In this document: in pieces, positions 1-64,000 of the stretch
Numbering within the stretch: position 1 is the stretch's first letter
Layout of the letters: every line of letters begins with the position of its first letter
Assembly: GCF_000143415.4 (NCBI RefSeq)
Contig: NW_003314263.1
Location: 1-64,000 of the forward strand
Source: Selaginella moellendorffii
Taxonomy: Eukaryota; Plantae; Lycopodiophyta
Direction: 5' to 3'
Length of the DNA stretch: 64,000 bases
The notes under the pieces: model-generated
Seen by the model: the letters and a program-made list of their open reading frames with translations, nothing else
Database searches by the model: none
What the model was told of the DNA's origin: nothing
Made by a program: the position numbers and the translations under genes

Positions 1-3000
1 CGAACACTAGATCTCTCCGCACATCGTCCCAGAAGGTTGCTGTTGCGCTGGATATTGCCAACTTCAAGCTCGCTTTTCGACTTAGCGCATCCGCCACGAT
101 GTTGCTCTTCCCAGGCTTGTACAGAATTTCGCAATCAAACTCGGCCAAGGCATTGGCCCACCGACCTTGTTTCCCTCTTAGGTCGGGCTGTGACAAGAAG
201 TGTTTCGTTGCCACATTGTCCGTGTAAACCTTGAAGTGTCTCCCAAGGTAGTGTCGCCACTCCTTGAGTGCCTTGACCACCGCAAACAATTCCTTCTCAT
301 GGGCAGGCCACTTCCGTTGAGCCTTGTCCAGCTTCTTCGAGAAGAACGCTACCGGATGGTTGTCTTGCTTCAGAACTGCGCCCAACGCAAAGTCCGAAGC
401 ATCCGTTTCTACCTCAAAGTCCTTACCAAAGTCTGGCAATGCCAATACGGGAGCCTTCCTCAACTTCCCTTTGAGGTGGACGAATGCCGCCTCGCATTCT
501 GCTGTCCATACCATCTTCCCTTTTCCTGTTTGGTCCGTTAAGGGCAGGGCTACTCTCGAATAGTGTCTGATAAACTTTCGATAGTAGTTGCATAGCCCCA
601 GGAACGCCCTCAACTCATGTACATTCGATGGTCGCTCCCATTCCTGGATCGCTTGGACCTTCTCCGGGTCCACCTTGAGCCCGTCCTGGCCCACCACATG
701 CCCGAGAAACTTTACCTCTTGTTGAGCAAAGTCACATTTGCTCTCTTTAGCATACAGCTTGTGTTCCCTTAGTTTCTCAAACACCTTCGCCAAGTGTTCG
801 GCATGCTCTTCTAGCGTCTCGCTATAGATCAGGATGTCGTCGATATAGACGACCACGAAGTGATCTAGATAGGGTACAAAGACGTGGTTCATTAGCGCCG
901 AAAACGTTGCCGGCGCATTACATAGCCCGAAGGGCATCACCAGAAACTCAAAGCTCCCATACCTCGTTCGACAGGTTGTCTTCTCGACATCTTCCTCGGC
1001 TACCCTGATCTGGTAGTATCCTGACCTTAGGTCAATCCTCGAGAAGTATGTTGCCTTTCCCAACCTATCGAACAGGTCCTCAATCCTTGGCAAAGGGTAC
1101 TTGTTCTTCTTTGTATACTTGTTGAGCAAGCGGTAGTCTATGCACATGCGCATAGATCCATCTTTCTTTTTCACAAATAACACCGGCGCCCCATACGGCG
1201 ACTTGCTCAACCTAACATACCCTTTGTCCACCAACTCCTCTAGTTGGCACTTGAGCTCCTTGAGTTCTTTTTCGTTCAAACGATAAGGGGGACGAACCAC
1301 TGCCTCAGCACCTCGACCAGCTCAATCTTATGTTCTATCGGTCGTGCTGGGGGCAGCCCCGCCGGTAGCTCCTCCGGCATGGTATCCTGGAATTGGTCCA
1401 ACACCCGCTGGATCACTAAAGGCACTTCTTCCGTTCTTGTCTTTTTGTCACTCTTCACCGAGAGTAAGCACAAAAAGGCTGCCTTAGTTCCTTTAGTGAG
1501 TTGTCCTCTCGTGGACACCAGGTTTAAGCAGGATTCTTTGGCCTTGCTTTGCCCTACCTTTAGATCCTGGGCTTCCACCCTAGATCTTCTTCCTTGGGCA
1601 TTCGCCAGTACCACAAGGTTCCTACCTTGTCCATGGAGGGCTACCACGAACCGATTGAACCAATCCATTCCGAAGATCACGTCAAATCCCGCCATGTCCA
1701 ACACGGTGAAATCCATGTCTACCTTCCATGTCCCTACTTCGACTTTCGCTTGTCGAAGTACCTCATCGGTGCTTTGGCTACCTTGAACAAACTCTATAGT
1801 CCTTGGTTCGCCTAGCCGCTGCACCGTTAGTCCGGCTTGCCGGACTATGTCTACAGCCACAAAATTATCCGAAGCACCCGTGTCAATAAGGATCTTAACA
1901 AAGCTACCTCCGAGCTTCCCTCGGAGGGCTAGTAGATGTCGCGAACGACTCTCTACCAAAGTTGCTCGTGTAATGAGTAACTTTGAGTTAGGGACTGGAT
2001 CACATACCTCATTTTGGACTTCGCCCGACTTGATGGCCATATTGGCTCTAGCCTTCTTCGGGTAGGGACATTCCCTCGAAAAGTGTCCCGCTTCACCGCA
2101 GTTATAGCATACGTTGTTTCCCACGCTGCTATATGACTNNNNNNNNNNNNNNNNNNNNNNNNNNNNNNNNNNNNNNNNNNNNNNNNNNNNNNNNNNNNNN
2201 NNNNNNNNNNNNNNNNNNNNNNNNNNNNNNNNNNNNNNTTCTTAGAGAAACTCTTCTTGAATTTCCCCCTGCTATATGTTCCCCTCGGTTTGGCCCCTTT
2301 GTGAAACGTGGATCCCGACCCCGTCGTGTTCCCCTTTCGCAGGTTATCGTTGAAATGCACCTTGATGGCCGCATCCAACGCTTCCTTGTAGTTGGTCGGG
2401 TTCCAGCGCATCACCTCACCGCGAGCCCAGGTTTGCAAACCTGATATAAAGGCATGGAACGCATCCATATCCCCCATGTCCGTGACAAGTATCCTCTTTG
2501 CCATGAACCCATTCACATATTCCTGGATGGTTCCAGTCTGCTTCAGCCTACTCAGCTCATCTCTCAGATGCAGAGTGGCATTCGGAGGAACGTATGTCGC
2601 GTGGATCCTCGCCTTCATCATGTCCCAGGTGGCCACCGGTCCTTCGTTGGCCTCCGTTGTTCTCCACCAAGACTTGGCATTATCTGCCAAGTATGGTTTT
2701 GCACATGGGACCTTCTCCGAGCTCGGTAACCGTAACGCTCGGAAGTAGTCCTCCATATCGTAAAACCAATCCTCCACAACCTTATAGTCGTTCACTCCCT
2801 TGAACACCGGTGGGGGCTTTGGTTTGTACTTGGGAACTGCCTGAGGGACTGATTCCACTTCGGTCTGTTCGACCTTGTCTGGTTTTGCCTCAGTCCCTGC
2901 CGAAGGGTCCGCACCTTCTACGCTGCCAGCATCCGCAGTCTTTCGCCTTTTCTTCCGTTTCTCGTCACGCTTTAGCTTGCGTACGAGAGTCTCCAGCAGG

Positions 3001-3209
3001 GCATTGGTCTGCGCCAATTGACCTTCTAGAACGTCCAATCGAGCCTTGGACGACCGAACCTCGCCACCGGACTCCTGTTTGGAAGTTTCCTCACTAGAGT
3101 CCTCCTCATGCAAGGATTCCTCATCCATAGCCTCTTGTTCGACCGGAGGCTCCAGCTCTGGCGGAGGTTCTGTCTCCGCCTGGGTTCGCTTACGCCCTGC
3201 CCTTGCCAT
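1..3209 (-). pseudogene. gag-pol of the left gypsy element, frameshifted near 1311 between protease and RT
   Basis: ORFs 1953-3224 (gag) and 1276-2124 (NC-PR); RT-RH continues in another frame after HKIELVE, consistent with a 1-bp loss (or sequencing error); N gap 2139-2238 in gag. Confidence 0.85.
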
Positions 3210-3253
3210 CTCCCAGCAATCCACCTCTATCCTTCGCTAGAACTGAGGAGAAG

Positions 3254-3265
3254 GCTCCGATACCA
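3254..3265 (-). promoter_or_regulatory. Primer-binding site, tRNA-iMet type (TGGTATCGGAGC)
   Basis: Reverse complement of gctccgatacca, 3 nt inside the LTR end CA. Confidence 0.9.
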
Positions 3266-3268
3266 AAT

Positions 3269-4416
3269 TGTAAGCCACAAATTTTTCCTTTCCACTTTGC
3301 CAGCTTACCTCGCCTATCCGTCCAACACTGCCTTGGCTTTTGCTAAGTTCCCTCGCCAAGGTTCTCGCCTATGGTACCAGCTCCTACTTGGTTTCAGCTA
3401 CTCACTGCACGAGCAACGGAGTGTTAGCCATCCTTCCATGGATTCCCAAATCACTCCCAATCCCCCTCCCCGGGTTAGACTGGACTTAAGGTTCGGCTAC
3501 ACTCCCCGCAAGCACAAGCAGCCAAGCACACCAAGCTTCCAGGTTCCTAACATCCCTTGGTACCACAAGACTTGATCATGGGACCCTCTAAATCCCAAGT
3601 CTTGAGTGCAACACTTGCTTCGGGACGCCGGGGCGAAACACCGTGGCCTAGCGGCCCGGTATGGGTACCTCTCGCCCCCCACTTCCATCCCGAAGGAAGG
3701 CCCAAGCCCCTAGGAAGGGCGAGGACCAATGAGCCGCATGGTACTCAAGTGGGGCACCACTCCACATGAGCCGGGAGCACCGCAATCGGTTTCCTTTTCG
3801 GGAGTGGGAGCTGCTCTTGAGCACTTCCTTGGATGGCCCCTCCGGCACCAGCCAAGTCCATGCTCACTCCCACCCAAGGCCCCTCGGTCCCAGTCCCAAC
3901 CTCAAGTCGGTTTGGAAACCCAACTGGAGAGTCCCTTCAAAACTGGTTCCTGGACCTCACTATCCCTACTATACTTTTGGAACCCCCTGCAGCCCCCCCC
4001 CCCTGGGAGACGCACGCTTTGGGCTTTCACCCCTTGACCCGTATTAGTATTTGGACTTAGTCTCTGGCTCGATCTTGGACCCGATTTCGGATCCGACTTC
4101 GGATTCGGGTTCGGACTCGATCACGGACTCGATCTCGGACCCGATCTCGGACCCGACCTCGGACTCGACCTCAGACTCGGTCTTGGACCCGATTTCGGAT
4201 CTCGGACTCCGTCTCGAACTCGGTTTCGAACTCGGACTCGAACTCGGTCCCCGAGTCGGTCTCGGACTCGATTCCGGACTCTATCTCGAACTCGGTCCTA
4301 GAGTCGGTCTTGGACTCGATCCTCGACTTGGTCCCATCCGATGAACTCTTTGTCACTTCGGTCAAGCTTTTGGGGATCCTTTAGCCTACGACATCTCGGG
4401 GAGTCGGTTCCTTACA
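3269..4416 (-). repeat. 5' LTR (1148 bp) with internal hexamer array (CCGAGT/CCGAGA variants, about 4065-4330)
   Basis: Terminal inverted TGTAAG/CTTACA, adjacent PBS, core shared with the LTR at 30213-31625. Confidence 0.88.
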
Positions 4417-5032
4417 CTGTTGTCATGGCGGTGACAACTGGAACTCCTGCCACTCGTCTTCTTGTTCCTGATTGTTCTCCTGCTCGCTAACAGGACTGCT
4501 TGGATGAGGATTTGCACTCCTCGCTCTTGGACTCTCAGGCTCATGAACCAGTGGCAGATTTCTCGCAAGAATTCTCGCCTCTCTCTCACGTCTCTGCTTC
4601 GTTCGTCTTTCCTCTCGCTCTTGTGCTTCTACAAGTCTCGCCAAATACTCTTGTCTTCTTTGGCTCATACACCAAGAAGGAACGGCCTCGATTTGGTGAG
4701 GGCAGCCCGGCTTCTCCTAGCGCTCACCCTTCTACCACAATCTCCACGCTCACTTCGCTTCCCGGGCAGTGCACCAAAAGATGTCGCTCCTCGCGACAAC
4801 ACACCAGCGACGTGGAGAATCACTGCTGCCTAGCCTCATCTCTAGCCTCGTCAGCGACCTCTGCTAGAACCTCTGCCAACATCCTAACCCAGGGCTGCCC
4901 ACAAGTCAGACTACTCACACAGATTGGTTGATCTTGAGCGATTCTCGCTGTGATACGCTCCTCGAACAACCGTAGTCGCCACTGCACTGCCAACCTCCGC
5001 TCCACGCGCTCCAAGGCTGTTGTACGAGGCAT
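4417..5032 (-). pseudogene. Degenerate ORF of unknown identity, probably TE-derived, interrupted by the gypsy insertion
   Basis: Broken coding-like frames 4820-5032 and 4423-4668 (charged, coiled-coil-like); no recognisable motif. Confidence 0.3.
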
Positions 5033-5667
5033 CCTTCCAAGACCTTCTCTTTATTTCACTCCCTCCCCCTCTACACACATCCTATGCCTGGAAATTGGCC
5101 ATCCCCCCTATCGTCAACCTCTGGCACCAAGGGACACACCCTGTTTTCAGCAGAATATTCCCTTATTCCCCCCACTATAACCAAAAAGAAGGAAAAAACC
5201 CCGACTTGGACCAAGTCTTATTCTTGAGCTGGCTCTGGCCCTCGACACACACCACCTCTACATTTACACTTAGAATAAGTTGAAAGACAAGGGATGCACT
5301 TTACAAGTAGTCCTTATGCTTGTTGTTAGGGCCAGGGTTTTGATAGACAGCCAAAACCAGTAACTCTACAAATCAAGCTCATGGCCCTGGTGCCTAAATG
5401 AAAGTCCATCTCTTGCTAATAGTTTTATAGATACATAAATAGAACCATCTAAGAAAAGAACCTTACGACCTATACCATAAGCTAGTATACAGTTGTTAAT
5501 AATGAATGTGAAAGATTGAGTAAAATGTATATTATTAGCTCTCCACCCGTGTTCTATCATGATAATTTCATTGTTATTCTTTTGTGTTTCATAACAAAAG
5601 AAACACAAACCTTATGTAAATACTGCTTGTTTAAAACTCGCCATATAAGTTCCTTTGAATAAAAAGA

Positions 5668-5913
5668 AAATTTAAGAATATGCTGTATGGTAGCGAACAA
5701 CGCAGGAAGAGCTGTGTCGACGTGCACAGCTCCAAGGACATCTCAGCAAGAGGGAGGCTGATTATCGAAGAAAACGATTACGGACTTACACGGAGGTCAT
5801 GCGTGATGAGAAGCTCAAGCGCAACAGACTCGAAGATCGAACTGGAAGGATTTGGCCGAGAAAAGGAAACTGGAGAAGGGAAACAACCAGCTGGTTCTAA
5901 ACGAAAGAGAGAG
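5668..5913 (+). pseudogene. Deletion-riddled fragment of the SF3B1 5' region
   Basis: Encodes [13 protein letters not shown] and matches blocks of 18887-19460 in inverted orientation. Confidence 0.9.
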
Positions 5914-6942
5914 CACTCGAACGTGGGGATGGGATGCCGGTCCGAATTGAGCCAGCTCCACAAACTTTAAGCCTGGAATGCATGTCACAGGCGAAGTAAA
6001 GCTTGCACAAATCATCTGGCATCTTTGCAACTGTCTCCCACTTGAGAGTATGTTCATCCATTTGCCATATAACAACTTCCGAGTATTCATCCAGTATCCT
6101 CGTCGGAAGATGGTGAGCCACTCACAACGGTATCCACCACAGCCTTGCACAGGTCACAGAAACAGATTGGGCTCCACAATGCGAATGCTTTCCGCGTACT
6201 CTTCCACACCATCCTACGCAGGAAACTCAGGCTGTGAATCTGTCAAGGCTTCAGCTTCCATGTCGTAGAACATGACCCTCAGGTACCCGTTTCTGCCACT
6301 TTTCGCCAAGAAGCAGAACATGTTGCCAACGATGACATTGCACGGATAGAACTCAAGGTACTGCAGCGGTTCCAACTCCAGGACCTCCTCCATACCTTCG
6401 TCCTGCTTTCGTATATATAAACACCCCTGACTTCACCGAATTCGGCCATTTCCACCACCCTGAACTCTTTTGAACTGCTCGCCTTGGGAACGATAGCTGC
6501 GGTGGACACGACGATCTTGGGTGGGATAGCCACCTGAAACGCCTCCGATTTGCAAGGATTGAAGACGTGCATCAAGGCCGAAAAAATCATCCGTGAGAAG
6601 GAACAGAGCAAACGAGACCATATCGCATGGAAAGAAATTTCAAGTACCTCGGTCCTCTGAAGGTACAAGCAAGGCCACCGTTGGCCAAGGCGTGATCGCT
6701 TCCACTTCCGCCGAGACGGCCTAAAACGCGACACAGGGTACAACGGCGTTGTGAACAGCCAGCGAATCCAGCACGCCGCTGTTGATCTTGTGCACAGCGA
6801 GCCAGCAATCGCATTCTTGGAGATGCTCCGGCCGCAGGAACGTCATCCAGTTTGGCTGCCGCCTGCGCCGATCTCGCCGAACAGCCAGAGCATCCGATCC
6901 CGTGGATAAACAAGAGCCGATGCTCCTCCTCTCCACCTGCAT
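5914..6942 (-). pseudogene. F-box-associated domain pseudogene (copy 1)
   Basis: LLC...HVFNP, FRVV...VYIYESRTKVW, VVIWQMDEHTLKWETVAKMP typical of plant F-box C-terminal domains; stops and frameshifts; no F-box motif recognised. Confidence 0.7.
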
Positions 6943-7662
6943 TTCTTTCGCAACGAAAGAACAACGCTATTTAGCTCGCCTCAAATGTTAATGAACTGGG
7001 TTTGAACATCGTCAGGATTGAAAGTGAAGTTCAATGGGTTTTATAGTTCTGGGGAATGTCATGCTTTTCATTTATACCAATGCTTCGGTATAGTGTGGCC
7101 ATGGTCTGGTACAAGCCTTCTTTGGAATGGCTCTTGTAAGTTGTACCATGAATTTTTATTGCAAAAAATTACTAATTTGACATCAGTGAAGTGATAATAA
7201 TAAAAATTAATGACATAAATTAATAATTTTTCATGAGTAACAAACAATGGAACAAGATGAACATTTATATTGCTAGTTATTTACTTTTCCCAAGCATGCA
7301 GTAAAAATTTCATTGGTTCATCTTTTAAAATTTATGAAATCACCAGTATAAGAGTATAATCAATAATGGTTATTTTCATTGCTTATGCAAAAACTGAATT
7401 AGTACAAGCAAAATAATAAAATGCAATATAATTCATATATTATTTTGGAAAGTAATAAAACTTTAAATAAAATATAATATATAATAAATTAAAAAATAAA
7501 ATCACATTAAAAGGTAATTCTTATACAAAAATAATTTAATATAGTAGAATCTGAGTATAATTCATCAACATAAATCCATAAAGAGATATCATTTAATATA
7601 ATGAAAATAAAAGTTATGCACTCTTATAATTATCAATTACTAGAATATTGAAAAATATAAAC

Positions 7663-7838
7663 TGTAAGGGCCAAGTGTACGGTTATAATGCCGTATACTA
7701 ATATTAGCGTAGTGGGATTTTGGTAACCGTCAGATTGGTTTCAATCTGGACCATTCGCTCTTGTATATAAATTAAGGTTTTTGGGTTAATTGACATGCAC
7801 ATTTTCTGTATTTCCTTTCTATATTTCAAGCACTCACA
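7663..7838 (+). repeat. Putative short 5' LTR (176 bp)
   Basis: Starts TGTAAG where the inverted-arm homology stops; ends CA one base before the PBS; no second copy to confirm. Confidence 0.65.
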
Positions 7839-7839
7839 T

Positions 7840-7855
7840 TGGTGGAGATGAGGGG
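7840..7855 (+). promoter_or_regulatory. PBS complementary to the tRNA-Ala 3' end
   Basis: TGGTGGAGATGAGGGG vs expected TGGTGGAGATGCGGGG (1 mismatch). Confidence 0.75.
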
Positions 7856-10800
7856 CACCTTTGATTGTCCTTGAGGAGTGCTTGGATTTGGGATAATATT
7901 TTAGATCTAGCTTTTGCATCATCTAGATCTAGCTTTTTCCATTTCCTTTCTTTTGTTCTTTCTTTTCAAGGTTTTAATTTAGATCTAGCTTTTTGCATTG
8001 TCTAGATCTACCATTTCCTTCTAGCTTTTTGTCATTTCTCTTCTTTTGCTCTTTCTTTTTCATTCATCTTTATGGCAGATCAGTAATCTCCTCCTTTGAC
8101 TCTAGAGCAACAGTTGGTACAATTGCTTGATGCTATGCGCTTGCAATTGAACAACCAAACTCAGTTGATGGCAACGTTCATGGCACATGGTACAACTCCT
8201 TCTACTGTTGGTGTCAATCCTCGCGTTCGGCCGGAGTTCTTTCGCGGGAATCCTGGGGATGATGTGTACCATTGGTTCGATCACTTCACGGTGATTGCCA
8301 CATATCATTCTTGGGATGATGCTCGACGTTTGCGTGAGTTTCCCATCTGTCTCCAAGGGACAGCATTGCAGTGGTACAATGGTTTGAGCGCAGCCACTCT
8401 TGGGGATTAGAGTGTTCTCCCGGACATCTTCAAACGCGCCTTCGGACATGCCGATGATTGTGATGATGCTTTTCAACAATTGCATCGCCTTCGCCAAGGG
8501 CCATCTGAGTCGGTGATGCAATTTGGTGTTCGTTTTCGAAGTCTTTTGCTTCATGCGGAGCCAAATATGTCGGAGCAGATCAAGCTAGGAATGTTGTGGC
8601 CAGCACTTCTTCAAGATCTTGTCGGACTTGTGCATGCACTTGCTCCTTCCACCCTTGACGATGCTCTCGCTTGGCATAACGTTATGAGACATCGCCTCTT
8701 CCACTTCTCGCTACATGTCCTTCCGCTCCACTTCCTATGGGTGATGGTCCTGTTCCAATGGAGGTTGATGCTGCTGCTGCTCGAGTCCAAGGACAAGCGC
8801 GAGGATGTGGTCGTGGCCGTGATGGTCGCTGCTGGGTGTGTGATGAAGTTGGTCATACTTATCGGCGTTGCCGTCGTTTTCCGAATGGCGACCTCCATTT
8901 CCTGGGTGGAGACCTTGGTGTCAGCAACGTCCCGTGGGTGCTGCTGCAGTGGAAGGTCTGGACACCGAGATGCATCCGGGAAATGAGGAGTTGCGCGAGT
9001 AACGGAGGGACCTTGCGCGAATAAATCAGTGACCCCTCCATCTTTCTTTCGGGAGTATCATCAAGGGGTTCACTTGGCACCAGTTTATCCAGTGTTTACT
9101 TTCCAAGCTCGTTTTTATAACAAGAGGTCTTCTATTATTCTCTTTGTGTTGGTTGATACAGATTCGAGTTTATCTTCTATTGCTCGACCTGTTGCCACAC
9201 GTTGTCGTCTACACTTGCGTCGTGCGGTGGAACCAGTTTTCATTTTTTATGGCAACGACCATACACATGCATGTGCACGGGATGAGGTGGACCTGGTTGT
9301 ACGTGTGGGCGATCTCGAGCTTGAGTTGCAGTCGTTGCAGGTGGTGCCAAGTCAAGCTTTTGACCTCATTTTTGGTATGGATTGGTTGCAGCGCAATCAT
9401 GCCAAGTGTGATTTTGAGGCTTCTCCCCCTTATCTCATACTTCCTTATGTTTCATCCATTCCTCTCACTTTCGTACCTCTTCGTCCCTCTACTTCTACCT
9501 CTGCTTCCATTACTTTTGTTCCCCCACTCTTTCCTTCTGTGTTTCCATCTTGTTCTGCTTTTCCCTTTTCCAATCCCTCCGACGATCTTTGTGTTGCAGC
9601 AGTTGACCGGCTCATGAAGGAGTATTCTGATCTCTTTGAATTTGACCTATCGTCTGGGGCCAAGATTGCCACACGTCATCCGATTCCAACCGGGGATGCT
9701 CGTCCAATCAAGGTTCCTATTCGTCATCAGTCNNNNNNNNNNNNNNNNNNNNNNNNNNNNNNNNNNNNNNNNNNNNNNNNNNNNNNNNNNNNNNNNNNNN
9801 NNNNNNNNNNNNNNNNNNNNNNNNNNNNNNNNGAGCAAACGTCAAGGAAATGCTGGAGAAAGGTGTTATTCGGAAGTCGTGGAGTCCTTGGGCATGTGAC
9901 CCTCATCTTGTGACGAAGCCTGATGGGAGTATTCGTTTCTGCATCGACTATCGTCCGTTAAACGAAGTGACGATCCCAGATGTGTATCCTCTTCTTCACA
10001 CTGTTGATCTCTTAGATCGTCTGGGGCGAAGTCGTTGGTTCACCAAGCTAAATCTTGCTTCTGGGTATTGGCAAGTACCGATGGCCGAAGAAGATATTCC
10101 TAAGACTGCTTTTCGTACACTATTTGGTTTGTACGAGTTCTTGGTGATGCCGTTTGGTTTGAACAATGCTCCAGCAACTTTCCAGCGGATGATGGACGAG
10201 GTTCTTTGCGATATGCCGGAGGTGACTGCTGACTTCATTGATGATGTCTTGATCCACTCAGAGGGGATGTGGAAGGAGCACGTTTATGATGTTTGTAAAG
10301 TGTTGGATCGGTTATGCAACGTTGGTTTAAAGCTGAAACGGTCAAAGTGCGTGTTTGGGTCTAAGGACACAACTTATCTTGGGTATTGTATTTCTCGTGA
10401 AGGTTTGCAAGTTGATCCTGACAAACTTGTGGCTGTTCTAAAATTCCCTACTCCGAAGTGTGTGAATGATGTGTAGCGCTTCTTGGGTAAGGTGCAGTAT
10501 CTCAGTCGTTTTGTGGATCATCTTTCCGATCGCACTACACCATTGCGAGCATTGCTAAAGTCATCAACGTCATCTTTCATTTGGTCTCCGGATTGTGAGT
10601 GGGCATTCGTGGATCTCAAAGAGCTATTGACGACTCCTCTAGTTTTGGCATATCCTGACTACACAACCTTTTATTTTGTGTGTGGATGCTTCTAACATTG
10701 GTCTTAGAGGTGTGTTGATGCAAGAGAGCTCGAGTGTGCTTGGTTAGTGCCATCCCATTGCATACATAAGCCGTACATTACAACTAGCAGAGATGAACTA

Positions 10801-12442
10801 CTCCACAACGGAGAAAGAGTGTTTAGCAGCAGTTTGGAATTTCGAGAAACTTCATGCATATCTACATGGTTCTCGGACGTTACTTGAAGGTGACCATGCT
10901 GTTGTTACTTCATTATTGAAGCAGAAGAACCTAGTTGGTCATACGGCTCGATGGGCTTTGAAGCTTCAGATATATGATTTCGATGTTATTCATTGCCCAG
11001 GGAGTTCTATGGCTGATGCTGATGCCCTTTCTCAAGCTCCTCTTCCTTCTCCACTCACTTCTCATGTTTCTGACGAACCTATTATTCCAGCATCTGTGGA
11101 TTTTTTAGATGAGGATTCACTGCCGTCGACGGTTGCTGTCCTTGACGTTCAGTGTCCACAAGGAGCAGAGCAAGATCTACCTTCTCTTGATAAGGTTCGC
11201 GAGGCTCAAAAGATTGAGCCGTGGATTCGAAGGCTTCGAGATGGGTTTGAGAATCCTGCATCACTTGCTGATGACTTGCCTTTTCGGCATTTACATTCTC
11301 AATATCGCCTTGAAGATGGCTTTCTTTATTTTGTGGGGACGGATCCTGATGATCATTTATGGCTGGTGGTGCCTTCGGTGTTTATTCCGCAGTTTCTCCA
11401 TGCCTACCATGATTCTCCTGTTCTAGGTGGGCATATGGGACACCGTTGTGTCACCGAGAAGCTGCGCAGGTCTTTCTATTGGCCGGAGATGCAACGTGAT
11501 ATTATCCGGTATGTGCATAGCTGCTTTTGGTGCCAAACTCGTAATACTCCCCCTCGTGCTGTGGAAGGATGGTTGGAGTCAATTGCGGTTTCCCGTCCAT
11601 TTGAGTTAGTGGCATTTGATCTTATGGGACCTTTTCCACGGTCAACTGCTGGCAATGAGTATGTTATTATTGCTTATGACTGCTTGACTCGTTGGGTGGA
11701 AGTTGGTGCTCTTGCTAGCGCCTCTGCAACTGCTGTTGGATACTTCCTCCTCAATCGAGTGGTGTTCCAGCATTCTTGTCCAGAGCGAATTCTTTCGGAT
11801 AATGGTCCTGCATTTATGGCTGAGGTATTTCATGTTTTAACGTCTTGGTTGGGGATATGCCGCACTTTTACGAGTGCTTATCATCCACAATCAGACAGTC
11901 TGGTGGAATGTCTCGTTCGGACATTCAAAGGGATGATTGCGAAGTATGTGAACTTTCAGCATTCGGATTGGGATGGTTATTTGCCGTCTCTTCGGTATGC
12001 ATATGTTACAGGGGTGCAAAGTTCTGTTGGTGCTTCACCATATAAACTCTTATATGGTTATGATCCAATGTTACCAACGGAGCTGGGTTTACCTTCGCGA
12101 TTGCCACGAGCTATCGATGCTAGATCATGGGATCAATATTTGATGAGCATTCTTCCACTTGTCCGAGCAGAGTCTGCCGAACACTTAGGCCACGTACAAG
12201 TGGGACAAAAATGGCGCTACAACTCCCATCATCGTCCACCTGCGGAGTACAAAGTGGATGATTTGGTGTTAGTCCGTTTTCCCCATCTTACGGTACGTGG
12301 TTTATCTAAGGGGCTTCTTGCACAATAGAAAGGACCATATCGAGTGTTGCGGCAAGTTGGACCACAAGTTTATGAGGTTCGGCATGACGTTCAGCAGGCC
12401 GATCCTCCAGAGATTGTGCATGTGCAACGGTTGAAATGCTTT

Positions 12443-13220
12443 GAGTGGTTATGCACTGGAAGGAGTTCTCATGCAAGAAGGACAACCTATTGAATATGAG
12501 AGTCAAACTTTACATCCTATAAAGCAATGTTGTTCTACATATAAGCAAGAGTTATTCTCCATTATTCATGGTTTGTGGATATGGCATCACTAGCAATATT
12601 TATAGTGTTAACAGATCACAAACCTTTTGTGTATCTTTTCACAAAGAAGGAATTGAACACTAAGCAAACTCGTTGGATGGTCAAACTCATAAAGTTTAGG
12701 GAGTTTCTTATTAAGCATCATCTAGGAAAATTGAATGTGGTGGCAAATGCTTTATCTCATATTTGTTATATGATAGTGTTACAAACACAGTTTATCATCA
12801 TTTAAATAAGGTGGTTAACGAATTTGGGTAGTTTGTTGAGTGTGCTCAGGCTCAAGATGCTAAGGTGGTTTCTTTGCAAACCCAAATGAAAGCATATTTC
12901 TCATTAGTGGATGGGATTCTTTACTATAATGGCAATGTATATTTGCCACAAGTGGATGTATTAATTACTCAAGTTTTATTCCATTATCATGATCATCCAG
13001 AGGCTGGTCATTTTGGGGGGAAAAAGACATATGAATTGATTACACGCACTTTTTATTGGAGGAATATAAAAACTAATACCCTTGAATATTGTAAATCATG
13101 TGAGCTCTATCAACAAGTTAAGGTGCCATAAGAAAAGCCGGGGGGACTTTTGCAATCTTTGTTTATTCCTTAGAGCCATTGATATAGTATCTTTATGGAC
13201 TTCATCATTTGTTTGCTATG
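12443..13220 (+). mobile_element. Older gypsy pol fragment (RNase H plus integrase zinc finger)
   Basis: SGYALEGVLMQEGQPIEYES, VLTDHKP, GKLNVVANALS, HDHPEAGHFG..FYW..CKSC; AT-rich and degraded. Confidence 0.85.
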
Positions 13221-15239
13221 AACACAGAAGCAAAAAGAACAAATATAAAGCATTTGATGAAATATGTGTGGTTGTTAGCTCTTCAGAAGATTATCACTAC
13301 CTCATGATTAACAACACCCTTCTGCCCACCACCATAGTGGTGCCACATGCCAATGATCACTCCCTCTCTAGAACCACTCTTGCCCAATAGTACGTATTGA
13401 ATGCTTTTCTTGTACCATTGCCACTCACAAGGTTATGGTCTCACTCAAAAACCCTATTTGGCCAAAAATATCATATTATATCAAATCTTAGAAAAAATAA
13501 GAAATTTTGGCCATGGCACAATAAAAACTCCCTATTTTACTATTGCCATGAAATGGAAGATCTTACCTTTGGGTTGGGGAGCTTACAATTGCCATAGGGC
13601 ACTTGAAAGAAGTTGTATAGGGAAAGAAAAGGCTTCTATAATAACTAATTTGGGAGGAGTTGCTACTCTCTCCTCTGTGGCCAGCATTAGTAGATGATTA
13701 CATTGCACGGATTCTTTTTAGCAACAAATGTGGCAGCTCTAGTGGCAATAAGGTTTATGGATATTTAAACATTCTTTTAGCCATTCTCTTCCTTTATATG
13801 AATCTTTATTATCTCTCTAATCTCATCGTTCTATCAAGACCTAGCTTACACAACTCACAAATCAAAGTTTACACAAATGAACATTCTTGAGATCAATCAC
13901 CATATTGTTTACAGAAAGAAATAGGTTACAACAAATTTATTCTATGTATTGTGGCAGCAGAAGGTTCGTGTCAAGTCTCTTCTCTGCTCTTGCAAATCTA
14001 CTCAATCTTATGCTCAAGATATGCTAGAATTGTCTTCATAAAATTTCTTACTTTTTTTTTAACAATTGTTTGGAGTTTATATTTCCTTTTTTTTTTCTTC
14101 AAATTCACTGACTACACACTATTTGAAAGAATATGCAGATCATAAATATTTTTCATTCTTCACACAAAGGGAAGAAGTGTCCATTAACATGTCTTCTAGG
14201 AAATTGTAGATGCATTTCCGAACTGTATTGGCTGACAAAAGTCATATGAGTTGTTAGTGTCTAGTGTTGCATAAGTTTCACCATCATGACATTCCCATTT
14301 TCTTTTGGCAGGGACTATGGATGTGGAGGGACTGCAGGAATGGTCTTGCTCCTGAGCTCAACAAACAGTCTATAAAGACATTCTAGCCAAGGAGACAAGC
14401 AGCTAGTTGTAGAATATCTCAAGGCTCATTTTTCTGACAAGCGGGCTGGTAGGTCATTTGTTTCTATTATAAGAACAACAGTGTGTTAGGGATTTTCAAA
14501 TGGCCACCTTATATATAAGAAGATATATATCAAATTGTTCTAATTTTTTATTGGTTTGCTTAAGCAAGGGGTAGTGGATATACTTGAATTTTTTACTGGT
14601 TTGAAGGTAGTGGATATATTCTTGGATATTCTATATTATTGTTATCTAGCAATCAATCTTGTGTTTATAATTTATAACATGTTAAGAATTTTTAAACTTT
14701 CCTAAACACATTTTAGCATATTTCTACACATATCTTGTGCTTATAATTATAATGGAATCTACTGGTTTTATGTAGTAGTAGTGTTTTCAATTTTCCTTCT
14801 TTATGACAGTTTTTTGTTTTTAACTAGAGCTGCTAGAGCAAATGCTATGTTGTGCTCTCCTAAAAATGTGTTGGGTACCTGCTGTAAAGTAATGAACGTT
14901 GCATCAGATTTTATCATTAGTTCAAAAGAATGCATCATGGACGTGGCATCTATTCACATGCACATGATCAATTAAGCATGAGACAAAACCAAAACTTAGA
15001 ATCACATGGAACTCAATGCACCTGCCTGCCCTGAGCGAATTCGGTCACAACCACCAGATTCTTATGAGATCACAAGCTCTAATAGAAGCCCATGCATGAA
15101 CTCTAATATGGAAAAAGAGAAAACAAGTTCTCTTTTATTTCATATGTGTGTTTTATAAAGATGGTTTAGATTAATCTTTGTGTTTATAAATATGAACTTT
15201 CTTTTGTTTTAAATTTAATATAAAAAGTTTGGTTTGACA

Positions 15240-15760
15240 TTATCGTAGAGAACCATTGCATTGCATCTCTAAGGACAACCACATCTGCAATATTTCAGTG
15301 TTCCACTTTTCCATTCAACCCAGAAACGGAGCTGGATGGATTTGGGAACATGGATAAAAAGGGCTCAAGGACTTCCAAGGTTTTCCAGCCTCAATCTCAC
15401 CCTTGATTCCGACTAGCCATCGAGCATATAGTTGGGCCAAAGTAATGTAAAAGCAGACACGGTACATGTTAAGAAGAACGCCATATACTATTAGTATGAA
15501 GGGCTGTGAATCTGGTACGCCGCATCCACGAGAGGATACACTCCTTACCAACAAGGAAAATCACACGACCTGGCCTCTTACCCTCCTCAAACGCACTCTA
15601 AGAGCCCCGAGTCCCGACACATCTTTAGAAACGCATCCAATCCGTCATAAACAGTGGAAATTCCTCGCCCTCCATTGTAAAGTCTGATCCGGCCACCATG
15701 TCCGTGTGCGCGTAGGCGAGCGTGTTGTCCAAGTCGAGCACCAACGCAGAAAAAGCCGGT
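15240..15760 (-). pseudogene. FCP1/SCP (NIF)-type HAD phosphatase remnant
   Basis: Manual translation LVLDLDNTL at 15744-15718 (DxDxT motif), then in a shifted frame GLDAFLKMC (cf. RPGLDEFL); later KSLS and MVLYDN-like segments. Confidence 0.6.
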
Positions 15761-15869
15761 ATTAATCAGAAAACAAATGCAATATCCTTTCTTACAAACC
15801 TTTTTCTGATCAAAGACCATAGTCTGATTATCGTCGCCTTTTTCATCTTAAGAGCGTTGCTGCTAACAC

Positions 15870-18800
15870 TCACACAAACATGTGAAGCTCAGGCCTAGTA
15901 CTGTACACATTCCTCCCCACATCCTCAATAACAGGATAAGCAGCGACCAGACAATCCTGTGACCCAACATACAACCCATTGTAGATCCTCCAGTACACGT
16001 CCCTCACCTTCCTTGCCGGATGGAACATCCCCTGCAAGCAGTAGCTCAGTATAACCACAGGTCCCAACGCCACCCTCAGCGCCTCGATCGCCTCCATCAC
16101 CGCACTCGCGACATGCAGCGACGTCTCAAACACATTCGGCCACAGGCAATTCAAGAGATGAAGCAGCGCGTCCTCGCAGCCCAAGTTCGCCACCCCGAGA
16201 GCCAAGTGCTTCACCACCGATGCCGCCGTCTGCCTGTGCACCAGATCCCTGTCCATGAGCGCGTCCTCGAGCAGCGGCGTCACGGCGTAGACGTAGTCCC
16301 TCCCCACCTCGCCGATGTACTCGAACAAGAACGAGAGCGCCTTGAGCACCCCGTTCTGGACGTTGAGCTCCGGGACACGGTACTCGTTCATGAGCGCCGG
16401 CAGCACCGTGAAAGGCTTGCAAGTCTCCGCGACGATGGCGATGGCCACTGCCGTGCACACCCGGTTCTGCCGCTCCTGGACTCGCAGGTTGTCAAGCAGC
16501 GCCGCGAGCACGTCTTGAGGACCAATGGCTTGAGCAACGTAGCCGAAAGTGTTCACTGCTGCTCGCCGGACCGACTTCTTGTGCGCCTTGAGCAGCTCCA
16601 GGAGCTGGAAACATATCCGCATCCATTCTCTCGCCGGGACGAAGGTGGCGCCACGGTCCGCGATCCGTCCCACCAGATCGATGCAGATCTCCTGGACTTT
16701 CTCGTGCCTGTTCTTGAGGATGGGAGCAAGGCGAGGCAGCAAGTCCTTGATGGGAGGCGTCATCCTCGTCATGCCGATGCCATTCACGACGGCTTTGAGA
16801 GCTCCGATGATGGAGGCGAGAACTTCCGGGTACTCCTCCCCGAGGGACTCGTAGAGGACCACTCCGAGGTGTGCCAGGAGCTGCTCCTCTTGGCACTCGA
16901 GCATGGCCGGCGCGATGCGAGCAATCAAGTCGGCTGCCTGCTGACGAACTCTGGCGGATTTGTTGCCGAGCCTCCACTTGATCATCCCGCAAACCTGTGG
17001 TAAGTAAGGGCTCGCTCGCGATCCCAGTGCGTGAACCAGTGCTCCAAAACCATTGAGTATGATCGTACCGTTGCTCGTCTCCGGCTGCTCCTGGAACGCG
17101 TATATCATCCCGTCAACCAGGAGCTGCTCCATTCGGCTGTCGACCCCGGAAGCTCCCAGCTGCGACAGGACTTTATCGATCGTCTCCACAGCCATCTTCC
17201 TGTACTCCTCGCTGCTGTCCTTCAAACCTTCCGCCATCTTTTCAGCTATATCAGCAGCTCCAACCTTGTTCGCGATCTCCACCGTGGCCTCCACAACCAG
17301 CCTGTAGTTCCTCCTGTCCAGCGCCATCTGTCGCGTCCAGAAATACTGGAAAAACTTGGGGAGGATTTCCTGCCGGACGTAGTCAGCCTCCACACCACCA
17401 GTGGCAACACACTGTTTCACCACCTTGAGAACAATCTTCTTCATCTCCTTGTCGGGTGACTCGAACTGTTTGATCGCGACAGGCATGACATTCTTGATGA
17501 AGAAACTTGCATGCTCGGCGCTCATCAGCGGGACTATAAGCCCCATAGCCTTGAGAAAAGCGGCCAAAACTTTCCCCTTGTGTTTCCTCAATCCTTGGAA
17601 TAGAGGTATCATAACCGAGTCGAAGCTCTCGATCCCATAAGGCTCTGCAGCCTCGGCAAGAGCGGCCAGAGCCAAGGCCGTGATCACCTTCACCTTTCGG
17701 TTCTCATCGTCCAGGCCGTGCTTGACGATCTCCACGAGTGAAGTCAGGTGTGGAAGCACGGCACAGCCCATGAGAATGGCGATCTGCTGCACAGTCTTGA
17801 TCCCCGTGTGCCGTGCCTGCCAAGACTTCTTACTCACGCACACCGCCTTTAGAAACGGGAGCAGCGACTGGATCCCGAGTGCCGATGCCACCACGCTGAA
17901 CGCACGGGCCGTTGTGTTTCTCACGTACTCACAAGTGTTGTCGAGATCAGGCCTCAACGCCGTGATCATGGTTACAAGCCCGGCTGCCTTGCTCAAGTTG
18001 GAGATGATCTCTCGTCCCTCGACTCGAGCGTAGTAGTCCTCGTCGATGAGGAGCGGCTCGATCACGACAAGGAGCTTGTGAACATACGGCCTCACGAGCT
18101 CGTCCAGTTTGTACAAAACCCGGTCGATCACCTTGACGAGAAGGTGGCGCTCTTGATCTTCGAGTGCCGGAGACATGAGCAGCGGGAGTATCTGGTTGAA
18201 AAGCGGGCCAGCTCCAAACTCCCGAGCCCTGTCAGTCAGCTGTCTCATAGCCGACTTCCTCTGCGGAGGCGTGCCGTTCTTCACCTTGAGCAGCAGCTTC
18301 ATGATCTTCCTCTCAGTGATCTCATCTGGAGACATATCTTCCTCTTTCTCCTTGCCCAGGAGCTTCCCAAAGTACTGGACATCCTCGGCCTTCATCGGCA
18401 AACCATCCGGAGTTTCCTTCAAAACACCATACTCCTGGCTGCGATCCTCCTCAGGGATAGCATACGCTGGAACTGGAGTTGGAGTTGCCACAAGCTTCCT
18501 CGCAGGAGTTCTGATAGGAACATAACTCGCGGGAGCTTCCAACACCTTGTATCCTTCACTTGGTAGCATCGTATCCAAGTCCTCGTCGCTCAAGAGTTCG
18601 TAAAGCCCCGAAGTCATCCGCGCTGCCATGATCTTCCCCTCGCTCGGAGTTTGCAAGCCCACTCCTCCCACCGGGGTCTGAGTGTAAATCACGGGGGTTT
18701 GATCAGCCACCTTTGTCACCGGAGTTCTATCGTCCCAACGAGAACGCTCTCTTCTCGGTGTTGCTATCGGAGTTTCATCCCATCTTGTTCTCCTCGGAGT

Positions 18801-19391
18801 CTCATCGAAGGCACTTGGAGCCGAGCTCGAGGGACCATCTGGATCATCCCATCCTTTGGCCTTCTTCACAACAGCACCCGAGTCCTCCTCTCTCTTTCGT
18901 TTAGAACCAGCTGGTTGTTTCCCCTTCTCCAGTTTCCTTTTCTCGGCCAGATCCTTTTCTTTCTCCAGTTCGATCTTCGCGATTTGCTGGAAAGTCTCTT
19001 GCGTATCCCGCTTGAGCTTCTCGTCACGCATGACCTCCGTGTAAGTCCTGGTGCTCGGGTGTGGAGTCTTGTCCCCCGAAAGAAAGGGATCATTTCGATC
19101 CGGCGACAAAAGCCGTGTCAATCGTTTTCTTCGGTAATCGTCCTCCCTCGCAGCAATAGGCTGCTCCTTCCTGAAGCCCAGATCCTCATCTTTCGGCTCC
19201 TCGCCCGGAATTTCTTCGAGTAAAGGCTTTGGAGCTGTGTATGGGGGCCTCGACACAGCTCTTCCTGGATCATCGTCTTCACTGTCTTCTTGCGTTGTTC
19301 CTATGAAACGAACGTAATGTACCCGATCGCCATAAAGATCTTTGTCAAAACTTACAGAGTTGAGTGCCACTCGCTCTCGCCCTTCCTCCAT
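15870..19391 (-). CDS. SF3B1: Splicing factor 3B subunit 1 (SF3b155), intronless and divergent, 1173 aa
   Basis: RWDETP/RWDD ULM motifs, TP repeats, [14 protein letters not shown] repeats ([47 protein letters not shown]); TATA-like at about 19425. Confidence 0.97.
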
Positions 19392-20888
19392 AGCTTGACC
19401 TAAAATACCCTCAAACCTCTTCCTTTATATAGGACTAATACAGCATATTCTTAAATTTTCCTGCACGCTATCTTTTATTAAAGTAAAAGGTGTTTAGAAT
19501 TTAAAATAACCGTTAGTTTTGTTAACAATTTTGATTAACCCACTAAGCATTCGATCAGAGTGAATGAGAGAGTGATTTTCTCTCTTTGCAAGAAAAACAG
19601 CTAGCAAACAGAGCAATGGAAATCACATCAAGTAACTTATCCATGAGATGGGATTCTTTGTTAATTGCATTAGCATTATTGCCTCTACACAACAATCTGG
19701 CCGAGTAAAAATTATTTGAGGTTGGTGTCAGGTTTCTATGGACGTTGTTGCTAAAATTGTTAAACTTGTCTCAATTAGACTCATTTTTAATTGGAGCCAA
19801 ATGAAGAATTATTTCATCATGGATGAGACTATCATCACCTGACTATCACCCTTACATTCTTCTCTTCTTTTTTTTTCTTGTGGTCTCATGCCTCTAGTTG
19901 GACCATCAAAAACATGTATTATTATTATATCATCATGGATATGGATAAGACTGTGATTCGGGAAAGAATTGGCATGGTCTAAGGATAACGAGGTAAATAT
20001 TACTAGCTTTTCAGATTTTCTGAGTTAAGGGCAACTACATGCTTTGTTATATTTTTTTTTAATTCATGAGTTCTAAATTAATAAATTTAATGATATAATT
20101 TGTATAACAAAGATATTTTTTTTAATATTAGTTTAAATTTTATATCAAGTATATATTTTTCAATATTCTTAATAATTGATAATTATAGGAGTGCATAACT
20201 TTAATTTTCATTATCTTATATGATATCCCATGATGATGAATTATACTCAGCTTCTACTATATTAATTTTTTTTGTATAAAAATTACCTTTTAATGTGATT
20301 TTCTTTAGTTTTATTTATTATATATAATTTCTATTTTATTTAAAGCTTTATTACTTGCCAAAATCATATATAAATTATATTTCATTTTATTATTTTGCTT
20401 GTACTAATTCAATTTTTGCATAAGAAATGAAAATAACCATTATTGATTACTCTTTTAGTGGTGATTTCATAAATTTTAAAAGATGAACCAATGAAATTTT
20501 TACTGCATGCTTGGGAAAAATAAATAACTAGCAATATAAATTTTCATCTTGTTCTATTTTTTTTTACTCATGAAAAATTATTATTTTATGTCATTAATGT
20601 TTATTATTATCACTTCACTGATGTCAAATTGGTAAATTTTTTGCAATAAAAATTCATGGTACAACTTACATGTACCACACCAAGCCCAGTCTTCAGGAAA
20701 TCTTATTGGCCACACTATACCGAAGCATTGGTATAAATGAAAAGCATGACATGTCCCCAGAACTATAAAACCCATAACTTTAAAATGAACTTCACTTTCA
20801 AAGGAATGGGCTCTCCTGACGATGTTCAAACCCAGTTCATTAACATTTGAGGCGAGCTAAATAGCGTTGTTCTTTCGTTGCGAAAGAA

Positions 20889-21754
20889 ATGCAGGTGGAG
20901 AGGGGGAGGAGCATCGGCTCTTGTTCATCCACGGGATCGGATGCCCTGGCTTTTCGGCGAGATCGGCGCAGGCGGCAGCCAAGCTGGATGAAGTTCCTGC
21001 GGCCGGAGCACCTCCAAGAACGCGATTGCTGGTTACAAGATCAACAGCGGCGGGCTGGATTCGCTGATGATTTTTTCGGCCATGATGCACGTCTTCAATC
21101 CTTTCAAATCGGAGGCGTTTCAGGTGGCTATCCCGCCCAAGATCGTCGTGTCCACCGCAGCTATCGTTCCCAAGGCGAGCAGTTCAAAAGAGTTCAGGGT
21201 GGTGGAAATGGCCGAATTCGGTGAAGTCAGGGGTGTTTATATATACGAAAGCAGGAGGAAGGTCCTGGAGTTGGAACCGCTGCAGTACCTTGAGTTCTAT
21301 CCGTGCAATGTCATCGTTGGCAACATGTTCTGCTTCTTGGCGAAAAGTGGCAGAAACGGGTACCTGAGGATCATGTTCTACGACATGGAAGCTGAAGCCT
21401 TGACAGATTCACAGCGTGAGTTTCCTGCGTAGGATGGTGTGGAAGAGTACGCAGAAAGCATTCGCATTGTGGAGCCCAATCTGTTTCTGTGACCTATGCA
21501 AGGCTGTGGTGGATACCGTTGTGAGTGGCTCACCATCTTCTGGTTGCGACGAGGATACTGGATGAATACTCGGAAGTTGTTATATGGCAAATGGATGAAC
21601 ATACTCTCAAGTGGGAGACAGTTGCAAAGATGCCAGATGATTTGTGCAAGCTTCACTTCGCCTGTGACATGCATTCCAGGCTCAAAGTTTGTGGAGCCGG
21701 CGAGTTTGTCTTCAATTCGGACCGTCCAGAGCATCCCATCCCCACGTTCGAGTG
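20889..21754 (+). pseudogene. F-box-associated domain pseudogene (copy 2)
   Basis: ORFs 21067-21432 and 21525-21938 match copy 1; additional deletion of about 175 bp near 21066. Confidence 0.7.
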
Positions 21755-22014
21755 CTCTCTCTTTCGTTTAGAACCAGCTGGTTGTTTTCCCTTCTCCAGT
21801 TTCCTTTTCTCGGCCAAATCCTTCTTCGAGTCTGTTGCGCTTGAGCTTCTCATCACGCATGACCTCCGTGTAAGTCCTTGTGCTCCGGCGACAAGAGCCG
21901 TATTCGTTTTCTTCGGTAATCATCCTCCCTCTCGCTGAGATGTCCTTGGAGCTGTGCACATCGACACAGCTCTTCCTGCGTTGTTCGCTACCAATACAGC
22001 ATATTCTTAAATTT
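21755..22014 (-). pseudogene. Deletion-riddled direct copy of the SF3B1 5' region
   Basis: Blocks match 18887-18955, 19010-19056, 19101-19149, 19229-19267, 19291-19300 and 19438-19459; [23 protein letters not shown] and [16 protein letters not shown] retained. Confidence 0.92.
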
Positions 22015-22291
22015 TCTTTTTATTCAAAGGAACTTATATGGCGAGTTTTAAACAAGCAGTATTTACCTACTTCTTGTGTCCAATACATGATCACACATTG
22101 CATCTAGTTGATCACCTAGTAACTACATATGTTGATATAGGATTGCATGTTACTTGACCACAAGATTTAACATTGTGTAATACATCGCTTTTAACTAGAA
22201 AAATAAAAGAAATAAAAAGAAACAATAAAGGGAAAGGTAAAATCTAAACATAGAGAAAAAAGAAAGAAAAGTTAGATTAAACAAGAAAGGT

Positions 22292-22294
<3 letters not shown>

Positions 22295-22323
<29 letters not shown>
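22295..22323. repeat. (AG)n microsatellite
   Basis: About 14 perfect AG units. Confidence 0.95.
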
Positions 22324-22326
<3 letters not shown>

Positions 22327-24414
22327 ATTTTGGAACTTATAAGAGATTATAGGATTAAATGGTGTCACTAACATTTTCTTCATTTAGCGTTAAGTGTCTT
22401 TTATCAAGGACCCAGGGCATGTATTTGGTGTAGCTTATCAATAATAACTACCAAAATTTATTATATCAAAATTAGCAAGCGATTGTAATAGACACTAACA
22501 CATCACATCACCTTATATTAATATTTTTATTCAAAAACAAAACAATGTAATTTAATGACTAAAATCAAATAAGGTTCTATTAAAATCTAAGTGTAGTTTT
22601 AAAATTAACATTCTATGACTGTAGTTTTATAGTAAGTTAAATCTGATTTATTATAATAATCAAAGGAAAATTTCAACAGCATATTTCAAATGAAATTCTT
22701 AATCAGTATTATAATCTTATTTAATTTGAGTATTCTACAATGTCTCAGTTATTCAAGTCGAGCTAATAAAAGATGTTTCAATTATGACCCACGAAGACGA
22801 GTCTCAATGAGTTTTTTATATCGTTCTATAGATTATGTCCTCTTACAATGGAAAAATTCACCTTATGATCACGTTTATGAAACACAAAAGAATAACAATG
22901 AAATTATCATGATAGTACACGGGTGGAGAGCTAATAATATACATTTTACTCAACAGGATATAGTTCAATCTTTCAGATTCATTATTAACAACTGTATACT
23001 AGCTTATGGTATAGGTGGTAAGGTTCTTTTCTTAGATGGTTCTATTTATGTATCTATAAAACTATTAGCAAGAGATGGACTTTAATATCTTATATAACTA
23101 GACCTAACTAGTTGGTCCATGTGGTTTAGGGCACATTCATTATAATTTTCCATGAGCTTTAGAGAGAGAAATTAAGCGTTTTCTTTAGTGATTTTCATAG
23201 GATTTTGAGTGCAACGTTGCAAGATTCCCATGCAACAGTGCATTGATTTCCTTGGGATCAAAATCTTGTAATTACTATGATTAAGTATATATCATAAAAA
23301 GCTTAGATCTAGATATCTTATGTTTAACTTTAAATTTAGCTATATCAAATGCCATTGCATACTGAGATATTTAATTTCAAACCTATGTCAATTAGCACCT
23401 CATCGCAGTAGAGGACTAGCAACCCAACTCCTGGCTTTGGCAGCCATAGTAACAGCCATATAATGGCGAATGGCTGCCTAGGCCAACCTGCTAGTGCAAC
23501 AGTTGTGTTTATATTTTTTTCCATTTAACCTTATAGGCTGGATTGATTTCATGTTTTCATTTTTGACATGGTTTTCATACTAGATATTGAGTACTTGAAG
23601 CTGCACTAACTCAGCTCCAGTTCCGAAATTAAACTTTTACCAACTTTCAAAGCAAAGCATCACATTTTTTTGTTTTTGGAAATTAAATGATATCTATTAT
23701 GCATGCTAGCAAGAAGAAAAAATTAAGCATTGCCATAGCAATATTTAATGTATTGTGAAGCAATTGTTTATTAACAATGTAACAATAATAATTCACATGT
23801 GGAAGAAGGTGGCCATAACCATTTGGGATGGGCTGTGGTTATGGCCATTAAAATTGCCACTATAGTTATGAACTAATAAAATACAAAAACTTAAGTGTAA
23901 AAAAATTATATAAATTAGATAAAATTTTACAAAATTGATTGTCAGTTTAGTTATTTGTTTGTATATATAAAAACACATGGAAAAGAAAAAGGAAAGAAAA
24001 ATTAACAAGTATTAAAATAATAGAAATCTAGATAAAGCAAAAGGGAAAAAAGTTAGATTGAAGAAAACAAGAAAAAAAAATTTCTATGAAGGTGTAAACT
24101 TTTAGATAAATGTCATTATAGATCTCAAAATTTTTAAGGATGATGGAAAAAATTCATCATGTGGATATTCAGTTATCAATAAAAAACTTCTCAATAACAA
24201 AGCCCTATCCTTGGAGGATTGATATTTGTGTAATATCATTGGCCTGTGTACTCAAAATTTATATCGACTAATAGGACTTTGGCATGAAATCCTTTTCTAT
24301 CCTTTTACACCATAACAATTGCATTAACAAATTGCATGCTATAGCTTGTGATTAGGTTGGGTGGAAGAGAGGATTTGACAAAGTGTCCTTGTTAAAAGAT
24401 TAGAGTGTGTTTGT

Positions 24415-25220
24415 GTCTTTTGTTTTAGACTAAATATGATTAATTAGTAGAGGATTAACAATAATTCTAGGGCTATGACCTTAATTGTGGGAGACAAAAT
24501 ACAAAAGAAGGTTTAGTGGAAAATAAAAAACAAATGGTAGTGTGATGGAGAGCAACAATAGTGAAGGCCAGTGCTAAAGAGGGTGAACCTCTAAATCATT
24601 GTGGTGACAATTAGCATTAGAGTATGAGAAGGCTTAAGTCCCTAAGCAATAATGGTTTTTCTGTATCTTGGTGTTTATGGAATTTCCTTCCTCATTTTTG
24701 GTACATTGCATGGGAATGAAGAATGAGTATAAAGAGTGGGAGAAGAGTGAGTGCCAAGTATGTTGGGGTACTTTTCCCAAGTCAAAAGCCATCTTGTTTC
24801 AATGTGAAAAATGTTGCATAATGGAAAGAGAGGAAGTGCTAAAGAAAGAATTAGGCTACTTATATTATGAAGTTAATAAAAAGAAAAGGGAGGTGAAAAT
24901 CTAAAGACATCAAGTGTAATGGTTTATTTAAGAGGTTCTGAAGCAAGAGGTGCTCTAGGAAGGAGCACAATCATTGCTGAGATGATGTCAAGAGGCTAAA
25001 ATGTGCTTATGATCGAGACAAAGTCAAGATTATGGGTTTCTCTTTGTTTTAGACTAAGTGTGATTAATTAATGAAGGATTGGCAATAATCCTAAAATGGT
25101 GGTGTGATAGAAAGTAACAATAGCATTGCCGAAAAAGCCAGTGCCAAGGAGGATGAACTTTTGGATGGCTATGGTGACAATTAATATTAGAGTGTAAAAA
25201 AGTTGAAGTTCTTAGGCAAC
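24415..25220. repeat. Old degenerate direct repeat (about 24415-24650 vs 25040-25220)
   Basis: Shared blocks tttgttttagactaa..tgattaatta, aaatggt.gtgtgat, gccagtgc, tggtgacaatta..attagagt. Confidence 0.6.
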
Positions 25221-26554
25221 AGTTATTTCTCAGTGCTTACTCATCTTGGTATTCATAAAGTTTCCCTTCACAATCCTATATATATCCTCTTTCTAAATGC
25301 ATTTTGTAGCAATGGGGTGGCTAGTGGTAACAACTTGAATAGGAGGCTATGCATTCCCGTAGTCTTTGGTATATGTGGGGTTGAGCAATCAACAAGTTTA
25401 AGTACATGTTTTTAAGCTACTTTGCAATTATGGTTTTTAATCTGATCAATTATTATTGATGCTTAATCAGTTTATGCTGGGCCTCATAGATCCATCTGCA
25501 TCCCCAGTCCAATTTGTCAGCCCTGTTCATCCTGGGAGACAGGAGCAGAGACGCTAGAACCAACACACATGTAAACTCTTAAGAAGCCTGGCCAGCGTTT
25601 CTCCATACAGCGAGACGTTCTGGCCACACTGCTGAAGGTAGTGCTTAGCTTTGCTTGCTGCTTTGATCACATTCGAGCCACGTTTGACTGCTTGGAGAGC
25701 TTGGCCTAGGAGACCCTGCCATTGCAACTCACGGGAATTCAGCTGGTTGTTCTCTTGCGATATTCTTTGCCTTGATTGCGATATCTCGAGCTTCTGGTAC
25801 GTGTTCTTGTATCTTCTTATGGCACTCCATTGGATGGAACTTGAAGTCGATGCGTGCTGTGGAGCTGGTCCTTTCACACGACTGAGTCTTGCGCTGATTC
25901 GTACACAGACGTCTCAGTACCAGAAATTTCTGTGTCCAAACCTGGTAACTTACATTTTTTCTCGACTGCAAGGCCGCCTACTTGATCATGTAAACTTTTG
26001 GCATTTCTGTGCCCAAATCCGACAACTTGTTTGCAGGCAACACTGTCCTCTGACACCAAGATTTAGTTGGTAAGTCTAAACAGGTCAACACAACACGAAA
26101 AGAGAGTACCTTGTTTTCTTACCTTCTTGTCAAGTCAAAATTTGCTAGATTGAAGGTTCTTTTCTTCAGATTCTCTGGGATCATAACGTGACAAGAAAGG
26201 CTACTGCAGTATCTATCAGTATCTCGGTGTAGCCATGTTGAAAAGATGGTTTTTTAGGACTGTTGGCACGGAGACCAGAGGCTGGCCGCAGTTCAACGCC
26301 CCATCTACCACCCAGATTTAGTCAATTCAAGTCAAAACGTTTTTATAGTTTCTTGTTTAGAACGAGACTTAGTGCTTTACGTCTTGGTTGAAAAATGTTT
26401 GGCAAGATATTTCTATCGAGATACTGATTGTTCCTCTGTAGCTTATCTTGTCACGACATGATTGCACGTTGGAAGGTCTCTCTGCATTGCATTCGAAGAA
26501 GCTATGGTGAGTTTTCTATCATTCCCTCTGTCTTTCTGAGTGGCAGCTCGAAAT

Positions 26555-28476
26555 ATGTCTCATCAAACAACGCAGGAAATGGAGAGCAATGCACAAACCC
26601 ACCTGTATGCTCAAAACGGAACTCTGGATTTCAAGGGCCAGCCCGCTCTCAAGAAGAAAACTGGAAAATGGGCCGGCGCGATCCCTATGATCTGTAAAGT
26701 TTCTCCAACGCTTTGCAAAGCTTTCAGTGTCTTGACTTTGCGAGTGTGTTGCAGTCATCCAAGTAGCTGCGACGGTCATCTTCTTCGGCATAATCTCCAA
26801 CCTGCTGACATACTTGACGGGTGTTATGCATCGAGATGTTTCTCAATCCGCAAGTGACGCTAACAATTTGCAAGGCACTTACTTTCTCTCCTCAGTTCTT
26901 GGGGCTTTTCTCTCCGACACATACTGGGGCCGCTACAGGACGCTGCTGTACTCTTTCGTGCTCTACGGCGTGGTGAGTACTTCAAATTCTATCTGCAAAA
27001 GTAGCTTTACCAACACCAATCCAACAAAAAAAAAACTGAAAAACTGAAAAACTTACCAGGGATTGACATGCCTCACCATCTCCGCATCCCTCAAGAACTT
27101 GCGGCCTCCAAGCTGCCCGGCTCAAAGCCCCACTTGCCAGCACGCATCGCCCGGACAGAATGCTTTCCTCTTCCTCTCGCTCTACGCAATCGCCTTCGCA
27201 GGTGGAAGCGCTACCACCTCATTCGTGTCCTTCGGAGCCGACCAGTTTGACGAGTCTGACAACGTCGAGCGGCTGCAAAAGTTCTCCTTTTTCAACTTCA
27301 TCGTCTGGGGCATCCACATCGGAGGCTTGGTATCCGTCACCATGCTCGTCTACATTGAAGATCACGTCGGTTTCTCGTGGGGATTCGGCCTTCTCGGCAT
27401 TATCCTTGCGGTGTCCATAGCTCTGTTCCTCATCCAGACCCCAAGATACCGGTACCGTAGGCCCGAAGGAAGCCCCCTTACGAAAATGGTGCAAGTCATA
27501 GTGGCAGCTTTCCGCAAGCGTAACGTCGTCGCACCATCCCTGGAGCTCCACGAAGAACAGTCGATTGCCAAAGGCAAAAGACACATTCCACACACCAACC
27601 AGTTCCGGTGAGTGACTGTAGCTCTCGACTTTTCCCTGTTCTTAGCTTCGTTCGTCCAGGTTTCTTGACAAGGCAACGCTAAAGCTCGATACCGACATGG
27701 AGATGGAGTCTTCCACGACGAAAACCAGCCCCTGGAAGCTTTCCACCGTGACCCGAGTCGAGGAAGTCAAGCTCGTCATACGAATGCTCCCAATCTGGTT
27801 GGCAACGCTCTGGTTTAGCATTGCTCCATCTCAGTCCGGCACCTTCTTCCTCCGCCAAGGAATGGCTATGGACAACCGGCTTGGAAGCACCACCTTTAAA
27901 ATCCCGCCAGCATCAATGCTTCTCTTCAGCAACCTCACCGTGGTCCTCTTCCTCCCACTCTACGACCGTATCATCGTCCCAACCATAAGAAAGTTCTCCG
28001 GGAACGAGCGCGGCATCACCTTGCTCCAGAGAAGCGGGCTGGGAATCTTCATCGCCGCCATCGGCCTGGGCATCGCAGCGCTGATGGAAATCAAGAGAAA
28101 AGCCTGGATGAATCCCACCACCAGCGTCACGATCTTCTGGCTGGTGCCGCAGTACGTGGTGCTGGGCATAGCGGAGGGCCTCACAAACTCAAGCCTGCTG
28201 GAATTCTTCCACGAGCAATCGCCCGACACCTTCCACAGCCTGGGCACGTCCCTGGCGCTCGCGAATCTGGGCGTGGGGAGCTTCTTGAGCAGCGTCCTCG
28301 TTACCTGCGTCAATCGCGGGGCGCCGTCGTGGCTCCAGAACGATGTGAATGCCGGGCATCTGGAGCGCTACTACTGGCTGATCGCGGGGCTGAGCCTCGT
28401 GAATCTGGGGATCTATGTGCCGGTCGCGCGCTGGTACTCGTACAAGAGCCCTGATCCCTACGCCGAGACATTCTAA
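26555..28476 (+). CDS. NRT1/PTR (NPF) transporter, NPF7-like, 4 exons (about 26555-26693, 26755-26972, 27060-27607, 27660-28476)
   Basis: GAFLSDTYWGRYRT, FGADQFDE, PEGSPLT, VEEVKLVIRMLPIW, IFWLVPQY, GHLERYYWL; GT-AG introns keep the frame. Confidence 0.95.
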
Positions 28477-30212
28477 GAACCCTAAACTGCCGGTGATCCT
28501 AATTTCTTTTTACCTTTAAATCTCTTACGACTCACAGATAACTGTAATCATTTCAAATAGAATGGAGAGTAAATCATTTTAATATAATTTTAATAGTGGT
28601 TTTAATTTTAATTTAACATTATATTTAACCTAAATCATTTTTAATTACGTGGATTCTTTTAAATTTCCTTAAGTGAACCTGTAAAGTCTAATGATAGTAA
28701 ATATGTTTAGAATATACAAAGATGTTCAAGGATATTCTACCATCTAACGGTTATTATCCATTTAGATTAATTTTGTAATTACAATTTATAAACATATTTA
28801 TCATTTATAAACTTTCCAAAACACATTTTAGTATATTCTAGTTTATTCTACCATCTAATAGTTGATATTCAATAGTATATTCTAGTGTATTTTAACAGTC
28901 TAATAGTTGATATTCAATAAGATTAATCTTCTGTTTATAAATTATAGATATGTTTATAATTATAAACTTCCATTTTATCAATTAGAATAATAAATAGAAA
29001 TAACACTACTATTAAGCAAACCAAATACTAATGCATGCATATTTATTTTCATATATAGCTACAATCATTATAAAAGAATAAGTAATTTTTATATAAACTT
29101 ATAAAATAACATTTACTATATTAATTTTTAAAAAAAACTTACTTTATAAAAACAATTTCAAGATTCCTCAATACTTATATATTTCTAATAGAGTAAAGCT
29201 AAAAAATTTATAATCAATGTCGAAATATTCATAATATTATTCTAAACAATTTTTATTTTTGTTAAAAGAACTCTGTTCTTATAATTTAGAATAAAATTGA
29301 TTGTAAATTTTCATTGAAAGTATCATGAATTATATCACCATTAAGTATTACTTTATTATATAATTGTACAAAAGAAAATATGAGTAACAATGTTAAATTC
29401 AGTATTGATTGTTTATAGTATTTGTGAAAAAATTAAATGTTAACAATAAAAGAGAATTCAATAGTTTTAATTATGCACAAAATAATAACTAAATAGACAT
29501 AGATTTTATTAATATATATTTGGAAATAGGATTAAAAAGAAAACAATTTGTATTTTACAAAATAAAATATAACTCGTGAAAGTTCGAAATCAAGAACGAT
29601 CTAACATGTGAATGAGAAACTGAACAATAATGCCACCAAAATTGAATTTATTTTATTTGATTATTTTCATGTTATTTTTTTATGTTTTTTATTTATTCCT
29701 TCTTTTTTGGTGGCCACTATGCATTTTCATTAACAATCACAAATATTTTTGTGGTACTTTTGGCATTGTTTCTAACCACCTTGGGTACTTTTGCAGTTCG
29801 AGGGGCTGAAGTTATTTGAATAACCTTGGGCAAACCATTTATTTTTAAGTTTTTAGTTATTTTTGTTAATAATTATTTGAATTTATTTAAATAAATAAAA
29901 ATTATAAAAATTATAGATTTAAAGTTATATTATTTAAATGCATTATAAAAGTTCTAAGTAATAAAATTTCATAAAATATATATACTTGTTAAATAATTTT
30001 TTAGATTTTTTTTTGAAATATAGGGTAATAAATCATGTGAATATTATTTATAACATATTGTTTTATATTCTTACTTTAATTATTATTATAAATTTTTATT
30101 TTTCATTAACTCTAACTCACTAGTGATAGAAGTGATGTGAAAAAAATATTTTTATACAAGAAATAAAGATGATCTTTGCACATAATTTGAAAGCATATAG
30201 CAAATGACATCT

Positions 30213-31625
30213 TGTGAGACACAAAATCCCTAGGCCCCAAAGTGGAGCCGGAAGGGTGCCATGTGGTAGTAGCCGAAGCGAAAGCCAAACGAGTGTAACA
30301 CGTTTGGGCCAAAAGCTCCGACTGGAAAGGTCGAGAGCGGGAGTGGAACTCCTAACAAAGTGCTCGAGAAATGAGCACGAAGTGAGCAATAAGCGAGGCT
30401 CCAAAAAGGGACCCAAAAGGACCCGAGATGGAGTCCGAGATGGAGTCCGAGATGGACCCGAGATGGAGCCCAAGATGGACCCGAGATGGAGTCCGAGATG
30501 GAGTCCGAGACTGAGACCGAGACCGAGGCCGAAGCCGAGACCGAGACCGAGTCCGAGTCTGAAACCGGGACCGAGACCGAGTCCGAGTCCGAGTTCGAGT
30601 CCGAGTCCGAATACTAATACAGGCAGTTGGGTGAAAGCCCAAAGCAATCGTCCCCCAGGGGGGGGAGGCTGTGGGGGGTTCCAAAAGTATAGTAGGGAGA
30701 GTGTGGGGGTTGGAGCCCAGTGGAGCCAGTTTGGCCAGGAAAGGCCAGTTTGGCCCAGGAAGGCCAGACCCAGTGTTGGGTGATGAGCTGACCACTGGGA
30801 AGTCCAAGACTAGAGTGAACACGGACCGATAAGCGGGGTAGCTTGGTGAAGTGTTCAAGAGCCGGCTCTAGTTCCCCCGGGAGATCGACTGGCCGATGCT
30901 CCCAGTCCAAGTGTGGGTGGCACTACCTACTTGGATACCAGGCGTGGCTCAACGGAACCTCGCTCTAAGCCCATGGCTAAAGCACCCAAGGGAGGAAGGC
31001 GGGGAGAGTACCCAGGTGGCTCGCGTAAGGCCACGGTGTTCCAAAATGTTGTCCCAAAGGCCCAGACTGTGGAAAGGAAGAGGAGCAGTCCTCTGGGGTA
31101 GTGACCAAGGACTCAGTCGTGTGGTGAGGAAGTCCCAGAGGACTTAGTGGTCGGGCCTGTGGGCCTCAATCCAGTGGCAGTGTTGGCAAACACGGTCAGG
31201 GGCAGAAAGGGACTTAGTGGAGACTGACAGAGGGATATTGGGGAAGGCTATTCCCCTTGTCGGTGGGCATCCTAAGGATGCTAAGGAGTGGATCTGAGAT
31301 GACCACTCACGGATGGATTGCCTAGTCTTGGAGAGCCAAGACTGCAATGCAAGTAGTATTGGACTACCAGTGTGGCAAAGGTGATTGGGCATGGCCTTAG
31401 CATAACAGGCTGCCATGTCGGTGGTACCTTTGAGTGCCGGTCATGGGATTGGACACGTGGAGCACCTGGACCAAGTGCAAATGTTGAGTGGCATAGATGC
31501 CATTCTCGGGGCTAGCAAGTCCTAAGTCCTGAATTGGACTTATGGAGGCGGTGAATGAGACTCCTCCAAGTGGTCAGAGGTGTGGTTAAGTGACTAAAGT
31601 AAAATGGAAAAATTAGTCGCTTACA
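30213..31625 (+). repeat. 5' LTR (1413 bp) with 12-bp and 6-bp CCGAG-based tandem array at about 30420-30610
   Basis: Direct repeat of 41384-43214. Confidence 0.95.
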
Positions 31626-34151
31626 ATTTGGTATCGGAGCTGTTCCTTAGTCTGACTTTTATTGGTGCTCAAGTATATCACCATTGATATTGGCATCGGA
31701 AGGTCCTAGGAGTGGGCCTATCGTTGAGGAGTAGCACGTCGAGAGGACATGGCTCTCCACTTGAGTTCATGCATAAACTTGGGCGCGATGTGGTGGATAG
31801 AAAAGGGGCCAGTAAGGGAACGACTTTGGGATCTTGGGAACAGTATATGGTTTTCCTCAGAGAGTTGAGGATGTGATCCAGATGAGCGTTTGACTTAGCA
31901 AACTGGCTAATGTAGTTGTGGTAAACAACTATAGTTGGGATCACGGGAAAGATAAAGACTCCAAAGCAATAAAGGAGTCACAAGATTATCCTCATATAGT
32001 TGAGGTTGGTGCTCATGAATGTGAGACTAGAAGTAATGACCGTGGGAGGTCAAATACGGAAGAGGACTCAAGTCCTTGAAATGGTAGCCAGGGCTACCTT
32101 TAATAAATGCTGGAATAACCCAAGGAGTTGGGGGGTGTACTTAGAGATGAGTGGTATTCTCATCACATGGACAAGTAGTCCTAAGGGGCAAAGGTTGCCC
32201 CAGAGAACAAAATCAAGTGTCAGAGTAACACTTGTGAAAGTAGTCCTTCTGAGTAGGACAGGAATGCAAGAAGTGTATTTCAGTGAGCTAGTGCCTCACA
32301 AGTGGGACCTTACGGGTCTGTGGATTAACCAAGTCCAAAACTGCTGGATGACTCAAGTAGAGTCAAGGAATGGTCCTAAAAGGACTGATGGAAGCATTTG
32401 GACTGAGGTGTGTTGTACCCCACGAAGGATGGGGGGGGGGGGGATCATAGAATCCAAGGATGAGAACAGAAGGTATCTCATCGATGGTAAAATGTGCCAT
32501 GCTAAAGTTATGGGAAAGGTGTTCCCAGAAGAAAACAACTTTGACACAAAGTTGTGTGTGACCTCTATGGTGCAATGCTAATAGATGGTTGGCATGAGAA
32601 ATAGCGGTGTTGGTCTTGGCAAAGACTTAGACACAAAGGGGAAGTGTCATAGAGGTAGGCTCGTGGAGCCGATGGTGTGGAGACACCAAATGTGCCAAGG
32701 TGTGATACCTTGAGGCTATGTTCGGGGGTTCATGAGAACCCCTTGCCAAAGGAATCCCAATAGAAATGGGAATGGCATAGCCTAAGTTGCAAAGCATGCA
32801 GTTGGAGTGTGGTGACCCAGATAATGATGGAGGTGTGGAAGCACCAGCAATGAGTTGTAGGACTTGACAACTGTAAGGCAACTAAGCAAGAGGTGCAGAA
32901 TAATTGGTTAAACGGGTAGAAGGTAACTACCCAAGACTTCTTAATAGCATAGGGAAGTTGGATATACCCTTACGGGGGATAAGTTGCTTGTGTTGCGATA
33001 TAGTAAGTCAATGTCATAAAAGGAAATACTCATTGTCAAGAAAGCCATCATTGGGACACCCGAACACTCTAGAACACCAGAAGGTGGTGTTTGATGTCGC
33101 GAGGGCAATGGATAAGGCCCAAGGGACTAAGTCCCTAGCGAATGATGGATAGAAGGTGCTATCCAAATGTCCAAGGTTGCGGAGACAGGAGAAGACTGTT
33201 TACCCGAGTTGGACAAAGCCAAAAATGGAACTTTGGCAAGGCTAGTAATGGGCATGTAAAGGCCCATAAGCAACAATGTAATCCCAATGTGTGGGATTAT
33301 AAGGTGAGCATACCCGGATTGAGGAACCACCCCCTGGGCTATTGGGTAGGTTCATCCCTAGGAATAATTGCTAAGGCATGATAGAAAGTGCAAAGCTATC
33401 CTCCTGGTCTAGAGGAGAATGACCGAAGGAAAGGTGCGAAGCCAAAAGCAAGAAGTAAAGGGATAGAACCGAACCATAGGAATCGAAGGGCATAACCAAG
33501 GTTGGTTATGCCAGCTGGGAGTGGAGAATCAAGTGGGGGCTCGAGGGTTATTGCCGCTAGCAACCGTGAGGCCATGGAGAGTCTAAAATATGGAATTGTC
33601 CATGTTAGACTATGTGGCAATTGGAAAGCTTGCAAAAAGGGAGGCCTTAGCAAGCTAAGGGACAGAGTTCCTTCAAGGTTCCCAAAGACAATTCTAGGTA
33701 GCTTAGTACCTAGAAAGGCCAAGCGTAAATGGTTCATAGAACGCGCGAAATCGGAGTGGCGCAGCAGAAGCGTGGTCTTGAAGCTTGCCATGAGGCAAGG
33801 CTATCAAGGTTAGAGAAGTAGTTCCTGAGTGTTCAAAAAGAGGGCTTTGAACGAAAGTCGATGGTCAAGGACTTTCACGCTTGTGCAAGAACCATATTAC
33901 AGTGGTCAGAGGACTTGCCAAGCGAGATTGGCAAGTCAGGGGAACAAATACCCTAGTTGAAGGTGACAACTTCAAAAAGGGTGGGCCATGGGGCCAAGCG
34001 TGGAGGAGTCCATGCATGATCACAGACTTGTCAAGTGAGAGGACTTGACAGTGTGGAGGAACTAGGTTCCTAAGCTGTGATCTATAGCGCGCTTTGAGTA
34101 AAAGTTGGTGCACCGGCGTGGGGAGTCACGCCAGGCATCCTGGGTGATGCC

Positions 34152-34532
34152 TGTCAAGACCCCCAACAAGATCAAGACTGGAAAATGCTAAAGACAAAGA
34201 GAAAAAGCTAGCGAAAACAAAGAAGAGGCCTTAGACTGGTGTTGATTGTGGAGAAATGGAACAAGGCTAACCTATATATACTATAGGTTGATGAAGCTCC
34301 ACCACTCTTGGATCGAGGACGGCCTAAATACAGCTGAGGTCGAGGAGGCGCCACATCATCATCAGGAATGTGGCTCGAGACTCAGGAATCGGGAAGTGTC
34401 TCGAGAGTCAGGAATAGGGAAGTGTCTCGAGAGTCAGGAATAGGGAACTGTCTCGAGAGTCAGGAATGTGGTCTGCAGGTCAGGAATCCGGCGAGAGTCA
34501 GGAATGTGGCAAGAATTGGGGGATTCCTGACA
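34152..34532 (-). repeat. 3' LTR (381 bp) with about 26-bp tandem units (tctcgagagtcaggaatagggaagtg)
   Basis: TGTCA..TGACA termini, PPT adjacent. Confidence 0.95.
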
Positions 34533-34543
34533 GCACCCCCTCC

Positions 34544-37500
34544 TCAAGAACGAGTGGAACGAGGATGTGAACGAGAACGAAAAGGAGGATGAGATGAGTG
34601 GCGAGGGATGGGAGATGGAGAAAAAGAATGAGGACTGGGACGAGAAGGATAGCGGCAGTGGAAGTCCTGAACAAGGTCAGGAGAATGAATCAGGTTGTCC
34701 GCAGGTTCCCAAGTGCGTTCCTCAGGTCCGTAACCCTTCCAGTCCACCAGATAGTAGAGTTTAGATCGTGAAATCTTGGAATCAAGGATGTCCTGAACCT
34801 CGTACTCAGACCCATCCTCGAGCTGCACTGGTGGAGGCGGAGGAATGACCCGATTTGGAATAGGACTGGGAATATAAGGCTCAAGGAGAGAGGAGTGAAA
34901 AACGGGGTGAATTTGATATGAGGAGGGAAGTGCAAGGCGATAAGTGACAGGATTAATGATGGCAGTGATAGGGAAAGGACCAAGGCGTTTGAAATCGAGT
35001 TTTGGACAGGGCCTGGTGGTGGAGATATTTCGCCTGAGGAGCCAGACTTTATCCCCGATATTGTAAGGGGGACAATCCTGACGATGGACATTGGCAAATG
35101 TTTTATGAGATTCCTGAGCACGATGGAGGTGGAAGGAGATGGAGTTGTGGATTTCCTGAAGGTTGGAGATAAATGATTCAGAGCGGGGATTTGAACGAGA
35201 GGATTCAGATGGAGAAGGAAGTGAGAGATTGAATCGGGGATTTCGGCCAGAGTTCGCAAAGAAGGGGGAAACTCGAAGAGAGGAGTGAACAGAGTTGTTA
35301 TAGGAGAATTCAGCAAGGGGAAGGATATCAAACCAGTTATCCTGATGATAGTTGATGAAGCACCTCAAGAATTGTTCCAACGTCTGAATCGTTCGCTCGG
35401 ACTGCCCATCAGTTTGAGGATGATATGCCGAAGAGAGGTTGGCCTTCACTCCAAGCAGCTGCAAAAACCGTTGCCAGAAATGAGAGATGAACTGAGGCCC
35501 CCGATCCGAAACCACATCTGTAGGAATCCCATGAAGTCGGAAAATTTCCCTGAATACCAGTTTTGCCATGTCCTCGCCCGAAAACTCCTTGGTACATGGC
35601 AAGAAGTGCGCCATCTTTGTGAAGCGATCCACCACGACTAAAATGCTGTTGAAGCCTCCAGAACTCGGAAGATCACTCAAGAAATCCATGGAGATGGATT
35701 CCCAAGGACCTGAAGGGACCGGAAGGGAACGAAGCAAACCTGAAGGAAGGTGGCGAGGTACCTTATTCCGGGCACAAGTGTCACAGGAGGTAACAAAAGC
35801 TTTGATGTAGTCGTCCATGTGAGGCCACCAAAAGTCCCGTGCAACTAGCTCATAGGTTTTCGCAATGCCGAAGTGACCAGCAGTCGGGCTATCGTGGCAC
35901 GCCATCAGGATCAACCTTCGAGCATCACCTTCAGGAACGTAAAGCTGCTCCCCACGGTACAATAAGCCATCTAAGAACTCGAACTCGTCAAATCGCCGGC
36001 AGTCGGGAGTCACTGGGTGTCCAGCCTGAAGATGGGGAAAAATGTCGCTAGCGAGATCATCGGATTGAAGATCGTTTCTGATTGCATCCATCAAGGAGGA
36101 GTCCTGAGGGGCCAGGGAAATTGCCATAACTTGAAGCCGATCAGGACCGAGGATAACTTGATCCTGTTGATCGAAGGCAGGATTACCAGGCCTGAGACTG
36201 AGATAGGAGCGCCTTGAAAGAGCATCAGGAAGGCCTTGAAACTTTCCAGGTCTGTACTTGATAACAAAGTCAAACCGACTCAGGAATTGTGCCCACCTTG
36301 CTTGACGACGGCTTAAAACTCGGGAAGTGGCAAAGTACTCGAGATTTTTGTGATCCGTCCAGACTGTTGTTTGATGGCTCGCCCCCTCCAAGAAACGGCG
36401 CCACTCTCCAAAGGAATCCACGATGGCAAGAAGCTCCTTGTCGTGGATTTCGTAATTGATCTCCGCAGGCTGGAATTTCCGAGAATGGAAAGCGACCGGA
36501 TGAAGTTCGTGATCCGCTCCGAGTTGAGATAGCACAGCACCAATGGCAAAGTCGGAGGCGTCAGCCTCGATGAAGAAAGGTTGTGAGGAATCAACATGGA
36601 TCAAGACAGGAGCAGAACTGAAGGCCGCCTTGAGTGTGTCGAAAGCCTGCTGGGCAGCAGCAGACCAAGAGAAGGGAACATCCTTGCGAGTGAGATGTGT
36701 GAGAGGAAGGACAATGTCAGAGTAGTGATCAATGAATTTGCGGTAGAAGTTGGCGAAGCCAAGGAAAACCTGAACGTCTGACATTGATTGTGGAGGCTCC
36801 CATTCGAGAATAGTCTTGACTTTAGCAGGATCCATCGTGATACCCTCAGGAGTGACAATGTACCCAAGGAACTCCACAGACTGCTGATCAAAGGAACATT
36901 TCTCAAGCTTCGTGTATAGGCCGTGTTCTCGCAGCTTCGCTAGCACCTTGCGAACATGTTCGTCATGCTCCTCCTGAGTTTTTGAGTAGATGAGGATGTC
37001 ATCGAGGTAGACGATCACCATCTGATCAAGAAACTCCCGAAAAACGTCGTTCGCCATGTGTTGGAAAACCGCTGGAGCATTTGTCAAGCCAAATGGCATG
37101 ACAGTGTACTCGAAGTGGCCATAGCGGGTTCGGAACGCAGTCTTCCATTCATCACCAGGCCGGATCCGGATCAGGTTGTATGCTCCACGGAGGTCGATCT
37201 TGGTGAAGAAGCGGGCACCGCCGAGGCGTTCCAACAGGTCCGAGATCAGGGGCAGCGGATAACGGTTCCGAACAGTCACCTTGTTCAAACCTCGGTAGTC
37301 GATGACTAGCCGCAAGCTCCCATCCTTCTTCTTGACAAAGAAGACAGGCGCTCCAGCCGGGGACTGCGAATGCTGAATGTAGCCTGAGGCAAGGTTCTCA
37401 TCCACGTACTCTTTGAGGGCCTTAAGCTCGGACGGGGATAACCCGTAGATAGGCCCCCACGGAGGTGACGCTCCTTCCTGTAAATCAATGGGACAATCAT

Positions 37501-38317
37501 AAGGCCGATGAACAGGCAGTACACTAGCTTTTTTCTTGTCAAACACATCCCCAAAATCATGATACTTCTCAGGAAGACTGACAGGAGAAACATGCAAAGC
37601 AAAAAGAAAAAGAGGTTCTTCATGAAGGAGTTCTTTCATAGTGATTGTGGAGATAGGAGGAGGGGTACGAATAAATGGAATGATGAGACGAGGATACTGT
37701 CCAGTGTAAGATGGAAGAGAGGAAAAAGAAGAGGATGAAAACTGCGTAGAGTCAGGAACAGAACCCCGACTTGAGTTTAGGGAACTTTTCCTGATTCGGA
37801 CTCGATGAACACCAGGGGAAGCCGTGGGAGATGGTGATGTGGGAGAGATGAGTTGTAAGTCCTTCCAACAAATCTGAGGCTGATGTAGTTGGAACCAAGG
37901 AAGACCGAGCACCACAGAGGAAGACTTGCTGTTGATGATGTTGAAGGCGATATCGGTGACGGTGGACCCGATGTGTACTCGAACGGGCAACGTTTCCCTA
38001 AGTCCAGAAGATGGAGACACAAAATGCCCGCCGATGCCTTCAACCCTCAGATCCCGTATGGTAGGAGAAAGAGGAACGTGATGTCGGGCAGCAAAGTCCG
38101 TGTCCATGAAGCAGGAAGTTGCACCCGAGTCCAGTAGCGCCAAAGCCTTGAGTCCTGATTGTCTGGTGAAAGAAAGGAGACATGGGACGCGGAAGTTGCG
38201 GGAATTGGTGGTGGCTTTGATGAAAGGTGGTGAGGAGCTTGATAAGGAAGAAAAGTGATTTTTATTTGGGGAGTCCAAACAGACAGCTCCTACTCTGTTT
38301 GGATAGGGTCGTTTCCC
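34544..38317 (-). CDS. pol: Pol polyprotein PR-RT-RH-INT-chromodomain, expressed by -1 frameshift
   Basis: Open frame 34544-38383: LLDSGAT, YLDD, DASDFAIG, HDSPTAGH..CDTC, SDRG, YEVQDILDS..YYLVDWKGY..TWEP. Confidence 0.96.
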   Translation of the reverse strand, partial: GKRPYPNRVGAVCLDSPNKNHFSSLSSSSPPFIKATTNSRNFRVPCLLSFTRQSGLKALALLDSGATSCFMDTDFAARHHVPLSPTIRDLRVEGIGGHFVSPSSGLRETLPVRVHIGSTVTDIAFNIINSKSSSVVLGLPWFQLHQPQICWKDLQLISPTSPSPTASPGVHRVRIRKSSLNSSRGSVPDSTQFSSSSFSSLPSYTGQYPRLIIPFIRTPPPISTITMKELLHEEPLFLFALHVSPVSLPEKYHDFGDVFDKKKASVLPVHRPYDCPIDLQEGASPPWGPIYGLSPSELKALKEYVDENLASGYIQHSQSPAGAPVFFVKKKDGSLRLVIDYRGLNKVTVRNRYPLPLISDLLERLGGARFFTKIDLRGAYNLIRIRPGDEWKTAFRTRYGHFEYTVMPFGLTNAPAVFQHMANDVFREFLDQMVIVYLDDILIYSKTQEEHDEHVRKVLAKLREHGLYTKLEKCSFDQQSVEFLGYIVTPEGITMDPAKVKTILEWEPPQSMSDVQVFLGFANFYRKFIDHYSDIVLPLTHLTRKDVPFSWSAAAQQAFDTLKAAFSSAPVLIHVDSSQPFFIEADASDFAIGAVLSQLGADHELHPVAFHSRKFQPAEINYEIHDKELLAIVDSFGEWRRFLEGASHQTTVWTDHKNLEYFATSRVLSRRQARWAQFLSRFDFVIKYRPGKFQGLPDALSRRSYLSLRPGNPAFDQQDQVILGPDRLQVMAISLAPQDSSLMDAIRNDLQSDDLASDIFPHLQAGHPVTPDCRRFDEFEFLDGLLYRGEQLYVPEGDARRLILMACHDSPTAGHFGIAKTYELVARDFWWPHMDDYIKAFVTSCDTCARNKVPRHLPSGLLRSLPVPSGPWESISMDFLSDLPSSGGFNSILVVVDRFTKMAHFLPCTKEFSGEDMAKLVFREIFRLHGIPTDVVSDRGPQFISHFWQRFLQLLGVKANLSSAYHPQTDGQSERTIQTLEQFLRCFINYHQDNWFDILPLAEFSYNNSVHSSLRVSPFFANSGRNPRFNLSLPSPSESSRSNPRSESFISNLQEIHNSISFHLHRAQESHKTFANVHRQDCPPYNIGDKVWLLRRNISTTRPCPKLDFKRLGPFPITAIINPVTYRLALPSSYQIHPVFHSSLLEPYIPSPIPNRVIPPPPPVQLEDGSEYEVQDILDSKISRSKLYYLVDWKGYGPEERTWEPADNLIHSPDLVQDFHCRYPSRPSPHSFSPSPIPRHSSHPPFRSRSHPRSTRS

Positions 38318-39261
38318 GACTGCAACAGTGGTGGACTTTGAGGCAGAGTGAACTCGAGCAATCGGGGAGGCTTCCTGGGACACACAGCTGCTTTGTGATT
38401 AGGATCAGCACAGTAGAGGCAAAGATTATGAGATATTCGACGTTGCCTCTCAGCAGGACTCAACTTCCCTCTAATGAGTCGGGGAGTACCAGAAATATCC
38501 ATCGGGACCGGAGCAGTAGGTTCAGGACTATGCCCCGAAGACTCAAGCTGGGATTCCTGAGTCTGGGACGGAAAAACAGCGGCGCGACGACTTTCCTGAC
38601 GACGTTCAAAGAGACGATTGTCACATCGAACAGCTTTGTTGATGGCGTCCGACAGGTCCTTGGGATCCTCCATGGTGAGCAACAAATCCTTGACACCGTT
38701 GTTGAGGCCGAAACGAAATTGGTCAATCAGGGCCCGCTCATCCCACTGAGTGTCCAAGGCAAGGAGTTGGAACTCTGCAGCGTAGATCGAGGCAGGACGA
38801 GACCCCTGAGAGAGACGTCTCATCTTTGTGGTAGCAGCCCGAACCCGATCCGTCTCGCCAAAACATGTTTCGAGCTTCTCTTTGAACAATTGAAGATCCA
38901 TCAGCTCCGGAACCACGACCCCTTTCATGCTCTTCTCCAGAAGAGGAGAAAACCATGACAAAGCTGCACCCTCGAGCAACGTCCCAATCGCGCCGATTTG
39001 AGACTCAGGAGTGGGGTACCGCCGATGTTGAAGTGCAAAGATCAGCTCCATTTGATTCAAAAATCCACGAAGCTCCGAACGCTTGCCTGAAAATTTCGCC
39101 GGGAAACTCACCTTCGGTTCAGGAACTTTGCTGGATCCTTGAGCCGAAAGTGAAGCAAGCTCCTGCTGCATGCGAAGAAGGGTCGCCTTCAGCTCGGTAT
39201 TCTCAGACTGGATTTTTGCAAGGACTTCGGCAAAGAAATCAGGATGGCTTGGAGACTCCAT
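38290..39261 (-). CDS. gag: Gag (PEG10/sushi-like)
   Basis: PAKFSG..LRGFLNQ, LSQG..Y..EF, PVPMDI, LCLYCADPNHKAAVC. Confidence 0.95.
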   Translation of the reverse strand: MESPSHPDFFAEVLAKIQSENTELKATLLRMQQELASLSAQGSSKVPEPKVSFPAKFSGKRSELRGFLNQMELIFALQHRRYPTPESQIGAIGTLLEGAALSWFSPLLEKSMKGVVVPELMDLQLFKEKLETCFGETDRVRAATTKMRRLSQGSRPASIYAAEFQLLALDTQWDERALIDQFRFGLNNGVKDLLLTMEDPKDLSDAINKAVRCDNRLFERRQESRRAAVFPSQTQESQLESSGHSPEPTAPVPMDISGTPRLIRGKLSPAERQRRISHNLCLYCADPNHKAAVCPRKPPRLLEFTLPQSPPLLQSGNDPIQTE

Positions 39262-39358
39262 TGGCAAGAAGAAAGAAAAGAAAGGGGGGAAAAGACAAAG
39301 GCAATCAAATAATCAAAACAAGCTAAAAGAAAAGCAAAAAACACAATCTGAATCAAAT

Positions 39359-39734
39359 TGTCAAGACCCCCAACAAGATCAAGACTGGAAAATGCTAAAG
39401 ACAAAGAGAAAAAGCTAGCGAAAACAAAGAAGAGGCCTTAGACTGGTGTTGATTCAGATTGTGGAGAAATGGAACAAGGCTAACCTATATATACTATAGG
39501 TTGATGAAGCTCCACCACTCTTGGATCGAGGACGGCCTAAATACAGCTGAGGTCGAGGAGGCGCCACATCATCATCAGGAATGTGGCTCGAGACTCAGGA
39601 ATCGGGAAGTGTCTCGAGAGTCAGGAATAGGGAAGTGTCTCGAGAGTCAGGAATAGGGAACTGTCTCGAGAGTCAGGAATGTGGTCTGCAGGTCAGGAAT
39701 CCGGCGAGAGTCAGGAATGTGGCAAGAATTGGGG
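39359..39734 (-). repeat. 5' LTR lacking its terminal about 12 bp
   Basis: Matches 34152-34520; the terminal gattcctgaca is absent. Confidence 0.92.
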
Positions 39735-41103
39735 TATACGGAGGTTGGGTTCGAGTCCCGACCCTCTAGTGCTTGGGTTCGAGTCCCAACTCACTAGGGC
39801 GTGGTGATGGTTTGGAATATGAGGACACTCATTTTTCGGTGGTCATGGACTCTCAGTGTGGAGACTGGTTTGGGCACACCGCCAAGCGAGGGATGCCTCG
39901 GAGTCGTGATGCACGGTTAGATTGCTTAGTGTGGCTCAACATATCTAACTTGAACATTTTGGTGCAAGTGGCACCAAGGACGTGGTGAATGAGATGGGGA
40001 CACCCAGTCTCAATTGCTATGAACCCTTGGCCGGAAGGGCTAGCTTGGGCGCACCGCCAAGTGTGGGGGATGCCCCCGGGGTCGTAGTTAACAAGTTAAA
40101 GGTCTGGAAGACCTAGTACCTATTGGCAAACCTGTTAAGGTGCCAAGGTGAGATCACTAGGTGATCTTGTGGCTAAATAAGGACAAGGTCTTTGTTTGGG
40201 GTAAGGAATAAGGTCCTTAGTTCAAAGTGTTGATTTGAACTATTGAGGATGGTGTGGCTTGGTCAAGGTGACCAAGTGGGGAAAAGCACCTTAGGGAAAT
40301 GAGCTATGTTATTGCGATGGCATAGTGTGTCCAAGGAAAGTAGTCTCTATAAGAGACCCATGGGAGGGTCACAAAGTTGGGCCGTGGATAGAGCCCACAG
40401 CAGAAAATGCTAAAGAGACTTACTAGGGGTGAACACCCTAGTCTTGGCAAAACCGAGCCTTTGCTATGGAATCAAAAGAATACCTCAAGGAGGGAGGTAG
40501 AGATTTGGTGTTGCTTGGTGCAACCATCAACAGATAGGAGCAAAAGATGAGTGGCCAAGAATCCCTTGGAAGGAATCCAAGTGGCAAAGTTAGGCGAGGA
40601 ACACTAATGTGTTGGATGCTAACAAATTGCGGGAAAGGAAGCGAGTCTCCAAGAATGGATTCTGAATTGCTCCGATTTGGCGAAAAGGGAAGCTCCGAGG
40701 GATGGAGCGGTAAGGTAGCCAAATGATAGGGCCATGGACAGCCCTAGCACAAAGTATGATAACTGGAACTTAGTACCCAAGGTGGCACGAAATAGAAGAG
40801 AGGATGATGGTGCCCTCAAGTAGAGAACTTCCTAGGAGGAGGGAGTGGAGTTGCACAATATGTGCAATGCAAGGTGTTGGAAACACCTAGGGAATTGACT
40901 TCCAGAAGTCAAAGAGTAAAAGTTCCAAGGTGCAAACGTTCAATCAATGGAAATTGAGACTACTCGAGAAGGAGTAGTGGTATTGACTTAGAGAAGGGTC
41001 TCTAAGAGGTTTAGTGAGAACTAAATCAATAAAAGGGGAGAACCACTACCTGTGGTCCAATCAGTCTCTAAGTTGGAGAGACTACCCTCCTTAGAGGATG
41101 GGA

Positions 41104-41282
41104 AAGGCATGGTGAGCCTTTGGTGTCAAACCATTGACGAATATGGAGAAGGCATGGTGAGCCTTCAATGTCAAACCATTGACGAATATGGAGAAGGCAT
41201 GGTGAGCCTTCAATGTCAAACCATTGACGAATATGGAGAAGGCATGGTGAGCCTTCAATGTCAAACCATAGACAAATATTGG
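41104..41282. repeat. 45-bp tandem repeat, about 4 copies, just upstream of the PPT
   Basis: Unit gaaggcatggtgagccttcaatgtcaaaccattgacgaatatgga. Confidence 0.93.
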
Positions 41283-41383
41283 CCGGGGGCCAAGGATGGA
41301 AACAGTAATACATATGGGTGTTACTTTATAAAAGGGTTTACCGTTCGATGAGGACATCGAACTTCGTCTATAGGTGGTGGAGT

Positions 41384-43214
41384 TGTGAGACACAAAATCC
41401 CTAGGCCCCAAAGTGGAGCTGGAAGGGCGCCACGTGGTAGTGGCCGAATCAAAAGCCAAACAAGCGTAACACGTTTGGACTAAAAGCTCTGACTTGAAAG
41501 GTCGAGAGCGGGANNNNNNNNNNNNNNNNNNNNNNNNNNNNNNNNNNNNNNNNNNNNNNNNNNNNNNNNNNNNNNNNNNNNNNNNNNNNNNNNNNNNNNN
41601 NNNNNNNNNNNNNNNNNNNNNNNNNNNNNNNNNNNNNNNNNNNNNNNNNNNNNNNNNNNNNNNNNNNNNNNNNNNNNNNNNNNNNNNNNNNNNNNNNNNN
41701 NNNNNNNNNNNNNNNNNNNNNNNNNNNNNNNNNNNNNNNNNNNNNNNNNNNNNNNNNNNNNNNNNNNNNNNNNNNNNNNNNNNNNNNNNNNNNNNNNNNN
41801 NNNNNNNNNNNNNNNNNNNNNNNNNNNNNNNNNNNNNNNNNNNNNNNNNNNNNNNNNNNNNNNNNNNNNNNNNNNNNNNNNNNNNNNNNNNNNNNNNNNN
41901 NNNNNNNNNNNNNNNNNNNNNNNNNNNNNNNNNNNNNNNNNNNNNNNNNNNNNNNNNNNNNNNNNNNNNNNNNNNNNNNNNNNNNNNNNNNNNNNNNNNN
42001 NNNNNNNNNNNNNNNNNNNNNNNNNNNNNNNNNNNNNNNNNNNNNNNNNNNNNNNNNNNNNNNNNNNNNNNNNNNNNNNNNNNNNNNNNNNNNNNNNNNN
42101 NNNNNNNNNNNNNNNNNNNNNNNNNNNNNNNNNNNNNNNNNNNNNNNNNNNNNNNNNNNNNNNNNNNNNNNNNNNNNNNNNNNNNNNNNNNNNNNNNNNN
42201 NNNNNNNNNNNNNNNNNNNNNNNNNNNNNNNNNNNNNNNNNNNNNNNNNNNNNNNNNNNNNNNNNNNNNNNNNNNNNNNNNNNNNNNNNNNNNNNNNNNN
42301 NNNNNNNNNNNNNNNNNNNNNNNNNNNNNNNNNNNNNNNNNNNNNNNNNNNNNNNNTTGGGTGATGAACTGACCACTGGGAAGTCCAAGACTAGAGTGAA
42401 TACGGACCGACAAGCGGGGTAGCTTGGTGAAGTGTTCAAGAGCCGGCTCTAGTTCCCCCGGGAGATCGACTGGCCGATGCTCCCAGTCCAAGTGTGGGTG
42501 GCACTACCTACTTGAATACCAGGCGTGGCTCAACGGAACCTCGCTCTAAGCCCATGGCTAGAGCACCCAAGGGAGGAAGGCGGGGAGAGTACCCAGGTGG
42601 CTCGCGTAAGGCCACGGTGTTTCGAAATGTTGTCCCAAAGGCCCAGACTGTGGAAAGGAAGAGGAGTAGTCTTTTGGGGTAGTGACCAAGGACTCAGTCG
42701 TGTGGTGAGGAAGTCCCAGAGGACCGTGGGACTTAGTGGTCGGGCCTGTGGGCCTCGATCCAGTGGCAGTGTTGGCAAACACGGTCAGGGGCAGAAAGGG
42801 ACTTAGTGGAGATTGACAGAGGGATATTAGGGAAGGCTATTCCCCTTGTCGGTGGGCATCCTAAGGATGCTAAGGAGTGGATCTGAGATGACCACTCACG
42901 GATGGATTGCCTAGTCTTGGAGAGCTAAGATTGCGATGCAAGTGGTATTGGACTACCAGTGTGGCAAAGGTGATTGGGCATGGCCTTAGCATAATAGGCT
43001 GCCATGTCGGTGGTACCTTTGAGTGCCGGTCATGGGATTGGACACGTGGAGCACCTGGACCAAGTGCAAATGTTGAGTGGCATAGATGCCATTCTCGGGG
43101 CTAGCAAGTCCTAAGTCCTAAATTGGACTTATGGAGGTGGTGAATGAGACTCCTCCAAGTGGTCGGAGGTGTGGTTAAGTGACTAAAGTAAAATGGAAAA
43201 ATTAGTCGCTTACA
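41384..43214 (+). repeat. 3' LTR (contains N gap 41514-42356)
   Basis: Direct repeat of 30213-31625. Confidence 0.93.
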
Positions 43215-43870
43215 CATCTATTATATTAAGATATATTGTAATCTTTTCTCATTTTAAAAATTTTTTCTTTCATTTAATTGAAATTAAAAATAATTCATTA
43301 CTTATTGTTTCTATTAAATATTTTTAAAGTACTTTAAATTCTTTAAATTATATTTTTTGTCCATCTGACTATTCAAAATTAAAGTTAATTCTAAAAACTA
43401 TAATTGAATAAAAGTATATAATTATAATTTAAGTTATATATATTTTAACTTTATATAGCATGGCTTAAGCCCGAGCTAATCCTTTTCCTGAAGTTTTTGC
43501 CAACTTCCTTTTGCCAACTTTCCTTTACTTTCATGTTTCCATCAACTAGAGGCTGCTCACCTTGGAGACTGGATGCGGCTATGAGGCAAGCTCAACACTC
43601 ACTCCTCCAGATTTTCAAGGACCACCAGGGACTTTCCTCTTCCCACCCATTTTATAATCCTGCTAGCGAATCCTCCACACCAAAAATCACCAAGAACTAG
43701 CACGGGCAGTGCAGTGATAAACTACACCACACCACCAGCATCATGCGACAATCGTTGCAATGAATGCCAACATGAAGAAATTAATCTTCGTACAAACAGC
43801 TAAAGTTCTCCGGAAACTTTCAAGTACTACAGCGAGAGGAGAAATTTCTTTCTTTTCTTTCTCTCTTCTC

Positions 43871-45478
43871 TCATACATCCTGGAGCGCCGCTGGAGTGGC
43901 AGACATCTCCTCCTCGTTCTCGCCAGACAAGTCCTCGAGCGACCGTCCATTTGTCTCTGGAACAAAGAACGTAAACAGGAGCCCCAGAGCGTTGCATCCT
44001 CCCAGCATCAGTAGCGCCGTCCGGATCCCCAATCCAGTCGGGTAGCCATGCTCCTGCTGCCCTTCGTGTTGGTTCTGCGACAAGTAGAGGAACCCGAAAG
44101 CTCCAACGATGGCTCCGGCCTTTCCAGCCGCTGCCGAGATCCCGTGGCAAGTCGATCGCAGCCGGGCCGGGAAGAGCTCCGCGGGGACGATGAAAGTGGT
44201 GGAGTTGGGCCCAAAGTTTGCGAAGAAGAAGGTGAGCGAGTAGAGCACGATGAACGTCATGTGGTGGCCGCCGCAGAAGCTGTCACCGCACTTGTCCCCG
44301 CGGAGCTTGTAGTAGGGGATGGCGAGCGCGAACATGAACACGGTCATCATGAAGAAGCCCATGACTTGGATGGTGAAGCGTCCAATCCTGTCGATGAGAG
44401 CCACCGTGAACCAGTACCCGGGAACCGTGGAGCACAGCGCGATCAGTGTCTGTGCTCGCGAGATCCTGTAGACTTCCTCCATCGCGCTCATACTTCCAGG
44501 CCCCGGGAGCCATCCCACCGCGGTGAAAACGTCCTTTTGGAAGAGGTTCTGGCTGTAGAAGGCGACGTCGAGGAAGAACCATGTAGTCGTGGTGCCCAGG
44601 AGCTGGAGGCCGTGTCGCCTCGCAAACGCTTTCGTAAAGAGACCAAACTTTAGCTTCCGCATCGGGGACTCATGCTTGACAGGCTCCGTGGCCACCTCCA
44701 TCTCGAGAACTTTGCTCATATCTTGCGTGGCCTGCTTGAGATTCCCTTCCACTAGAGCCGTGTAGCGAGCGGTCTCGGGCATCTTCATCCGCCAGTAGAA
44801 CGTAAGCGCCGCCGGGATGGCTCCGAGCATGAAGATGAGCCTCCACGCAAAGTCCACCTCGGTTGGAGTGGATGCTATCTGATTCTCGTTGAAAGATGGC
44901 GCCGGATAAGCATGGTTGAACGCCGCGGAGATCACCAGCGACACTATCCCGCCGGCCAGGATTCCAAATCCTTGCATGGCAAACACCGCCGCGATGAATG
45001 CCCCGCGCGTCTTGGTGTTGGCATACTCGGACATGATCGTGGCCGAGAGAGGATAGTCGCCACCGATGCCGAATCCAAGCCAGAACCGGAAGAAGCACAG
45101 CGTTGTCATCACCGACTTGGCAGTGTGGCCGAAGGAGAGACCCGAGGCGATCGAGCAGATGACCATGAGCATGAGCGTCATCCCATAGACTTTCTTTCGT
45201 CCCAGCTTGTCACCGAGCCAGCCGAAGAAGAGCTGGCCGGACAGAGTCCCGCAAAAGGCCACACCGTTGACGGCCGCCGCTACGTTTGCTGGGAGTGCTC
45301 CGGGCTTTCCAGTGGTTGAATCGTAGTAGTAGATCCTTCCCAGGAGCTTGGTGACGGTGGAGATGCAAAAGAGATCGTAAGCATCCGTGAAGAAGCCCAT
45401 ACCCGCGATGAGAATGGCCGTGAAGTGGTACCACTGCGTCTTGGCCTTGTCCAAGGCGGTCAGCACCTCGAGCGCCAT
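43871..45478 (-). CDS. PHT1: High-affinity phosphate transporter, PHT1 family; intronless CDS with probable 5' UTR intron about 45510-45790
   Basis: [13 protein letters not shown] signature, [33 protein letters not shown]. Confidence 0.97.
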
Positions 45479-45902
45479 CGCTGAGCTCGCGGAAGAATTG
45501 CCCCCTTCCTGCAAACAGTGTGACAAAGATTGAGAGAGAGGTGTGATGAAAGCAAAGATCTTCCCAGGTATAGTGGAGGAAAAAAAAAATGTCCAGGAAA
45601 GACCTTTTCACTCCAAAAATCAGGGATTGCAAGCACAGGTCTGGAAGAGGAATGCCAAGAGATTGGAGATGGAATGCGAGAGATTGGAAATAAAATGCCG
45701 GCAAGAGAATCGAGAATGAGGATGGAAATCGATAGCAATGGAAGGAAACGCGATCGAGAATGGTAGAGCACGAAAATCTGCGCAGATTACCTACTGGCGA
45801 TTCGATGCCGCGATGTGCACGTTCGTGGTCGTCGTCTTCTGGGATTTTCAAAGCCCTAGCCTCATGCAAGGAAGAAGGTCAATTTATTCGCAAACTGGAT
45901 TC

Positions 45903-45910
45903 GAATATCC
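45903..45910. promoter_or_regulatory. P1BS (PHR1-binding, GNATATNC) in the PHT1 promoter
   Basis: GAATATCC upstream of the UTR exon, at the expected position for a PHT1 gene. Confidence 0.7.
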
Positions 45911-46215
45911 AGATATTTGACTATTCTCTGAGTGCCACGCGGCAAGATCTTGCACTGCTGTACTACGTACGGAAGAACGCGCACACGTACGAAATAACAC
46001 GCTAAACACAATCAAGAGTACGGAAGAACACTCAGGCGTACGGATGAACATTGTCAAAAATTGGCGATTGACTCCGATAACGTCAAAGACTTTTGGGGGG
46101 AGAGTTTTATTTGACAAGTCTCTTTGTGGGCGCGCTTCCTTCTTTTTTTCTTTAAAGCTATACGTACTATAGCGATTTGTAGAGAATTCTCTTAAAAGTG
46201 TTGGCGCCTGTCGCT

Positions 46216-46873
46216 TTATACTCTAGCAGCGACCCAAGTTCCAAAGAGTATCATCCAAAACGACGCTGTGAGTTTGGTCCCCACATTCTTCGCACTGGGA
46301 ACGATCGTGAAGTTTCCTGGGGAAAAAAAATGAGTTTTTTAGAAGGAAAAGTTGGATTCTAGATCTTAGGAAAGGGGAATTTACCGGTGGAGCAGCCAGT
46401 GTGGAGCGATCTTCTCACGTCATCTGTGCTTGCCTTGTTCGTGAAGAGGAAGTGGGACTTAACTCGGTCGATACACTTGAGCACTACCAAGGTTTGGTTG
46501 GCGCAAGGCCCGCAATAGTCTGGGACGCTGGTAACGTTGAGAGAACCATGGTAGTCAAGTCTGGTACAAGACGAGCTCTGTACAAAACATATATGATTGA
46601 AAACTTTGAAAAAAAAGAAAAGAAAAACTCTCTCACCTGGTTTTTCAAACACAGAGTCGCAAAATGCCACTGCTGGTTTGGATTCGCAAAGGCTTTCCCG
46701 AGAGGATAATTTTTCAAGGCGTAGGATGGGAGTTGAAGTTGAGCATAAACTCCTGGAAAGATCACGCACAAAGATTAGATTTTTCCAAACCAAGGATCAA
46801 TCAAGCACAAACCTGCTGCGAGGAACGCGACGATGAGTGTCACCAGCTTGACATAATCCTGTCCCATATCCAT
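46216..46873 (-). CDS. Small secreted Cys-rich protein (DUF7731-like), probable GPI/TM tail, 4 exons
   Basis: Signal peptide (KLVTLIVAFLAAGVYA), C.RL...GSLNV...YCGPC...LVVLKC....F.F.NKA...DVR..L..GC, last exon GNFTIV...FWMILFGTWVAARV*; GT-AG introns. Confidence 0.75.
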
Positions 46874-47096
46874 TGCCTCCTCCTTTCCCTCTCGTTGACA
46901 CGGCAAATAGTCTCTCTTAAATGTCCTCGTTTGGATATTCGAACATCCTTCGAGGGAGACGAGTTGTCCAATGCATCCTTGTCCACCTTATCTCGTTTCG
47001 AGCGTCACCATTTGAGAAGCCTTGCATTATAAACAAAGGAGCAAAAATTTTCTCATGTAGAAGAGTATAAAATTGCCTCTTACCCAAGCGCTACGA

Positions 47097-48728
47097 CTAC
47101 AGGAAATCCGTGTCGTTCTCCTGCGAGAGAACTCGTAGCATCTCGCTTGCTGCAGGACTTCCAAAGCTATAAAGAACAAAAAACACTCCCATGCAAAGCG
47201 CGAAGGCCTGCGTCAAGCGCTGGAACTCCGGAGCTTCGCCAGACATTACCATGTTGTCATCAAGATCTTCTAGCCGGGTATTCATTTGACCGGCTTTTGG
47301 AGTAGCCAAAAGACCAAACAAAGTGCCTACTGCTGCCGCACCAACATGAGTCCTGTAAGAACACGCAAAAGTTTAAGAAACTGGAAACTTGGCGAAGTTA
47401 CGCGTCATAGTTTTCGAGAAACTAGCTCACCAGTTATCAGCAGGCAACGCATCCGTCAAAGCCAAGTGTAGAGCGCTCATAACGAGGATCTTTTGTATCA
47501 CGTCACTCGTGATCCCTGCTTGCATCTCTTTGCCGAAACTCTGGCGGTTCTGGACAATGTAGACGGCCCATGCAGCGACTAGAGCGTAAAGAGGACCCTG
47601 TCACAGCATCATTTTGCCAAAACTTGTGTCAAAACTAGATCGAAAGTTTTGGAGAAAACTTACAGTGCCACCGACTGTTGGAGCTGGAGTGAGGAAATAA
47701 CTCGTGATGTTCCCGAAAATTCCTCCAAGTAGATAGATCATACAAAACCCGGCCGGACCATAGACGGACTCCACTCCCGGACCGAAGGAGAGTAGAGCCC
47801 AGGCACCGAGGCCGATATGGATGAGACCATCGTGCTACAAACACAAAGAACAGACAATGAGAAGTTGGCAGAACTAAGTTCACACGAAATTTACCAAGAA
47901 CATTGGAGTGACTAGTCTCCACCACTGTCCATCCGCAATGAGGGAGTTGATCTTAGCTCCGACTAGAAACGGGAGAGGAACTTCGACCATCTCGGGAGTT
48001 TGAACGGGGCTCGCGAGACCAAAGAGAAAGACAGCGGCATTTACACCTATGATCACATTCCTGCGAAAGAACAAATAGTAAAAACAGAATCAAAGGAAAA
48101 AAAATCCAGGAAAAGCAGAGAGTTTCTTCATTTTTACTTCTTTTTTCGTATGTACTTACGTGAAAGTAGAAGCATTTCTTGGAGCAAAGTCCGTAGGAAG
48201 AGTTTTAGCGTCGTCCTTTTGAAAGCTTTTGTCTAGCTCGTGTAGAAAACTAAGAACTTTCTCATCTTCTTCTACTGGAGCTTTGGGCACTTCTTTCGGA
48301 ACGTCTGGAAGCAAAAACTGTGTTAGCGATTGATGAATCTCTAGCAAGAAAAACACGAAAGAAATGGCACTACCTTTGGTGGCTGGAACTTGCATTTTGT
48401 CGAAGTAGGCATTGAGAGCGTCGAGTCCTTGTAAATCCCTGGACGTATTCTTCGAATCCTCGATCACAGCCCCGGAGCTTGCCGAATTCTCCACCGCAAC
48501 GTCTTTCGCAGCGCTACTCTTGTTTTGGAGCTTGCTGAAGTACGAATCTAACGAGCTCAGTAGCTTTGTCTCCCGATTCTTTGGAGGAGAAGGAGAATTC
48601 TCCAGGGAGCTCGGAGTGCCAGTGTTGCAGCAAAGTGGACGCAAAACACTCGCCCTGTGCACTCTAGATCGAAAATTCGCCCGAGCATTCGGGTGGAATG
48701 ACACACTTAGCTTGCAAACGCTTGCCAT
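47097..48728 (-). CDS. Rhomboid-like protein, plastid RBL9-type (probably proteolytically inactive), multi-exon
   Basis: Transit-peptide-like N-terminus, LDSYFSKL, GAKINSLIADGQWWRLVTPMFLH, TVGGTG in place of GxSG, DNWTH. Confidence 0.88.
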
Positions 48729-49147
48729 TTTCCTAGCGGATACGATCCTCCTACCTTGCTAGAATTTAAGAACGAGAAGCTCAGCCCTATCTCCATCTGG
48801 GAAAACAACGGCAAAGATTTAACCACGTGGACAGGATAAAGAACCCCAAGTAGCGAATCGCAGCTTCCCACCTGGCAAACATCTGCCACATCGGCAAGCC
48901 GGCCACGCTCTTCACATTTCCAAAGAACACGTGAACTTAACAAAGAAAATCGGCGGCTTATTCCATACCTTCCAATCTTTTTGTTTTTCTCTTTACAATC
49001 TTTGCACGATCACACGTAAAACACTGTACGATCACTGTACGACCTTTGACACTTCTGGATCCACTGTTGTTTACCTTTAAAACATTGCTTGGAAATGATC
49101 ATGCCTGACAATTCCCAAAAGAGAGAAATGATTTACAGTTTCTTCTG

Positions 49148-50461
49148 TCACACGCTTAAGCCTTTTCTCAACTCGTCGTGTTGGAAGATTGTCCTGTTCG
49201 ATGGCTTGGAGCTAACTTTTCTCGCGGCCGGGAAGACGAACCAGGCCATGGACGCGAACACGATCGCCGCGACCATCCCGGTGCTGGTGAGCCCGAAGAG
49301 GATCACCACGACGATGAGCATCACTTGGACAGCACCCCCACCGTTGCCACCAACGCAGCTCTCGAGTTCTTCCTGCTGCTGGAGATGATTTAGCCTGCTT
49401 TGGTGATGGCTTCTCTGCTCGCTGTGATGCCTATGAGCCGGACTTCCACCTTGTTGTTGCTCGGTTTGATGCCTATGAGCCGGGCTTCCACCTCGTTGCT
49501 CGCTTTGAAATCTCGGCTGGTGTCTGTGGGCCGGACTTCCACCTTGTTGTTGCTCGCTTTGATGCCTGTGCGCCGGACTTCCACCCTGTTGTTGCTCGCT
49601 TTGAAATGGATTGTTCCTCGGTTGGTGTCTGTGGGCCGGACTTCCGACTTCCTGCGGCTTGTCCGAGCTGAAAAACGTCGAGCAGCTCATCACCGGGCTC
49701 ACCGGTGTGCTCGCTGACGTTGTCCTGCTGAAGTCGCTGGTGTTGCTGAAACTTCCACCTGATCCAAACTGATGGGGTTGCCTCGGGGAAGTAGGGGCCG
49801 AAACACAACTCATCGAGCCCGGCAGTGATCTCATTGTTACCGGACGCGCAAAGCTGAGGTCGATGTTGGGCTGCTGCGGGAAATTCACCGGAAGGTAACG
49901 AGCCCACATCGGTCTCAAGTGCCTGGCGATGAAAGACGAGGTGATGCCGGCCACGACCGCTATCAGCACGTCCACTATCGCCGCGACTATCATGATGAAC
50001 AATGTGATTGCCTTGAGCGCCTTCCTCGTCCCGTGTTGTAACTCGTAGACAAGCTGCTCAAACTTGACGGACAGCCAAGATTGTTTGCTGCAATCCTTGA
50101 CGCTATGGCTTTCCTCCTCGACGGAAGCTTGATCCGAGACAACGTCATCACCGGTCTTGCTCTCCGCGGAAGAATTCTGCTTGTCTAGCCGAGTCAGAGG
50201 CTGCGAATCCCCTCGAGAAGGGATGGACGATGAGCGGCTCCTGCCAACTACAACCGGTACCCAGTCCCTTCCTTTGGACGTGCCCCTCGTGAACCAAACA
50301 TCCGAGGTAGACACCCCTTCCTCAGCGGCAATCGAAGCTCGCAGTTTCTCCAGCTCGGAGTAGACCTCGTTAAACTTGTCCATCCCTCGGTTCTGGAATG
50401 GATTCTGCTTCCCCTTGGAAGAGCCGAACCTCGGTGACTTCCGCCTGCTGATCTTGCTCAT
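49148..50461 (-). CDS. ZCF37-like membrane protein with GSPAHRHQ repeats, intronless, 437 aa
   Basis: NPFQNRGMDKF..L..LR motif, WVPVVV, hydrophobic central and C-terminal segments. Confidence 0.75.
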   Translation of the reverse strand: MSKISRRKSPRFGSSKGKQNPFQNRGMDKFNEVYSELEKLRASIAAEEGVSTSDVWFTRGTSKGRDWVPVVVGRSRSSSIPSRGDSQPLTRLDKQNSSAESKTGDDVVSDQASVEEESHSVKDCSKQSWLSVKFEQLVYELQHGTRKALKAITLFIMIVAAIVDVLIAVVAGITSSFIARHLRPMWARYLPVNFPQQPNIDLSFARPVTMRSLPGSMSCVSAPTSPRQPHQFGSGGSFSNTSDFSRTTSASTPVSPVMSCSTFFSSDKPQEVGSPAHRHQPRNNPFQSEQQQGGSPAHRHQSEQQQGGSPAHRHQPRFQSEQRGGSPAHRHQTEQQQGGSPAHRHHSEQRSHHQSRLNHLQQQEELESCVGGNGGGAVQVMLIVVVILFGLTSTGMVAAIVFASMAWFVFPAARKVSSKPSNRTIFQHDELRKGLSV

Positions 50462-50983
50462 TGCTGCTGCTCTCGAGACGAAAAGGCTTGATCCAGATCT
50501 GGAGTGTTTGTCGCCAAAATTAGATTTTGATGCTTCCCTGTGCTCGCTACCGCTTCCACAAATCCCTGCTGGGTATATCTATCGCGGGGAATGGCCAATT
50601 CCACGCTCTCATCTCTATGGATCTCGTGTTGACTAGCGCTCGTTGCTACACCTGCGTCTTCCTGGCTAACCCAAAGACTTATTCTGCCCTGGAGTGTGTG
50701 AAGCCGGCCTCACACCCTGCCGGAAGCTTCCCGAGGGAAATTCCATTTGTTTGACTCCGCCAACCGTTGCGCCAGTTAATCTCGGCTCCACGTCGGCTCC
50801 ACGCTGGGTAACCGAGCTACCACGTTGGCGTTTTCTCTCGTCCAAGTCACCGCCTTCTCGAACTCTTTATTGCTTCAACGCTCCAAACGTCACCTCGCAC
50901 CGAACAAAAAACTTATTTGGTTTGCAAATTTGGATGGGTTTGAAAATTCAAAAGAACGTACCTCAGTCATCCTCCAGAAGCTT

Positions 50984-52152
50984 TCATCTTTTCAACAACT
51001 CGGTTGAACGCTTAGCCCATCGTTGTACTCTTTTGATGGTTGAATCCAGCTTGGCTAAGAACCTCTTGCGCTGCTGACTGGCTTCAATCTCATCTAGAAC
51101 ATCAAACTCCCGCTCGGCAGCAATCGCCTTGAAAATCGGGTCTCGGAGCTCAAAATATGGCCCTTGGGAAGCTTCGAAATCACGGTCATCCCCGACAACA
51201 TATAACCTCTCATCAGATGTATCCATTGGAATGTCAGCAGCCAGCAGCTTCACATGGTACTGCAGAAAATATCTCACATAAATCAGAAAAAGCGAAGAAA
51301 AAAAAAAAAAAAAAACCTTTGAAAAGCATACCTGTCCTCCCTCTTTGATGACCTCGCTGCTCACCATGCCTCGTCTCTCGTAGCCTTGGACTGGAAACAC
51401 AATAAAGCACCGCTTGCAGCTCAGCCTTGGCCTGAGGTCCTGGAGCTTTAAGTCACCCCCGGATGTAAAATAAGCACGAACTTTTCCACCAACAACTGGA
51501 TGGCCCATCACCTCCATAAATCCGGCAGAACTTTGCAGCTTGCGCATGACAATTCCATAAACCGTCTCGGGATTGATGGTGTGTCGCGTTCTCAGAGCTA
51601 GACCCTGCAGTAAAGAAGAGAAAAAGATCAAAAAAGGATACAAGAAGTAGAAATGTATATGCCTACCGCGCAAACGACTGACGAAGTCGTAAGAGCGAGC
51701 AATCCAAACTGAAAGGAGAATTTCGATAATCCCACCAGCAGCTCACTAATGTTGATAATCACCTTCCAGAGAACTATGGACATACCAGAGCCTAGAGCAG
51801 CAAGAAGAATCAGCCGGTTCCTCCTACAAAAGGCCTCCAAGCGAAGCGCCATGGCTTCCTTGTAACCCGAGTCCAAATTCTCAATGCGTCGAGCAACCGG
51901 CTGCAAGGTTCCAGCGATCGAATTCCAGGCGGTGTTGGACACATTCTCGGCAGCTCGCAGTGCCACCAGCGCCTTGGACACAGCAGCCTGCTTGAAATCC
52001 GCGACCTTCTTCTCCGCGATCCTGAAATTCCTCGCGGGATAGCTGCCGCGGAGGAGATCTTGAGCTGCCGAATGAAATGCGGGAGGCCGGATCGATGCTG
52101 CTGCTATCCTAGATGATCTACTTACGAGGCGCCCCCAGCCGCGGTGCGCCAT
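50984..52152 (-). CDS. Mitochondrial inner-membrane Tim21-like plant protein, 3 exons
   Basis: Arg-rich presequence, LEAFCRRNRL, TINPETVY..VMRKL...AG.MEVMG.P, FPVQG.ERRGMVS.EV.K..GQY..KLLA.D. Confidence 0.8.
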
Positions 52153-52309
52153 TCGGCCCCTCCACCCTAAAACAGAGGCTTTCGAAAAGGAGTTAAATGG
52201 TATATGCTCTGAATATTCTTTTAGGGCAAAGCATAGCATATTCGTTTCTCCATGCTTAAGCAGTGCCGACCTTAAAGAGAGGACGTCCATTTCTTCCCGG
52301 AGAGGCGAA

Positions 52310-54605
52310 ATGGCGGAAGCGATGCCGTCGAGGAGGCTGCTAAGGAAGGTCTGGCGCGTCGCCGCGGTGTTCTTCCGGGGAGATCGCAAGCGCAAGGCCT
52401 ACTGGCTGCTATCGATCGTGCTCCTCCTCTGCGCGATCTGTGCAGGTATGCCTCGCATTTCCTTCCGGCTAGCTCGATCTGATCCAGGATGCTGGAAAAT
52501 ATTTCGGCCGCCAGGGGTGATGGTGTCGATTTCCTACATCCAGCGGGATCTTTCCACGGCGGTGTCAAACAAAGACGTCGCTGGATTCCACAAGGCGCTC
52601 TGGAAATTCATCGGTGTTGTTGTGGTGGCCACTCCTCTTCTAGCGTTCTACAAGTATAGCCAGGTAGCCTACATTCTTTAGCTCCTCGTTTTTTTTTTTC
52701 TTTGCGAGTAACTCGTTGTTCTTTCAGGAGCTTCTAGCGGTCGAGTGGCGGGTCTGGCTTTCAAATTTGCTGCTGACAAGCTATTTCAGTTGAGAGCTTT
52801 GTGCTCTACCAAGGGTTTTGGTTTTAATTCTTTGCTCATGAACAGCGAATAGAGCCTACTTTGACCTCAAGATGGAAGGCAAAGTCGACAATCCGGATCA
52901 ACGAATTTGCGAAGATGTATCCAACTTTGTTCTCAATGCGGTCGATATCCTCGCAATTATTGCCAGCAAGTGTTTGAATGTCTGCGCGTTTACTGGAGTT
53001 TTATGGTATGTTCCTTTTGTTTGCTCGTTCTCGGAAGGACATCGTGTTTGCATTGCAGGTTTATTGCTCCAGAACTCGTGTATTTCTTGCTTGCGTATTC
53101 CATCGTTGGAACATATGTCACTGTTCGATTTTTTGGAGCGAAGATCATGCATCTAAAGTATCAGGTACTGTGCTATCTGTTTAGTTACAAGTAATTACAT
53201 AACAAACAACAGAACTTACAAAAAGAAGCTGATTTTCGTTACTCAATGGTTCGTGTACGAGAAAACGCTGAAAGTATCGCTTTTTACAGGGGTGAGGGTC
53301 ACGAAGTAGCTTCCGTGAAGGTAATACACATTTCATAAAGAAGGCCATAGCTAATTCGTGACTATGCAGGCATTTCTAGCTTCTCTTGTTGGAAACATGC
53401 GAGAACTTATAGTATGGGACAGACACCTATCGTTGTTCAGTAATGCTTATGAGTTCTCGATTTTTATTGTTCCTTACCTGATCATTGCTCCAAAGTTTTT
53501 CTCCGGCCAGGTTATTGTGTTTCTTTTCTGTGATTCGTTCTTGATTTGGCGTGCTATTCCAGGTGGAATTTGGAGTTATATCTCAAACTGCCATGGCCTT
53601 CCACAAGATCTTAACGTCCATGTCCTTTATTATTTTGAAGTTCGATCGCTTCAGGTGCGTTACTGGATCTTCGATTTCCACCAACTGAAACCTTCTCTTC
53701 AGTGGGCTCGCAGCACAAACAGAACGGTTGGACACCTTATTCATTGCACTGGGTATCCATGACCAGCTGTTTGGAAGCTACAGAAGACAATCGAGCAAGC
53801 GCGCCATACAGCTGCACGTCGAAGACGATACTGATGGTCATCCTTTGCTGAACTTGACGGACAGCCAAGCTCCAATTTCTGGTACGAGAAAATTTTTGGT
53901 CTAGCTCACCGAAACTATTATCTTTGCGTAGGTTCCATAACTCGTGAAGAAGGGGAAGGCCTTGTTGTTCGCGGTCTTTCAGTGACGACTCCAAATCTTC
54001 GCACCCAACTTATCCACAATCTATCATTCGAGCTACTTCCTGGGGAGTCATTACTGGTTTTGGGGCCTTCAGGCTGTGGAAAATCCTCGTTCCTCCGAGT
54101 GATAGCAGGCCTATGGAGCAAAGGCGCCGGTATCATCCAGGTGCCTCTACAGAAGACAATATTTCTGCCACAGAAGCCTTACATGCCTCTGGGAACTCTC
54201 CGACAACAGCTATTATTTCCGGCACTGTCATCAGAGTACTTTTCGGATGCAGAACTTTTCAAGGTGCTTGAGGAAGTGAGCCTGGAAGATCTAATACAAA
54301 GAGTCGGAGGCCTGGACTCAGTGTGTGACTGGTCAGACGTGCTCAGCTCTGGAGAGCAGCAAAGAGTGGCATTTGCACGGCTGCTTCTACACGAGCCTCA
54401 GATGGCATTTCTCGACGAGGCAACGAGCGCACTTGACATGACGAATGAATCGAAGCTTTACGCACTGCTCCAACGCAAGATCAAATCGTATGTTTCGGTG
54501 GGGCACAGGATTTCATTAATTAAGTATCACTCCAGAGTTTTGGAGTTCAAAGGCAGCTCCGGCTGGAAGTTATACACTCAAAAAGAATTCCAAGTACACA
54601 TATAG
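52310..54605 (+). CDS. ABC transporter family D half-transporter (ABCD2/ABCD4-like), multi-exon
   Basis: DNPDQRICED, EADFRYSMVRVRENAESIAFY (EAA motif), Walker A GPSGCGKS, LSSGEQQR, FLDEATSALD, SVGHR. Confidence 0.95.
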
Positions 54606-54749
54606 GTACGTTTTGCCAGTTTTATATTTTCCTTCTGATCGAGATGGGTCCTTCGTTGATCAGGGAAAACAATCAACACGAACAGTCTCTAAGAACATAT
54701 GCTCATCAAGTCAAGGTTTTTAGTAGTGTAGTTAGAGCTTTGGCAACTT

Positions 54750-55657
54750 CTAAAACGTAGTTGTGACGTCTTTTCCAGGAACGCAAGTGTTCGGGGGAGT
54801 CATCTGCAGCTGCGAGCTATACTTGAAAATCGTATCCTTGATTTTCGACACAGATGCAAGATCCTGGTTCAGAGCTGCTGCTAATGCTCGCGCGGGGACA
54901 TTAAACAGCGCTCCTCCACTCGTCTGGTAAAGTTTTTCGATCGATTAGTTCTTTTGTTTAAAATGCTTATTAGAGTGCTTACCAGTGTTCCAGGATTCTG
55001 TGAGTTCAAAGCCGAGATGTAAAACGCTTGTTCTGTTCCGACATTGACCTCGAAGTGGAGCATTCCTCGAGGGAAGATCGTAACATCTCCAGGATGCAAC
55101 ACGTTGATATGAGGTTTCCCTGCAGTCGAAAAAACTCCGTTCGATCACTCGAATCGCCCCTCAACAACGTCTTACCTTCAGTGTCTACAAAACCAACTTG
55201 GAGCGGCCCTCCAGACACCATGGTAAGCATCTCAGTTGCTCGCGGATGCGTATGAGGCAAATTAACACCGCAGGGAGTCATGTTGAAGTGGACATAAGTG
55301 AGTCCCTGGGAGCTGCAAGGAGTTTAGGAGGTAAGCACACGATTGATCTCATCTAAGATCAAACTAAAAGGCTGCTTTTTCTTACTCCATAGCCGGGAAG
55401 ATCTTGGTCGAGAGCCCTGCTCGAACTCCGCCGGGTCCATTGGAGACGTCGCCATTTTTAAAGACATCACGAACCACGAACTTGGACGAGTCCGGCGATT
55501 GCTGCTGCTGCGGCTTGGGGTAGTGATACGGGAAGTTATTCTCTGCGGTGGACGACGCAAAATCGGTGAGTGGATCCGGATCGGCAGCTCCCGCAAAGCT
55601 CGCGAGAGTGACGAGAAGAATCATCATCGACATGACGAAGGCTCTTACTTCAGCCAT
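54750..55657 (-). CDS. Germin-like/spherulin-like cupin, secreted, 4 exons
   Basis: Signal peptide, ADPDPLTDF, PHTHPRATE, FPRGMLHF, LNSQNPG; spliced end ...TCVPGKDVTTTF*. Confidence 0.92.
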
Positions 55658-56017
55658 GGAGAGAGGGAGGGAGTGATGGAAGCAAAGAAGGAATTTAACT
55701 TGAGTCATGGAGCTAAGACAATGGTGGAGTATATAAATGATTTTTGTGGATGAGAGGATCAATCGTTTTCTCAGTCCAGCCCAGACACCACTCTAGTGTT
55801 TGTTTGATGCGAAAAATCCAATTATGCTTATAATGTGCACTTGTCTACCAAAGGTTGAGTGGGTAACGAAAATTTCCAACGCACTATAGATTTTGCGCGT
55901 GGGGTCATTGGTCGATGCTAGCTTGACCACCGTTGAATAAGTCAACACATTCTTGTGACGTCATCGAATTGATGTCGATGACTAGCGCGTTTGACTAATC
56001 GGAGCTTTTGAGTCAAC

Positions 56018-57633
56018 TTAATTGACTAGCTCGAGAAGACCCGACACACCGCGTCCGTGTGAGAGTTCCACGGCGCAGTCTGCGATCACCTGTGGATAAA
56101 AACAGTGTAGAAATCACGGGAAGACAAAGATTTTGGTTTTTTACCTGGGCCATCTTTGCGTACGAGAGTTGTGTCACTCCAGCGACGTGGGGAGTGAGAA
56201 TGACCTTGGGGTGCTGCAAAATCGGGTCTTGAGGATCGTATGGCTCGTGCCAAGCAACGTCCAAACCCAGTCCTCCCAGATGCCCCGTCTCAAGGCCATC
56301 TCTCACGGATTTGTAGTCCAAAAGCCCACCTCTGGCAACATTGACAACAAGCGCTCCCTGTTTTAGTTTGCAAGATTAGACTGGAAGAATCGCAAACGCG
56401 ACGCGATACCTTCTTCATGGAGTTTACGAACTTTTCGTTCACCATTCCAGCCTACAGACAGTAGCACTTGTCAGGAATTCCACGACGAAAGGAGATATGG
56501 CTTTTACTTACCGTTTCAGGAGTAAGGAGGCAGCACAGAACGATGATATCAGCTCGGCTTGCAAAGTCGTATAAAGAGTCCCCGCTGCCCTTTTCATCCA
56601 CCAGCAAATCTTCGTTCTCCTTGAGGTACTGAAACAACTGGTGAGATTTACGAGTTATCAGGCCATCTGCTAGAAGAGGATTGTCTGGAAACTACGACAT
56701 CAGAGATAACCAAATAAAAAACGAAAAAAGATCATAAGAAGAGTTTCAAGAGCCTTGCCTTCCGGATGAAGAGAACTATTCTTCTTGGACCACGAACGTT
56801 TAGTCGCAAGAACTCTGACTCCAAAAGCTCTCAAGCGGATCGCGAGCTCCTTGCCAATATTTCCATAGCCAACAATAAAAACCTGGAGAAAGCAAACTCT
56901 AAAAGCTTGAATCGATGCGAGAAATCCAGCGCTTACCGTTTTTCCAAACAAAGTATCACCCGTAGGAAATCCCAGGCATTTCTCGCTCACAGACTTGTCC
57001 ATCCCTTTCTGAAAGGCAAATCCAAAAGTTTTAGAACATAAGAAAACTCTCGCAAGCACCTGGTCACGAAGAAGAGCCAGCATCAAATAAATGGCGTGCT
57101 CAGCACACGAAAGAGCGTTTCCAGTGGCATCACTGGCAATTCTTCCTACTTTGATCCCAGCTTTAGTCGCAGCTTCAACGTCCACACCTGTCAAGAATCG
57201 TGAGTTCCAGTCAAGAACAATGCTGGACTACCTTCCAGGCCAACACCAAACTGGCAGATAAGCTGCATTCTCTTGGCGAGAGAGATCAAGCTCGAGTCCA
57301 CTTTCACCATTCTCGCCACGCACATGTCGTATTCGTGGAAAACCTTTGGAATTTCTTGGCAAGGAACAGCGTCGACCTGGGCAAACAAGAACATAGTAAC
57401 GACACTCGCAAGAACAAGCACAAGAAATCCTCGCTCACCTCGATCTGGCTGTGCGGCTCCAAATACCTCTTCGTCCACCGGAATCCATCAGGGAACACCG
57501 ATTCGGGGCCGCAGAAAAGGACTCGCACAGGCTGCACTGGCGATTTCACTTCAACAGGCGTCGCGGCCGCCATGCCCCTCGCTTGGCACCTCAATCTCCG
57601 CAGCTGCCGCGATCTACACAAGCCACGAATCAT
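56018..57633 (-). CDS. D-isomer-specific 2-hydroxyacid dehydrogenase family protein, multi-exon, probable organelle presequence
   Basis: QFGVGLEGVD, GNALSCAEHA, VGYGNIG Rossmann motif, VNVARGGLLD, DVAWHEP, ILTPHVAG. Confidence 0.93.
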
Positions 57634-57968
57634 GGAATCGCGGCGCCGGAGGGCGATTGCGACCGCGCTCTGGAAGAACCCTAGTCTTTCCATTCTTAAA
57701 CCCTTAACTAAAGGATTCCTTGAATATTCAAAAAATCTTAGTTTTTTTTACTTAAACCCTTTAACTAAACGAAATACTCGACAAAACTCCTTTTCCTCTT
57801 TTCTTCAAGAATAGTGCTGTTTGAATAAACTTTAATCAGCCAATATGCCAAGTGCACTCATCTGTGCCAAGTTCTATCTTGAGACACTTGTGATCAACCA
57901 AGGACGATCGTATAAACAGGAGATAATTTATCACATTGGAAGCAGCACTAGCACTACTAGCAAGAAAC

Positions 57969-58976
57969 ATGAGAAACATGGTGCTCCTCGTTGCAGCTTC
58001 AATTCTAATTTTGCTCATGAGCTTTGATCTCTGCCATGGACAGCCCCCGGCTAATCGCCAGTTTGGTGGAATCTTCAGGTGGCGGCTTGGTTTTGCACAG
58101 CTTGCCGTGGAGCACGTCGAAGACCTCATGAATCGCCTCGAGGCCTTCGTGGGAAGGAGGTTTAGAGGCAATTTTGGTTACTTTGCAGGAAGGAGCGTGG
58201 GATTCGTGGTGGAGTACGCAAACGATGCCTATGTCCGCGTGAGAGTGTGGCTCTACAGCCTAGCTTTCACTGAGAACTCAGACGTTTGCTCCATTGCGCC
58301 AAGTCGCGCGAGCCTCCCAGGGGGCGACCTCCTAGACAGCGTTGGGCGGATGATTGCAACCATCCGAGCGGAGCTGCTAGACGTGGGTCGCACGCAACGC
58401 TGGTTTGGCGAAGTCAACATAGTGCTCGGCTACTTTGGGATTGAGTATCAGTTCCAGGAAACCCCATTCAACAGCAATCCTGACGATAGGCCTGAAGGAG
58501 GTGGTGGATCAAGCGGTGAACTACTTGGGTTTGACCGCACTAACTTCCTTGTTCACCCAGTCAGCACGGTCGTTGGTTTGGGCGTTGACCCTGACGCCGG
58601 GAATTGCTGGGTCTTTGCTACGTCTCTAGTTGGCGGGAGTCACCCCCAGGGATCGACGCTGCCCGAGGGGAACAGCTTGGTCTCACCGAGCAGGGAGTTT
58701 AGGCTGTCTATGGAGGCCGGGTGTGATCTGGTGGTAAGACGTATCCACAGCGGGGAGATTGTCCGGAGGATTGTTCGTGGGAGGGATCAAGTGTGCGTCT
58801 TGTCTCTCTGGAAGAATGGGGTGCTCGTGGTCTCTGAATCGCGGGTGGTCATCTTGAAGACGAAAACAAACTATGGGTCCAAGCATTCGTATGGTCTGGC
58901 AATGGAGAACGATGGTCATGCCAGGCTTTATATGACAAACTTGGCAAAACAAATTTGGTCAACCGAGCACATATAG
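57969..58976 (+). CDS. Secreted protein: unknown N-terminal domain plus C-terminal bulb-type (GNA-like) lectin domain, intronless
   Basis: Signal peptide ending CHG; TLPEGNSLVS...FRLSMEAGCDLVV...LAMENDGHARLY...IWST pattern. Confidence 0.75.
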   Translation: MRNMVLLVAASILILLMSFDLCHGQPPANRQFGGIFRWRLGFAQLAVEHVEDLMNRLEAFVGRRFRGNFGYFAGRSVGFVVEYANDAYVRVRVWLYSLAFTENSDVCSIAPSRASLPGGDLLDSVGRMIATIRAELLDVGRTQRWFGEVNIVLGYFGIEYQFQETPFNSNPDDRPEGGGGSSGELLGFDRTNFLVHPVSTVVGLGVDPDAGNCWVFATSLVGGSHPQGSTLPEGNSLVSPSREFRLSMEAGCDLVVRRIHSGEIVRRIVRGRDQVCVLSLWKNGVLVVSESRVVILKTKTNYGSKHSYGLAMENDGHARLYMTNLAKQIWSTEHI

Positions 58977-60347
58977 AATAGAAGTGTATGTTCCAAAGTA
59001 ATACAGTTATGCTAACTTAAAAACGTCCCAGCTCCCGTGACAAGTTTCGAGGAGAAAGAAAAGGAGGCGATCGCTCGCAGTCAATTCCACTGCATGAGAC
59101 TGCAAAAGTCCTCTAGACTTGGCTCTTTGAATTCTAACTCTCCTAACTTTCTTGGCTGCATTTTAACCCCTCGATTCTCCAAAGCTCGCCTACAACCACC
59201 ACAAAAAACTCGGACTTGGCCGTGAGCAAATGTGAGAAAGCCAGTGCGTCCTTGTTTCAGCGGAATGCCTTGGCACGACCGCACCAATGCTTGGCTGGGA
59301 GTATCACCATGCATTCTGGAGGCAACGATTCGTCCTCAACTCCTTACGATTCTAATATCTAGAAACAGCACTTGGCGGAAAAGCATAGAACTCATAAACC
59401 CTTCCCGACAAAGTTGTGCTTCCTAAATGCCTTTCTTTGTCCTTGTTCAATGCTCAGGGAAAATGAGCAGCACTGAAATCATTGTCTGGAAACTAGCGAC
59501 ATCAGAGACAAGCATAAAAAAACAAAAGAAATAGTAAGAATAGTTCGGACAATCCAAATCAAAAGTTCCAGTCAGAATGTTATACTGGAAAACATTAGAG
59601 AACACCAAATTGGCATACAAGCCGCATTCTTTCATAAGCTGGCGATTTCACAGGCGTCGCTCCTCAATCTCCGCAGAGGACCATCAGAAAAAGTGAGTGA
59701 GGTGGGCAATTGCGGACATTTGTGCTGTCTAGCCAATGCAAATCATGCTCGCCACCATCTTGCCTTGTTGCATTACTAGCACTTGAGGTATACGGCACAA
59801 ACTCGTGGATTGCAAACCTCGTTACCGCCTAGGGGCGCGTTGGCGCCCCAGGGAACGATGGAGGCAAGCAAGTAGACCGCCAACAGCCTGCCCACGACGT
59901 TGGACTTCGAGTGCACTTGCAAGAAGAGGGAGCTGGAGTAGCGGCTAGATCAAAGGATCTCGCAGAGACTTGTCCGAGGTCAACTTCGAGTTCCGATTCA
60001 AGGGAGGGATCAATCCAGCCTGGATGGTGGTGAAGCTGGAGAGTATGTTGGCGACGAAGCTCCAAGGATGAAAGGCAGTGCGTGAGTGAGAGGTGATCAT
60101 GGAGGCAATGCACAGGTTCACGGCTGGCAACGATATCAATGTGATTAGCCTTGAAAGTTTGACAGACTACACACGGGACAAAGAAGGATGATAAAGATGG
60201 AGTGGGAGGTAAAGTTTGGGAGACAGGACGAGGCTTGCATTGCCAAGGCCATCAACAAGAGAGGTATGGAACTCATTGCTCGTCTTGGTCACTTACACTT
60301 GGTTTTCTTGGAGTTGTTTTGTTTCTTTTTCTTCTAACTTCTTCAAC

Positions 60348-60647
60348 TCGTAACGAACCTACAGTTAGGCGTGTAGTTGACCGTTGTTGAACATTCATGT
60401 CATGTCATCGAATTAGTTTCGCTGAATCGACTGCCTGGAACAACAGAACAATTTTTCCTGGCCCACGGACATTCAGTCGCAAGAACTAACCAGCCAACGA
60501 TTAAAACCTGGAGAGAAAAAGAAAGCTCTAAAACTTGAATCGATGCGCCTTACCATTTTTCCAAACAAAATATCACCTCCAAAAGTTTCACAAATCACGC
60601 AAGCACCCGGTCACGAAGTGGATCATCCAATTTCTACTTTCCCATCC
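60348..60647 (-). pseudogene. Shattered copy of the 3' half of the dehydrogenase gene
   Basis: Blocks match 55860-57160 (gtcatcgaatt, agtcgcaagaact, aaaacctggaga, cttgaatcgatgcg, tttccaaacaaa, cgcaagcacc.ggtcacgaag), including intron sequence. Confidence 0.8.
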
Positions 60648-60829
60648 CTGAGGATAAAGAACCCTACTTTCTCCCCAAACATATATACTTGGCGCGCATT
60701 GATCGCTGGCCGTCGATATGATGATGTAATCGCCACCGTTGGAGCGCTTGGCTAATCGCAACAAGCTGGAATCTCCACCGTTGGCTCCCCTATGAATAGA
60801 AAAGGTTCGAGCCTAGGGTTTCAGGTATA

Positions 60830-61720
60830 ATGGCGACGATCAAGAGCATCGAGAAGTGCGTTGCGAGGTACGAATCCCTGCCCGACAAAAAGAAGAGCGG
60901 CGCGCTCAAGCAGGGCACAGCAATGGTGAAAGAATTCGTGTTCCAAGTGGCAAACATCGAGGGCGAAGGGCTCGACACACTGGAAGAGGTCAGCGATGCC
61001 ATTGACCAGTACAACCACTCAAAGTCTTTTGCGCTCGATGGCTTTGGCGGCGACAGGAAGCCAAAGCTCGTGTCAACGCTCAACCTGTACAGGTGCCTGT
61101 GCCGGGTCAACGCCCAGGCCAAGGCCGACAAGGTTCCACGCTTAGATTCCGGGAAGATTCTCCGGATCCACAAGATGCTCGGGGAGAACACCAAGGACGA
61201 GGTTGATGCGGGCGAGTTTAGGAGGGGCGAGGCGTGGACATTGACAACAGAGAGGCGGAAGCATGTCTACATGGATCCCAAGAAGATCCCGGCGGCTTTG
61301 GAGCAGCTCCTGTCAGCCACCAACAAATCCCTCGAGGAGGCATTTGCAGCAGATCCCAAGCTCAGGGTTGCAAAGCTGTTGAGCATTGGCGCCAGCTTCT
61401 TTTACAAGTTTGAGTGCATTCATCCGTTTAGGGATGGGAATGGACGCGTGGGGAGGCTTATGGTGCTCTACTTGCTTACCTCCATAGTTCCTTGGGGCGC
61501 AAACAATCTCTATGCGCCCCGGGGTGGGGACGAGGCTTGCAATCCCCGGGCTCCTCCCAAGTTTGTGGACAAGGCCATGTATCTTAAGTGCTTCCAGGTG
61601 ATGCAACAAGGAGGCAAGAACAGAGGCGAGCAGCAGCAGCATCCGGTGGAGTTGGAGGCACTTTTGGCCGAAGGGATTCATGTTGGCTGGACAAAGTTTG
61701 CAGCCAAAGCAAATGTATAG
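60830..61720 (+). CDS. Fic/Fido-domain protein, putative adenylyltransferase, intronless, 296 aa
   Basis: Canonical HPFRDGNGRVGR (61421-61456), ILRIHKML, AGEFR flap, N-terminal VANIEG inhibitory-helix-like motif; TATA-like at about 60681. Confidence 0.95.
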   Translation: MATIKSIEKCVARYESLPDKKKSGALKQGTAMVKEFVFQVANIEGEGLDTLEEVSDAIDQYNHSKSFALDGFGGDRKPKLVSTLNLYRCLCRVNAQAKADKVPRLDSGKILRIHKMLGENTKDEVDAGEFRRGEAWTLTTERRKHVYMDPKKIPAALEQLLSATNKSLEEAFAADPKLRVAKLLSIGASFFYKFECIHPFRDGNGRVGRLMVLYLLTSIVPWGANNLYAPRGGDEACNPRAPPKFVDKAMYLKCFQVMQQGGKNRGEQQQHPVELEALLAEGIHVGWTKFAAKANV

Positions 61721-61881
61721 TGTTAAAGTAGTAAAAGTATATATGTGTTAATGAATATAGAACTGGCTTTCAACCTTGCATTGCTCTTAAAAGAAAGAAT
61801 ATGCCTCTGTTTACGTTAAGAATAACCACAAGAATATGCCCTTTAATCGATTTAAACTTTTGGCACGAAGATTGTAAGGGG

Positions 61882-62226
61882 TAGGGTTCTATCCGCATGG
61901 TGTAGATCGCAGCAGCTGATTGAGGTGCCACGCGAGGGGCATGCAAAATCGCCCGTGCGAGCCTTCCTGATGGATTCCGGTGGACGAAGAAGTTTTTGTT
62001 CTTGCAAGTTGTTTGTCTGCCCAAGTGCATGTCGTTACTTTGTTCTTGTCAGTTGCCCAGGTCAACACTGTTCTTTGCGAAGAAATTCCAAGGTTTCCCA
62101 GGAATACGATATGTGCGTGGCAAGAATGATGAAACTAGAAGAATGCAGCTAATCTTCCAATTTGGTGTTGTATTCTTGACTGGAATATTCATTTTGGACT
62201 ATCGATTCCTTGAACAGGTGATGGAA
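61882..62226 (+). pseudogene. Shattered, inverted copy of the 5' half of the dehydrogenase gene
   Basis: Reverse complement of blocks in 57180-57684; translates EYDMCVARM, RMQLIFQFGV. Confidence 0.88.

Positions 62227-64000: not shown

Follow-up and report, generated by a model that had tools for sequence, protein, structure and literature searches.

Does the lycophyte Selaginella moellendorffii possess a working Fic enzyme of its own, or is the Fic-type reading frame seen in one of its contigs a relic, a contaminant or a recent guest? Fic genes are mostly prokaryotic. As regards eukaryotes, a 2025 review restricted FIC to metazoans, where it is a single gene, and regarded plants and fungi as lacking it (PMC12409994), while the supplement of a 2015 in-silico survey mentioned plant Fic proteins within a mixed amoeba/plant/fungal clade (PMC4454073). 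No dedicated study of Selaginella, fern or plant Fic was found in the literature searched.

The frame lies in a stretch of 64,000 nucleotides of S. moellendorffii DNA, which we refer to as the window. A reading of the window from sequence alone (the sequence-only reading) had proposed a self-regulated Fic enzyme at this position, possibly acquired horizontally and representing an undescribed plant protein-modification system. The analyses reported here indicate that the frame is probably a functional, transcribed but unannotated nuclear gene encoding a stand-alone class II Fic enzyme, and that it forms a deep lineage of an old, intronless family of lycophytes and ferns.

Gene Structure and Sequence Features

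The Fic open reading frame (ORF) occupies positions 60830..61720 of the forward strand and, according to the ORF listing, is an intact, intronless frame of 296 codons starting with ATG and closed by a stop codon. An in-frame TAG at 60797-60799 shuts the frame just upstream of the ATG. With a local stop-codon frequency of 0.051, a frame of 296 codons would stay open by chance with a probability of about 2e-7 per given frame. The predicted ATG is located at 60830, while the RNA contig from run X4 (see below) starts at 60837, i.e., 7 nt past it, and the next in-frame ATG encodes Met32. Since the contig begins past the ATG, the true start codon stays putative.

The predicted product has a mass of about 33 kDa and a pI of 9.2. 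The Pfam Fic/DOC profile (PF02661) matched the ORF with an E value of 1.1e-17 and a score of 65.1 bits (cutoff 24) over profile positions 2-93 of 93. The catalytic loop HPFRDGNGRVGR (aa 198-209; 61421..61456, forward strand) matches HxFx(D/E)GN(G/K)RxxR in full, and its H, P, F, G, N, G and R columns are invariant in an alignment of 46 Fic proteins. The segment FQVANIEG (aa 38-45; 60941..60964, forward strand) resembles an inhibitory-helix motif, with Val40 at the Ser/Thr position and with Glu44. Towards the C-terminus, comparison of the plant family revealed a conserved, family-specific block, HPVELEALLAEGIHVGWTKFAA (61640..61705, forward strand), whose family consensus reads P..L.AL.IEGVYVGWKRFF. 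Coordinates, motifs and Pfam match are thus in agreement with the intact intronless gene, full catalytic motif and FQVANIEG segment described in the sequence-only reading.

The highest Kyte-Doolittle hydropathy over 19 residues was 1.15 and the N-terminus is hydrophilic, indicating that the protein has neither a transmembrane segment nor a signal peptide. No TPR was detected by Pfam, and the structure model superposes on the Fic domain of FICD and not on its TPRs. The lack of signal peptide, transmembrane segment and TPRs that had been noted from the sequence is therefore borne out.

Structural Modelling and Class Assignment

An AlphaFold2 model was built from the alignment of 46 sequences, with a pLDDT of 88 and a pTM of 0.89. 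The model is all-helical, including a helix at aa 30-44, except for one predicted beta-hairpin at aa 136-146 (61235..61267, forward strand), in which DSSP assigned strands E136-138 and E144-146. The model was compared with solved structures by Foldseek and VIA-align, which returned Z scores of 26.1 for Bacteroides BT_2513 (3cuc), 25.8 for human FICD (rmsd 2.4 Å over 242 residues, model 1-296 on FICD 192-435), 24.3 for both Dde_2494 and C. elegans FIC-1, 22.2 for CdFic and 20.8 for SoFic. From the superposition on FICD, the hairpin would correspond to the Fic "flap" on which the target residue docks. Class I toxin-type and class III Fic proteins scored Z 12-14 only and covered only aa 67-290. 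In the model, the product is thus predicted to fold as a Fic domain that is placed firmly among class II Fic proteins.

The canonical class II inhibitory motif is (S/T)xxxE(G/N), carried by an N-terminal helix. In class I the inhibitory Glu is provided by a separate antitoxin and in class III by a C-terminal helix. Members of these two classes (VbhT/VbhA and FicT/FicA for class I, NmFic for class III) have the Fic core and the catalytic loop in common with the window protein; a toxin-antitoxin Fic of class I was rejected on its structural scores of only Z 12-14.

A profile comprising the plant family and its remoter relatives matched FIC-1 and FICD with E values of 1e-21 to 1e-19. Within this match, the profile segment "fqvnkiegeG" is aligned with "YHTVAIEGN" of FICD, so that Val40 falls opposite Thr230 and Glu44 opposite the inhibitory Glu234. 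Glu44 and Gly45 of the IEG triplet lie at the end of helix 30-44, column for column with the "IEGN" of FICD. Pfam match, superposition and profile alignment all support the earlier proposal that the gene encodes a Fic enzyme and that its N-terminal helix is a homologue of the inhibitory helix found in class II and FICD proteins. The Ser/Thr position of the (S/T)xxxE(G/N) motif is occupied by Val40. As the Val is conserved throughout the plant family ("QVN.IEG"), whereas the remote sister-group proteins P0064 and P0066 have Ser, it characterizes the family and is no defect of this copy; the substitution pointed out in the sequence-only reading is real but is not peculiar to the window gene. The inhibitory Glu is joined by a salt bridge to the second of the two Arg residues in the catalytic loop (Arg374 in FICD), a lock that renders the enzyme incompetent for AMPylation, and wild-type FICD enzymes bearing that Glu act as de-AMPylases (PMC8097203). 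By analogy, we infer an arrangement of Glu44 and Arg209 like that of Glu234 and Arg374 in FICD.

Metazoan FICD/HYPE (human FICD, C. elegans FIC-1) is an ER-resident AMPylase/de-AMPylase of BiP; it ranks among the top solved structures by fold and is the best of them by profile. It shares with the window ORF the complete catalytic loop, the homologous Glu on an N-terminal helix and its nature as a eukaryotic nuclear gene. However, FICD possesses a transmembrane anchor, TPRs and Thr230, whereas the window ORF has neither domain, carries Val40 and is only 18% identical. Moreover, a profile built from plant sequences only scored DPANN-archaeal Fic proteins at about 79 bits, above the 57 bits of FIC-1, and in large databases eukaryote-like and archaeal sequences score as well as or above FICD and FIC-1. 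Judging from these sequence comparisons (no anchor or TPR, 18% identity, archaeal Fic proteins as good or better with the plant-only profile), the product appears to qualify for the most part as a class II Fic protein and not as an FICD orthologue. Metazoans have a single FICD gene (PMC8097203); many paralogues were found here in Selaginella, by contrast.

Bacterial class II Fic proteins (BT_2513/3cuc, SoFic, Dde_2494, CdFic) show the same succession of inhibitory helix and Fic core within one chain. CdFic was the best single-sequence PDB match to the ORF (E=2e-7), and the nearest folds in the Atlas were bacterial SoFic-like clusters with a TM score of 0.77. Many SoFic-like proteins bear a C-terminal winged-helix domain that the window ORF does not have. 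Unlike bacterial class II proteins, the window ORF shows host-like codon usage, the C-terminal block IEGVYVGWKRFF and the "QVN.IEG" inhibitory motif.

Transcription and Sequence Constraint

Contigs from four public runs were placed on positions 58500-64000, three of them putative RNA runs from three studies and one a DNA run. In the alpha/beta-hydrolase gene next to the ORF, contigs of all three putative RNA runs are spliced precisely at three GT..AG joints that are lacking in the DNA run, which identifies these three runs as RNA. The RNA contigs of these three runs span 60837-61770 gap-free with 98.5-99% identity; the same runs leave 58500-60836 and 61771-62404 empty, while the DNA run fills every bin. 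This coverage pattern indicates transcription of the Fic ORF, or of its allele in other plants, as unspliced RNA carrying a short 3' UTR. Contigs of this kind carry neither strand, true 5' end nor expression level and, given the divergence of about 1.5%, the RNA possibly derives from another haplotype or accession and not from the exact window copy.

The natural variants observed in the ORF comprise 8 synonymous and 4 nonsynonymous changes, corresponding to a pN/pS of about 0.14 (binomial P=0.0012 versus the neutral site proportion) in a small sample of 12 listed positions; of the 13 differences that the X4 contig shows, two fall outside that list. The Fic ORF is therefore under purifying constraint and is transcribed: contigs of three independent studies cover the ORF and not its flanks, and the excess of synonymous variants, far from a ratio of 1, agrees with the selection hinted at from the sequence. 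In the recent paralogue pair L001 versus L006 the dN/dS was about 0.6, so that constraint is uneven across the family. The GC3 of the ORF is 0.71, compared with 0.66-0.77 in neighbouring host genes.

The Plant Fic Family

The exhaustive phmmer search (described under Annotation Status and Implications) returned only nine representatives at E<=1e-10, namely four S. moellendorffii proteins, two hypothetical proteins of the fern Adiantum nelumboides and three Logan contigs; two weaker matches, P0077 and P0102, are likewise S. moellendorffii genes. The intronless Fic genes of S. moellendorffii fall into seven diverged lineages on at least eight scaffolds, and some of them stand as tandem pairs. 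The paralogues on other scaffolds have ordinary plant genes as neighbours, among them genes encoding an ABC transporter, a PHD protein, RNase III, a receptor kinase, a pectinesterase and a polyphenol oxidase. When the DNA of the paralogues was re-read, each locus was found to contain an uninterrupted frame of 265-363 codons in which the Fic motif is perfect. No Pfam Fic match was obtained with the public models P0058, P0077 and P0102, whereas their re-read ORFs scored 42-58 bits; the match is missed because spurious introns splice out the catalytic loop. As at least three paralogues are mis-modelled in this way, domain-based surveys undercount the family.

The annotated plant relatives include XP_024542721.1 (RefSeq "adenosine monophosphate-protein transferase fic-1"), D8SRP9 (UniProt "Fido domain-containing protein") and MCO5567833.1. 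These proteins fall in the same clade as the window ORF and resemble it in lacking introns, in their length class and in three conserved blocks, one N-terminal, one catalytic and one C-terminal. Pairwise identity between lineages of the family is 23-60%, which indicates that the family is old, and the annotated S. moellendorffii and Adiantum proteins are only 26-38% identical to the window ORF. Most paralogues carry an N-terminal "PxWR" extension that is missing from the window ORF. The paralogue on GL377660 has a signal-peptide-like N-terminus and that on GL377605 an NLS-like tail end, while the window copy has neither.

Phylogenetic analysis by IQ-TREE of plant, sister-group, DPANN-archaeal and bacterial Fic proteins recovered a single clade of all nine plant rows, with a UFboot of 86, an SH-aLRT of 89 and presence in 89% of bootstrap trees, within which fern and lycophyte sequences interleave in a 100/99 subclade. 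The plant clade and two sister groups form a 100/99 super-clade, separate from DPANN-archaeal and bacterial Fic proteins. Two of the sister-group contigs show a low coding density resembling that of eukaryotes, whereas a third has a prokaryotic appearance; on one of the eukaryote-like contigs, three Fic genes lie beside a NACHT gene. In a language-model comparison, the neighbours belonged to mollusc and ascomycete Fido clusters. Among the labelled part of the best 150 matches, no member from seed plants or bryophytes was identified.

On sequence evidence, the Fic ORF is apparently an old resident of the genome and one deep lineage of a multigene family, being neither lone nor recent. The picture is one of an ancient acquisition or inheritance, which would have occurred before or around the lycophyte-fern split and been followed by duplication. 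The sequence-only reading had treated the gene as singular and as possibly a recent arrival. The first view does not hold, as the gene belongs to a dispersed intronless family with homologues in Adiantum. The second is contradicted by the host-like GC3 and by nearest relatives only 33-38% identical that form one plant clade. A recent horizontal arrival is dismissed on read coverage, GC3 and phylogeny, while the whole plant family may have an ancient horizontal origin.

Genomic Surroundings of the Locus

The earlier description of decayed neighbours around an intact ORF was confirmed by a Fic fragment, dehydrogenase debris and a hydrolase gene short of 83 bp. The Fic paralogue fragment (118 nt, 59779..59896, reverse strand; tblastn E=9e-12) lies head-to-head with the intact ORF and has 60% amino-acid identity to aa 207-254. 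It does not include the catalytic His-Pro-Phe part and is closed by stop codons, and a 58-nt inverted repeat of 84% links it to the intact ORF. Sequence identity suggests that this fragment derives from a closer Fic paralogue than the annotated ones. Another stretch (59019..59150, reverse strand) may belong to the same decayed paralogue; it resembles aa 253-290 with 38% identity, a weak match that is not significant alone (tblastn E=0.086).

Further debris stems from a 2-hydroxyacid dehydrogenase gene. An inverted decayed copy of its 5' part (57241-57619) was located at 61900..62170 on the forward strand by blastn (86-94%) and by inverted repeats, while repeat comparison revealed a direct decayed copy of internal pieces (56764-56960) at 60437..60577 and another piece at 59481..59631. 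The alpha/beta-hydrolase gene downstream (62405..63596) has spliced RNA contigs with GT..AG introns of 49-70 nt, a size in keeping with S. moellendorffii; its window copy misses 83 bp at 62566/62567 that are present in all reads compared.

A recently mobile cassette was rejected for this locus. In a blastn comparison of 58000-64000 with five paralogue loci no common non-coding sequence was found, which argues for local duplication and decay, and the local repeats are pieces of the dehydrogenase gene and not terminal repeats as in a transposon.

Alternative Explanations and Proposed Function

Recent acquisition by horizontal transfer, or bacterial DNA wrongly joined to the assembly, would fit the mostly prokaryotic nature of Fic genes, the intronless ORF and the exclusively bacterial and archaeal matches of the word-index searches. 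However, the DNA run covers 30 of 30 bins over the ORF and both flanks, and the stretch is present in 20 runs from seven studies, nearly all of one organism. Besides the host-like GC3, the closest relatives are Selaginella and fern sequences, separated from archaeal and bacterial Fic proteins at 100/99, and plant gene fragments are interleaved with the ORF. By read coverage, GC3 and phylogeny this explanation is effectively refuted and its probability is close to negligible. The ORF might otherwise be a transcribed relic, i.e., a young pseudogene in a decaying duplicated region that still has no stop codon. Such an origin would account for the decayed Fic and dehydrogenase fragments on its flanks, the broken copy of the neighbouring hydrolase, the missing "PxWR" extension and the lack of public annotation as a gene. 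Nevertheless, a sequence at most 38% identical to its annotated paralogues is old, and yet its frame and all its motifs are intact; in addition, the synonymous excess, the high-confidence fold and the RNA confined to the ORF make a relic very improbable.

The remaining alternatives accept a Fic gene and concern what its product does. Fic domains with the same core motif use other donors, such as phosphocholine in AnkX and UMP in XopAC/AvrAC. The window protein might thus share the fold but perform another chemistry, i.e., transfer of UMP, GMP or phosphocholine, phosphotransfer, mainly de-AMPylation, or non-catalytic binding. We regard this as quite unlikely, since the full HPFx(D/E)GN(G/K)RxxR motif is the form associated with AMPylation in PMC8097203 and PMC2686095, and the closest solved structures are AMPylases; still, AnkX and XopAC/AvrAC occur among the weak NCBIfam/PDB matches, the PDB relative 7cb8 is bound to CDP, and Glu44, being retained, would push the enzyme towards de-AMPylation, the activity of wild-type FICD (PMC8097203). 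A different role, compatible with Fic catalysis, would be that of a fast-turnover conflict or immunity family whose members serve as guards, decoys or executioners. The seven lineages on at least eight scaffolds, the tandem and head-to-head pairs with decayed fragments beside intact genes, the dN/dS of about 0.6 between recent duplicates and the three Fic genes next to a NACHT gene on a remote sister-group contig speak for such turnover. On the other hand, no physical or expression link to immune components was seen in Selaginella, the paralogues are flanked by unrelated housekeeping, receptor-like kinase or metabolic genes, and the variants of the window ORF are conservative (pN/pS 0.14). On balance, an immune role appears unlikely.

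For the preferred reading of the gene as encoding a functional stand-alone class II Fic enzyme, a mechanism can be outlined. ATP or another NTP would be bound at the HPFRDGNGRVGR loop, as its motif suggests, and in the model the target side chain would be docked on the beta-hairpin flap. By analogy with known Fic enzymes, AMP may then be transferred to a Ser, Thr or Tyr hydroxyl of the target. The N-terminal helix would set Glu44 against Arg209 in the manner of FICD, and the default state might be AMPylation-incompetent, possibly de-AMPylating, until relieved. The protein is predicted to act in the cytosol or nucleus, as no signal peptide, transmembrane segment, TPR or other domain was recognized, and a cytosolic location would put the ER-lumenal BiP out of reach. 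By this comparison the product is most likely an auto-inhibited AMP-transferase/de-AMPylase operating outside the secretory pathway.

A broader hypothesis is that seed-free vascular plants possess their own endogenous AMPylation system, an ancient and expanded FICD-like family whose paralogues are directed to different compartments and reversibly AMPylate chaperones or signalling proteins. This system would go back to the vascular-plant ancestor, or to an older eukaryotic Fic lineage, and would have disappeared in seed plants. We consider this possible, if doubtful. If true, it would overturn the review claim that eukaryotic Fic belongs to metazoans and not to plants.

Annotation Status and Implications

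An exact look-up in public protein sets returned no record of the Fic ORF protein, and its best match in an exhaustive phmmer search of 1.84 billion cluster representatives was only 38% identical, so that the ORF represents an unannotated gene. Word-index homology searches were swamped by bacterial and archaeal proteins sharing words of the catalytic loop and overlooked the real relatives in plants. Since these emerged only by exhaustive phmmer, a bacterial-only or empty word-index result means little in this case.

The family in lycophytes and ferns contradicts the review view of plants devoid of FIC: many intact Fic genes are present in both a lycophyte and a fern, and expression as well as constraint was seen for the window copy. 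To the AMPylation field, an expanded Fic family in seed-free vascular plants would come as a surprise. As for the undescribed plant system of the sequence-only reading, no characterising paper was found, in line with that claim, but relatives are already deposited in RefSeq and UniProt and plant Fic proteins were mentioned in the 2015 survey. Novelty is limited by the public availability of members under Fic/Fido names and by a fold and motif that are ordinary for class II. With this family, reversible AMPylation as an endogenous process of plants nonetheless becomes directly testable, and the family provides a natural set of FICD-like catalytic domains free of TPR or membrane anchor for comparison. 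On the practical side, the Fic ORF is absent from the S. moellendorffii protein sets. The same window also encodes a PHT1-type phosphate transporter and a 437-aa protein, both of which are exact members of NCBI clusters.

Fic paralogues concealed by public gene models

Comparison of the public protein models of three S. moellendorffii Fic paralogues (EFJ09681/P0058, P0077 and P0102) with the corresponding DNA showed that the Fic catalytic loop had been removed from each model by invented introns, and for this reason a Pfam search returned no Fic match in any of the three. The DNA carries uninterrupted ORFs of 363 codons on GL377660 (L008:10001-11092, EFJ09681/P0058), 341 codons on GL377605 (L010:5001-6026, P0077) and 334 codons on GL377589 (L012:9878-10882, P0102), which when read directly contain perfect Fic motifs and have Pfam Fic scores of 42-58 bits.

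The GL377660 paralogue has a hydrophobic, signal-peptide-like N-terminus (MLLRFILAIALVIAV...) and the GL377605 paralogue a basic, NLS-like C-terminal tail (RPKKRRRK...). Judging from these termini, the two proteins may occupy different compartments.

The intact GL377660 gene also has a short Fic fragment, HPFLDGNGRCSR within a 59-codon frame, some 1 kb upstream of it (L008:~9662), the second fragment of this kind. The GL377660 locus thus displays the same arrangement of an intact gene and a decayed fragment as the Fic locus of the window.

Outside the plant clade, the remote sister group of the Fic tree is represented on L005, a 65 kb ENA metagenome contig with a low, eukaryote-like coding density, by three intronless Fic genes adjoining a NACHT-domain gene.

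Surroundings of the Fic ORF

An apparently intact 2-hydroxyacid dehydrogenase gene occurs at 56013-57700 on the minus strand, and partial copies of it, scrambled and decayed (59481-59631, 60437-60577 and 61900-62170), flank the Fic ORF on both sides, indicating repeated local duplication and inversion around it.

In the downstream alpha/beta-hydrolase gene, all the aligned contigs contain extra letters at 62566/62567 that are missing from the window, namely 32 nt in RNA contigs and 83 nt in DNA contigs. The reference copy has therefore either lost 83 bp by deletion, made up of 32 exonic nt and an intron of 51 nt, or been misassembled here; such a loss would shift the hydrolase frame. The gene is bracketed by an inverted repeat (62229-62295 and 63893-63968; 33 + 38 nt) at 94-95% identity. 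At the next gene, a minus-strand RING-H2 gene, RNA contigs stop exactly at 63893 with a splice-like loose end.

Other features of the window

A 437-aa repeat-rich protein is encoded at 49151-50461 on the minus strand. It shares a 90% cluster with several S. moellendorffii proteins (419, 437 and 1043 aa, some of which bear the name RHOMBOID-like 9) from the same scaffold, modelled differently, which suggests that a duplicate or haplotype copy lies close by and that the gene models are inconsistent. Assembly gaps, as runs of N, span 2139-2238 and 9733-9832 (100 nt each) and 41514-42356 (843 nt).
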